NCBI GenBank assembly: GCA_009103225.1
Contig: RHPI01000026.1
Location: forward strand, 62,001 to 126,000
Source: Chlorokybus atmophyticus
Lineage: Eukaryota > Plantae > Mesostigma and Chlorokybus algae
DNA length: 64,000 nucleotides
Direction of reading: 5' to 3'
Positions 1-64,000 of this stretch are shown piece after piece. The notes under the pieces were generated by a model. That model ran no database searches. It worked only from the letters and a program-made list of their open reading frames with translations, and was not told the DNA's origin. The first letter of the stretch is position 1. The number at the start of each line of letters is the position of its first letter. The translations under genes and the position numbers were made by a program.

Positions 1-1625
1 TGCCTGCCCACTCGCCCTCGAGCTCTCCCGCTGACATGATGACCGGTTCAACGCCGAGAGCCTTGAAGATCAGCTCACATTGAAACGATTTTCCCTGGCC
101 CTTAGCACCCCAGACTCCTAAGCAATAGATCATGCTTAGGCTTTGGACGGCTGCTATCCAGCAGGATACAACACAGACTATCCAATAAGGAGATGCATAC
201 CATCCCTGTCTCTGACATGTGCACTTACCCAGTATAAGTGGCACGCCCACATTTGTCTCTTTGGGCAAAATGTAGTTCTTCATGATGTGCATGACTACAA
301 CAACAGCAAGGCATGTTAGCAACCGCTTGGTGAAGTCCTCAATTACTTCACTTCGTTTTCAAAGACCCCAATATGCATGGAGACTGCTAGGTGCTTGTGC
401 TGCTCTGAGGGCAAGAGGCGTTCACGCACGGCTCAAATCAAGTTGACAACATCGGGGCGTTTTTTCCACTCACCAACTTTTTCCTACACCAAACCAACGA
501 GTATACAACATAGTCAGCACCACGCTGAGTTGTTGTTGATTTCTATTCTGACATGTGCACAACAATGCTGTACAGTCAACATCCGTAACAACCAACCACA
601 CCTACCAGCAAAGCTGGCGCGATATAGTAATCGCCTTGCAAGTGGTTGAACTCTCGTGTCACCTTCTGACGGTATTTGAACACAATGTCCGCTATAATAT
701 CAAGTCAGCTTGCTGGGTGCTTAGCTGGCAACAGTGCATATCCAAGTTAACTCGAGTGCATGAAGGGGGCTCACCGTCTTTGCCAAGGAAGTCCCCTATG
801 AACACATCATCAATGACACCTTGCTTGGCGCCGACAGCAATGTTCATGTTTTCCGACTCTTTTCCCTGCTCGCATTGACCATAGCGTCAAGTGCACAGCA
901 AGGATACGGGATGACCGTGACGACAGTCAACATGTTTCCACAGTTCTGCACAGCGCGTGCTGAGTTCATTGACTGAATGCGAGGTAACTGTGACTGCCCA
1001 AACACTGGCTTGAGAGTACATTTGCTTGCGAAAGCCTCCACTACGTCATTGACCCAGAGATTCAAGACCCTTAAAGCCACCCAAGATGGTGGATCGCATT
1101 GTACAGACACTGTACGTTAGTTGATCGTTGCTGTACTCTACACTGTGACGAGCTGCTCTTTCATGCGAAAGCACTCCAAGTCTGTGCCATGCGCGAACTG
1201 CCCCTCTCAGCAATGTGCCTCTTGCATACAGCAATGTCCGTGCGTTCAGCATACCAGCCAATGCACTCATTGCGCAGCTTGCATTAAGATTATAACATGA
1301 TAAGACAGCATAAACGCACCAGCTTGACAAGGTAGTCGTTGCCCTCGGAGTCAACAGCCTCCCATGAGGATTGCTTCGACAGCCGCTTCTGGTTGCTGTT
1401 GCTGCTGCTGCTCGCTGCGCCTGAAGTGCCTGGGTTCTGTTCCTGCCTTTGCGCAGCAACCCTGCGTGTGCTGGGCCTGGCAGCAGCAGTGCCCCGCCCC
1501 CGGCCACGCCCACTACTCCTGCTGCTGGTGGGTTTCTTGCTGAACTCAAGAGCCTTGGGCCACAGAGTTCTCGAAGTCATCCCCACACCTTCCCCCACCG
1601 ACATTGTCACCGCCGCCGCCGCCAT
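1..1625 (-). CDS. Rubisco activase-like AAA+ ATPase (At1g73110-type), plastid-targeted; 3' part runs off the window start
   Basis: Spliced translation: transit-like MAAAAVTMSV..., DYLVKL|GKESENMNIAVGAKQGVIDDVFIGDFLGKD|ADIVFKYRQKVTREFNHLQGDYYIAPALL|EKV|VMHIMKNYILPKETNVGVPLILG|VWGAKGQGKSFQCELIFKALGVEPVIMSAGELEGEWAG. This has the activase Walker A and the SAGELE motif; introns are GT-AG and in phase. Confidence 0.92.
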
Positions 1626-2950
1626 CGCCGCTACAGCACGCCACTGCGGCAAATACTCACAGCTCGGACACAGCAGCAATGCCACTTCGGTGCCATGCCA
1701 GTTAGCTACGAGTCGATAGGCTTACTGGTACGCACCTAAGTCAGTAAGTGGCACTGGCAGTAAGTGGCTCACTGAGTGCGACTCTGGCATTACATGCACG
1801 GTAGTACCATAATGTAGCATTAAGCAAAACGTCATGACGTTCAATTCGCATGTTGTAATCCAGTCGCAAACAAGTTCTTTGCAAGTGAATACTCTGACAT
1901 GGCCGCGATGAGATCAAATCCAGAGACAAGGCTTAGCTTCACAAGTACATTGCGATTTTATAGTAGTTCTTCCGAAAAACATATTCTATAATTTTTATAT
2001 AAAGCATATGCATGCGAGTTCAGATTCATCCGTGTAGATGACTCTATTGCGCGATCTCGTGTGAATATGTGATGAGTCTCAGTAAATTGGAAGATTGTAC
2101 AATATGTGTACTTTGCCCTAATTCGATTTAACCATCAACTCGTGTAACACATTGTACGACGTCTTGAATCACAATGCATGTTACATACACGCATTGAAAC
2201 ACAACGCATGTTGAGTACATTCATCAATATGCATTGTCTCAAGTTGATGCATTACAATTGATTCATACAGTAATTGTGCACTCTTTCAAATATAGTGTAG
2301 CTTCAAAGCTGCAAACGATATATACACACATATCATGACGACTATTGCATTAGGTACACTTGTCGTTGCTTCTTGTCCGCAGCATAATAGCATGCCCTAA
2401 GGCTCGAGCCTACATCAATGCCATGATGTTACATCAAGGTATTTAATTAAATATAGTTCAAAAATATGGTATGCGGGTGAGTGAACAATGAAGCACAACA
2501 CGCGCCATAACCAAACACATAAACTGGATATCATCAATTGACAATAATTCAAACGAAGAATGCACATATCCAGTGTAAAAGTATGCGTGCATACATCATT
2601 GTAAGCTCAAGGCAAATTGTCATTTGCACAATGCGGAACGCTACGCAAAAGCCTGTAACAGATGCCTCATGCATATGCTGACATCAGCATCCTGCAACTA
2701 TCATTTACAGCATGAGCAATGGCTGAGCCATGCAATGAGCACGCTCGTCGCATGCATGATGCAGCAAGTTGCTGCGCACTGCGAGCAAAGCTGGCCGAAC
2801 AGCAGCAGGGCATTTGCAGTTGGCAACGGTTTGCGCAATGTGCGACAAAAGCAGCGCAGCACACGGATAGACTGCCACTGGCAAACAGCTGCTGCCGCGG
2901 CGGCGGCGGCGGTGGGTGGCGGTGGCGGAGAATTGCAGGCCGGAGCGGAC

Positions 2951-5900
2951 ATGGAGCAGGAGGAGTCTCTGCCCCTGTTTGATGCTCTAGATGCGGGCAC
3001 CACCGCCGGGGATGACTTCCTTACAGAACCCCCCGATGGTGAGAGAGCGCAGCGGCTGCTTTTTTGCATGATGGAAACAGTTCAGCTTATGTATGATGGT
3101 GGCTGACTTGGTGGCTTCGAGCAGATCATGGTGGTGTTTCGCGTAATCAAGCCATAATGCAACTGAATGACGACGAGGATGCCGGTGCTGAAGAGGAATG
3201 GTGCGTAGAATTCGCCACACCACATGCTTGTAGCAGACTTACACTAAGCGAGGATGCTGCTTTCTATCACTCGGAGTGGCATGCAAGTTTGAATTCCTAC
3301 AGCATGCACACAGTGCACGCTTCTGTGTGCATCTAACTGTTTGCACTGCTGTGTTGTGTCCTCTGCTCACAGTCAAGTGAGAATGGCACGATTTGTTTAG
3401 ATCAAAGCACGATCTGAACGAATTGTGCCATTTTCTAACCAGGACAATGCGAAAACGAGTCCACTTGTGCATTTCACTGCGTGTACTGCTTCAAAGCTAC
3501 GTCTTCACCTGAATAACACACTCTGTCAATTCATGATAGGAACGTTAAGCATATTATCTCTTCATAGTGGATTGGTGCATTGATAGCACTGCACCACGGT
3601 CATGGAAGGTGATCAAGGGTGGTCATAATAGCGTGTCTGCTTCGAAAATAAATCGGAAAGAACCTTAGCAACCTGCATTCCGTCTGCCAGGTTGTATTCT
3701 CCAGTAGATAGCCTTTCACCACGCAGCAGCAGCAGCCATGGCGACAAGAGCGCGTTGAAACGCGTGCCTGGTTTGGTGAAACCTCCCTCACAGGTGTGAA
3801 GCTCGTGCTTGGATGCTGACAACTTTGACCTGCTTCAAGCAATCCTGCGATATGTATGGACATTGGTTGGTGCCTCTCACATGCAGCATGCTGCACTGGA
3901 CCTTGGTAAAGCAGGCAGGCCGATGCGTGCCTCAGATAAAGAGGGATGCAATGGCACATGCGGCTGGTGTGCATGTAATTTAACATTGACCACTCCATTT
4001 ATACACAGGTCACTCCGCAAAGCGACACTAAGCGGGCGCGAACAAACACCACTGCTCCACTCCCACAAGCGTCCAAGTCGGGAGATTTTACGCGGAAACG
4101 GAGCAATACCTCAGCCACCTCAACACCGCCATTGTATGCATCAAAGTCCCAGATCATCGGTGCTTCTCCACCGCTGCCGGTGGCTTCAAGGTCTCTGAAG
4201 AAACTCCCGAGCAGTGGTGGAGCTGACACCAATGGCAAAAAGTCCAAGGACAAACGCCGCGGCTGGTTCCCTTCTCGACGGACTTCATCATCTGCAACAG
4301 ATGCTTCAACTGCACCGCAAGCGCTTATGCAGTTTGGTGCGGCTCCTGTCAACACACAGTCGCCAGAGTCAGACACTGGTTTGAGCCAGCTCAAGGCAGT
4401 TGATGCTGCTGGCAGCGAGGACACTTCATGGCTCACAGGGTCGCGTGACAGCCTTGATGTCAAAAGCCCAGACATGGCAGCGAGGCCGTCATCAAAGATG
4501 ATGAGGGCGTCAATTGACTTCCCTGCCTTGTTGTCGTCTGCTGAGAGGCAATCCCCCGGTCAGATGGCATTGTCGCCAAGCCCCCTGACATCACCCACAA
4601 AAGCCAGGGCCCAGCTTTCTGGGCATTCGGAGTTTGAGGACTTTGTTATTCATGAAGATGGAGAGTACACAGCTGCGCCTATTCCTGTGTCAGTACCTGT
4701 TGGCGCCATAAGTTCAATCACTGGATCTCTGCGTGTGCCAACCACCATTGCTGAGCAACCGGAAGAGAGTGATGTCACCGTGGCATCTGCCAGTAAAATG
4801 GAACAACAGCCTTTTCTCGCCAACACGGAAGCAGCAACTCCAGCATCATCAGCTGTAACAGACGTGGACCCGGTCTTTGCGTCCTCCTCGACGCAAGTTA
4901 CCCGCGTGGAAGATGCTGCTGTTGACAACAGCATTGTTACATCAGCCTCTAGGGATACAAACAATGGAACGATTGAACCTTTGTCTCAAGCGCGTCATCC
5001 CAACATGGCACTGTTGTCCGTTCCTATCACATCTGAACCTGCGCCAGAGAGTCCGTCAACAGCTGCGCTGGCGCAAAATCTGCAGTCACATGCCACAGAT
5101 CTCTCTGACGACGAGTGGGAAGATGCACAGGTATGGCATTCGCTTACATAGTTGCACATGCCTGATAGCATCTCAGCATATGTACTTGCACAGGAGACCG
5201 GCCACTTGGCTTCACTCACGGCATCTCCTGCACAACCTGCGGGTAAGTGGCATACAATGTGCGTGGGTCTCAAGCTTGTGTGTTTCATGGTATGTTGTAC
5301 AGTGCTGTTGCAAAGTCACCACTTATATCAATGTGGGCACTGCCAAGCCGTGCAACATTGAGGTTCCTCTTTATAGCGTAAACGTGAAGCACAGCATTGA
5401 TCAGTGTCAAGCTTGTGTTGCTCAGCATCTGGTTATTGCTGAAGGCTATGTGTGTATTTGTGCATCAGGCGTGGGAAGGCCACAGCCAGCAAGTCTTTCA
5501 GTCGTGCCCCTTTCACCTATGGTTTCGCCCACAACACCACTGTTTCATACGCCGCGAGGTGCACTTGATGATGACCAGCGGAGTTCTCAGCTACCACAGA
5601 ACGTTGCACAGTCATCATCACTTCCTGTGCCTGCACTAGCAACCAGCACAAGGCTTCTGGCTGCCTTTGACGCTGCAGGCAGCAGCACTGTGCCATCCGA
5701 TGGAGCAGACCCCCTTGACTCAATTCCGATAAGCACCACTTCTCCAAGTACCATGCATACCAGGCCAGAGGCAGCACCCGCCGTAGTACAGCCTTTTGCT
5801 TCAAGTGCCGTGTCTGGCAGTGTCTCACCTCAGGAGGTGCGACTGGCATCCATCGACATGCCATCTCGAGCCAGTGTGCCGGCTGCCACAACCTCACCCG

Positions 5901-8900
5901 TACCCAAGCCACACCTGTCCCCGTTCTCGCTCTCAGTCCTCAATGCATCGAATGGCCTGAGTCTACCAGTGCCAGCGTTGTCAAAATCAGGTCCCTTTGT
6001 GGCTTCACAGTTAACCAGGCAGGTTGCGCAAGATGGCATTCAGCCCCTCGTACAGAACATACCTGGCGCAGCAGGCCTTGGACATGAACAGGTGGCAATG
6101 TCGGCGCTGGAGCAACACACTGATCTGGAACAGGAGATTGCCAGTAAGGCGTCACCAATTACGGCTCCAAGCATGTCCAGTCATCACCACTCGACCATCA
6201 ACGGTGCGCAACACAACAGTAAGCCATCTGTACAGGATGTACCAAGTCTTTCAGCTCTAGGAGCTTCAGGAACTGAACACGCGGCAGTTCGTGAGCAAAT
6301 GCCCGAGCCAAGCGGCGCATTGCAACAGGAGATCACCAGTGCCATCTGCACGACGGCAGCCATTGACACAATCGCTACTGACAACTCGTCTTTTGCGGGC
6401 CTACGTGTTGAGCAGCAGCCGGCAGAGTTGCAGGTTGCGTCCATAGCACAGGCCGACAACAACTGGGCGCCTCTATCGCAGGCTGCAAGTGACCAAATCG
6501 CTCCGCCTGCTCAAGTTGTTACTTCAGCGGAGCCCCATGCTGGGTCGGAGGAGCAGAACGCAGGTGAAGCTATGGCATCTTCGGCACCTGACGTGTCCAG
6601 CAATGTAGTCAAGGAGACCTCCCTTGCGGTTGGGCAGGAACCACATATCCGGAACTTGTCCTTGTCACAAGTTGGCCCTGAAGCATCACCATTTGGCAAG
6701 ATGATGGATGCCAGCACCAATGAGTCGAGCAGTCTGGAGCAGCATGGTGAGACACAGTATCTGGATACACATCAGCCAGTAATGGCTTCTTCTCGTGACA
6801 TGCCCGTCAGTATGACCGAGGCGTTGCCCAGCCCACAGCCTATCACTGCTTCTCTTGGCGAGGAAAGAGTCCATACAGATGTGATTCCGACATCTACCCA
6901 TGTTGGAGTCTCTGATGTAATGTCAGAGATTGACACTCAAGCAGAGCCAATACTGGTTGCTTCTCATGACACTCCCGGCATGGCGGTCCAGGGGTCGCCC
7001 ACCCCACAGGCAATCATTGGTTCTCTTGACCAGAAAGGAGTTGACACAGATGTGATTTCGACATCTACCTATGTTGGAAAGTCTAGTGTTGCAATGTCTC
7101 AAATCAACAATCCATTTGAGCCAGTGATGGTTGCCTCGCATTACATCCCCGTCAGCACAATGGTGGAGGCGTCGCCCAGCCCACAGCCAAGCAGTGGTTT
7201 TCTTGATCGGGAAGGAGTTCATGCAGCCATGATTCAGACATCTACCCACATTGGAATGTCTGATGTTGCTGTGTCGGATATCGACACTCCACTCAATATG
7301 CCGCTTGCATCTGGGAACCAAACCAAGCCAGCAGCAGAGCTTGCGGTTGATCAGCCTAGTGAACCAATGCATAATGACTTTACAGAGGCGACTAGCCCAA
7401 GCTCGTTGGCTGAAGTTCAAACTGTCAGTAACGAGAAAACGCCAGAAGTTGATGCGGGCCTTCTGCATGATGGTTCATCTGCAACGGTTCAAACTGCGGA
7501 ACCCGAAGCAGTGGACGTCAGCATCCCTGAGCAACCAAATAATCAGGCCGATGATGCGGTATGTGTTTGATATACATCTGTACTTTGATTTTTGCTTGGC
7601 AGAGTCATTCTTGGCATGATGTTTGGTATCTGACGGTGAAAGATTATGGTGTGTTGCAGACATCACAGCGTGCCTTCGAAACCGTTGCAGCAGGGCTTGC
7701 GGTTGATCATCCTAGTAAATCCATGCATAATGAGTTTGCAAAGGCGACTCACCCAAGCACGTTGGCTGAAGCCAAGACTGTTGATAATGCAAACACGCCA
7801 GAAGTTAATGCAGGCCTTTTGCATGATGGTTCATCTGCAACGGTTCAAGCTGTGCAACCCCATTCCATGGACCTGATGCCTTCAGAACCCAAAGCAGGGG
7901 ACTTCAGCATCCCCCAGCAACCAAATCATCAGGCCGATGATGCGGTATGTGATTGATAAACATCTGTACATTGAATTTGCAGCGTTACTCTTGGCGTAGT
8001 GTCAGCATCTGATGGTGACAAATTGTGGTGTTGCAGACATCACAGCGTGCCTTCGACACCGTTGCAAGCCCTCCAGCTGAGGATAAGCCCTCTCCTCGTA
8101 CCACTTCACCAAGGGGGATCACTGGCATGCTGGCCGGCGCCATTGGCTTTGTGTCTGCGCCTTTGTTCTCAGCTGCCAAGAGCTTAGTAGGTGCTGTCAG
8201 CCCTGGCATACAGAGTGCTTCCGAAACGGCCAGTCAACAGCCTGCATCGCCATCATTGCAAGAAGCCACTGTCGAAGGCGCAGTGATTGGGACTGCAGGC
8301 AAAGAACTCAGTGAGGTACACGTGCCGACACCAACAGATGCGGTTGCTGCGCTGCCTGCGGAGGACTTTCATCAGACAAAGTTGGAGACAACAGCCCCTG
8401 TTTCTAGAGAGTACGGCGGGGACTTGGTTGAGTTGCCTGCCACATTGGCGCAAGAGCAAGTTGGGGTTGACAGCAGCATGCTGCAACCTATTGCACCTGT
8501 GCCAGAGATTGCCTTTGACCAGCCTGCACCCTACAGGGATACAGACGGTCACATGGTACCAGATTTGCATGCATATGCTGTTGAAGGTGAACAGACAGCA
8601 TCTTCCTCATTCGGCAATGGCGAAGCGGATGAGCGATCTTCACAAAAGACCATGGAGGACTTTAAGACAGCAACTGCACCAGTCTCGTTGTCAGCTCAAA
8701 GTGCAGAGACTACTGAAGGTGTCGCTGCCAGTCAACCTGTAGAACAGCAGGGTGCTCTGGACATGCGCACGTTCACAGTCAGTGCAGAAGGCCAGTTGAT
8801 GCCGTCTCTGAGGCAGCCAGCTGAGCGCCTTGAGGCGGTTGTTGGAGATGTGCTTGCGGCCGATGAGCGTGTTCCTGCGAGCACAGAAGGCGCTAAGCCA

Positions 8901-10778
8901 GAAAGCCTCGTGACGCTCTCACCTGCAGAGGGTGTCGAAGCACCGAGGCTGGCAAAGTTTCCTGAAGCCGTTCAAGTTCTGCAAGAGGATGCGCACGGTG
9001 CACAGGTGCAGCCGCTGCTGGCGCAAGCATCTTTGGCAACTGCTGGTATGGTTGCACCTGAAGTACCATCCGCAAGCAAAGTTGATGTCCCTGCTTGGGC
9101 GCACAGTGCACACGTGCAGCCGGAGCTAAACCAAGCATCTACGGCAACTGCTGGTATAGTTGCACCTGAAATGCTATCCGCAAGCAAGGTTGAGGTTCCT
9201 GCTTGGGCGCAAGGTGCTCAGGTGCAGACGGAACTAGAGCAAGCATCCACGGCAACTGCTGGTATAGTCGCACCTGACTTACCCGCAAACAAAGTTGAGA
9301 TTCCGACTTGGGCGCATGAGCAGCAGATCCAAGTGGCTCCACTGCAGACCGTCTTCCTCAGTTCTGTTCCTGCTGATGCAACACCTGTGCAACTGCCACT
9401 GCCAGTATCAGCTAACACAAATGGTGTTAGAGCAACAGATATTGGTGCTGTTGCTGCGGCAGTGCAGTACTCTGGTGATGTACAGACACGCCTAGGCGCA
9501 GTATCTAACGCGGCATTGGGCAACAGTTCGAGGGAAACCGCTGATGCTGCACACCCTGCTGCTGCGGAACCGACAGCAGCGCAGTCTGAGGCAGTCGCTC
9601 TTGCAGGTGCTGGCGTAGCTGAAAACCAACCTGTTCAGCCAGGAGAACACGTTGTTCTTGTGTTCCCTCCATCGGCACAACCACTCACTGGTGAGCACTC
9701 AAGGCAGATGGCGTACTTCAGGGCCACTACGTTGACAGAACGTCCAGTACACGAGACCTCCCCGACCCAGGCGGGCCCACCTGGGGCAGTGGGTCAGTTG
9801 AGGAAGAGATTCTTGCATTCTGATACAGCACCGACAAAGATCACGCCCGCGGCTGAAGCCCAAGCTGCAGTTGACCAGCTGTTTGACTGGGATTCAGAGC
9901 GGCAGCCTGAGACCAATGACGCTGCTGATGATCCCCCCGATACCAATCAGGCTGATGTAGACTTTGGCGGCAAGCCGTGGCCCAGTGCCGAAGAAGAGGC
10001 CGCTGCAGAGGAAAGAGAGCCGTACAAGAAGCCGGCAGTGAAGTTCAGGCTGCCTACCATGACCACGCGCAAGGAGCTGTTGTGGGAGCGGCAAGCAGCG
10101 CATGCACCTCGGCCCGCTGTACACCTAGCACCCGGGAGCAAGCTACGCCCCGCAGAGCCTGGCTCCCCATCAGGTGATGCTGACAATACTGCAGAGCAGC
10201 TGTCACCACCACTTGATCGCGTTGCGCCATACGATGCACCCTCACCAGATATGGCTGAGGAGACGCCATCTCAGATGACATCACCAACCGAGGACATTTT
10301 ATCCACGACAGCACAGCTGCCAGCGAGCACTGCAGCGACGCATGCAGACCCACTTGATGTTGTTACTCCAACCCTTGCTGCGCAAGCGCAGGGTGCAAAA
10401 CCAACTACTGATGTAGAAGAACGGGTGCCTGAGTCGCCAAGGTCTCGCTCGGCCCCCATGGTGGATGAAGCAAGACAATCGCATCCTGCACCAGTGGGTC
10501 TTTTCAAGCGACCCAGCTCACCGTTGAGGCCCAAAGCAGACGGGTTGCCATCAGTGTACAGCGAAATGGAAAGCAGCTTGCCCGCTGTGCAGCCCCCAAC
10601 AGTGTTACCGCAAGCACTGGCAGCTGCCGTGCCGAGCAGCGAGCAAGCGGGCACTGCGAGCGCAACTCCGCAATATCCAGCCGTGTTGAACGTGTCAACT
10701 GCCAGCGCCAGTATGAACGTGCAGGGTGCACCTGCTGTGAAGCAGAAGAAGGGGTGCCAGTGCTGTGTTGTCATGTAG
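2951..10778 (+). CDS. Giant (2,184 aa) Ser/Ala/Pro/Glu/Thr-rich low-complexity protein with C-terminal CaaX (KQKKGCQCCVVM); function unknown
   Basis: Eight exons (2951-3038, 3125-3200, 3691-3793, 4009-5130, 5194-5242, 5469-7558, 7660-7944, 8037-10778), all GT-AG. Phases are consistent and lengths sum to 6555 nt. The model joins ORFs 4132-5151, 4877-7570, 7561-7956 and 8025-10778. Confidence 0.8.
6770..7291 (+). repeat. Three diverged in-frame ~58-aa repeats (PVMxxS.D.P......PSPQ....SL....V.TD.I.TST.VG.S.V.MS.ID)
   Basis: Visible at both the DNA and protein level, period about 171-177 nt. Confidence 0.85.
7339..8066 (+). repeat. Tandem segmental duplication (~350-375 bp unit) covering an exon end, a whole intron and the next exon start
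   Basis: Both copies read gcttgcggttgatca...catgatggttcatctgcaacggttcaa...aggccgatgatgcg|gtatgt...gtgttgcag|acatcacagcgtgccttcga. Confidence 0.92.
8997..9317 (+). repeat. Three in-frame 35-36-aa repeats (AQVQxELxQASTATAGIVAPExxSASKVEVPAWA)
   Basis: Period of about 108 nt within ORF 8025-10778. Confidence 0.9.
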
Positions 10779-11934
10779 ATACCCGCACAATACAATGCAG
10801 TTTTGGTATGCATTTATCGGCTGTCATGTTGCTGCCACTTGTGTGTTGTGTCATCAACGGCTGGGACTTCTGGCCATTATTGCCGTGATTAGCAAGGCAA
10901 CCCTTATTGCTAGTTTTGAACACAAGGGGCAACAGTTTCTCACGAGCCTCAAATAATTACCACATACAGACCGCACTGTGCCCATTGCTCAAGCAAGGTG
11001 CCTCAAGTAGGGTGCCACAATGCTTGTGCTCAGCACAGACAGTAACATAAGCAGTCAACAACACAGCACAGACGACAGCACACACATCGCAGACACTAGC
11101 ACATTCACACAATAACACATGCACACATGCAGGAACTTGCACGCGCGCAGCACTGCAGGCATGCACACACGTGTACGCCTCCACTCGTACGCTACCACAA
11201 CTACACCCAAGGGCTGGCTATGGGGACTAGCTATGCGCAATGTAATGCATGACAGGCAGGAGCAACACCAGGCAGGTGATGTGGGACTTATGCGAGCAAA
11301 GTGTCCCCTATCAGTATAGGAGAAAATAGCAGAGAGCTGAGCTATGCGAGGGTTGCAGCAGCTGCAGCTGATAATGACAGCGACGATGATAACGACCACA
11401 AGGGGAGCACTCGAATTCGCATGTTCATGCGCATGAGTGGCACAGCCATTGATGACCTGCAAGTAATTACTTGCAGGTCATGCAGGTCATCAATGCCTGA
11501 CATGTGCACTGCCTGCAGCAGAGTGCACTAGCAATTGATGTATGCACTGGTGCCATTTGTGTTGGTACATTTGCACAAGTGCAAACTACACCCTGCTGAT
11601 GTAATCTAATCCTGTTGCACCTTGCAACTCTGTCAAAAGTGCTGTCAAGCCGCAAACTACACCATCCACGACCAGGCCAAAGCTTGCAGACAAACGGCAT
11701 GCACAAGCACAACTACCGCAGTATGATACTGCAGGAAATTTCACGTAGAAGCTGTGCACAGAAACTCGCACGCTATGATGCATGCAAAACATTAGTGGGT
11801 GAAGTGATCGCAGTGGGTGAAGTGATCGCATACAAGCACACGCTTGTGTATTGCCCTGAGGCTATGCCAATCGTATAATTATCACATAGGGCATATGTAT
11901 AGTATACTAAAATAGCTGTTTGACTACACTGCGC

Positions 11935-13765
11935 TTATACGCCGACAGCGGCCGCAACAGCCGGCCTACTGAGCTGAGGGTACAACCATGCGACAACCAT
12001 GCCCAGCAGGCTTCCCATGTACACTTGCAGCGGCGTGTGGCCCAGCAGCTCCTTCAGCTTCTTCTCACTGATTGGATGCCCATGGAAGAGGTCAGCGACG
12101 ATTGTGTTGAGCACCTGATGGAAAACAACACAGCGTGTTGACTACAAACCCCTTGCAGCCATATTTGTAATCACTACGACCGCCGACCTGGCGTACAGTC
12201 AAAAGACTAACAATGAATGCAGTACTCGTGACTATTGCCTTACCTCAGCTTGCTTGCCGGCATGCCAGCGCACATTGGCTGCATCATACATCACTATCAG
12301 GCTGAATGCCAAGCAAACGGGAAAGAGGGTGTCGTTGAGGCCGTTCATCAGCGCCACGGAGCTGACATACGCAGCCATACACTGTCAGATACAAAGGGAT
12401 ACAAGTGTATACACTGGTGGTTCTCCAGCTGCAGCAGTGTACAGTACTGAACCCAGCAACTCATGCTGATCGCATTACACAACAATATGAGTTGCGGTGC
12501 TGACCTGGTGACGCCCATTACAAGTGCAGAGTGCGAGGAGGGCATCCCCCCGGAGCTTGTGAGTGCAGTGAAATCCCACTTGCCTTCCTTGTAAAGATGT
12601 GTGAACACTTTGAGCACCTGTAACACAAGTGTGATTGAATACCTGTATCACATACCCCACAACTGGGTGATTGTTTCTTGATCAGCAACATGCAAGTACG
12701 CTTATGCTGGCAGGTTATTGGAACTACACTCCTTCTTGATCAGCAACATGCAAGTACGCTTATGCTGGCAGGTTATTGGAACTACACTCCTTCTGGACTG
12801 TTGCACTTCTCTGCAGTATGAACGTATCAAACATACATGCTAATCCACAACACACATGCAATGCACTCTCCAAGTCTAATCAATAACAGCAGTGAAAGAC
12901 GCGAAAGCCACCCTATGATCGAATCTGGCAGCCGATCAACAATTTGGAGTTGCCTCAGCATGCCGACCCACAAACCTATGGCTCAGCAGCAATGCTTCCT
13001 GTAACTGACATGCGGCCAATCTTACTAAATGGCAGCGACAACTTAATGCAATGGAAGTTGCTTTACCTGTGCTATTGACCATGCCCACAAAGCTGCCATG
13101 AACGCCTGGTTGCGCCTCAAGTCTGCGACGGCAACCGTCAGCGCGGGTCCGATGCTTTCAACCGGGGGCACTGTCACCAACGCCGAGAGCACAAGCCCGG
13201 ATGAAGTGCCTTGCGCAATCGTTGAACGCCAATTGCGCAGCGTCGCATGTAATCTACTTGACCTCCAGCCTGCCAACAACACGGCATACAGCTTTGGTGT
13301 TACACACGTCATATAAACAGCCACATGAGCTGCAACTGCCATTGTGTAACATCCTACAACTAGCAACAGTAACCAAACTGGTTGATCGGCAACACGATGG
13401 CTATGTCATTAGGCACATATACCGAGGATCACAGTGGCGACTGCCTCGTTGTGACACAACAACAGCCTGTCCTGCTGAGTGGGTGCAGAACACACTACGT
13501 GGCATTCACCTTCATGCTGCGACAGCCATCGCGTGACAATCTTCCCGCCCACCCTCGCTGCCAATACCCCCAGCAAAACCACCTCAGGTGCGGGCAGCTG
13601 GCAGCAGCACAGCGCTCCGCCTCCCCGCTGCTTGCGCCCACCTGCAGCTTCACCACCCTGTGGCCGTCCCTGCCTCTGAGACCCCGCGTCTCGCTGCTCC
13701 AGCTGCGTCGGTCGAGCGAGCCTCAACCCTGCCGACTGCGGCAGCGCCGCCACCCCCGCCACCAT
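11935..13765 (-). CDS. DUF212 acid phosphatase/vanadium-dependent haloperoxidase-related membrane protein, probably plastid-targeted
   Basis: Spliced motifs: NQAFMAALWAWSIAQ|VLKVFTHLYKEGKWDFTALTSSGGMPSSHSAL|CMAAYVSSVALMNGLNDTLFPVCLAFSLIVMYDAANVRWHAGKQAE|VLNTIVADLFHGHPISEKKLKELLGHTPLQV. Confidence 0.92.
12675..12794. repeat. Perfect 58-bp tandem duplication inside a DUF212 intron
   Basis: ttcttgatcagcaacatgcaagtacgcttatgctggcaggttattggaactacactcc occurs twice in tandem. Confidence 0.9.
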
Positions 13766-14113
13766 CCCCGCCACGCCCGCCGCCGCCGCCTCGTCCGCCA
13801 CTGCCTCTACCACTCCTGCCAGCCAACACCACAGTATAACCAAACGGCGTAACCAGCAGTTACAACAGTTTCGTTAGTGCAGCCTGGATGCGCGGCACAT
13901 AACGGGAACGGGTTTCAGCACTACTATGCCAGTTAAAGGATTCCACGCTTCCACGGGATTCCTATCCAGGAGCGAAAATGGCAAGCGATACTTGAGTTGG
14001 CTCCTGCTTCACCTACCAAAATTTGCGACACTTTCTTGGCTTCCCTACGGCTTCTGCATTGCAAGTGACTTGTCTAAGATAATTTACTCTATGTGATCTG
14101 CTTTGTGGCCAGC

Positions 14114-15174
14114 ATGGCGGCGGCAGCGGCAGGGGTGTCTGTTGGGGTGAGCGTGCTGCCTGTTAGGTGCACAGCTCCGCGTCAAGTAGCTGGACGTGCT
14201 GCTTGTCGGAGGACGGTGCCAGCTGGTGGCATCGGGTTGAGCAAGAGGCCGAGCCAGCGGCTGGGCGGCCGTCGCCTCACCGTGTTTGCTCAGCACACTG
14301 GCAATGAACAGAAGCCAGCAGAAACCACCCCAAAGCCACCGGTATTGTGTCTGTCTTGCGCTCGCATACCTGTCCTTGCAGCCAGGTGGTGCTGTGTTTG
14401 ACCGCCCAGTGGTTAGCAGTGCATTCTGGTCTTAGTCTCCAGGCTCCACCCGGCTCATTCAAGTTAGCTGCTTGGTGCCAGTATTTATCAACGCAGTTTG
14501 CATGTACAACAGTATGCTCACCATTGAGCATCTCGGTTGAACCGTTCACCAGGCTGGAGGCTCAGTTGCGGTCGTTGTTGTGCATGGGTGTGCAAGTCTG
14601 TTGCATGCACACTTTCAGTTGCCAAGCATGCAAGCAGGCTTGCAGCACAGCTAAACAAGGAAGCACCTAGTTGTTTCACGCACAAGTCTGGCATCATGAA
14701 AATGGCAGCTGAGCGTGTGCAGGCAATACTACTTGTCGTTGCATACGCCCACGGGAGAGTGTCTTGCTGTGATCTCAGGCAAAGGAGGAGGACCTGCCAT
14801 GGGTGAGGAGTGAGAACAAGAAGGAGCAGCAAGGGGGATTCAAGGTCCCCTACCCAGTTTATCTGTTGGGATCGGTGATTGTTGCGATTGCTGCGGTTGG
14901 GTCTATCTACGAGTGGGCCTACAAGAACCCAGTGTTTGGCGTGCTGTACCCAGACAGCCCGCTCTACAATGTTGTGCTCGGCATTTTCGTCTTCACAGGC
15001 TTCCCCTCGGCGGTATGTTTTGATTTTGTGTTGACTTCACGCTGGGATGTTGTTGTTTATGTATAACTTGTTGTTTATCGAGTGCTGCATGCACAGGGTT
15101 TCTTGTGGTGGAAAGCTGCGAAAGCAGCAAATGAGATGGCGGATGAACAGGATCGGGAGGATGGTTACTATTAG
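14114..15174 (+). CDS. Small plastid-targeted two-TM membrane protein of unknown function, of a conserved plant type
   Basis: Transit-like exon 1 (MAAAAAGVSVGVSVLPVRC...), then VPYPVYLLGSVIVAIAAVGSIYEWAYKNPVFGVLYPDSPLYNVVLGIFVFTGFPSA|GFLWWKAAKAANEMADEQDREDGYY*. Three exons, in phase. Confidence 0.82.
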
Positions 15175-16078
15175 ACAATTTTGTCGTTGGTATTGTAGGC
15201 CATGCATGTAAGTCCATGCATCAGTTGTGCTTATGCATAATGCGCACTGTATATATTCCAAAAAAGTTGTGCCGAATTGTGCAGCAAGTATCTGCATACA
15301 GCATGGGGACTCCAAATCTTGAGGCATTGTACAGAGACAGCAGAGGGACACTGTTTGTTTGCAGTCACTCTAGCAAGCATGCAGCCTGGAAATAGTGCTC
15401 GTAAATATTAGCCATAACGCATACTGCATTGATTGCATAGCGGCTAAATTAGAACACACCGAGGTGACGTACAGTGTCGACGAAAGGTTGTCAGATTGTA
15501 CACATAGCCCGGTAATGGTCATGAACGTTGCTGTGTACAGCATATGCAAGCGATGTATGCAAGAAGCATGGCACATGCACGAACACAACACTTGTAGTAA
15601 GTGTTGTGTAACTACAACCTCACATGCGTCACAACATGCATGACCGATGCTTGTGACACTACGCATGCAATCCTACCAGCATACCATCTTTTGTACACTC
15701 TCACCTCAATCACGACACGACATGCGTGTCTACTGCTCTGCTGTGCTTGTCCATTCATTGCTATACCCTATTGTGCCAAGCATGACAAGCATGACGCATC
15801 TGTAACTCACCATCACATAACACACACAGTGCTCGGACCATGTTTTGAAAACCCTGGTGTGAGCCTGAGCCTCTGCAACAGCTTATTAACAGGGTAGCAA
15901 ATTCACAAGGATGCTGAGTTGATAAGGGAATTTGCCTAGTACTAGAGACGTTACACGGAGCTACGAGCTAAACTAATGCAATGGCTCCTGCTGGAAACAA
16001 GTGATTAACTTGCTGTACACAATAACAATGCAGGACACCCGCAAGTAGAGTCTCCCGCCACCCGCTGCGGCGCGCATG

Positions 16079-16974
16079 CTACACAGCAGGATACCCTTTC
16101 ACGGGCATGCCATCTTCGTATCTTGGTGGCGGTGGAAAGCCTTGTGAAGGCCCCGCTTGTGACGAGGACGGCACAGTAGTATAGTACAGTGGCCGCAGTG
16201 GGAGCTGCTGCACGGGCTGTGCTTGCGGTGCTGCTTGCGCGGGCACATCATCACGCCGCATGGGCACTGCGACTGGCGGGGGCACAACAGCCACGAGTGG
16301 ACGCTGCATTGCGCCTGTACCTACAGCTCCATGCACCTAAGGGTTTGATTGAGTTCAGCGAGCAGCATGCAAGCCTGAAACACACCACTGGTGAGGTGTA
16401 TATTGTACCTTCAATTCATTTGCAATTTGGCACTGCGAGCACCAGCAGCAGCACCAGTCTATGCAGAAGTCATCACCAGAGGCGGCAATAATTTGGTATT
16501 TGCTGCGCACGCTGGTGCGGTATGGAGTTGAGCAGATGCAATGCAAGCACCTGAGAAGGGTTTCAACTTTTAGTCGTATAGTGCAAGGGTAAATCGCTGT
16601 CACAGGCAGGCTGCCTGCTTACATTGTGCTCAGGAAGCAGCAGCCCAAAGTTGCTCCGCAGCATGGTGTGCCGTTGATGACCTCAGCATTGCGTCCAAAC
16701 AGGATGCACGGGCACCACAGCCCAAGGCAACACTGCCACCAACTGAATGGGTGAGTGCAACAATCGCATGGAGTTCAACTCATATCAAACAATGTGCAAC
16801 AAACATTTGCCAACACACATGAGAACAGTAGAAGACTGGCATCGGATGTGGCTTGCAAACCCTACGTACCACACGAGGTCCGGCACTGCAGCAACTGCAC
16901 AAGCCTGCGTCCCAACTTCCAGGGAGGGGCCCGACTGGTGCTGGCGCGTGCTTTACAATCACAGGCTTCGTCAT
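16079..16974 (-). CDS. PLAC8-family cysteine-rich protein with a Pro-rich tail
   Basis: WDAGLCSCC...CCLGLWCPCILFGRNAE...RTSVRSKYQI...DFCIDWCCCWCSQCQIANELK is the PLAC8 signature; four in-phase coding exons. Confidence 0.92.
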
Positions 16975-18348
16975 TCTGCAGAAAAGTTGCCGGCATTATC
17001 AGCATTGACCAGACGCAGCCTTTCGAAGATGCATGCCTGCCAATCTGCCGGCAACTCAGGCATGGCGCTGCTTGCTGCTATGCAGTATACAAAATCTAAC
17101 CGAATAGGGGACCAACATGGTGATGCATGCACCCAGCTTTGCTCATTAAATTCAACAAAACACCATTTTCCCGAGCATCCTTGCTTAGCAGGTTGCATTA
17201 GCTGCAACTACTGTCACAACATGCAGTTGGCATGCTTTTACGCTGGCTTCAGCTACGTACAATCTTACCAGACTAGATTGCGTGCAGCGTCGATCTTCAA
17301 CTGCACACTCACTGGAAGCCTGCAAACAAGCAGCTTCTCTGCCTGCACCTGGCACCTGTGGCAACCTTGCACGCGTCCTTTCTCCTACTGCAGAGCGGCC
17401 ACTGCTGGCAAGCACAACGCCGTTATGCTCACTGCTCACTTGCAGCTTACACGCCTTGCAGGAGCGCTAACCAATGGACGCTCAAATAGACGGAGCCACA
17501 GTGACTTTCTCTCGCCTCGCTCCACCGCCACCACCGCAGCTGCCGCTCGGCCAGACGAGCACAGAGATTAAGCGCAGAGGTGAGTGCAGGTTTGGTCTGG
17601 TGCAAGTTGAACCTCGCAGGGACTCACTGCCGTGGCAGAAGTGGCAGAAAATTGCCACGGTGGCAATTTGATAAAGTCTGCCCCCGTTAAGAGACTTTGC
17701 TCCAAGGATATCACCCCGTTTATGGCATAACAAATGAGATCACCACGTGACATAAGCGAAAGTTGATGGTCAAGCGAAAGTTCTTGATGTGAAGAGGCTC
17801 ACAATATGATGAGAGTTGCGGTTACATCTTGTTTGCAACATATGGATAAAATTCTCTTGCCTTCTATGTGATACATGCGCGTCATCAATGTAAGACGTTT
17901 CAACATTTACATAAGCAAACATTTGCTTAAATTCACATGCAACTCTGTTTTTTATCGACTGTCACGAAGTGAGCATCCATCCAGCGGCATTAGACAAGAA
18001 AGCTTAAATCTCAAAGCCACTTAAGTCCGTAAGGCCACGTTTTTAACAACGTAATGTTACAGCGATTGGCTTATAAATTTGCAAATGCGATTGTTCAAAC
18101 ACGTTACACAAATGCGTTATCATGCAGTTAAATATAAAAAACATTTATGTGTCGGAGTTCAACTAAAAACAATAAATTGCAACATATTTAGATCATAATC
18201 AACGTGGTACTAGATTACAAATACAACAATTGCATTTTGCATGATTATAGGGTAAATTGGGCTTGGTATTTCACTTTAATGAGCGCAGATTAAAAATCTT
18301 TGCATTTATAAATGCCTTCAAAGCACCTCGTTAAAAAAGTGTGATTAT

Positions 18349-18351
<3 letters not shown>

Positions 18352-18413
<62 letters not shown>
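18352..18413. repeat. (CT)31 microsatellite in AT-rich intergenic DNA
   Basis: Read directly from the sequence. Confidence 0.97.
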
Positions 18414-18414
<1 letters not shown>

Positions 18415-19177
18415 ACATAATCAAGTAAATTGATGTACTCGTTAAAAAGATTCCGATAATAAGCAAACAAAGGCATAAGCTATTTTATTTATGATTGCAT
18501 ATACACCATACATTGAAGCTAATTTATTACAATATATGGTGTCCAGTACGTCCCATGCATAGCATGCAATGTCCACATTCCACAAGCGCATACACACAAG
18601 CACACAGCAGAGCTATGCAGCAAAAGTAAGGCCGGGCATCCACTAGTTAGCTGGTTAGCTAGTAGTGAACACTATATGCCATAGCTAAGTGCTTGTGTGC
18701 GGAGGGGATGGGAGGTGTCGTCGATCAGACAATGTAGCAGGCAAGCAAAAGCTACCTGGTGTGCACAGCCGCTGGTTAGCAGAGGTTGTCATAGGGAGCA
18801 GCCAGAGTATCCAAAGCAGCAACAGCACAGCAAGGCAGGTAAAGTCAGCGGGTGGGGCGGATGTGGTGCAGTGCTGCAATGTGTAAGTGGCGCCGCCTGT
18901 AGGTGTTTCCCCCGCGCTGGTGCTTGTATAAGACTGGTTTGCTGCTAGGTAAAGTGGCTGCAGGCAAAAGCAATGTCAACTATGGTAGCTTTGTAATGTA
19001 GGTCAATTAGATCAGGTCGGCACCAACAAGTAGCCAGCCCAATAATATCTCAGCAACATAAGTGCTAGGCCATGACCGACAATTGGTCCAGCACAGCAAG
19101 CATAGGCAACACACACGACACAGTGTATGTGGGCAGCAAGCTGTGCCCCACACGTGGGGTAGTACACTTACCTGTAC

Positions 19178-20950
19178 CTACCTGTTTTTTAATGATGCAC
19201 ACCGTCGTGCCATTAACATGTAGAGTCGTTTGTAGGACACGCCATAAGTTTCGCCTTGCATCCTGTACATCTTTGCACATAGCTTAGCCAGTAAGGAATC
19301 CATAGCGTAACCATATGACTGCACGTCCCATAGCAAATGTACCATTTCAATAATGAAGTGCTCACGCAAAGTGTATATGCGTGTAAACCTCACGAATGAT
19401 GAAACAACCATACTTAGTTTTGCGAACTTGGCAGTGATTCTGTCCGGGTGGGGTGCTCTGCGACTTGAAAGAATGAACCGAAATGGGGCAGTGTTGAGCT
19501 TATTGTACACACGCGTGCACAACTTAACAACTGGTGACTGAAACACAAGTAAGTCCTCGAAAAGAATACTGACACCACGTGCAGCCTCTGTTGGTGTCAG
19601 CATGTGCCTTGGGGAAATGCCACCACATGGTGCTGCTGGGTCAAGATACATGCAAGCAGTCATTTCAGGCAAGTTCATCACAAACAAGTCATCAACATAC
19701 CGCAACACGCTACGTGCAAACCAAAGCGCCAGAGGTTTTCGTCCCGCCGCGTATAGTTTGTGCGCAAAGTTCAACTCGTATGTTAGCAGGTCGTACTGAG
19801 CAATATATACCCCGACTTTATTGCCCATGCGGTATACCAATGACCTGACGGTGCAACTAAGCTTTGATTGTTTCCACAAACATGTTAGCAATTATTATTG
19901 CTACCTGTTTGTACCTCGGAGGTACTCAAGCATGGCATTCAAGCCGCTGTGAACACCCACATAATGCCTTCCCTCGTTACTGTTATACCCCTCACCCAGG
20001 TGTGGGTGACGATGCCTTCCTGAATGTTGATATGCAAGTGTATCTTACGGTGTGAACGATGCACGCAATTAAACACTCTGTTAACCAATGACTTCATGCT
20101 CACCATCAAATTAATATGCGCCAGGTTAGTGTATAACGTTGTTACATTTTAATGATTGCAGCATGAGGTGCTCACGCTTTTGTTGTGGGGTCCTCCTCGT
20201 GTTGATGTGCAATTGAAGCCGGGCAAAGCCTAGGGAGGCCTTCGATATCCAGCTTTGCAGCTGCTCCCCCAGCGCCTCACTCACTCGAAAACACAACAAT
20301 GATATCAGTCATACTCTTGTACGACCTCGTCAGCAAGATAAATGCATCAGCCAAGGTCATAGCGCAAGCAGCGGCAATTGAACGTGGCTTAAGAGGACTC
20401 CTGTGCAATTTGATAGTTATGTACAACTGCGGCACCCCCTCTTTAGTTGAAACAAAAGCCATGCGCGATGTTGTAAGCTTGGTGTCGGCCCAGCACGTCC
20501 TATATTGTGTCATGTCAAATTTTTGTATAATATATATTTAATATTAATAATAGTGCAATAACACTTGCTTTTTATGCACCGATCGTAATCATTCATACTA
20601 GTGCCCCGAAGCTTGCTTTACTTGCAATAAATCTGTAAACAATAGTGCCATAAAGCTTGCTTTGGTTGAAACAATGACATTGGCAAAAGCTGGTCCTGGA
20701 ACCCACCTAGTACCTGAGACTCCTTCCGGGAGCAGGACTAAGTACCTGATATTTTCATCCTCTTCCGTTTGGACAAAAGCAGGGTGTCCTGTGCTTCAAA
20801 CCTGGGTGAGCCCTCGTCCTAGGACTCGTAGGTCTGTCCTTTCAGAATCAGTGAAGTCATGCGTAAAAAGGGCCACTCGGGCAGTGGGATGGATTCCAAG
20901 ATGCAAATTTCAACCAACGCATGCCCGTGCGTCACTTTCCGTGACGTCCG
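19178..20950 (-). mobile_element. Degenerate Penelope-like retroelement reverse transcriptase (Naiad/Chlamys-like), broken by stops and frameshifts
   Basis: In order on the minus strand: HGHA...SLILKGQTY; VPQLYITIKLHRSPLKPRSIAAA; NVTTLYTNLAH (decayed DxxxLYT); MGNKVGVYIAQYDLLTYELNF (decayed GIPMG...ANL..YE); VLRYVDDLF; then a thumb region ending at a stop with no C-terminal GIY-YIG. Confidence 0.8.
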
Positions 20951-21638
20951 CGTCCGAACAGCAGACAGTCAGTGGGGCAAGGAATCCAGCATCTCTCGCT
21001 GACAGCTTTTGAAAGTTCAGACGGGCGGCGGGATCGCGATAAACACTTTCAAGCCCAGGACGCGGCCGTAAAACTGCCAATCCCCGCGGATATCAATCCC
21101 TCGCCGGGTTACTCTTGCCACGATACAACCAACGTCACCGACTGCGCTTTGACCGAGGAAGTTGCCAGGTTGACGCATCGCCACGGCAGCTTTCGCGGTC
21201 GCGAGACATTACCGCCGTTGGATATACATCACACGGCTGGACTGCTTCCACGGCCACGCTACAGTGACTAGCATCCGTTTGCGCGTGCGCGTCAGCAGAC
21301 AGCGCGGCCTGTTGATATCGCACTGGCGCCCGATATCAGCAGTAGAATGCTCCTTTGCAGATTCTTGTGTCCTTGTGATGCTTCGAAGGAATTTGGCGGG
21401 TGCAGCATCCAGCTGAGGCGGCGGTACAGGCGGCAGCGTCGTGGAGGTCGTTGGGGTGGTTGGCGCGGGAATCTGCTTGTTGCGTGACAGTTGATCAGTT
21501 GAGAGGCAGCGTAATTCGAAGCCTTCCCGCCATACGGCATGCTATGTGGGTTGGGGGTGCCACGTGTGAGCGCAGCTGGTAGCAGCGGACTGCCCTTGTG
21601 CTGGAAGCTACCTTTGAGCGTGGGCGGCGGTGGGGCAA

Positions 21639-24600
21639 ATGGCGTGCGCTGCGGTGGCGGCGGCGGTGGATGTGGGGCACTGGGTTCAGGGAGGTTTGTC
21701 AAAGGAGGCTGCTGGAGCGAGCAAGGGTGGCTTGGGACCGACGTTTGTAGGTAGGAGGGCTAAGCGGCCAGCCAGGGCAAGGCGATCTGCCACTTGGCGC
21801 TCAACGGCACTGCCGGCATTGGCAGCCGCCGCTGCTGGACCGGCTGGTACAGGTGGCGGGCCTCCTCTTCCTCAGCCTCGCCCTCCTCGAGCGCATGTCC
21901 GACAGGTTGGTTGATGCTTGCATACAATGTACCAGTATGCGATCTTCCACCGGCATGCACAGTGAAATAGTCAGCCCACCTGCGATTGCCACCCCTCACC
22001 ATGCCATGCTTCACGATCTAGCATGTCTTGCTGGGCACGCTATTGCACAGCTAGCGATGATCATCTCGCGCTTTAACCCAGAACAGGCACACAGGCAAAC
22101 AGATGTGTGTGGGGCACACTCAACAGTCATTGTTTCCTTTGGGTTGATGCATCGACATTAGTGCTGACGATCTAGCATGCCTTGCTCCGCGAATCAGCCA
22201 TTATGTCCAGTTTGCTGACACCAGGTGTATGTTCTGCACGCCACTGCATGATGTGTGAGCAACGGACAGTTTTCACGCTGGGCTTGTTGCTGAAGGTCTG
22301 CACTGAGTTACAAGACAATAATAGGATTGCAAACTCGTACCGTGTGCTAGCGTCAGCAGCTTGTAGCTGTTGCAACTGTGCATACTTCGTCAGGTCGCTA
22401 CCAATGGCACAGAGTTGATAGCGTATGCTGAGGATCCAAGCGATGATGAAGGTGCAGCCGCTTGGCATCACAACAGTGCTGCCGTTGGCATCGAGGTGGA
22501 GGTGACTGTCGATGAGGAGGAAGGGGACCTTGCTCCTGCTTCCATTAGCAAGACGACGACTTCAGCTACCTTCGCTGTACCAGTAGCCAGCGGCTTCAAC
22601 AACAAGGTAGTTTCACGTTGGTTGGAGACCCACAGGGTGATTGCAGTGGTAGTGAGCTGATGTTGTCTTCAGCGTTAAGTGTCAGCTTGCGCCTCATACC
22701 GCAATCTCCTGGCAAGCGAAGTATTCTTATAGGCTGTAGTCATTCAACATCCAGGCTGTTATTGTATGCTGCATTGTTCCAACTGCAGGCAGTTCAAGCA
22801 TTGTCGCAATTGGGGCAAGTTCTAATCGCAAGCACTCATGATTGCATTTCGCACAGTCAGCAGGACTGCACTGGTTCACAAGTAGTTTATGTATGTCTTT
22901 TGGTATACTTACAGGAGCTGCGCAAGCTGTTGAAGTTGCTGCCATTGGAAGTGCGTCAACGCCTTGACAATCATCCTGATTTGGAGGAACTGATTGAGGT
23001 ACAGTACATGTTCATTATTATTCAAAACGCAGCATATTATGTGCTCATACCTACATACTTTGCGTAGATTGTTTTGGACTTGGGAAGGCAGCCCATTGCA
23101 AGGTTTCCCAGTGGTGATGAAGTTCTCGGGAACAACCCTGTAACACTACAAGACCTGCAGTATGCGATTGAGAAGGTGAGGCTTGCTGCTACTGGCATGA
23201 CGCTCCTGTTTATTGCCAAATGTGGAAAATGCGGTGCATGCCTGACCTTGAGCTGCATGTGGTAGGTTGGCGACTTTGGGGAGGACAATAGGGCAGGCAT
23301 TGATAGAACGCTGCATCGCATTAGTGCTATTCGGAATAGGCGGGGACGGGTAGTGGGGCTAACATGCAGAGTAGGCCGAGCGATCAAGGGCTCTGCTGCA
23401 ATGGTCCGTGACCTTGTTGAAACTGGCTCCTCGCTGCTGCTTATGGGCAGACCAGGTTTGTGGTGTTGTCACAACGAGACAGAGACACACAGACATGTGA
23501 GGGTCCCAAACCCACCAGTTGTACTTGGTATTGGCAGGTGTGGGCAAGACAACAGCCATCCGTGAAATTGCTCGCTTGCTAGCAGATGACTATGGACGAC
23601 GCGTTGTCATCGTTGACACCTCAAATGAGATTGGTGGAGATGGTGATATTCCTCATCCTGGCGTGGGGCGAGCTCGACGCATGCAGGTGACCATCTCATT
23701 GCCAGCCATAGCGCTTAGTGGCATGTCTGTAGCTATAGCATTGCGGTGCTATCGCTTGCTATCAAGGTGTTGTTGTGATGCTGACCTAAAGTTACATGTC
23801 ATGCGTACAGGTTCCCTCACCTGAGCTGCAGCACCAGGTCATGATAGAAGCTGTTGAGAACCACATGCCACAGGTACTGCACATCCCTGCACCACCACCA
23901 CCACCAAACAGCACCATGTCCCGCGCACCAGTTCTTCACACACAATGTTTTTCTCCAATCAGGTCATTGTTATCGATGAGATTGGCACGGAATTGGAGTG
24001 CCTGGCTGCACGAACAATTGCACAGCGAGGTGTGCAGCTGGTAGCCACTGCACATGGAAACACCATAGATAACCTGATCAAGAACCCCTCCCTGCAAGAC
24101 CTCGTTGGTGGCATTGCGTAAGTCGTTTTTGCCCGTGTTGCATTGCTCAAGGTCTTCTACTCATACCTTGACACAAGGCGTGGCATTGCAGGAGTGTCAC
24201 TCTTGGCGATGAGGAAGCGCGCAGGAGAGGTGTACAAAAGAGTGTGTTGGAGCGAAAGGCTCCGCCAACTTTCACTTGCGCAGTTGAGATGATAGAAACA
24301 AAGAGCTGGAGGGTGCACACCAGTGTTGCGCAAACTGTTGATTCGCTTCTCAGCAGCAATATCCCGAGAGTGGAGGTACTTGCACTCGCATTCTCAGTGG
24401 CAGCTGCCACGTTCATCTGCCTTGCTGTAGGTCATATGCAATCTGCTTCTGATGTAAGGAACAACGTGTACTCCGCATTGATGTGAGTTCATTGGTGCAC
24501 CCATGGAGGGGCAGGGGAAAATTGACATCTCAGATTGACTGAGCTGCATACTTGGGCTGTGATACTCATGGTGTATGGTTGCAGGTCCGTACCATGACAG

Positions 24601-25467
24601 ATGATAATAACATCACAGTATCCAATGAAGATTGGATGCCATGGGATGGGCTGAAGGATGCAGAGCGGCTGAACGGACGCTTGACCAGCAGCTTGAGTGG
24701 CAGGCTAAGCGCATATAGCCCTGGCAGGGAGTTTTCCGCACCTGCTGCACCACCTGCTGCAGACATTCCTCGTCCTAATGGCGTGGCGCCCCCAGCCTTG
24801 CAGTTGTTCACTTATTCTATCAGTGAAGAAGCGCTTGAGCAGGTGTGCTCAATTATGTACATGCTGCAAAGCTTGTGCATGCATACGATGTAGTGTGCCA
24901 TAGCACGCCATGACTGTTCTTAGCGTGGACATTGTTCAGGTGGTTGACGCTCTTGGCATGGGAGACGCTATCTGCTTGACCGATGATATCAACTCGGCAG
25001 ATGCTGTCCTGGCCTTGCGCTCCAGATTAAGGCAGAACACATGGGTTAGGGAGACTGCCAGGGAGAGGTCGCTGCCAATCTACGCAATCAAGGCCAACAC
25101 GATGGCGCAGATGGTTCGCGCAGTGCGAACAATTCTAGGCATTGACCCGTCTGCAGGCAGTGCGTTTGGGTCTTCTACAGATTCGCCGCTGGTCCCAAGG
25201 GCTACTGCAGAGGATGAGATTGATGCCTTGGAGGAGGCGCGCCTCGTTGTCGAGCAGATAGTCATTCCCAAAAGCCAGCCTGCTGAGCTGTTGCCGAGGT
25301 CGCAGGAGATAATGCACCTGCAAATGAAGCTTGTTGAGGGCTACCAGCTTCGGTGTGAGCTTTGCGGACATGAGCCCAACTGCAGACTGCGGATTCTGCC
25401 AGCATTTGAGCAAGTGAATGGCGTGCATGGCGGTGCTGTCTCTGATGCACAGGGCGTTGGTGCCTAG
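21639..25467 (+). CDS. SPD1: Ycf45/SpoIIIAA-like plastid AAA ATPase, SPD1-type
   Basis: [49 protein letters not shown], Walker A GRPG|[21 protein letters not shown], Walker B VIVIDEIG, and C-terminal [15 protein letters not shown]...ELLPRS; N-terminal transit-like exon. Confidence 0.88.
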
Positions 25468-26703
25468 CTGCTGCTCACTTCTATGGAGCCTTTACCTTGG
25501 GGTTCATCCATGACATTGATATACAGCCACAGCTGCACATTGTTGACGAGCCAGTTGTGAATACACCCCGTAGAGTAGTTGCTTGCGTCCTTGGCTCACG
25601 CTGCTGTGTCGCAATAGCTGGCCAGTTAGCACATAGCACTGCATTCTTGTACAGGCAGTTGGATTCTGGTTAGGTGGGAGGTAGGGGTTGCAGCTTTGGT
25701 ATTGGTTGGCAGTCATGCCAATGCGCTTGGTATGCACTCGCCAACTTGACTTGGTAATAACCATATTCATGTTCTGCAACACATGGTGTGGCATTGATTA
25801 CACCAACCTATTCTGATTGCGTCTTAAAACTTGTGCAAGCAATGCAATACATGCAGCTGGGTGTGGTGGTAACAGACTGCGCGTTCTAACCTGCCGAATG
25901 CAGCCGCTAGATTGCCAGTGACAGTGATGGCTACTGAAGCAGCAATGGTGGCCGCTGGGCTTGAGGCTGTAGCCATTGTCAAGACCAGTCGTACTTGCTG
26001 CAGCGTGCCGTGGACATGGCTGAAGCGCTGGTGCTGATGCTGGCAGGTGATCCCTGCTCCTTGCTACCGTTCTCCCCTTCCCCTAGCCCCCTCCCTTCCT
26101 CGCTTGCGTCTAGCTAGCAGACGGCCCCCCACCCCGAGTTGATGCTGCTGCTGTGTTGTGATGCCTTTGCACTGCTGCATATAATGCCATTTGCCTTGCC
26201 CTGTATCACGGCCCCTCGACTGTTGTGCCTTATGCATGTAGTAGGGTAATGTACAAATGCAACTGTCGTATGATGGCTTTGTGGAGGTGCTACTCCCACG
26301 GTGGGTCTTACAAGGTGGTAGGTCGCTTTCCCGTACAAGCAGCAGGGGCCAATTGCAACTTGACATCGACATTGGGGGCAGATTGTGCAACAAGACAAGG
26401 CGAAGTAGGGAGGGTTAGGAAGGTGATGAACCCAACATCAATGTCTAAATCATTAGTAAGGTGCATGCAAACCAAGCAAATGTCAATCACTTTATGCTGT
26501 TGTGACAATGTTGTTGCAACGAAGTATTACATTGTCATTACAGCTACTCAACTTGCGCAGTAAGTCTGACAGGCAACCATCTGGTGACACGCTTTATAGT
26601 ACAGCCACACGCGGCCCCTTCAGGGACCCTCTAGGGGTACAACACAGTAATAGCTAGTTATAGTCTAGATACTAACAAACGAACACTTCAACAACGCATC
26701 CCA

Positions 26704-29050
26704 TCATGAGCTTTCACGAGGTGTGAAGCCAAAGGAGGCAACTTGTTTACTGTGAATGGAGGAAGGAGACAGTGCGGCAACTTGGCAAGCAGAATCCATG
26801 GCGCTGGCCTCAACCTCCATGGGTTGCAAGCCACTTGAATTGTCCCCTTCCTTGTTGATGTTGTGGACAGCAATTGCGTTTGTGCCAGCTGCCGTACAGG
26901 ATGTTGACGGTGCAGCAGCCTGGTCAGCAATAAGTGAGGTTGAGGTAGGGTCTGATGGAGGTGAAGGCAAATGCTGGATAGACAACAATGGCTCCAGAGT
27001 TGTGGTTGCCTCCAGAAGTGCAATGGGTGGCTGAGCTGGTTGCTGCTGTGAAGGTGACAAGGATATAGGTGCTACGGTTACGGAGCTGTCTCGTTGGGCA
27101 TCTGAATTTGCCACCCATGCATCTGATGAAGCGGCTGGTGTGGTGTTGACATGCGAACCAGGATCACTGACTGAGGCTGGCAGGGCGTCGGTAGCAGCCG
27201 CAGCTTGTTGAAAGGGACGTTCAGGTTCTGGCGGCTGGAGAGGTGAAACGCATGGTGCAGCTGTGTCCGGAATGCGTGGCGGAGATGAGCCTTGTGCATC
27301 GGGTGATGGCGAGGGGAGTGCTCCGGCTGGTGCTGCGTGGTCAACTGGAGAGGGCTTTGGTGTCAGCAGCTGGATGTCCTCCTCCAGCTTTGCCAACTGC
27401 CACGCAACACAACATGCCATACACATGAGCCATGCCTTGGTGCAAGTTTCGACATTGATGTGCACATGAAGTCGCATAATGAATGGTTGATAGTTGTGAT
27501 GACCACTCAGGAAGACTGAGGTGATGTGCATGCAAAGAGAATCTCTTGTCAATGAGCACAAAACTGCAAGCAAAATGTACATAGCATACCTGTGCAGCAC
27601 CGCAGTTCATGTCCTGCATAAGGTGGATGAACCCTTGGTAGCATTCAACTGGAGGCGGGGTTGTTGCATAACATCGAATGGCGTGATGCCTATAAGCGCA
27701 AAACACAATGTTAGCCACACGCCTCGATCAGTCACTGCATACAATGGATTGAGGCACATGACACTACGCACCGGAAGATTTCCCAGGAGCGACTGAGGCA
27801 AGCAGCAGCCTCATCCCCACGACCTCGTCCCCAATAGAAGCGAGCCATGTGCAACAGGGCCTTGCCGACCTGTGATAAGCGCACAGCCACGATGTTAGCT
27901 TGCAACTCGCCAGCTAGCCTTTGTGAGTTGTTCATGCAAGAGCTTGCAGAAAAAAAAATGACAGCAAGTTCTCAGATGAAGTGCAGCTTATTGATGCAGC
28001 TGAGCCCTCACCTCAGGGTGAAATGAGCCCCGGGATTTCTCTAGTGCTTGCAGCGCGCGAATGTAAAGCGGCTCTTCATCAATAACGCCACCAGTCAACA
28101 TTTTTGGAGCAAGTTTGCCAGCTGTAGAGCTAGACAACAAATGTACCATGTTAGCACATTCAGTGGCAGACAACTTACCAACAAAGATCAGCAACAAGCA
28201 GGTGCACAGCCTATCGCATATTAAGCAGAGACTTGGTACAGTGCACTGAACACTGATCACGTAGATGGCCGCGTGGTCAGCATGTGCGCAGAACACCAGT
28301 AGCGCGCAAGCCACACACTTCACATAGCTGCTGCCGAAATACGTACCTGCTACTTCTGTAAGGGTGAAACCGAGAAGACTCCTCCCGCTCCCCACCATTC
28401 GCTGTGCTGGCATGCAAGGCCTTGCTGGCTTCAGGATCGCCGCAAGCCGATGTCCGTGTTGGTGATGATGTTGTCGCAGTCTCTTCTGATGAAGCATCTG
28501 GCATGCGGCACAAACATCAATGTTTGAAACAGAAAACGCGCATATTGCTGCACAAGCTGAAGCTTACGCAAGCAGTGTGCACTCCGTCAATTTTGACTGG
28601 GAACCGCAACTGTGTCACTACACACTACTGTGTCACAACATTTGCAAACAAAGCAATCACCCTTGACAATTTTGTACAGAGCACTATACAAAATGATGAA
28701 ATCTGCCCTGGAACCTATCGTGAGTGGACTGCTGCATGTGTAGACATGCAGCGAGAGCAGCCACGTAAGCAAAAGTACTCACCTGCCACATCATTGCTGC
28801 CGTTTTGCTGCCGCCTTCCAACTCGAGCCTGCTTCTCCCTGCCCCTGCTTGTGCCCGCTTCCCCGCCTTCACCTGCTGCAGCCTCAAGCAGCAACGCCAG
28901 TCGAGCATCATTTGTACTACTCTGCTGCTGCTGCTGCCGGGTCCGCCGTCGCTGGCGCTGCTGTGCAGGTTGCTGCGTTCGCTGCTGGCGCGCTTCCTCC
29001 TCCGAGTCACCGCGAGTGCGGGGCTTGCGAGGAACCATTGTGGCAGGCAT
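26704..29050 (-). CDS. Hypothetical protein with one kinesin-light-chain-type TPR unit and a disordered tail
   Basis: Six in-phase exons can be assembled. They include EEPLYIRALQALEKSRGSFHPE|VGKALLHMARFYWGRGRGDEAAACLSRSWEIFR. The start and end are less certain. Confidence 0.6.
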
Positions 29051-30689
29051 TTACCCTGAGAAAAGGAAGGAAGAGGCAACATTTACTGCTGCACTGACAA
29101 CCTCACGAAAAGGGTTGCTCGCATAACCCTATGAAACCACAGACCTCTTGACCAATGTGCAGTACACAGTAGAGACAGCTACTGTAGATGCCCAAAACTA
29201 CCTATTGACGCTGAGTATTATTTCACTTGGTTTTGCATGGGACAACCTAGCCTCAAACGAGCTGCTTTCGACTTGTGATCTAGAGGCAGCAAGTAAACAA
29301 GCTCGCTGGCTCGTGTGCTAGAGACAACTCAACTCTGCCTGCGAAGGTCTTGCCCATCTCATGACTAAGATGTTGGCCGTAGTGGACTTGCGTGTGTGTA
29401 CCGCAGGAGTAAGGCATGTAACCAAGCGTTTGCGTTTGACTCGTTTTTGCTGCATGCGGGGGCATTGGTGAGTCTGAAGCAAGCTGTTGAACCAAACGCA
29501 CTGCATTGTGTACCAGCTACACTGTCAGAAAACACGAGCTGTGTCTAGCAGGCCAGCGCTGCTTTGCCTGCCAGCATGAAGACACAACGGGAGAGAGCAG
29601 CCAGCATGCTGACGGAAGCACAAGCAGTAACACCTCCGAGACCACTTTGCAGCAACACCCAACAAGACGACAGCAGTCTAAGGCCGCAGCCCATGACACC
29701 AGGCCAGCACGTACCAGGCCACGCCAAACCAAGCTGGAGCTTGCCAGCTTGCACTATTCACCACATGAGAACACCAGCTCCAGCCACTAGGAAGCGTTGT
29801 ACAGTACAATGCAAAGCTTTCCTCAGCCGACCTTCACCACGCAGCACACCGGCGGCGGCGACGACGGCGAGCCTCTCCCGCGCATGCGCCAAATTTGCAG
29901 AGTCAATTTTATTTCTGTGCTGAACGCTGAAGTGTTCTTTCCAGCCGCGGGGCGAGGAATAAATTATAAATACAAGTAAGCACCAAAGCGGTCGTCTAAA
30001 CGTACGAAATTTAACTTAGCCGCGGTTACGAATCGCCGGTTTAAGACATACCCGCGGTTACGCCTCCCGGCAATCTATTAACGGAAGGCAGTCAAAACAC
30101 GCCACCGCGGTTTAGCTTTGACTACGGTCTGGAGCGTCTGCCAAGTCCGACCCACTGACTTTACTGAGGTCCACATGGCGGGTGACGTGACGTCACAATG
30201 TACACCGCCCGTTACGTATCGCAGTTCAAAAAGCCGAGATGCGGTGTCTCAGGTACAGCGCCTCAGATACGCAGCGTTTTGTGCCGTAACGCGTCATCGT
30301 CCCAGTTCCAGCGCAATCCGTATTGCCCCGACTCGATACAGGAAACCAGTTTAGTACCCTTTTATGAACGTGGCAGACAAGCGTGAGCGTGGGAAACAGC
30401 CAAATGCCTGTGGCAACCGCCAGCTGTGATGTGTTGGGGATGATGTGACAAGCTGAAACAGCAAGTAGCACAATGAAACCCTAACTTGTTTCCAGTACTG
30501 TGTGCCTCAGAGGATAAGTACGGCGGTGACGGAGGCGGGGAGGACGTTGCTGGTGTCGGTGGCGGGGGATGTCTGGAGCGGCTTGGTGTTCTGGTGGCTT
30601 GCTCTGCGCGTCAGGAGAGAGGAGGTACAGCTGACATAGGAACGGGGTGGTCGTGTGTTCTGCGAGGAGGTTGTTTTGTTTCCACCGCG

Positions 30690-33266
30690 ATGGCGAGCGC
30701 CGGTGGGCGCATGACTGTGCACGTTAAAACCACTGCTGCTGGGGGAAAGTTCAGCGTTGAGGTGGAGGGATCGTTGACGGTTGCGGAGTTCAAGGCTCTG
30801 CTTGCAGACAAAAGCAGCGTGCCTGCACCGCAACAGCGCCTGATCTACAAGGGGCATGTTCTTAAGGACGATCGCACGCTAGCTTCCTATGGTAGGCCTC
30901 TTGCTTCCCTGCATTGATCTAAGTAGCACGCTAGTGCGTTTTAGTTGTGGTTGAAGAATTTGTAAAGTTCACTATGTCAATAGCAGTACAGCAAATGTTT
31001 GTCCTGAGGTTTTGTTTTCAACGACGTCACGTCAAGGCGTCTGTGTCTGCCACACGGGTGAGTCAAGTGCAGGACAACTTTTGCCTACTTGGAAGGTAGT
31101 TGTCCCCCATAGAGGTTTATATGCAACTCATGGTGTTCCGTGGCATGTCGCACTGTTTGAATAGGAAAGCCGTTTACCACTAGGGTTCCAGTCAGCCCAC
31201 AGAGCACACGTTATGAGTTCTGCAGGTGTTCAACAGTTGCTGTTGCAGATCGTGCTGTAGCATGCATGCATGGTTGGTACAAGTGGTTTGGTTGCAAATT
31301 ATTGTACTGCCATACTGTCCGCCTGTGCCTTTCACACGGTGTAGAACCTGCCTTGTTCAGAACACGATCTTACTTCAGTCTGTGACATGCTTGACTAGCT
31401 TTTCTAGTTAGAGCACTCCAGTCCAACACACTCGGATTACGTGTGGTCTGTTGCTTAGCGTGTTGCACTCAGGTTTGGAACACGAACACACGGTGCATTT
31501 GGTGAAGGGTGCAGCAAGGGACGAGAACAGCTCAGGTGCAGCGCCAAGCACGGCAACCAGCAGCACGGTGCCTGCTCCAGGGTTGGGCATTCCCAATGTG
31601 GCTGGGATGCCATTGGGTGCTGGTGGCGATATGGCTTCCATGCAGCAGCAGCTCCTCCCATTCCTTGAGAACCCTCAAAGCTTTCAGCAATTAGCTAACA
31701 GTCCGGCTGTGCAGGTGCGAATTGCAAGCATCCTGTTAGAGGGGTGTTAGTTACCAGTCTGTCCGAGCGTTGCGGAGTCTGTCCTGTTCTTTGCACTGAC
31801 TGTGGGTTCGTGTGCGTTCAGGCTGTGATGAATAACCCTGATATCATGCGCATGATAGTGAACAGCAATCCGCAATTACGAGAGATCATGGATCGCAATC
31901 CAGAGCTCGCGCACATTATGAACGACCCTAGCATATTGCGCCAAACACTGGAAGCTGCCCGCAACCCAGAGCTCATGCGCGAGATGATGCGAACCACAGA
32001 TCGTGCCATGAGCAACATTGAAGCACACCCGGAAGGCTTCAACGCATTGCGACGCATGTATGAGAATGTTCAGGTACTGTTGCTACAGTACTGATTACAT
32101 CTGCATGAGCATTTCACACCCTACAAGTGCTGCAAGTTAGCCATGGTGTCGCTTTGTGTATCGACTCCATTTGTTGCCAGGAGCCTATCATGAACTCCGC
32201 AACACAGGCTGCAGCAAATGCTGTGAACCGAGACAACCCATTCTCAGCATTATTTAACACGCCTGGCACGCAACCCGCTGCTACCCCGGTGCCGGCCCCA
32301 GGACCCAACCCCAACACAAACCCGCTGCCCAATCCTTGGAACCCTCGGCCAGCTGCCACTGCTCCAGCAGCTGGTACAGGTGCCACAGCACCTGCGCGTC
32401 CTGCAAGCAACACACCGAGTCCTTTTGGTCTCCTACCTGGCATGGGCGCTGGTATGCCAAGCATGGACACCCTTGGCATGGACCCCCAAGTGATGGGCCA
32501 GATGCTTCAAGATCCTGCCTACCAGCAAATGATTCAACAGGTGCACATACGAATCTTGCGCTCTCGCCTTTGCTGCGAGGGATTGCTTTGTAACCACTTG
32601 CTTCACGTTGGTGGTCGTGCAGGTGATGTCCAACCCGCAAGTCATGGAGCAAGTGTTGAATATGAATCCACAGATGCGGCAAATGATGGAATCCAATCCC
32701 ATGCTTAGCGACTTCATTAGGAATCCCGAGTTCTTACGCCAGATGAGCAATCCACAGTTCATACAGGTTGGTACTGGTGCTGCACAGGCTGGCTGCTAAT
32801 CTGATCATGCATCCTGATATACAAGTATTCATGCTTCTTTCACAGGCAATGCTGCAGCTTCAGCAAGCTCTTTCAAATGTGCAGGCTGTTGCACCAAACT
32901 TCCCATTGGCATTTGGGTAAGCAGACGAATGCTCTTTGATCAACGCATATGTTGTGGGCTCCAACTCATCTGACCTTATGCAGGACACCACTTGGAGGTG
33001 ATGCGGGTGCAGCTGCTGGCGGCTTGCCCGCTGCTGCTGGCGCCGCACCGCCCAACATGAATGCATTGTTGAGTACGCTGATGGGGGGCGGTCTTGGAGG
33101 TGCTGTCCCGCAACCAAATGTCCCTCCTGAGACGCTTTATGCCAATCAGCTCGCACAGTTGCAGGAGATGGGGTTCTTTGACACGCAGGCCAACATCCAA
33201 GCACTAGCGGCTTCAGGCGGCAATGTTCACGCTGCAGTAGAACAGTTGCTACAGAATCTTGGTTAG
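30690..33266 (+). CDS. DSK2: Ubiquilin/Dsk2 ubiquitin receptor (UBL-STI1-UBA)
   Basis: UBL ([21 protein letters not shown]|[12 protein letters not shown]), STI1 repeats ([42 protein letters not shown]) and UBA ([38 protein letters not shown]). Confidence 0.97.
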
Positions 33267-35196
33267 GAGGTGTTTGGGTGGGGTGGATGGGGGTGATTAG
33301 TAATGAGGTGGCTGCTGTCTGTGTGCACTTCGTTGGACACTGCCAGCACTGGTACCTGCTGCAATGAATGCAAGCCGGTCTGTTGATCTGCGCGCAACAA
33401 GTGCAAACATGTTTGCGGTTGTTGCCCACACGTGGTACTCGCCTAACAGCACTTGCACGAAGTAGTGGTTGCGCATCCTGGTGATACGTCCCTTGTGTTC
33501 CCAGCAGCATTGCATGGAAACCATGCAAGGATTGGGTTCTCCTCATCATAGCTTGTGGATTGATGGTAGACACTCTTCGTGTAACCCGTAGTGTATAATA
33601 AATAGATTGCAAGGATTGTGGCATCCATGAGAGTGTGATACACACATGCATGAGCAGTCTACTCACCACACTATGAAGCACTCTCATTAACCACCGGGCT
33701 GCTAACCTAGCTGCTACCTACCTTCTCTACTGCCCATACCCATTAGACATGCATGCATGCATGCATGCGTCATCACCTGCACATGCGCCTTGGTCAGTGG
33801 CCTTCTTACAGCAGCACCGGCCACACCAGCAGCACGACTCAACGGACTCCCCCTCCCGCTTCACCCACACACCCGCCGCCATCCGCCAGCCTCCTACTGC
33901 CATCTTGTCAACTGCCGGCTTAGAGTTTTGTCAGTACACACACGCATGCATGTACGGCACGCACGAAAACTCCCTCTGCGGCGGTGCATGTCGTGGTTGT
34001 GTGCGCCTACTTTAATGACACGGGCAGACTTCACTGCTCCATGTATTGTCATGCTACTACCTTATGACAAAAACATGCTTTCTTGAAGCTATGTGCATGG
34101 TTAAGGTACCACAACCCCACCCTTGTACATCTGTCAATGATAAGGAGAACCATCACTAGCAAGCAAATGCCAAGAGGCTAGAGACATAATATATGGAAAC
34201 TTTTGCATTGTATGCACATTAGCATAACCATATATAACAGCACAAGAGTTGCTATGTGGAGGCTTGCTTCCAAGGTAGCAAACGAACAACCATACAATTA
34301 TACTATGTGAATATGTGAAATATATAGTTATCGAAATAGCCCGCTAGGTGCAATGCAAGTGGTGGTGCGGCGCAGAGGCTAGGTTGCCCATCTGTATAAG
34401 CATCACAAAGGACTTTGAAGGGCAGGAGAGGAGAGGTTATCAATGTTTCGCAAGGAATGTGATTATAGTTGCGGGGCGTGCTTGTGCAAGCCTCGCATGC
34501 CATGCATGCATGTGTAAAGCATGTGAAGACACGGCGGTAGTTGTGATGAAGTTGACCATTCAATTAACTACCGCCACTAACGGTACACCGCATTTGCCCG
34601 TCAAGGCCCCCCTACAAAGACCCTCCCTGGCCATAACCCCAACGGTAAACCTTGGTGCGTTCTAAAGACCAGGGGGGGGGGGGGGGGGGGGGGGNTAAAA
34701 CCATACAAGCCGCAAGGCTGACGATGCAATTGCTATAGCATCGGGATGAGGTAGAGGGTGTTGAGACGAAAATGAGGATTGTGTGTTATTAATGTTGATG
34801 GTATGCCTTCGACCATAGACAATTGAGCGTGAGGATGTAATCTTGATGTGTAAACCGCTGTAACATATATGGCATAAGGCATATATGAGACATGTGATTC
34901 CCCTTATGGTAGCGACTGTTGCTGCCATGTTCTAGTCGTTAAGGCCGATGTTACAAGCGCGCACTTATTAACCACTGTTTTTTGAAAGATAATCAGCTTC
35001 AAAAATGCCAAGCTACTTCATTACTAACGATTTTAAGCCCACAAAGAGACCCTGTTCAAGCGCGAAAGCTGCTGAGATCTGGTGTAGTCATGTGTTTATG
35101 TGTATCGGGCACATAATCACAAAAAAAAAAGGACTTGTTTACAACTCAGCAAGAGGTTTATATTATATATTAAGCTTTATGAAGAAAGAGAGGGGN

Positions 35197-36659
35197 AGCC
35201 CCTCCCAAACTTCCTCGCACCGCATCAGGTGACCGGCTCGCTACCGCCAAAACAGTTCCTGTGCGTTTAACATATAAGGCCCCACCCCTGTTACGGCTTG
35301 CGACCCCTTGCAGGCGGTCCTTAAGAGGGGTGGGTCCTAAAAGTCTGTGCTGCGATGATGCACGAAGCCGAGATGCACGCGTGTCGAAAGCTGAGCAGCT
35401 GTCGCTGCTAGGCGGCTCCTTATAAGCATACGCTCATAAGTTCTATACAGTACAGCAACTTACGTTGTGTTATGCGCAATCACAGCCTGGTCAATAGCAC
35501 TGCTAGGTATGACAGCAGTGTTGAAGCAGCACAGCTCAAGTACCGGTAGATCTCGTACATGCAAGTCAATGTAGAAATGAGCCTCTTATAATGCCAATGT
35601 GAGATTTTAAGAGTCTCATCTCTATTTGCATGTGATTAATGGCTCTCAATTTAACTATATGCAAATTCAATGGCAAACACATTACATGGAAAAAAAAACC
35701 TTTCCTATACTATAGAATCCGCGTACCGCTGCCATGCTGCTATTCTGCCTGCCGAGTCCGCCTTACACTTTCACGCGCGTAAGCATTGGCCCCCCCCCTC
35801 AGCTATTGGAGAGAAGCATTAAAATCTACGAAATGCCGATAAGATTTCAAAAAGGGTCTTTAAGTTTGCGTGCACACTTCTGGCCATGTAAACACGGTAG
35901 GGTACATATGCTACCATATTTACCCTTATCATAAGCACGTGCTTGTTAATTACAAGAAGCCATAATCATATATTGAGAGATCGAATGCCTTATTTAGGGA
36001 AATTGCGAACAACGCAGGTGTAATTGAAATATTTAAGCTTTATTAAGCTAATCTAAGTTAGGGGGGCCAATGCTTACGCGCGTGAAAGTGTAAGGCGGAC
36101 TCGGCAGGCAGAATAGCAGCATGGCAGCGGTACGCGGATTCTATAGTATAGGAAAGGTTTTTTTTTCCATGTAATGTGTTTGCCATTGAATTTGCATATA
36201 GTTAAATTGAGAGCCATTAATCACATGCAAATAGAGATGAGACTCTTAAAATCTCACATTGGCATTATAAGAGGCTCATTTCTACATTGACTTGCATGTA
36301 CGAGATCTACCGGTACTTGAGCTGTGCTGCTTCAACACTGCTGTCATACCTAGCAGTGCTATTGACCAGGCTGTGATTGCGCATAACACAACGTAAGTTG
36401 CTGTACTGTATAGAACTTATGAGCGTATGCTTATAAGGAGCCGCCTAGCAGCGACAGCTGCTCAGCTTTCGACACGCGTGCATCTCGGCTTCGTGCATCA
36501 TCGCAGCACAGACTTTTAGGACCCACCCCTCTTAAGGACCGCCTGCAAGGGGTCGCAAGCCGTAACAGGGGTGGGGCCTTATATGTTAAACGCACAGGAA
36601 CTGTTTTGGCGGTAGCGAGCCGGTCACCTGATGCGGTGCGAGGAAGTTTGGGAGGGGCT
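35197..36659. repeat. Long inverted repeat: 599-bp arms (35197-35795 and 36061-36659) around a 265-bp AT-rich spacer
   Basis: The arms are reverse complements at every position I compared and have equal length. The left arm begins immediately after the single N at 35196. Confidence 0.95.
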
Positions 36660-36806
36660 TAGAGGGGCCTTTTTCTTCTGTTAGCATTTTTAAGACCGCG
36701 GTTTAAGACCGCGGCGCCTTACAAGGGGTCGCTAAAAGTCCTGTTCGTATAACTTGTAGGGTACCTCGTACTCCGCGGGGCCTTAAGAGGGGTCGCTAAA
36801 AGTCTG
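36509..36806. mobile_element. MITE-like ~300-bp foldback element with imperfect terminal inverted repeats
   Basis: Left end cagacttttaggacccacccctcttaagg versus right end ccttaagaggggtcgctaaaagtctg, with an extra internal motif copy at 36717-36740. No target-site duplication found. Confidence 0.5.
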
Positions 36807-37318
36807 CGCGTGCCGAGCCTTATTGCATCATGCATGACTCATGCAGCATGACGACAACTTCACCACTTCGCCGCGGCTCGGCGCCTTCACACCCGGGCCT
36901 CTGTGTTACGATGCCCGGCTGTAGTTCAGAGGGCTGCTTGTTGAACGCGCGTTCCTGGGCAGCGCCGTGCGACCGACCCCATCGTCTGGAAAAATCCGTC
37001 CACGTGACTGATTGTGATCTCCACTTTTCGACGGAAATAGTCACATAATGTCGTGCGATATGTAGTGGATATGCCGTCATCGCCCTCTGGCGACTTTATG
37101 TCTGTAGGGGTGCTTCTGGTCATTGCAAGCTAATGAGCACATAGCTGCGCGCCTCAACGCAATGCTTACGCAGACAAGCATTATCTAAATATCACATGAT
37201 ATACGCACATGCACTCAGTCGTGAACGTACAGGCAAGTACAAATAGTCTGAGTAGCTACGGTGCTGCACAAGGCTTCAACGATTGCAGTCTCTTAGTTTA
37301 ACCATTCCTCAGTCAGCC

Positions 37319-38404
37319 ATGGCTCGCTCCAGCCTCTGCCTCTCCGTGGCCTTGCTGCTCGGCCTCTGCGTCCTGCTTGGTGAGCTGATGCGTGTGACGC
37401 TGTCCTCAACATGCAAATGCCAACTGCTGCCTATGTGTTGTGAGCCTGCCTGCCTGCCTTGACGGCTTGTCTGCCCAACACCTGTTCAGCACTAGTCAGG
37501 CAGCTACTCAGTTCTGCTGCATGACTACACGCATGCATGCAAGCGTTGCACGCGTGAGAGGCCGCTGTGCACAATGCATGCACATGCACCTACACCCACC
37601 CACCTACCCACCCACCCAACGACAACTCTTCTAACACACTCTCTTCCTCAGGCAATGCTGGTGCTGCCAACGCCGAGGTCACACTCCACACTCGCCCCAA
37701 GTGGGCTCTCTGCACCGTGACTCCCTCCACCCCTTCCTCCACCTACTCCCTCTTCTTCCGTCCCCGCCTCTTCCTGGTGGACTCCGCCTCCCACACCCTC
37801 CTCGCCCGCGGCAAGTGCGTGCTGCGCATCACCAAGGCGTCGGGAGCTGTCGTGACGAAGCATGCCCAGTGCACGCTGAAAGTGAGTGCGATTATTGGAG
37901 GAGGAGATAGCAACGGGAGGAAGCTGCTGCAGGCGCCCCCGGCGATTTGCACGCTGATTACTGTCAAGATTCCCAAGGGAGTGAATATCAATGTGCTGGG
38001 ACTGAACATTGCCATCCCGTCTGGTCTCCGCGTGGTAAGAGACAGAAGAGTGAACTCTTTTTCGCTTGTGACTGCACATGTATACGGGTGCATGTGTGCA
38101 CTCATGTTGGTGGCTGTATACGTGTGTATGTATCAGCATGTGCGCATACGCGTATGCACACGTATGTGGGTACATGTCTGTGCGTGTGCATGTAACGTTG
38201 CATAGGTTGTAACTGTTGCTATACATGCGTTCTATGGTGCTTCCACCTTCTAACACTTGACACCTGCAGATCATCACGGGTACCGCTGGTTTGTTGGGCA
38301 ACCTCCTTTGCGATCTGAACGGTCTGCTGAGCGGTCTGAGCTTGACCAAGTTGCAGGCCATCGCCGACGCTTTGAACAACCTGCTGGCACAGCTTGGCGC
38401 TTAG
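37319..38404 (+). CDS. Secreted ~192-aa protein (signal peptide, beta-rich domain, RKLLQ motif, Leu-rich C-terminal domain) resembling an uncharacterised actinobacterial secreted family
   Basis: Exons 37319-37379, 37652-38034 and 38270-38404 are in phase. Signal peptide MARSSLCLSVALLLGLCVLLGNAGA. C-terminus CTLITVKIPKGVNINVLGLNIAIPSGLRV|IITGTAGLLGNLLCDLNGLLSGLSLTKLQAIADALNNLLAQLGA*. Confidence 0.85.
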
Positions 38405-39146
38405 GCTGCTGGCCATGCGTGAAGTGTGAACATTTTGTACTGAGAGATAGTGATAAAGCTGGTAGTTTGGCAAGAGGTCTTGTAACATGCAGGCTTGTTG
38501 TGGTTAATGGAGTTTGTATATGCGGTAGGAGTGTAGTGCAGTGTAGTTCATGAACTGGCGTCCGTTAGCAAATTGTGGAAACTGCTGAGATGTGGCATGG
38601 AGTATACTTTCTTTTTCCCGTTTTGGTTTCAACTTGACTTTTGGTTGGCTTAATGATGATGATTGTAACTTTGTACCTTTTGATAACAACCAGCCAACCA
38701 CAATATTTTACTCTTGGTATCAATGAGATCAAGCAAGCAGACACTTTGCATCACAATTTCACTTATCTCCTTGCAACTCACGTGCAAGTGCACAACCCGC
38801 CAAACAACACAAATATGTACCCAATCTTGTAGCAACAAAGATAGTGTGCCCTCAGGATCAACATCACACATCACGCGCCGGATTGTTGCAGTAATGTAAC
38901 AATACATTAGGTAGTGTGCACACGCTGTACACGCAAAGAAAGAGGTAGTAGCATATCACTCTTGCTGCAACAATACGATGTTGAAGGTTGGTACACTCTT
39001 GATATGGTGTGGTAGTGTACAGGTGTAACATTGGCTACCAGTTTTTGGACATCAGCTGCTGAGTTGTTGCACAGTTCAATGAATACTTTTGCCTTGTGGC
39101 GTTTTCAAGCTGACTGATTCTTGATTTCCTATTACAGAGTATATAA

Positions 39147-39330
39147 ATCACTTTGTATCACAAGCCAACAAGGAAACACTGCATATAAAAAGCACATTGT
39201 TCACCTTGTGTCACAGAAAACATTGATCACTTTGCATTACAAGCAGTCAACAAGGAAACACTGCACATAAAGAGCATATTGTTCACCTTGTGTCACAGGT
39301 ACTACTACATCAATTAACCAACAAGGAAAA
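39147..39330. repeat. Diverged ~79-bp tandem repeat (2 copies plus a partial) between two convergent genes
   Basis: atcactttg...caacaaggaaacactgca.ataaa.agca.attgttcaccttgtgtcacag occurs twice. Confidence 0.8.
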
Positions 39331-39512
39331 ACCGCATTATTGGTGGCAATAGCCACATATAAAGCATACACTTCGCATGCTTACACTTTAATGTAACCTA
39401 TTACACACCACTAACCCTACAGCTGACACGGTTCACAACACGTCAATCAATTAATCAATGCCTCTATCGCTACAGCCATATTCAATGCAAACAACGCAAC
39501 AACTCATCATGC

Positions 39513-42008
39513 TCACGCTTGTCGTGTGGCCGCATCATACGCTGCACGACACTCTTCAGGCAGCAACGCCTTGACCTCCATGACAGAAAATGATGGCTCA
39601 GGCAGTTTCTCAATGGCGGCCGCGCACACCTCCGGACGCAACTTCCACCTACGCAGCGTGCTCCTGTAGGACGGGATGGCGTCTAATGGGGGACCCCTCG
39701 CTGTGCAAGCCTGAGCAACAAAGCATGTTGTGAGTCCCACGCGTGCACACACACATACGTCACACAGAGGTAGCCAACGCAGGAACATGTGCATGTGGGT
39801 GGGTGGGTGCGCGCACGCATGTGTGTGTGCAAACAGTGCACACATGCATTCGGGCGCACTTGTGTGCGCATACGCCTGTGAGTGTTGACTTGTATGCAAG
39901 TCTGCACGCACACACATGCACATGTACGCACGCGCCCGCAAGCGCCTGTACAAACCAACATACCCAGTGATCGGTTCCAAGTCTGTGTAGGTAAAACCGC
40001 CACAGCGGTTGGTGTACGCCGTCGATCCAGACGCCAGCCCACTTCGCCCACACGTCGTCGCCGTCGTAGCGAAACTCCGCGCGGCACAGCGCAAACCCGA
40101 GCCCAGCACCAACCGCCTTCACGTAAGCCTCCTTCATCGTCCAGTACCTGTGACATGTAAACTCACACGTTGTCCACAGACTGTTGCTAAACCAAGGAGC
40201 TGCAAGCTTACACAGCTGTGCACATGCACACACTGCGGCAGTTGTGCATATCACTTCTTGAAGTCGCACAGACGCACACAAACGCACGCTCGCACGCACG
40301 CTTACTGTTAGTTGCCTAATATGTCTTTGACTGACATGGCGTCAAAAACTTGTGTGAGATACTTGTGCAAATGTGCGCTTCGCAATATGACAAGTAGCTA
40401 GCACTACACAGATACCCACCACCCACCTGTAGAACTGGTTCAGAAGTGCTTCATCCGAATCCGTTCCACCCGTCCTCATCGTCCTCCACTCCCGTTCCGT
40501 GAAGCAGTTCCTGAACGCTTCAATAAACGCCTCTGCCCCACTCTTCTTGCCAGAAGGAGCGTGTGACATGATGTCCGCGCCGGAGAGACACAGCGGCTCC
40601 GACGCGATCACCACGTAGTCGCCGTGGTGAGAAGCGTTGAAGTTGAAGTTGGGGAAGGGGCAAGAGGGGGGGAGGGGGGTGGCCTGTGGGTTGTGTGTGC
40701 TTTGAGAGGTGGCTGACAGAATCATGCTTGCTGGTTACTAAAGTCAGTTGTATACATGTGCGTGTGCGCGTGTGTGTGTGCATGTGCACACCCTCATGCG
40801 CACACAATGCGCGGGTGTGCGCATTCGCGTGCACGTATGTGTGCGTCTGTCTCAGCAACTCACCAGGAAGGGTTTGTTCTCGCGTGTGCGGCGGATGTCA
40901 ACGCGGTCGTACGGTATGCCCAGGACTTTATGGACAAGCTGACGCTGGAGCAGCCTTGACACCATTGCGCGCTTCCTGTCCTCCATCCTCATAAACCTGT
41001 TGAATTGCACGTTTGGTGAAGCACAACATGTGACAAACACACTCACAGGCACACCCACACACATACTTGCACATGCTAATGCTTTGCAATGAAGCTTACT
41101 TGATGCTCATGTTGTGTGTGTGTGTTGAAGCACAACAACACACGCACACGCGCACGCTCACGCTTGAATCATACCCTCTAGCAATCATACCGCCACCCAC
41201 ACCTACACCTACACTCACTCTCACTCTCGCGCTTACTTGTTGACTTGCTCTGTTTCGGCCTGGTCGAGCAACGACAAGCAGAGCTTCCACTCAGTGTCGC
41301 CGGGCTGCCAGGTCGCCGTGTTGACCGCCCAGCGCTGAACGCCCTCGGACATGACTGCCATGTCAACCTCACTGAGGTCGAGGTCGTCGGCTTCTTCAAA
41401 AGCAGCCTTGCCCACCACTGAAGACAACATACATATGTGTATGTTTGGTGTTGTGTGTATGCGTGTATATTTTGGGTTGTGTATCTCACTCTGCTGGCAA
41501 GCATTTTGGTAGTGGTGGCAATACCTGACTTGCTGGCTGCAAATGTGTGTGAGATGGAAGCTCAATGCAGACAACGCAAGTTGCATGGACGCAAAGAGTA
41601 CGTGCTGTGCAGCTCATGCACGCATGCTTGTATGGAATAGAATGCTTGCAACTGTGGAAGCGAGTGAAAAGACCAACCTGAGTGTGAAGGAGCGTGGTCA
41701 TGCTGCTGAGGTAGGGCGCCTAGCGGCCACACTTGTCTCGCCATGCTTGAGCACCGCTCGTAGTTGCTGTCGTAAGCTAGCGCTTCGTCAGGCAGCAGAA
41801 CAAGAGGGTCGTCCTCGACCTCGTCCTCGTCCTCCTCCTGCTCCTCTTTCTCCTGCTCAGCCTTATGGCTGTGCTTATCCTCCGCAGCGATATGCTGCAG
41901 GGCGGGCTTAAGCACTTCAATGCTGCTGCTGCTGCTGCCATGCTGGCAGTCTGATACTACCGGCACCGTACCTTCCGCTGCTACCTCGTGCCTCCACGTG
42001 GCGAGCAT
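39513..42008 (-). CDS. Sfp/AASDHPPT-type 4'-phosphopantetheinyl transferase, with a possible acidic N-terminal extension
   Basis: EGVQRWAVN, RFMRMEDRKRAMVSRLLQ, RTRENKPFL, FNFNASHHGDYVVIASEPLCLSGADIM, YRYWTMKEAYVKAVGAGL. The start at 42008 is tentative; the core could begin at MSEGVQRW near 41350. Confidence 0.9.
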
Positions 42009-42787
42009 GCCACGTGGAGGCACAGCGCTAGCTAACGGCCCCTGCCTCCTCCACCGCCGCCGCCGCCGTCTCCCCGCCCGGCAGCGTGGCCTGAACTGCT
42101 GTTAAGAGCTGACCGACGCCGCTTGACCGCCGTTAACTTTGACTGACGTTACGCAAGCTTTGAAGAATACGGTCAGGTGCGACGGATGACGGTGACCAGC
42201 GCTGCTTACGTCTTTAAGATACAGCATGCCTGTTGGTTAGCTCAACCAATCAATCTGCAGGTGAACCTGGTTTGTTAACCGCGGCGGCGGCGGCGGCGGT
42301 CTTGGTGTGGTTGCTGAGGTGATCGCTCACATACACACACATCTAGCGTATGTGAGTTGATGTGAGGAATAACACTCAGCAGAGTTGGGCTTGGATGTGT
42401 ACATTTGCAGCTGCTGATGGCTGTGTGTTGTGACACATTCCTGTATGCAACGTGTGCTGTCACTGCTCGCTGTTGGCAAGTGAGAATGAGCATCGTTTGT
42501 CATTGAAATTATGAACAAGTAGGTATTGCAGTGTCTCGATGCAAATATGCCATGCAGCTTGCTTGAGTGCGCGCATGTGTGCGTGTGCGTGTGTGAGCAT
42601 TCTCGAGCATTCTCTAACATTATTCAAGATTATTCAAGATACAGCTTCAAGTCGTCTTGCCGTCAATCACTATTGGAGTCATGTTCTCACAGCACAACAC
42701 ACCAGGTGAAGACGCCATACCATGCGCACACACCCACACACACCCACAACACGAGCTGAGACAACACTCCACCCCACAGCGCATGCG

Positions 42788-44721
42788 ATGTCGACCTCAT
42801 CCGTCGAAGACCCCATCACCGAGAACCTCAGTAACAATGCTGGTGCCGACGACGACGATCACTACACCACTGACGACGACTTCGAACCCTACGACGAGGA
42901 CTTCCACTCCGCCAACACCTCCATTAATGCCAACTCAGTCAGCAACGACGTCGAGGCCAGCGCAGACATCTCTGTCGCCTTCGTCAGGGCCAGCGATGAT
43001 GGCGGAGAGGAGGGCGAGGAGGCTTACAAGTCAGCGAGTGGAAGTGTTGGTGTGCGTGGCACGCAGAGTGTGAGCAACAGCGTGGACAACAGTGTGGGAT
43101 TCAGTGTGGGCATTAGTGAGAGTGTTGAAGATGGGAGCGTTGGGGAGGTGGGTGGTGGTGGAAGTGAGAGGGGTGGGAGTGGGTGTGGGAGTGGAGAAGG
43201 TGGGAGTGGAGAGGATGACGAAGGGGAGGAGTATTACAGTGAGAGATTTGAGACGGATGAGGTGAGTCTCTCTCCCTTTTCAGGTCCACACGCATGTACG
43301 CACTCGCTCACGCACAAGCACACGTGCGCGCGCTCTTGTACGCATACCTCCACATCCCCACACACGCGCCCGCCCGCCCGCCCGCATGTGCTTGCCATCA
43401 CACAACCCCTCACCCTTCACCCCTGACAGGACACCGCATCGCCAGCGAGCAGCACCAGCGTCGTTTCGTTGGCACGGGATGACACTGGGAGGTCAGTGTG
43501 GGCTGAGATGGAAGCGGATGTGCGGGCCAGGATGGCCGAGCGGATTGGGCGGGGAGGGAGGGCGAGAGGGAGGAGGAGACAGCGGGGAGGTACGGGTGTT
43601 GGTCGGGTGTTGGGATTGGTTTCTGCATGTGCGTGTGCGTGTGGGTAGGAGGGGGTGTTTACGCGTGCGTGCGTGTGTGCTTTTGTCCAACTCCTGTACT
43701 TGAGTTAGTCACTCCCTGCCTCACGCACTCGCACTCAGTCGCTCACACTTGCACGTACTCATTTACTCACATGCAGGGCCAAACCAACTACTGCCGAATG
43801 AAGTCTTGCACATCCTTTGCGAGCGAATAACCAGCCAAAGTGCAACAGACGCCAACTCTCAACTGCAACAACAGACACGCTTGCGTCGACCCGGCAAATG
43901 CCAACCCAACGCAACAGTGCCCGCGGACTGGCTCGCGAAGCTACGCGCCGCCAATGTCACCCACGCCATCAAACAGGTAGGACCTAACTGTGTGTGTGTG
44001 CTGTTGTGTGATGTGCATTCGCGCGCATGCGCGCGTGTGTGTGCGTGCGTGTGTGCGTGCGCATGTGCTTGTGGCGCGCATTTGTGTGCGACGCGCATCT
44101 GCGTGTGCACATGTGCGCGTGTTTGCATTCTTTCAACCACAAGTGACCCAATGTTGAAACATCCTCCAGCCACTTGATGACAAGTTCTCCACACGTCCAA
44201 CCATCCCGCCCTCGACTGCGCGTTCATCCTTCATCGACACCTCGACCGTGCGCTTGCAAGCCCGCGAGTACGACTCGGTCGTACTCACGGGTGGGACGCG
44301 CTTCACCCAACATCACGATGTGGTCTCTCAGATAGGAGACTTCTTCCAACAATTGACTACCATGCAACGAGCGCGTGACAGCGAGTCCACATTTGCACGC
44401 ACGGCGGGGGAGCTGTTGGGTGAAGTGTTATTGGGTGGTGAACAGAGAAGGGAGAGGTGTTATCTTAGTGCGAGGGATGTGTTGTGGGAGAGTGAGGGGG
44501 TGCGGCTGAAGGCAGACAAGTTGTTGTTGGGTGAGGATCTTGTTGCGGATGTTGTGAGTGGGGTGGCCGAGGAGGCGGTGAGGTTGCGCAAGGAAGTGGA
44601 GGAGGCCAGAAGAGAGGTGTTGTTGGGTCGGGAAGAAAGAGGAGGAGAAGACCTGTTTGCAAGGGTGCTGCAGGAGAGCAAACAGCTGAGGCATACTGCG
44701 GCTGCCATCCTTTCCAAGTGA
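42788..44721 (+). CDS. Hypothetical protein with an acidic low-complexity N-terminus and a helical C-terminus
   Basis: Four in-phase GT-AG exons joining ORFs 42722-43426, 43749-44177 and 44248-44721. No recognisable domain. Confidence 0.65.
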
Positions 44722-45152
44722 CGGGTTGGGTGTATAGTGTTGTGTAGGTGTACAGGTGAGTTTATAGCGTGTACATGTTGACATATACCCAACCATTGTA
44801 TATCGTGGCTCATGGTAAATGTGCTACTATATTACTGGTTCTCGCTCAAAAGACAAGCCCATTGCAGCTGTTCAAGTAACATCCAACTTGTTGCGACAGT
44901 TGTGGAAACAGCTTGACATATCGAATGATTTTACTACACAGCAAGTTTCTAACAGTGGGAATTCCCCTGAGCCTCCATTGTAACCATCATAACAATGGGA
45001 AAGAATGTGTGTGTATACCCCTAAACAACTCCTCTCTCTCTTGCTGGCCACCGGCTTGCTTTCGCACCGATTAGCAACCACCAGCAGCAGCAACAAATAC
45101 TACCTCTTCTCTATCCCATGTGTTCACCCCTTAGCGCGTGAGACTTGTCGAA

Positions 45153-47565
45153 TCACAGCGTGTTGGTGTTGAGTGCAGCGGCGGGCTGTTCAAACTCGGG
45201 GAGTGCGGTCATCATCTCCTTCTTGACGAAGGCCGACAGCTGCCAGGACGCCAGCTCGAAGGCCACGAAGGCCGCCGCGTTCGTTGGGAACGCGCGCAGG
45301 ATCGCGGGGACGAAACCGGCGTAGAGACCACGTACACCGGAAGTCCTCGCCAACTGTTCACACGCATATATACACATGAACGTTGTTATGCTGTGTTGTT
45401 GCAATGTCCAGACGCAATTGAGTTGTGCATACGCTGGCGTGCAACAACATCCTGATCTCATGCCTCATGTGTGGTGTTTAGATCAAAAGGTGCTTACTAA
45501 CAAATCAACGAGTAGTAAAGGCATCATATGTAGGGTTGCAATGATGTGGTGGTGAATGTGGCAAGCAGCACATACCACATGGAGCTGTTGGAAAACGGTC
45601 CCCCGTGCAGCGCCCGCGATGGCCTCGGTCTGTATCCTGGTCTTGATGACATCAACTGGCAACACTATCGCCCAGAACTGCACATCGTGCGATGATGTCA
45701 ACTATGCATTCAAGGTGTCAAGTAAATATAAGTGCCCGCATAGGCATGCGGGCACTGATCACGCACAGCATCCTACACGAATTCGCACAAATGTAGACGC
45801 ACGCACGCAAGAAGACACACGCGCCATACGTGCACGCACAGGCACAGGCACAGGCATGCGCGCTTGAACACACGAACACGCACACGCACACGCACACGCA
45901 CACTGGCACATGCACGCACACACGCATGCACGATACACAAGCGAGACATCCACTCTCAACATGGTGAACTCTCCACTCACCGCTACCCCAGCGAGTCCCC
46001 CCGATACCACCGCCGCCGCCCCCTCCACCGCGACCTTCCTCGCCGTGATACTGCTATCTGCGCGGTCGGCCTCCGTCGCGCCGAGCCAGCGGGCGACGCG
46101 AGGCCGCAGCGCCTCGTACGACGCGAAGTAGGCCACGTTGCCGGGGGACTCGCGGAGGACCGTCGCCCCAAAACCTCTGAACAAGCCACGGACCTGGGGG
46201 ACAACATGACAGGATCACACTGATGGTACTGTAAGACAACACGCAAGGCATCTCAGCAACACAGTGTTGTGTATACTGTTTTTTGCTGGGCAAGGCACAT
46301 CATCGAACATATCAGCAGTATGGTCTGGTGAGCATACTCCAAGATCGAGTGGTAATGAAAGAAGTCGCACGCTGATCGGCAAGTATTGGGCTTGATGCAA
46401 GGTTTTAGTTCCATCAGTATGCATGCAGATATTCGATACAACACACGTGCGCACGCTTACCCCCTCTGTGGCGACGGTCTTGCGCACAACGTCCATGGCG
46501 CCGCCGTACCCCGCGCCTCCCATGCCCACTTGCATCCGACACTGGAAGGAAAAATCCTCAATTGCAACCCAACATTGTTACAAGTAATGGGAATGGACAA
46601 GGAGAACTAGTGTCTTACCTTCACGAGCTCCACAGGCGTGAGTATGCCCGCCACCGCTGCACCAGCGGCCGCGCCACCCAGAGCGACAGCCTTCCAACTG
46701 GTCGTGCCGTCCTTGTTGGCCTGTACGTAAGTCAGTGTTTGAGTTATGCTGTTATGCATGTAGTACACATCTTTTGTTGGGATGACATGTTGTGTGTGCG
46801 TGTGAATATGCTCCCATACGCAAACGCATGCATCGCGCTTGTCCATACCTGTGCGCAGCACGCGCACACCCACACATGTTCATGTTTGTATAAGTGCACA
46901 CGCACGCACGCACGCGCACCCACTCATGCAAGTGTCACGTGAGTGTTTCAGCGTACACGCACACATACACACACAAATGCAAGCGCGCGCACGCATGCAC
47001 ACTTACCCTTGTGTGCATACATTCTCGCATGCGCGCACTTATACATCACTATCATCTGCTGAACCAACAAGATCCGCATCCTGAATGACAGTTTCCAACC
47101 TCTCCACTCACCGGCAGTGCCTTCTTCACGCCGCTGTACACAGCAAACAGCACCGCATTCTCCAACGGCGATCCTATCAACGGGGAGGAGGCGCCCCTGT
47201 ACAAACCCCGCACCTGCAACCAAAAACAGCGTGCATGACGTCAAACGACTTGTTTGTAAACAAGAAACAGCTGCCAACACAGTAACACAACATAGCATAA
47301 CACAAGCGTACCCCTTCGTGACGCATGATGTCCGTGAAACAGTGCCACAAGCCTCGGTACTGCCGTCTAGCCGCTTGCGACTGCAACCGAACCTGATTTC
47401 ACATCGAGTGTCAATACACAAATCAAGTCTAACAACCATCCAACGGATTAGCACAAACAATACGATACGCACCTTGCAGGTGTCGAAAGGGTGGCCGGCG
47501 GCGACGCTGGCCACGCCGGCAGCCACGCCAGCGGCGAAATCGGCGAACCCTTGAGACATCACCAT
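45153..47565 (-). CDS. Mitochondrial carrier (SLC25), basic amino acid/ornithine-carnitine carrier clade, BAC1-like
   Basis: Three PX[DE]XX[KR] signatures: GHPFDTCKVRLQ, LTPVELVKCRMQ and LPVDVIKTRIQ. Also GLYAGFVPAILRAFPTNAAAFVAFE. Confidence 0.92.
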
Positions 47566-48018
47566 TGCGTGTGCTTGTGCTTCTTGCGCGCGAGAGAGAG
47601 TGGCCACACGAGCCTCACTCGCTCTCGAGAGAAAATGCTAGGAGGAGGACAATGCAACACCACCAGCCATTGTTGTTGTTGTTGTTGTTGTTGTTGACGA
47701 CGTGTCAAGTGTTGGTCAAGAGGGTGCTGTGTAAGGAATCAGTTGGCACAAGCCCGTGTGTTGTAGGTAAGGCTTGTGTGTGTTGTTGCAATTGCACAGC
47801 TTGTCTGCTTGGCAATCTGGGTCACAACCTGATTTGCGACACACAACAGAAGCGTGAGATCAGCGCTTCTGAAACAACTACCGACGACATGACTATGAGT
47901 GCTTTTCTTCAATGATAATCAAACATTGAGAGTAACCAAAGAGAGATCCAGCATGTGTTGCTCGTTGTGTGGTTATTGAGATATTTAGTAACATGTGTGT
48001 GTATGTGTGCGGGGGGGG

Positions 48019-48203
48019 NNNNNNNNNNNNNNNNNNNNNNNNNNNNNNNNNNNNNNNNNNNNNNNNNNNNNNNNNNNNNNNNNNNNNNNNNNNNNNNNNN
48101 NNNNNNNNNNNNNNNNNNNNNNNNNNNNNNNNNNNNNNNNNNNNNNNNNNNNNNNNNNNNNNNNNNNNNNNNNNNNNNNNNNNNNNNNNNNNNNNNNNNN
48201 NNN
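48019..48203. other. Assembly gap (N run)
   Basis: N run flanked by poly-G. Confidence 1.
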
Positions 48204-49090
48204 GGGACATTTGTTTTATTCTCACTAAGATACTGCCACCATATCCCAACCTACGCTAGTAGCATCTTCGTTAATGATGAAATATGGGTCACTTGCCTGT
48301 AGCAGAATGCTATTCAGGCAAACAGTGAGCGCACCATCCGAGGCCACTTTAATGAATCATTATCAACACCATTACCAGTCGAAGTTACTGTCCATGCCAC
48401 TGTTCACACCGAAGTGCTTGCACCAGATTGATATGATGTTTTCCGTAGACCAACACGAGAGCTACTAAGAATCTGTTTCAAGCAAGTCAAACTCAGCTTA
48501 CAGACAGAACAAAAAGTAGCCCCCAAGCAAGCCTCACCAGCACCCAGCCTGCCCCTCCACCAAAAGACCCTCTCCGATCAGCTCAGTCGAGTTCACAGCC
48601 TTCCAAAGCACAGCTATTCAAACAACAGCTTGCACACAGCTTCGCCCCTTCCGCTAGCTTTCCCAGTGGCCCCAACAAAACCAATCCAGCCACGCCTCCC
48701 GCCGCCGTGAAGCTTGTGTGTGTGCACAGTGTGTCTTGAACCGGCGGCCCCCATCATCATGTTATGTACTCACACGTAAGTACTCAACTACAGCTCACTC
48801 CCCTAACGTTTCCGGTGCCATTGTGACCGCGCAACGCTGCCAGCAGAGAGCTGCGGAAATCACATAACGTTATGAAGCGCGTCTGTTCCTCTCTGGGTGG
48901 CATACATGACACTGTCGATATCACGCAATCAGCTCGATATCGCCACTCGCCCGGAATAGCAGCTGTTGTTGTTTACTGGAAAGGTGACACGTGGCGGCTG
49001 CTGTCGCTGTCGCCGCCGCCGTCGCCGCCGAAGGAGAAGGGGAAGAGGAGGAGGGGGAGCAGGAAGGAGAGGGGGAGGAGGGGGTAAGCG

Positions 49091-50650
49091 ATGGAGGTGG
49101 GGCCGATTTATTGCGCGGAGCAGATTGGGGTGCCGCCTGGGCTGCCTGGCGTCCTGAAAGAATACGTCAAACAGGCAAGCATAAGGCAAAACACGGTCCA
49201 GTTCGTGTATTTCAAGTGAGCAACATAAACACTATGACTGGCAGAACGTCTCAGTGCTGCTGTGTATGAGCTTTAACAGTAGCGAATGCGCTGTCAAGTC
49301 AATCAATACCTCGGCATTGTGAAGTAGTTTCCAAATGGTGGCGGTTGTGTGTGCGCACGCACCCACGCAAGCGCACAAAACACAAGCTCACATACTCACC
49401 CAAACACACACGCACCCTTACCTCAGGCGCACACACGCCTGTTTTCTCAACATTGTTGTTAACAGGTTTTGAGGCGCCAGCCCGAGGACGTCCTCGCCTG
49501 GAGCGCCGACTACTTCGCCCGCCTAGCCTCCACCACCCCAAACCCCACTACCACCTCCACCTCCATCACCTCCACCTCCGCCACCATAACGTCCACCTCC
49601 ATCACATCCACCTCCGGCATCGACATCCACGGCAACAAGCATGGCGTTGGAGTGGTTGGAACGGGTGGAGCGGAGGCGGTGAGAAGGGCGGCGGAGCAGC
49701 TGAGGACGGTGGAGATGATGGATAAGGGGGACCTGGTGAGAGAGAGAGTGTGTGTTGTTTGTATGCTTGTGAACAATATCAAAGTGCTGGTGTTGATGTT
49801 GATGTTTGTTGTTGGTGATGGTGTTGCCCCAGCTGACGGTGCTGGAAGGATGTGGTGTGGCACGCGCGGACGCCGAGCGCGTGCTGGTGCTTCTGCAAGA
49901 GGAGGCCCAACACGCCACCACAGTAAGCAACAACAACGACCACCATCATAACACAACACACAACACTGACTCACGACAACACCAACAACAACGACGTATG
50001 TAACCAATGTATCAGGGTGATGGTGAGGAAGACGAGCAGTCCTCAAGCAGCAGGCCGCCCAGCAGCAGCGCCGCCGTGCTGGTGGAGCCAGGCGAAGCCC
50101 TGCTTTTACTGCTCGCAACCACCGCAGAGGCAAGGAGGGATGAATCACTGTTGTGCATATACGTGGCTATGTGTGCATGTGTGTCAACATGCCCAACATG
50201 TGTACTTTACATGACCCAACTCGCCAGCCGCTAAGACTTATTGCCTCTGCAGTCCTTTGAGGGGGTACTGCAGGCGATGTTTGCGGTGTTTGGAGGTAGA
50301 GCAGGTGGAGGTGGAGGTGGAGGTGAAGAGGAGGGTGTGCTGGAGGCAGACAGAGTCTTGGGGCTCATGAAGAGCCTCGCGCGGCGCGACGGCAACGTGC
50401 CGGAGGGGTTCATTGAGGCCCTCACCATGGAGTTGTAAGTGTGAAGTTGTGCGCATGCATGTTTGTGTGCGTGCTTGTGTGCATGCCTAAGTGATTGTAT
50501 ACTCTTGCCTACGCACAAGCCTGTGTGGTGCGGGTAATGATAAGAATGTGTTGCTGCTCTTGCAGGCGAGAGCAGAACATTGAGAGACTGGACTATCAGG
50601 ACTTCTGCCAACTGGAGGCCGTTCAGGAGCTGTTGACGCATGTAATCTAA
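49091..50650 (+). CDS. RSP11: Flagellar radial spoke protein 11 / ropporin-like (RIIa dimerisation-docking domain)
   Basis: MEVGPIYCAEQIGVPPGLPGVLKEYVKQ|VLRRQPEDVLAWSADYFARL matches the RSP11/ropporin N-terminus, and later exons align with the RSP11 C-terminal half. The model needs two GC-AG introns. Confidence 0.85.
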
Positions 50651-51274
50651 CACATGAACAACTATTGCATTTCTAACCACTAGTAGTATAGCTACCAGAA
50701 GTGCTTACCGATGTCAATAGCATGGGTGTATCAGAGTTGCAAACCGTTCACTGGGTTCCACATCACACGCTGCCAGCCTGGAAGTCAACGCCAATGTCCT
50801 CCACCACAAACCTTAAATGTAGCATTGTAAAAACTTCACATCAGGTGCATCTGTGCAACACTACAGGATGTGGCCTCGCTGCTCGCTGCTCCGAGACACA
50901 TTTGTTTAGTTGGTGCACGTGAGTGATGTGAGTGATGTGAAATAGGAGGGTATATAGGATATGTGAGGTGCTGTTGCGCACGCGCATGAGGATGCGACAT
51001 TCGATCTGCAAGTCACTGCATGAACATGATTACACAGGCGAATTTCCCACCACCGAGCTAACACAGTGCTTTATAGCTGTCTACCTACTTCACTAACCTA
51101 CTACTACTGGCTGTGCATGATTTCGCAACCTTGCAACCTTGCGCGCGCAACACACTTCACGCATGGGACATGCATCCGTCCACACCATTCCACGAACTTC
51201 AGCTCGACAACTTGCTCACATAGCGAGCAGCGTGCACACAACGGTTCAGTCTATCCCAATGTCACACACACGCG

Positions 51275-53809
51275 CTACACCTTTTGTATGACAACGGCAT
51301 TAACAAGTCCCGCATCTTCAATGCTCTGCGAGGCATCGGAGAGCTCTTTTGCGGGGAACGCTGTGACGAGGCGATATCCTGCGGGCTGCACGCCGGGCTG
51401 CGCGTGCTCGATGAAGCGGCGGATGTCGCCCACCGTATGCGTGTGGTTGAAGCGCGCCACCATGCGCGTCCCGTCGTGCAGACGCAGCTGCAGCGTCGTC
51501 ACTGGTTTGGAGTCGTCCACCTTGAAGTCGTGCAGGGCGGACGACGGTGCGCGCTGTGGTGTGGGTGCGTTCGATGATGGTGGCGGCGGCGGTAATTCTG
51601 TCACTTGCTGAGTGCTGTCTGAACTTCCCGCCAATGTCCTGGCCGTGCCGGCAAAAGCTCTGTATTTGGGCTCGGGTGGAGGCTGCAGTGCACGAGTTGT
51701 TGAGATTAGCGCTGTGTGTTGTGCATGAGTTGTGACACGTCCAACGACCAATATATGTGTTGCCTTAAGAGTCAAGACCGTACCACATAGTCTTCCATGC
51801 GCCTAACAAGGTTGACATGCACGGGCACGTTGTGGTCTGCTGGCTCCAGCTCGCGCGGCCGCTCTCCTCTATTGATGCTCTGTTCGCAACAAAGCGTTGT
51901 AGCATATATCCAGTGTTACAAGGAGACTATGACATCTGATGGCTTACATCCAGAAATGAGCGGTTGGCAGGGTCATCTAGCCGCCGCAGCGGTCCATCAT
52001 CAACTGTGAAGCCATTGCGGTAGAACACGATCGTATGTACGGAAGGCGGGGGTGGTCCGGCCTGTTGAGGTGCGGCCTGTTGCGGTGCGGTTGCGGCCCC
52101 GCTGAGCGTGCGAGCCGTGCCTGTCAACGCCCCTCTTGTCAAGAGCTTTGCACACCTCGCTGGTGTATACCATGAGTTGCATACAATGTATGCATGCTTG
52201 TGTGCATGGGTCTAGAACAGCTTCAAGTGTGAGTTTTGTGTGTCATCAACACACGCATTGCGGTGCTTAAGACGGAAGTGTTCGACAAACATATAGGGGA
52301 CTCGCACAGAGCGGGTGGTCATCCCAATGCAAACATACCACTGAAAGCTGAAGGTCTTGATGGCCCGCTACGGCCAGGCACAAGGTCCGCGGGGCCGCCC
52401 TCAACAGCCCCATGCTGGCGAGCACGCTCAAACAGACTCTCAACCGGATCCTTCCCGTGCTGCGGATCTTGGACCATCATACCACTGCAGGAGAGCATGA
52501 GTCAACAACAAGTTTGCACACACAAACACACATGCACACACGCCCCCGCGCGCGCGCACACATACACACGCATGCACACACACATGCAAACCTCAGCAAT
52601 GTACACGCTTTCCCGAACACGTCAAGTACCAACTTGCTACGCACCTTTTCTCGCCACCGGTGTAGTACTCCAACGGGTCATCTTCATCACTGTCCGACCC
52701 GCCACCGCCGCCACCACCGCCGCCGGAGAGCTCTGAGAAGCTGCGGATCCGTGGGTTGCTGCCAGACCCGCCGCCACGGCGGGTTGGCGCGTTCCCGCCC
52801 CCACGCAAATTGCCAAAGCCGCGGATGTTGCCAGCTGGCTGTATCCTTGGAGGCTGCCGCTGCTGTGCGGGGGCGGGGGCAGCTGGCGGGACTGAGGGCA
52901 CAACTGGAGGGGATGTGTCTTCGTCTTCAGGGTCATAGTCGTCATCGTCGTCGTCATCAATCTGATCGTGTGCGGTCGCAGCTTCACCCGGCGCAGCCCC
53001 AGCAGACACCTCCACACCGTTGTGATCAAAGAAGTTGGAGATGGCTGCCTGTAAACATTTGACAAACTTAAGCAATAGATAGCTCAGTCTGTAGCCTACA
53101 ACGCCGGTGAGAACCTGTTGATGTTATGTTTTTGCACATATATCCCTTTACAAATCCCACACAAACAGACTAAACTTCAAAAACTCATAGGCGTTGTAGG
53201 GGACGCCTGAAAGCTTCAAGCATACCACGTGCCATACATAAGACTCTAGGAGAACATGCTCTAAAGTCAAGCAATAAAAAAAGCCTTGGCAGCCATTGCA
53301 CCAAGTTACAGCAAACTCAACTAAAGGGGTGTTTGGTGCGTGTGGGTGTGTGCAAACCGGACATGGGTCTACGCAAACTCATATGTACAAATAGAAGCGT
53401 GATGCCTCGCTGGTTTCTGGAAAGCATGTGTTTTGGTAGCACAGCACAGATTAAGGACGTTTACACACCAACGACTTAATGATGTGCAATGTTCCGCACT
53501 TGGCGCACTTTTACTGAAGTCGTGTGCTGGCAAGTGCAAAGCAGGGTTGGCAATGTCACTGTTGTCTGCGACATGCAATTTTGCACGTTGCAGACGTTCA
53601 GCTGGCATACTGTTTTTGCAATGACTTGCATAAATGCATGCATGCCTGAAGACAGACATACCACGACGGACAACAAACCATCAACCGACTGACTAACTAA
53701 CCTGGACGTCCCAAGCGCTCAAGTCCAGATAAAAGCGAGCCTGCTGCTGGGAAGCCCCCGTGATGGCCATGAAGCTGGTCATGGCCTCATCCTTGCCGGC
53801 GGCGTCCAT
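51275..53809 (-). CDS. p47/NSFL1C-like plant UBX protein (UBA-like, SEP, UBX; PUX3/4/5 type), a CDC48 adaptor
   Basis: UBA-like exon ([24 protein letters not shown]), YYTGGEK|[11 protein letters not shown] ([29 protein letters not shown]) and UBX ([30 protein letters not shown]...AFP). Confidence 0.95.
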
Positions 53810-54290
53810 AGCAAACCCTGACCACAGGCTACGCCAACAAACCCCGCACCCGCAGCACTCAACCACCAACCACCGGTTTGCACACTCTCCAGAAAACCGT
53901 TACGACAACAACCACCCGCACCTTTCAAGCCCTACCTGAAGACAGTTACGCAGTAGAACACGCAAAACAACAACAACACTGGCAACGCCGATGACACCTC
54001 CTCCGGCGCCACCACCACCGCCTCCTTGACCACCGCCACCGCCACCGCCCAGACTTATGCTCGCGACTTGAGTTTAGGGTTTGATCAAGCTTAGATCACC
54101 ACGATTCCAGTGATATCTGTAATACAATTGACATCCAGCCTTCCTCCCAGCTGCCAAACGGCGGGAAAACACCTGAACACAAGCACAATGCAATGCAGTA
54201 GAACTTTGCTACAGTGAGCTAACAAACAAGCAGGGCAAGTAGGCTAGTGCGTTTGGCCACTCAACGGAGGTGGAGGTGGAGGTGGTCGTG

Positions 54291-56898
54291 ATGGGGGACC
54301 TATCCGGCGTGCTTGCGCGCCTTGAGGTTGTCGCTACTCGTCTGGAGTCGCTGGAAGGGAGGCTAGCTGTTGGGGGAGGGGAAGCGGGTGGTGCAGCTGC
54401 TGCTGCTGGGCAGCAGGGCGCTGTCACCTCCAAGCAGCAGCAGCAGGGTGGATCTGTGGGGGCGTTTGGAGGGTTGCTGCAGAATGAGCTCGCTGCGGTC
54501 TCGGCTGCAGGCGAGAAGATTGGAGGGGAGGTGGTCACTGCGTCAAATGCGGTGAGAGAAGGTGGGTGCACGCGTTAAGTTGCATTGGTTGACTGTCAGT
54601 GCAGGTTAAGAATTCGATGATATTTAAACCAGCGCAAATCACAGTACTCTGCTTGTTGTCCAGCTTGTTAACAAGTTGACGGTTGTCAGTTGCCTTGCAT
54701 TCATTGCCCTTGCTTCACTAGTTGTAATGCATTGGACACTGGTATGCACTGGCAAATTCGCCCATGCGCAGCAGTTAATAAACTGAGCTGGTCATAGTGC
54801 TACATGTTCGGTGTTGTTGACTGTTTCACCATGTGTTTATAAAGCAATTGCCACATCCCGTGTTTCCTGCCAAGTTGACCATTGCCATGCGTCAGTGGCT
54901 CATGCTGTAGCCTGCTTCAAAGTTTGCTTGTTGATCTGGTATCACAACAAGCATCACATCATGTCGCTGAGTGGTAGCCTATTCGCAGCTTTTGAGGCAC
55001 AGGCGACTGTTGTCTCCGCTATGGCAGCTTGCAAACAGCCAGAAGTGGCAGCGCTGCAGTCTTTGCTGGCCCCGTTGGCGGAGCGCATACACGCAGTCAC
55101 AGCACTGGCTGAGGGTCGACGCACGGCATCCTTCAACAACCTCAAGACTGCAGCAGAGGCAGTTGGCGCACTGTACTGGGTCGCTTACGCTGGCAAAGAC
55201 AGCGGTACTGGCAGTTCATGCACTGAGACTGTTTGCAGTGCAGCGCAACAACTCATGACCCGCATCATCACAGCGTGTTATGTACTGCTGTGTACAATGT
55301 GATTGCCACAGCACTACTACCATTGTGCTGACATGTGTCCATCGGATGATTCCTCTCTTCGTTGTGCTGTCTTCGTGGCAATGCACTGCTGAATTATCAA
55401 GTTTCCTGCATCTAGGTATGAGCATACCTCCCGTGCATGTAGAAGAAAGCTGGCAGGCAGCTGAGTTCTACGCTAACAAAGTGCTGATGGAGCATCGTGG
55501 CAAGGATGACAATCACCTTGACTGGGTAAAAGCCCTCAAAGCTTTGTTCTTTGCGCTGCGCGACTACCTCAAACGATGGCACACCACTGCACCAGCATGG
55601 AATGCCAATGGCAAGGTATTACGTTGGTTACAAATGCGGGTTACATCAAATACGTACTCCCAAACTAACCAACAGCTACTCAGAGACGCTGTGTTTGTGT
55701 GCAGCCACTAGAATTCTGGCAGAAGGAAGGCGGCACTGCCAAGCCTTCTGCTGCTTCAGGGGCACCTTCGCCTGCACCTCCCCCACCGCCACCTCCACCC
55801 CCACCTCCTTTGTCCTTGCCTCCAATGCCTTCTTCATCCTCTGATAAAGGGCAAGGTTCAAGCATGGATTTCGTGTTTGCCGAGCTCAACAAGGGGGAGT
55901 CAGTCACTTCAGGTAAGCACATACAGGATGCTCTGTGTGTCGATGGGCTGTTTATTAATTTATTTAATTGTGCATCATTAAGGTCTCCGAAAGGTCACAG
56001 ATGACATGAAGACAAAGAACCGCAGCGATCGATCAGGTGCAGTCCCTTCGACCGTTGCAGCTGCATCAATAGCCACGACAGCCACAACAGTCAATGCGAG
56101 CACGATGCGCTCTCCTGTGCTCGAGTTGCAGGGGGGCCGCAAGTATGTGCTGTTGTGCTGTTTGCCTTGCCCGTCTGTAGCATGAGGGGTAAACCAACAT
56201 ATGGCTGTGGTTAGATGGGTTGTGGAACATCACGTTGACAACCGAAACATCACGCTGCCGAACGTTGACTCGAAGCAGTCTGTGTATATCTACGGCTGTA
56301 CCAACAGCGTGGTCAGCATTTCAGGTATGTAACAGTTCTTTGTCAGTTGCTGCAGGTCAGCTGCACTGACTGCATGGCTCCTGTGTGGCAGGGAAAGTCA
56401 ATAACATCATCATCGACAGCTGTAAGCGCACAGGTGTGGTCTGCCAGGATGTTGTCGCGTCATGCGAAGTTATCAACAGCGCTGGCATCGAGTTGCAAAC
56501 AGAGGTGCGAGCCGGCGCATCAACTTGAATGCCTGTTGTTGCACAACCGCAGGTCGTCTGCCATCTTTGGCTGACGTCGCTGTCTTATCAGGGCAATGTG
56601 CCATCTATAGCTGTTGACAACTGCGCCGGCTGCCAACTGTACCTCAGCAAGGCCTCGCTGTCTGCTGCAATCACAACCGCAAAGTCTAGCGCAGTCAATG
56701 TCCTGGTGCCGGGACCCACAGATGACAGCGACATGGTACGCTGCAATTGACGTGACGTGAGCTTCTTTCTGAGTAGGCATGTCTAACAATGATGTTGTTT
56801 CTCGCGTCCAGGTGGAGCATGCGATCCCTGAACAATTTGTAAGCACTCTAAGTAAAGGCCAATTGGTGACAATGCCGGTCTCGCACTCGGGTGGTTGA
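54291..56898 (+). CDS. CAP1: Adenylyl cyclase-associated protein (CAP/Srv2), actin regulator
   Basis: N-terminal RLE repeats (ARLEVVATRLESLE), EESWQAAEFYANKVL, poly-Pro, VTSGLRKVTDDMKTKNR, and a CARP domain ending in IPEQF...VSHSGG*. Confidence 0.96.
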
Positions 56899-57698
56899 AG
56901 TCTAGATAGACCAGATGAGGACTGCCTTGCAAGGGGATTCTCTGTTGTGTCATACATTCTTTGGCTGATGGAACAATGAGTTGTGAGGTAGTTGATGGCT
57001 ATGTAGCAAGTCGCCAGTGTCTGTGTGAAATTGGTAGGGTGTGATCGTGCAGAAAATGAAGGTGGCTCTGTGCTGGCACAGTTCCCCTTCAAGTTGCGAC
57101 CGCTTCGTCAGTTGATGGCACGAGTTTGGTTATCAGAGTGTGCACATCATGCTGCTTGTATTGCATCTTCAATGTTGTTATGAGCCAAGGATGGATGTGC
57201 TGGTGGTGGCTGGGATTCCATTCAGTACGTCCAATATGCCGACAATGACTCTTCATGAGTGTCATGTCCATATTGAGTGAGAGGCCGTTATAGATAAGAC
57301 TGCAAGGTATCATGTGTTAGCAAACAATAAGGGCATCGCTATTGTTTGTTCAGATGTTATATGAATGCCATGAGAAAGATCTGCGTGTGTCCGCACATGA
57401 CACCAACGACCTATGTACCAAGCTCTCATCTGCACATGACACTAACAATAGATGCTGAACTAAGATGTAACACTCTACGAGTACCGCGAGTACCAATGTA
57501 CTATACAGGCAGCAACTTATGCTGTTGAATCGCAATCGTGACACACTCCGTTACCACCTCAGGACTTGAAGACAGACCGGGTAACAGTGGTGCACTCTTT
57601 TACAAGGCCAGCATTATAGAAAATCGAAAAGGAGAACTCCCCTGCCAGTAGTGTTTGATACACTAGCATACACGCCTTGCTGTGCACAACAGTCCGAC

Positions 57699-57730
<32 letters not shown>

Positions 57731-58092
57731 NNNNNNNNNNNNNNNNNNNNNNNNNNNNNNNNNNNNNNNNNNNNNNNNNNNNNNNNNNNNNNNNNNNNNN
57801 NNNNNNNNNNNNNNNNNNNNNNNNNNNNNNNNNNNNNNNNNNNNNNNNNNNNNNNNNNNNNNNNNNNNNNNNNNNNNNNNNNNNNNNNNNNNNNNNNNNN
57901 NNNNNNNNNNNNNNNNNNNNNNNNNNNNNNNNNNNNNNNNNNNNNNNNNNNNNNNNNNNNNNNNNNNNNNNNNNNNNNNNNNNNNNNNNNNNNNNNNNNN
58001 NNNNNNNNNNNNNNNNNNNNNNNNNNNNNNNNNNNNNNNNNNNNNNNNNNNNNNNNNNNNNNNNNNNNNNNNNNNNNNNNNNNNNNNNNNNN
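57731..58092. other. Assembly gap (N run)
   Basis: N run preceded by poly-G. Confidence 1.
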
Positions 58093-59182
58093 ACTGTGTT
58101 GGGGGGGCAGGAGAGGGAGAGGGAGAGCTGTGCTAGCGGATCAGTCATCCCCGCAGCATTCCTGCTAATGCTACCTTACTGACTGCTGCTATCGCTCACC
58201 TCCATCTCTCTTCTCGGCCAGATGTTACCCAGGGCTTCTACCAGGCATGCCCTTGACCAAACTCCCTTGCCACAACATGCGCCGGCAACACTTGAAGCGC
58301 ATCGTTGACCTGACTGTACAAGCGTTCGAGCGCAGTTCGTAAACCAGCAGTTGAGCAACTCCTGTTTTGCGGCAAGTCATCATGCAATAGAGAACATGCT
58401 CGGTGTCGAAGACATGTGCCATGAGCTCCATGGTGGAGCACAACACAAGTAGCTCAAAGCTCACGAAAGTTGCTTCTGTTGGTGCTTGCTCTCTCAAGCT
58501 ATGTGACCTCAGACCCGACTCCTAACTTGCAGGTGCTTCAGCACCCTACACCCTTACTCGTGCGAGACATTCCCTTGATGCACTCAATGAAGACCAGGCT
58601 GTGCTAAATACCGCTGCTTTAGCAACGCACCTTAGTGCAATAAAGCAACTGTTTCCGCCCAAGGCACAAAGGAAACAACTTCTGCGCAGTCAGAAGTTGC
58701 TTCCATTCGTGTTTAAACGAAAACAACTCTCTGATGATGCGAAGGTGCGTTGCAGAAGGAGCGGTAAACAGCAGAACCTCTTCCTCCACGAGTCATCAAC
58801 GGGAATGTCTCACAAGTGAGGACAAAGGGCGCCCAGCGCCTGCGGATTGGAGTTGGGTTTGGGTCATGTAGACAAGGCCGCAACCAACAACAACAGCAGC
58901 TTGATGTGAGTTGACCTTAAGTTGACCGCATTGTGCTCACCACCGAACTCATGCCACGTATCTTATCAGCACCGAGCATATTACCGCATGATGAACGGCA
59001 CCATAACGGAAGTTGCAGCTGTTGGCGGTCGTACTTTATGTTCGCTTGTCTAATGAGGTTAACGATACACAGCTGTGAGCATGTTTACTTGGACAACACG
59101 TCCCACCACAGCATTCTCATCCAATCATGTACAGCTGCAACACAGCAATGGTCCACACGTGCTGCACGAGTGCACAAGTCGG

Positions 59183-59183
<1 letters not shown>

Positions 59184-59220
<37 letters not shown>

Positions 59221-59874
59221 NNNNNNNNNNNNNNNNNNNNNNNNNNNNNNNNNNNNNNNNNNNNNNNNNNNNNNNNNNNNNNNNNNNNNNNNNNNNNNNN
59301 NNNNNNNNNNNNNNNNNNNNNNNNNNNNNNNNNNNNNNNNNNNNNNNNNNNNNNNNNNNNNNNNNNNNNNNNNNNNNNNNNNNNNNNNNNNNNNNNNNNN
59401 NNNNNNNNNNNNNNNNNNNNNNNNNNNNNNNNNNNNNNNNNNNNNNNNNNNNNNNNNNNNNNNNNNNNNNNNNNNNNNNNNNNNNNNNNNNNNNNNNNNN
59501 NNNNNNNNNNNNNNNNNNNNNNNNNNNNNNNNNNNNNNNNNNNNNNNNNNNNNNNNNNNNNNNNNNNNNNNNNNNNNNNNNNNNNNNNNNNNNNNNNNNN
59601 NNNNNNNNNNNNNNNNNNNNNNNNNNNNNNNNNNNNNNNNNNNNNNNNNNNNNNNNNNNNNNNNNNNNNNNNNNNNNNNNNNNNNNNNNNNNNNNNNNNN
59701 NNNNNNNNNNNNNNNNNNNNNNNNNNNNNNNNNNNNNNNNNNNNNNNNNNNNNNNNNNNNNNNNNNNNNNNNNNNNNNNNNNNNNNNNNNNNNNNNNNNN
59801 NNNNNNNNNNNNNNNNNNNNNNNNNNNNNNNNNNNNNNNNNNNNNNNNNNNNNNNNNNNNNNNNNNNNNNNNNN

Positions 59875-59922
<48 letters not shown>

Positions 59923-59935
59923 GAGAGAGAGAGAG
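59184..59935. repeat. (GA)n microsatellite spanning an assembly gap (N 59221-59874)
   Basis: GA repeats lie on both sides of the N run. Confidence 0.95.
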
Positions 59936-60523
59936 CAGCATACACACCTGCAGCTAGACTACCAAAAGCCTGCGCATAGCTTGCATCTCAGATCATCCCC
60001 ATGTTGCCGCGACATGCAGCGTGCACACTATTACTGGCCCAGCTCTGCTTCCGCTGTGACTGTGAAAAGCAGACAGTGACTGCCTCAATTTGACAGCGAC
60101 CTTACTCTCCCACAGCCTCGCTCCGCGCCTGCTGGTGATGTAAGGCCGATCTATTCAAGAGACAAAGCGGGACCCATCACGCCACCGGCCTGGATCACAC
60201 CGCCGTCGCCGTCGCCGTCGCCGCCAACGCCGACTCCCTGCTGGCCTGGTGCATGAGAGAGACACAAACCTACACTGCGTGGTAGAATTATGAAACATAA
60301 AAGGCTGGAAACTCAGTGCGCGCGGAGTGAGCTGAAAGATCCTGAATTGGAGGTTTGGCGGGTTTCCGTGGACAAGCTCCAGTGATTTCCAACAAACTTG
60401 TGGATGTTTAATGAATTATGAATTGCGGAGACCGGAAACTTTGGTTGAGGTAATGGGGATACAGGTCAGGTGAGACACAAACACAGAGTCTGTCAGGGAT
60501 ACCCAGAGGCACACACCCAGACG

Positions 60524-60524
<1 letters not shown>

Positions 60525-60567
<43 letters not shown>
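60525..60567. repeat. (GA)n microsatellite
   Basis: Read directly from the sequence. Confidence 0.95.
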
Positions 60568-60569
<2 letters not shown>

Positions 60570-61095
60570 CCACAACATCACATTGCCTGAGTACATCTTC
60601 AATTCTCCCTCTGTCGCTTTGTGTGTGTCTCCCCCATCATCGTCTCCCTCACCTTCACTGCTTAGCATGAACTCTTCCGCCGCCGGCCCCGCCGCCGCTC
60701 TCGGCGCCGGTGGCCTGGGCGCCGTCCCCGACTCCGCCTTCTTCTCCTCCTCCTCCTCCGGGTCTGACACGTCCGCTTCCTCGGTTGAGGCGAGCGGGCA
60801 GATCGGGTGCACCGGCCTGCTGCACAGGGCAAAGGAGGCTGTGGCGAGACACCGACACAGGCGGAACGAGGAGGAGGAGGAGGAGGAGGAGGAGGGGGTG
60901 GAGCAGGCTGGTGGTACGGGCCATGGACAACAGTCTGTTGAAGGACGGGTGAGTGCTGCCTGTTGTTTCTACTTGTTTTGCTGCTGTGTGGCATTGCTGA
61001 CAGATGGTGATGACCGTTTGCGCTTTGCCTCCGAGCTCGAGCATGTTAGCATGTGCGTGCATGTGCATGCAGTGGTGTGCATTGTTGGTCAATCT

Positions 61096-61097
<2 letters not shown>

Positions 61098-61144
<47 letters not shown>
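61098..61144. repeat. (CT)n microsatellite
   Basis: Read directly from the sequence. Confidence 0.95.
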
Positions 61145-61150
<6 letters not shown>

Positions 61151-63836
61151 AGCAGTGTCATTCTCTCATCAAAGTGTGCTTACACAGCAGGTCACGGTGG
61201 CTGGCAACACTCCTACGCTGCTCACCCAAGCCATGTCAGGGGTGCTTCCTCCGACTGGGCACCCAATGGCATAAGCAGCACACACATGCCAGCATGGTGA
61301 ACGTCGTGTACATAATGTGTACAAGCTGATGTAGGCTTTGATGTGACATTGAAGCAACACAACTTGCAGTGGGTCACACTTGAGACTGGCACAGTGTATG
61401 AGTCATGCTACAATGTATTGTTAGGTGCTGTATAGGCAGGAGACGGTTGTTCTTGTACGTGCTTGTTTGCAGTCGGTGGGTTTGTGCTTGTGTGGTGTCC
61501 TGTAGATCAGTGTGCAGTCCCCGCTTCACATAATAAACGCAGCACCTCTCTGTCCATGGACACCCGTTGGTGCAGCGTTTTTCCCATGGCATTGTGTGTA
61601 TTGAGCCCGCGCGCTGGCCGTTGCAGCTATCGTGCTTCAGCTTGTGCCTCGGTGGCTACCCATGCAGCACTTACATGTAGGTACGCACACTGCCTGGTGC
61701 TGGCTCAGCCACTGGTTTGGGTGGTGATTGAGTGGGTTACAGGCAATCACTGCCTGTAACCCACATCATGATGATGTAGCACACATGCTGCTGCGTTACA
61801 CATACCAGACAAAGCAGCCTGGCAGTGCATGTTCAAGGTTCTTTTCAACCTTGCAAGATTGAAGATGTTGTAACCGCTGTGCATGCATGTAGCTTACGGT
61901 AGCCGCGCACGCTGCATGCCACAGTGTGTTTGCAGCGCGTTTGCAACAGATTGCAGGTGCTCACTTCACTTGAACGTACACACAAAAACACACGAGTATA
62001 CATCCGAACATTGGAATGCTGACGCACACAAAGGCGCACACGCGTTTGTGCACATGTGTTCACATGCGCATGCACACCTTGCATGCACGAATTGCCCACT
62101 CCTTGTAAACACTGCATAACACGCACACACGTGCATGCACATGTACGTAGATATGTGCATGCCCAAGCATGTATACATGCATGCAAGCACACGCGCAGGC
62201 ACGCCCAAGCATGTGTACATGCAAGCATACACAGGATACAACAAATGGCTGATTAACAATAGAGGCCAATCAGTGGGACATGGTATTCAGCATTTCAGCA
62301 CAAAGACGTGCATAACATACAGCCAAAGCATATATTGCAATGCAACAGCACGCATACATGCGCACACGTATGCGCATAAGTATTTAAAGTTGTACTGTCA
62401 TGATGCACAACCATATGCGTGTCTTTAAGTACATCATTGCTGATATACGCAGCGCATATTGCTCGTATTGTTATAAGTGGTTATGTAAGTACTCAAGTAT
62501 AGTGTGCAGTATTCATATTATCATATGCATCATTGAGTGGTGCACGCAACAAGGTTTATTGGGATCCGTTGCTGATCCCGATTTGCATATACAGCTTTAA
62601 AACTTTATGGACAAACATGTGCTATGATTGTAATGTACTCATAATGTAAATACATAAACATGTCATGCATGCCATGTTTGTCCAAGATAAGCAACTGAAG
62701 CTTTATTTACAAACACATATAAACATGTGATAAAATCTTTAAGAACATGTTATGCATACTTTTATAATCTCATAGATTGAGATCTCAAAACCTTATGGAA
62801 TGTTGCCACTTTAATTGTAGACCACGCCACATCATGTGGCATAGTACCAATATTCTACACTTGTGGACGCCTTAATACATGCACTGCCGTAAAGCCTTCA
62901 CGGTGAAGGTCGCTTCAACGACGCCATCATGTTGACACCCCCAATCCACAGCGCGGGTGACTCACCGCGCGGACATGCCAATCATTCGTACCGGATAGCA
63001 TACAATATACATGCCGTGCCAGCTGGCAGGTGACGTGGCCGTGACTGCGCTGGTGCTGGCGGCGGCGGCGGCGGCGGCGGCGGTGGGGTCGTCGCTGCCG
63101 TGGCGGTCGTTGTCGTTAGGGTCAAAAGGTTTTGTTGAACGAAATTGCCAATTAGGGTTGAGCTCCGGTGTCGTCTCTGGCCCAGCAGCTGCTTCGCCAC
63201 GTTGCCGGTATGCGCCGCCCTCGCCTCCACTGCTTGCTGCGCGGTTGCTTGCTTGCTGCGCACAGCTTTGCTTGCAAGCGAGTCCCCTAAGTTGTGGTGG
63301 TGAAAGGATCACCGCATGGCTGATAGCTCAGTGACAGTGAACCGGCACGCACAGTGTTTGCGTGGGTGCGTGCGCGCTCAGTCACGCCGTCTCAGTCTGT
63401 GCACTGCATGCCTACCTTTCTACTGCTTCTGCTGACTGAGTTAGGGTTTTAAACGTTGCAGCAGGTTGGTATGCAAACTTAAACTTAGAGGTAGGTTGAA
63501 CCCGCTGCTTGTGCTGGTACTACTGGTGCTGGTACTGCTCCTGCACATTACATGCATGACAACTATAGTGGGCTGACATGCAGCGCTTGTTGTTGTTGTT
63601 CGTAAAGTCATTGACACATCAGGAAGCCATACGCGTTTACTCACATGCATCAAGTTCAAAGCAAGCAGCTTAACCTCTGTCAAGCGCCTACATGCATGAA
63701 GTAGTGATCAACCTCACTCTTAATATTACACGTCCAGAGTCTCAACTGCACGCGCAACTTCTGCAAAAAGGTGCCGTCAACCACGAGTTTCCTTACAACA
63801 CAAGAATGACAACAAAGTGAAGCTTGCCAGCAACAA

Positions 63837-63867
<31 letters not shown>

Positions 63868-63875
63868 TGCCAAGC

Positions 63876-64000
63876 ATGGCGACGTGGATCGGCGCGCTTC
63901 AGCTGTTCATCTTCTACTGCGCGTGGATCGGCGGCTCCCTCTTCCCGCTGGTCATGCTCGTCCTGCTTATCCACACACGCGACATCCGCTGGCTCACCAT
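63876..64000 (+). CDS. 5' end of a membrane protein (hydrophobic N-terminus, possibly DGAT2/MGAT-like), truncated by the window end
   Basis: ATG followed by MATWIGALQLFIFYCAWIGGSLFPLVMLVLLIHTRDIRWLT with GC-ending codons. Too short to assign a family. Confidence 0.5.
   Translation, partial: MATWIGALQLFIFYCAWIGGSLFPLVMLVLLIHTRDIRWLT

Follow-up and report, generated by a model that had tools for sequence, protein, structure and literature searches.

A small secreted-protein gene with two introns in the alga Chlorokybus atmophyticus is most likely a highly diverged member of an unnamed, mostly soil-bacterial family

Current ideas on the adaptation of plants to land include the capture of soil-bacterial genes by early-diverging streptophyte algae. 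The locus described here lies in a stretch of 64,000 nucleotides of C. atmophyticus DNA, referred to throughout as the window, and is most likely an intact nuclear algal gene encoding a small secreted, highly diverged member of a huge and unnamed family of mostly soil bacteria, with transfer from a bacterium as the most likely origin. The point added by this intron-bearing streptophyte-algal gene is a probable source family that is not only huge but entirely uncharacterised.

A described system with which part of the algal protein can be compared is the processing of land-plant pectin methylesterases, in which RKLL or RRLL is the subtilase processing motif, as in AtPME17, which is cut by SBT3.5 (PMC7694680). 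The algal protein resembles the pro-region processing of these enzymes in that RKLL lies in the linker joining two portions of a secreted protein. It differs in containing neither a pectin methylesterase (PME) nor a PMEI domain, in belonging to an early-diverging alga and in that its cleavage is putative; moreover, unlike a pectin methylesterase inhibitor and its enzyme, the algal parts flanking RKLL look like one fold. An earlier note on this DNA had called R[RK]LL a cleavage motif of secreted plant proteins, a description that is genuine for the subtilases of land plants (PMC7694680).

As read from the sequence, the gene consists of three exons on the + strand, separated by two GT-AG introns, and encodes a protein of ~192 residues. 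The features of the locus are listed below, and every motif string quoted in the earlier note was found where that note had placed it.

37319..37379, + strand: exon 1, with the ATG at 37319, encoding MARSSLCLSVALLLGLCVLL and the first base of a Gly codon; GC3 0.90.
37380..37651, + strand: intron 1, 272 nt, GTGAGC...CCTCAG, phase 1; GC 0.56.
37652..38034, + strand: exon 2, 127 whole codons from 37654, encoding the mature N-terminus, the beta region of the N-half, the linker and the first strands of the C-module.
37732..37890, + strand: beta-hairpin region of the N-half (PSSTYSLFFRPRLFLVDSASHTLLARGKCVLRITKASGAVVTKHAQCTLKVSA), the counterpart of the bacterial F..F....G.L.A.G.L.G.
37918..37929, + strand: RKLL codons AGG AAG CTG CTG, in the linker, within or beside an insertion relative to the bacterial profile (inserted residues gdsngrk).
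37936..38034, + strand: C-module strands of exon 2 (PPAICTLITVKIPKGVNINVLGLNIAIPSGLRV), with the hydrophobic alternation and LGL retained.
37948..37950, + strand: first family cysteine, TGC, at the start of the C-module, aligned with the invariant Cys column (C102 of the bacterial member L021).
38035..38269, + strand: intron 2, 235 nt, GTAAGA...CCTGCAG, phase 0; GC 0.47; interrupts the fourth strand of the C-module.
38270..38404, + strand: exon 3, 44 codons and the stop codon TAG, encoding the rest of strand 4 and two helices, one with LLGNLLC and the C-terminal one with LNNLL.
38291..38329, + strand: LLGNLLCDLNGLL motif, with the second family cysteine at 38309-38311 and small residues at every fourth position (A-G-C-G-G).
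38481..38485, + strand: TGTAA, 77 nt past the stop codon, a candidate polyadenylation signal of the green-algal type.

By inspection, exon 1 has the appearance of a signal peptide, with a basic n-region (MARSS) and 15 hydrophobic residues followed by GNAGAANA, which fits the signal peptide claimed previously; the algal protein is predicted from this sequence to enter the secretory pathway. Exon 1 showed no similarity to the bacterial profile described below (−2 bits). Exon 2 contains FRPRLFLVDSASHTLLARGKCVLRITKASGAVV and GGGDSNGRKLLQAPPA, then C-T-L...INVLGLNI, and exon 3 carries GLLGNLLCDLNGLL...LQAIADALNNLL. The joining of LRV to IITG over intron 2 rebuilds the L.V.L.IT strand of the bacterial family with the correct spacing, and the C-terminal end of the algal protein, LQAIADALNNLLAQLGA followed directly by the stop codon, matches the C-terminal L..LLN.IL helix, soon after which the family proteins end. 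The GC3 of the exons was 0.75-0.90, as against a GC of 0.47-0.56 in the introns.

The bacterial family was fished by scanning one genome per bacterial and archaeal species with a degenerate DNA pattern for LLGNLLCxxxGLL, a motif taken from exon 3. The scan yielded at least 120 bacterial loci and 124 matching ORFs, ~103 of which form one family; its members are secreted proteins 170-230 aa long, and almost every one has a signal peptide. The consensus of their alignment (A1), ...FxGTFxxxxFxxxxGxLxAxGxLxGT...CxILxLxLGPLDLDLLGLxVxLxxVxLDITAxxGAGNLLGNLLCAVAGLLDG...LLNxxLGxL, agreed almost letter for letter with a bacterial consensus that the earlier note had given. Actinomycetota accounted for 81 of the 103 members, Rubrobacter, Solirubrobacter and Acidimicrobiia included, and the remainder came from Chloroflexota, Acidobacteriota, Gemmatimonadota, Bacteroidota, Bacillota, Myxococcota, Planctomycetota and others, giving at least 10 phyla. 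Many of the members are from soil MAGs; one cyanobacterial MAG (Coleofasciculus, L087) and one Melainabacteria MAG (L070) are also among the carriers. The bacterial homologues had a median GC of 0.69, and further example loci are L021, L011, L014 and L056.

A profile search identified at least 7612 clusters (90% identity) of this family among 8000 scored candidates, and none of them had a Pfam domain. Every named match was bacterial, as were 100% of the Atlas clusters shown, and the names in the records were either 'hypothetical protein', as in P0097 from Micromonospora auratinigra, or 'ABC transporter substrate-binding protein', as in P0083 from Nocardioides sediminis; the latter label is misleading. 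The bacterial family matched nothing in Pfam, NCBIfam or the PDB sequences, and a literature search for the motif string returned no paper containing it. The gene neighbourhoods of the bacterial members showed no conservation, the gene standing alone. The N-half and the C-module were always found together in the bacterial members, while the length of the linker varied widely among them, and whole N+C units were tandemly repeated, with two in L108 and approximately five to six in L105; many matches were ~310 aa long.

Membership of the algal protein in this family was assessed exon by exon with an HMM built from the 103 bacterial members. Exon 2 scored 16.7 bits over profile positions 44-127 and exon 3 scored 24.5 bits over positions 139-181, so that the two matches are collinear and adjacent on the profile, and neither score was reached by any of 20000 composition-preserving shuffles of the respective exon (0/20000 for each). 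When the 64-kb window was scanned in six frames, the segments of the two exons ranked first and second of 999, with E-values of 5.5e-7 and 5.6e-4, the next being 0.11. The score of exon 3 is partly circular, since the family sample had been fished with the exon 3 motif, and three sub-tests were made that exclude the fishing motif, each giving P ~1e-3 to 1e-4. The N-half of exon 2 matched an HMM of the bacterial N-halves weakly, at 12.2 bits (3 of 20000 shuffles reached this score); the C-module part of exon 2 scored 7.5 bits against a C-module HMM (23 of 20000); and exon 3 with its ten motif residues masked scored 5.8 bits (13 of 20000).

Comparison by hhalign gave a probability of 95.7% for exon 3 (P 8.9e-9), in an alignment running to the end of the profile. 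Exon 2 alone was weak by this method (P 0.0078, probability 5%) and produced the same alignment as the HMM, and its 33-residue C-part alone was not significant. Identity to individual members was 14-29% for exon 2 (76-84 columns) and up to 57% for exon 3. The algal protein retains the invariant LGL and both of the invariant cysteines, and its strands keep their hydrophobic alternation. The earlier note had proposed that both halves and the Cys pair match the bacterial family, and the collinear alignment with both cysteines aligned bears this out. These data make the homology of the algal protein to the bacterial family well supported and, as a judgement from sequence, very probable, the algal protein being a very divergent member.

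The features shared by the alga and the bacterial family, in the same order and with the same spacing, are a signal peptide, an N-half with F..F....G.L.A.G.L.G hairpins, a Cys followed by Leu-alternating strands with LGL, an LLGNLLC helix with the second Cys, and a terminal LLN.IL helix. Peculiar to the algal copy are the introns, a separate exon for the signal peptide and three extra cysteines in the N-half. The algal linker is longer than the bacterial one and carries RKLL; the near-invariant bacterial GP is replaced by KG, Asn is present in the strands where the bacterial family has Asp, and the GAGN turn is two residues shorter than its bacterial counterpart.

The similarity might alternatively have arisen by chance, or by convergence of Leu/Gly-rich amphipathic sequence, or the locus might be a bacterial contaminant. 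The motif region is compositionally simple, and the weak hhalign result for exon 2 and the lack of significance for its C-part alone would be in keeping with a chance resemblance. However, the composition-preserving shuffles never attained the real exon scores, and the three independent pieces pass at ~1e-3 to 1e-4 with the right order and spacing. Contamination is excluded because the gene has two spliceosomal introns and a host-like composition and is flanked on both sides, on the same contig, by intron-bearing eukaryotic genes. These include, at ~30.5-32.1 kb, an intron-bearing gene with ubiquitin and UBQLN1 domains (ubiquilin) and, at 39.8-40.7 kb on the minus strand, the exons of an intron-bearing AASDHPPT/ACPS phosphopantetheinyl transferase (PPTase); a mitochondrial carrier is located at 45.8 kb. 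The exon GC3 of the algal gene may be compared with 0.59-0.88 in neighbouring coding exons. The argument of the earlier note that introns and algal flanking genes speak against contamination thus holds, with two GT-AG introns, eukaryotic neighbours that themselves contain introns and a host-like GC3. Chance, convergence and contamination are together barely tenable and have been largely refuted, and membership of the bacterial family is retained.

Direct searches with the algal pieces were uninformative as to relatives. Neither exon piece matched Pfam or NCBIfam, and exon 2 had no match among the PDB sequences. A word-indexed search with exon 2, covering 5.8 billion clusters, returned 0 matches and did not recover the algal protein itself, and phmmer with exon 2 against 1.84 billion representative proteins found no true relative, the bacterial members also being missed at E <= 0.001. 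The sole phmmer match (P0001) was a 408-aa protein composed of 58-aa tandem repeats, encoded on a 95-Mb contig (GCA_019279435.1); it was rejected as a chance match because a 30-residue stretch matching at 32 bits recurs identically three times and the E-value adds these up. When the Atlas was searched with exon 2, the leads (0.79 and 0.75) all stayed below threshold, and the metagenome contigs scanned with exon 2 contained no relative. Neither of the two protein collections (5.8 billion clusters and 1.84 billion representatives) yielded an annotated or transcript-derived protein with exon 2, and the gene, apparently absent from such collections, may be unannotated. A paralogue count had been proposed in the earlier note; no paralogue was detected within the 64-kb window. 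Rfam had no match in 36000-39500, and the antisense ORFs over the locus did not match the family.

The family is broad in bacteria and is represented by a single eukaryotic copy, as far as a phmmer search that also missed the bacterial members can show, and this distribution points to transfer from a bacterium to the alga. In such an event the gene would have passed from a bacterium into the algal lineage, and after entry would have acquired its two spliceosomal introns, a eukaryotic exon for the signal peptide and the codon usage of the host. A tree from exon 2 only (84 columns) gave the algal protein a branch of 1.91 changes per column, the median being 0.17, and placed it beside some Actinomycetota, an unsupported position. 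Because the branch is long and the placement unsupported, neither a donor nor nesting inside a bacterial clade was obtained, and no donor phylum was identifiable from identity or from the exon-2-only tree. Of the horizontal acquisition advanced in the earlier note, the broad bacterial family, the collinear homology and the integration into the host genome stood, whereas the tree placement was without support; judged from these sequence comparisons, acquisition from a bacterium appears well supported but not proven.

An inheritance by vertical descent, or from the plastid ancestor, with loss or divergence past recognition in other eukaryotes, would account for the same gene. The extreme divergence of the algal copy is compatible with this, since other eukaryotic copies could equally evade phmmer, and so is the occurrence of the family in the Coleofasciculus and Melainabacteria MAGs. 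Against this stand the phmmer search with exon 2, in which no eukaryotic relative emerged among 1.84 billion proteins, the named matches and the Atlas clusters shown, which are all bacterial, and the dominance within the family of Actinomycetota and other soil phyla rather than cyanobacteria. We regard descent of this kind as distinctly unlikely, and bacterial transfer as the preferred origin.

A transferred gene could also persist as a decaying or silent relic, with its ORF open by chance. The very long branch, the changes at the family GP and several Asp positions, and the lack of an annotated or transcript-derived protein in the two collections are what such a relic would be expected to show. 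Each of the three exons, however, is open, and the canonical splice sites bring the sequence back into register with the family across intron 2; LGL, the two family cysteines and the alternating hydrophobic residues have been kept, the signal peptide is intact and the GC3 of the exons lies above the GC of the introns. A relic is considered unlikely, and an intact gene remains the favoured interpretation.

The structure of the family was approached through an AF2 model of the bacterial member L021, computed with alignment A1, which had a mean pLDDT of 79. The model has four long strands over residues 37-94, with pLDDT above 92, followed by four short strands (101-133) and two helices (139-153 and 157-171), and the C-module modelled alone produced the same elements. 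Fold searches with the whole L021 model gave no convincing match (Foldseek best E 0.1; VIA best Z 4.9, a generic sheet only), and the best Z for the C-module model was 3.0. Since the N-half and C-module are always paired in bacteria, and whole units are duplicated in tandem, the protein appears to be one folding unit, which would consist of a four-stranded beta-meander, then four short strands with alternating Leu and finally a helical hairpin. A bond is presumed between the Cys of the first helix and the Cys at the start of the first short strand.

Small residues occur at every fourth position of the first helix (G/A, G, C, G). This helix may be akin to the glycine-zipper type, with its small-xxx-small repeats, as the pattern G/A-x3-G-x3-C-x3-G(-x3-G) lies along one side of it in the bacterial and algal proteins alike. 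The family protein differs from helices of that type in being soluble and secreted and in having a conserved Cys at the central position, and the zipper-like face is more likely to pack against the sheet than within a membrane. No residue of catalytic appearance is conserved in the family, whose conserved positions hold Cys, Leu, Gly, Pro, Asn, Ile and Ala, and because of this a non-enzymatic extracellular binding or interface protein is suggested, a role that the sequence conservation makes somewhat probable. Such a protein would bind or coat something hydrophobic outside the cell, whether a ligand, a surface or a membrane. That the algal protein acts at the surface, in the wall or towards microbes, as the earlier note proposed, is pure conjecture.

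The position of RKLL raises the question of whether the algal protein is cut. It has been suggested that an R[RK]LL site for a subtilase or S1P evolved in the linker within the host, and that the Leu-rich C-terminal module (from QAPPAIC...) is released extracellularly. The motif does lie in the linker, within or beside the insertion relative to the bacterial profile, which may be exposed, to judge from the loop between E82-94 and E101-109 of the bacterial model. It is also a motif at which land-plant pectin methylesterases are documented to be processed (PMC7694680), and R[RK]LL would be expected by chance at only 0.0185 in a protein of such composition. Conversely, this is a single tetrapeptide that was noticed post hoc, and the length of the bacterial linker varies widely in any case. 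Release of the module is somewhat disfavoured because the bacterial halves always occur as one unit; that they are never found apart, and that whole units are duplicated, suggests one fold. Release by cleavage at RKLL is consequently held to be improbable, and the whole protein, rather than a released C-terminal peptide, is probably the working form.

A bolder form of the same idea is that a captured one-piece protein was given a plant-type subtilase site, at which it would be divided into two chains, or would release a disulfide-stapled, glycine-zipper amphipathic module acting on the membranes or surfaces of neighbouring microbes. We consider this very unlikely; if true, it would be an early streptophyte case of a bacterial protein turned into a protease-activated extracellular effector.

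If the transfer from a bacterium is true, a small secreted protein of bacterial origin would be added to the captured genes of the algae. Also uncovered here is a very large, unnamed and mostly soil-dwelling bacterial family of secreted proteins with a sharply conserved, putatively disulfide-stapled motif, which deserves both a name and a function, and for which the algal copy would offer a second, eukaryotic system in which the function of the family may be tested.

Three genes neighbouring the gene under study were identified in the window:

30486-32700, forward strand, ubiquilin gene (ubiquitin and UBQLN1 domains)
39500-41600, reverse strand, AASDHPPT-type 4'-phosphopantetheinyl transferase gene
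45760-46180, reverse strand, mitochondrial carrier gene

Introns were present in all three neighbours and were rich in CA/TG repeats. The spacer between the 3' end of the gene under study and the phosphopantetheinyl transferase gene contains a tandem repeat at 39147-39325, with approximately two copies of an 82-bp unit. Further along the window, two assembly gaps (runs of N) were found, both edged by poly-G and GA/CT microsatellites:

57650-58180, assembly gap
59200-59920, assembly gap

The apparently low-GC bins at 56-60 kb of the composition profile are attributable to these runs of N.

The single match to exon 2 (37652-38034) in an exhaustive phmmer search of 1.84 billion proteins was P0001, a predicted protein of 408 aa composed of 58-aa tandem repeats and located at L121 on a 95-Mb contig of GCA_019279435.1. 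The two sequences share 14/30 residues, including the pattern F...SASH.L.ARGKC, and a striking core in which nine of 12 residues are shared. P0001 was rejected, the similarity being judged a chance match inflated by the repeats.

Some database records of the secreted bacterial family, such as P0083 (Nocardioides sediminis), carry the name 'ABC transporter substrate-binding protein'; P0097 (Micromonospora auratinigra) is listed as a hypothetical protein. The former name looks like a propagated misannotation, since it finds no support in sequence, model or surrounding genes.

Single bacterial proteins can also consist of whole N+C family units in tandem, with two units in L108:5342-6274 (reverse strand) and approximately five to six in L105:1043-3844 (forward strand); two-unit proteins of ∼310 aa were common among the metagenomic matches. 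At locus L117, from a Rubrobacter MAG, two separate family genes adjoin (L117:917-1510 and L117:106-642, both forward strand; E 2.7e-41 and 2.5e-51), and at six further loci a weak second family match adjoins the main gene.
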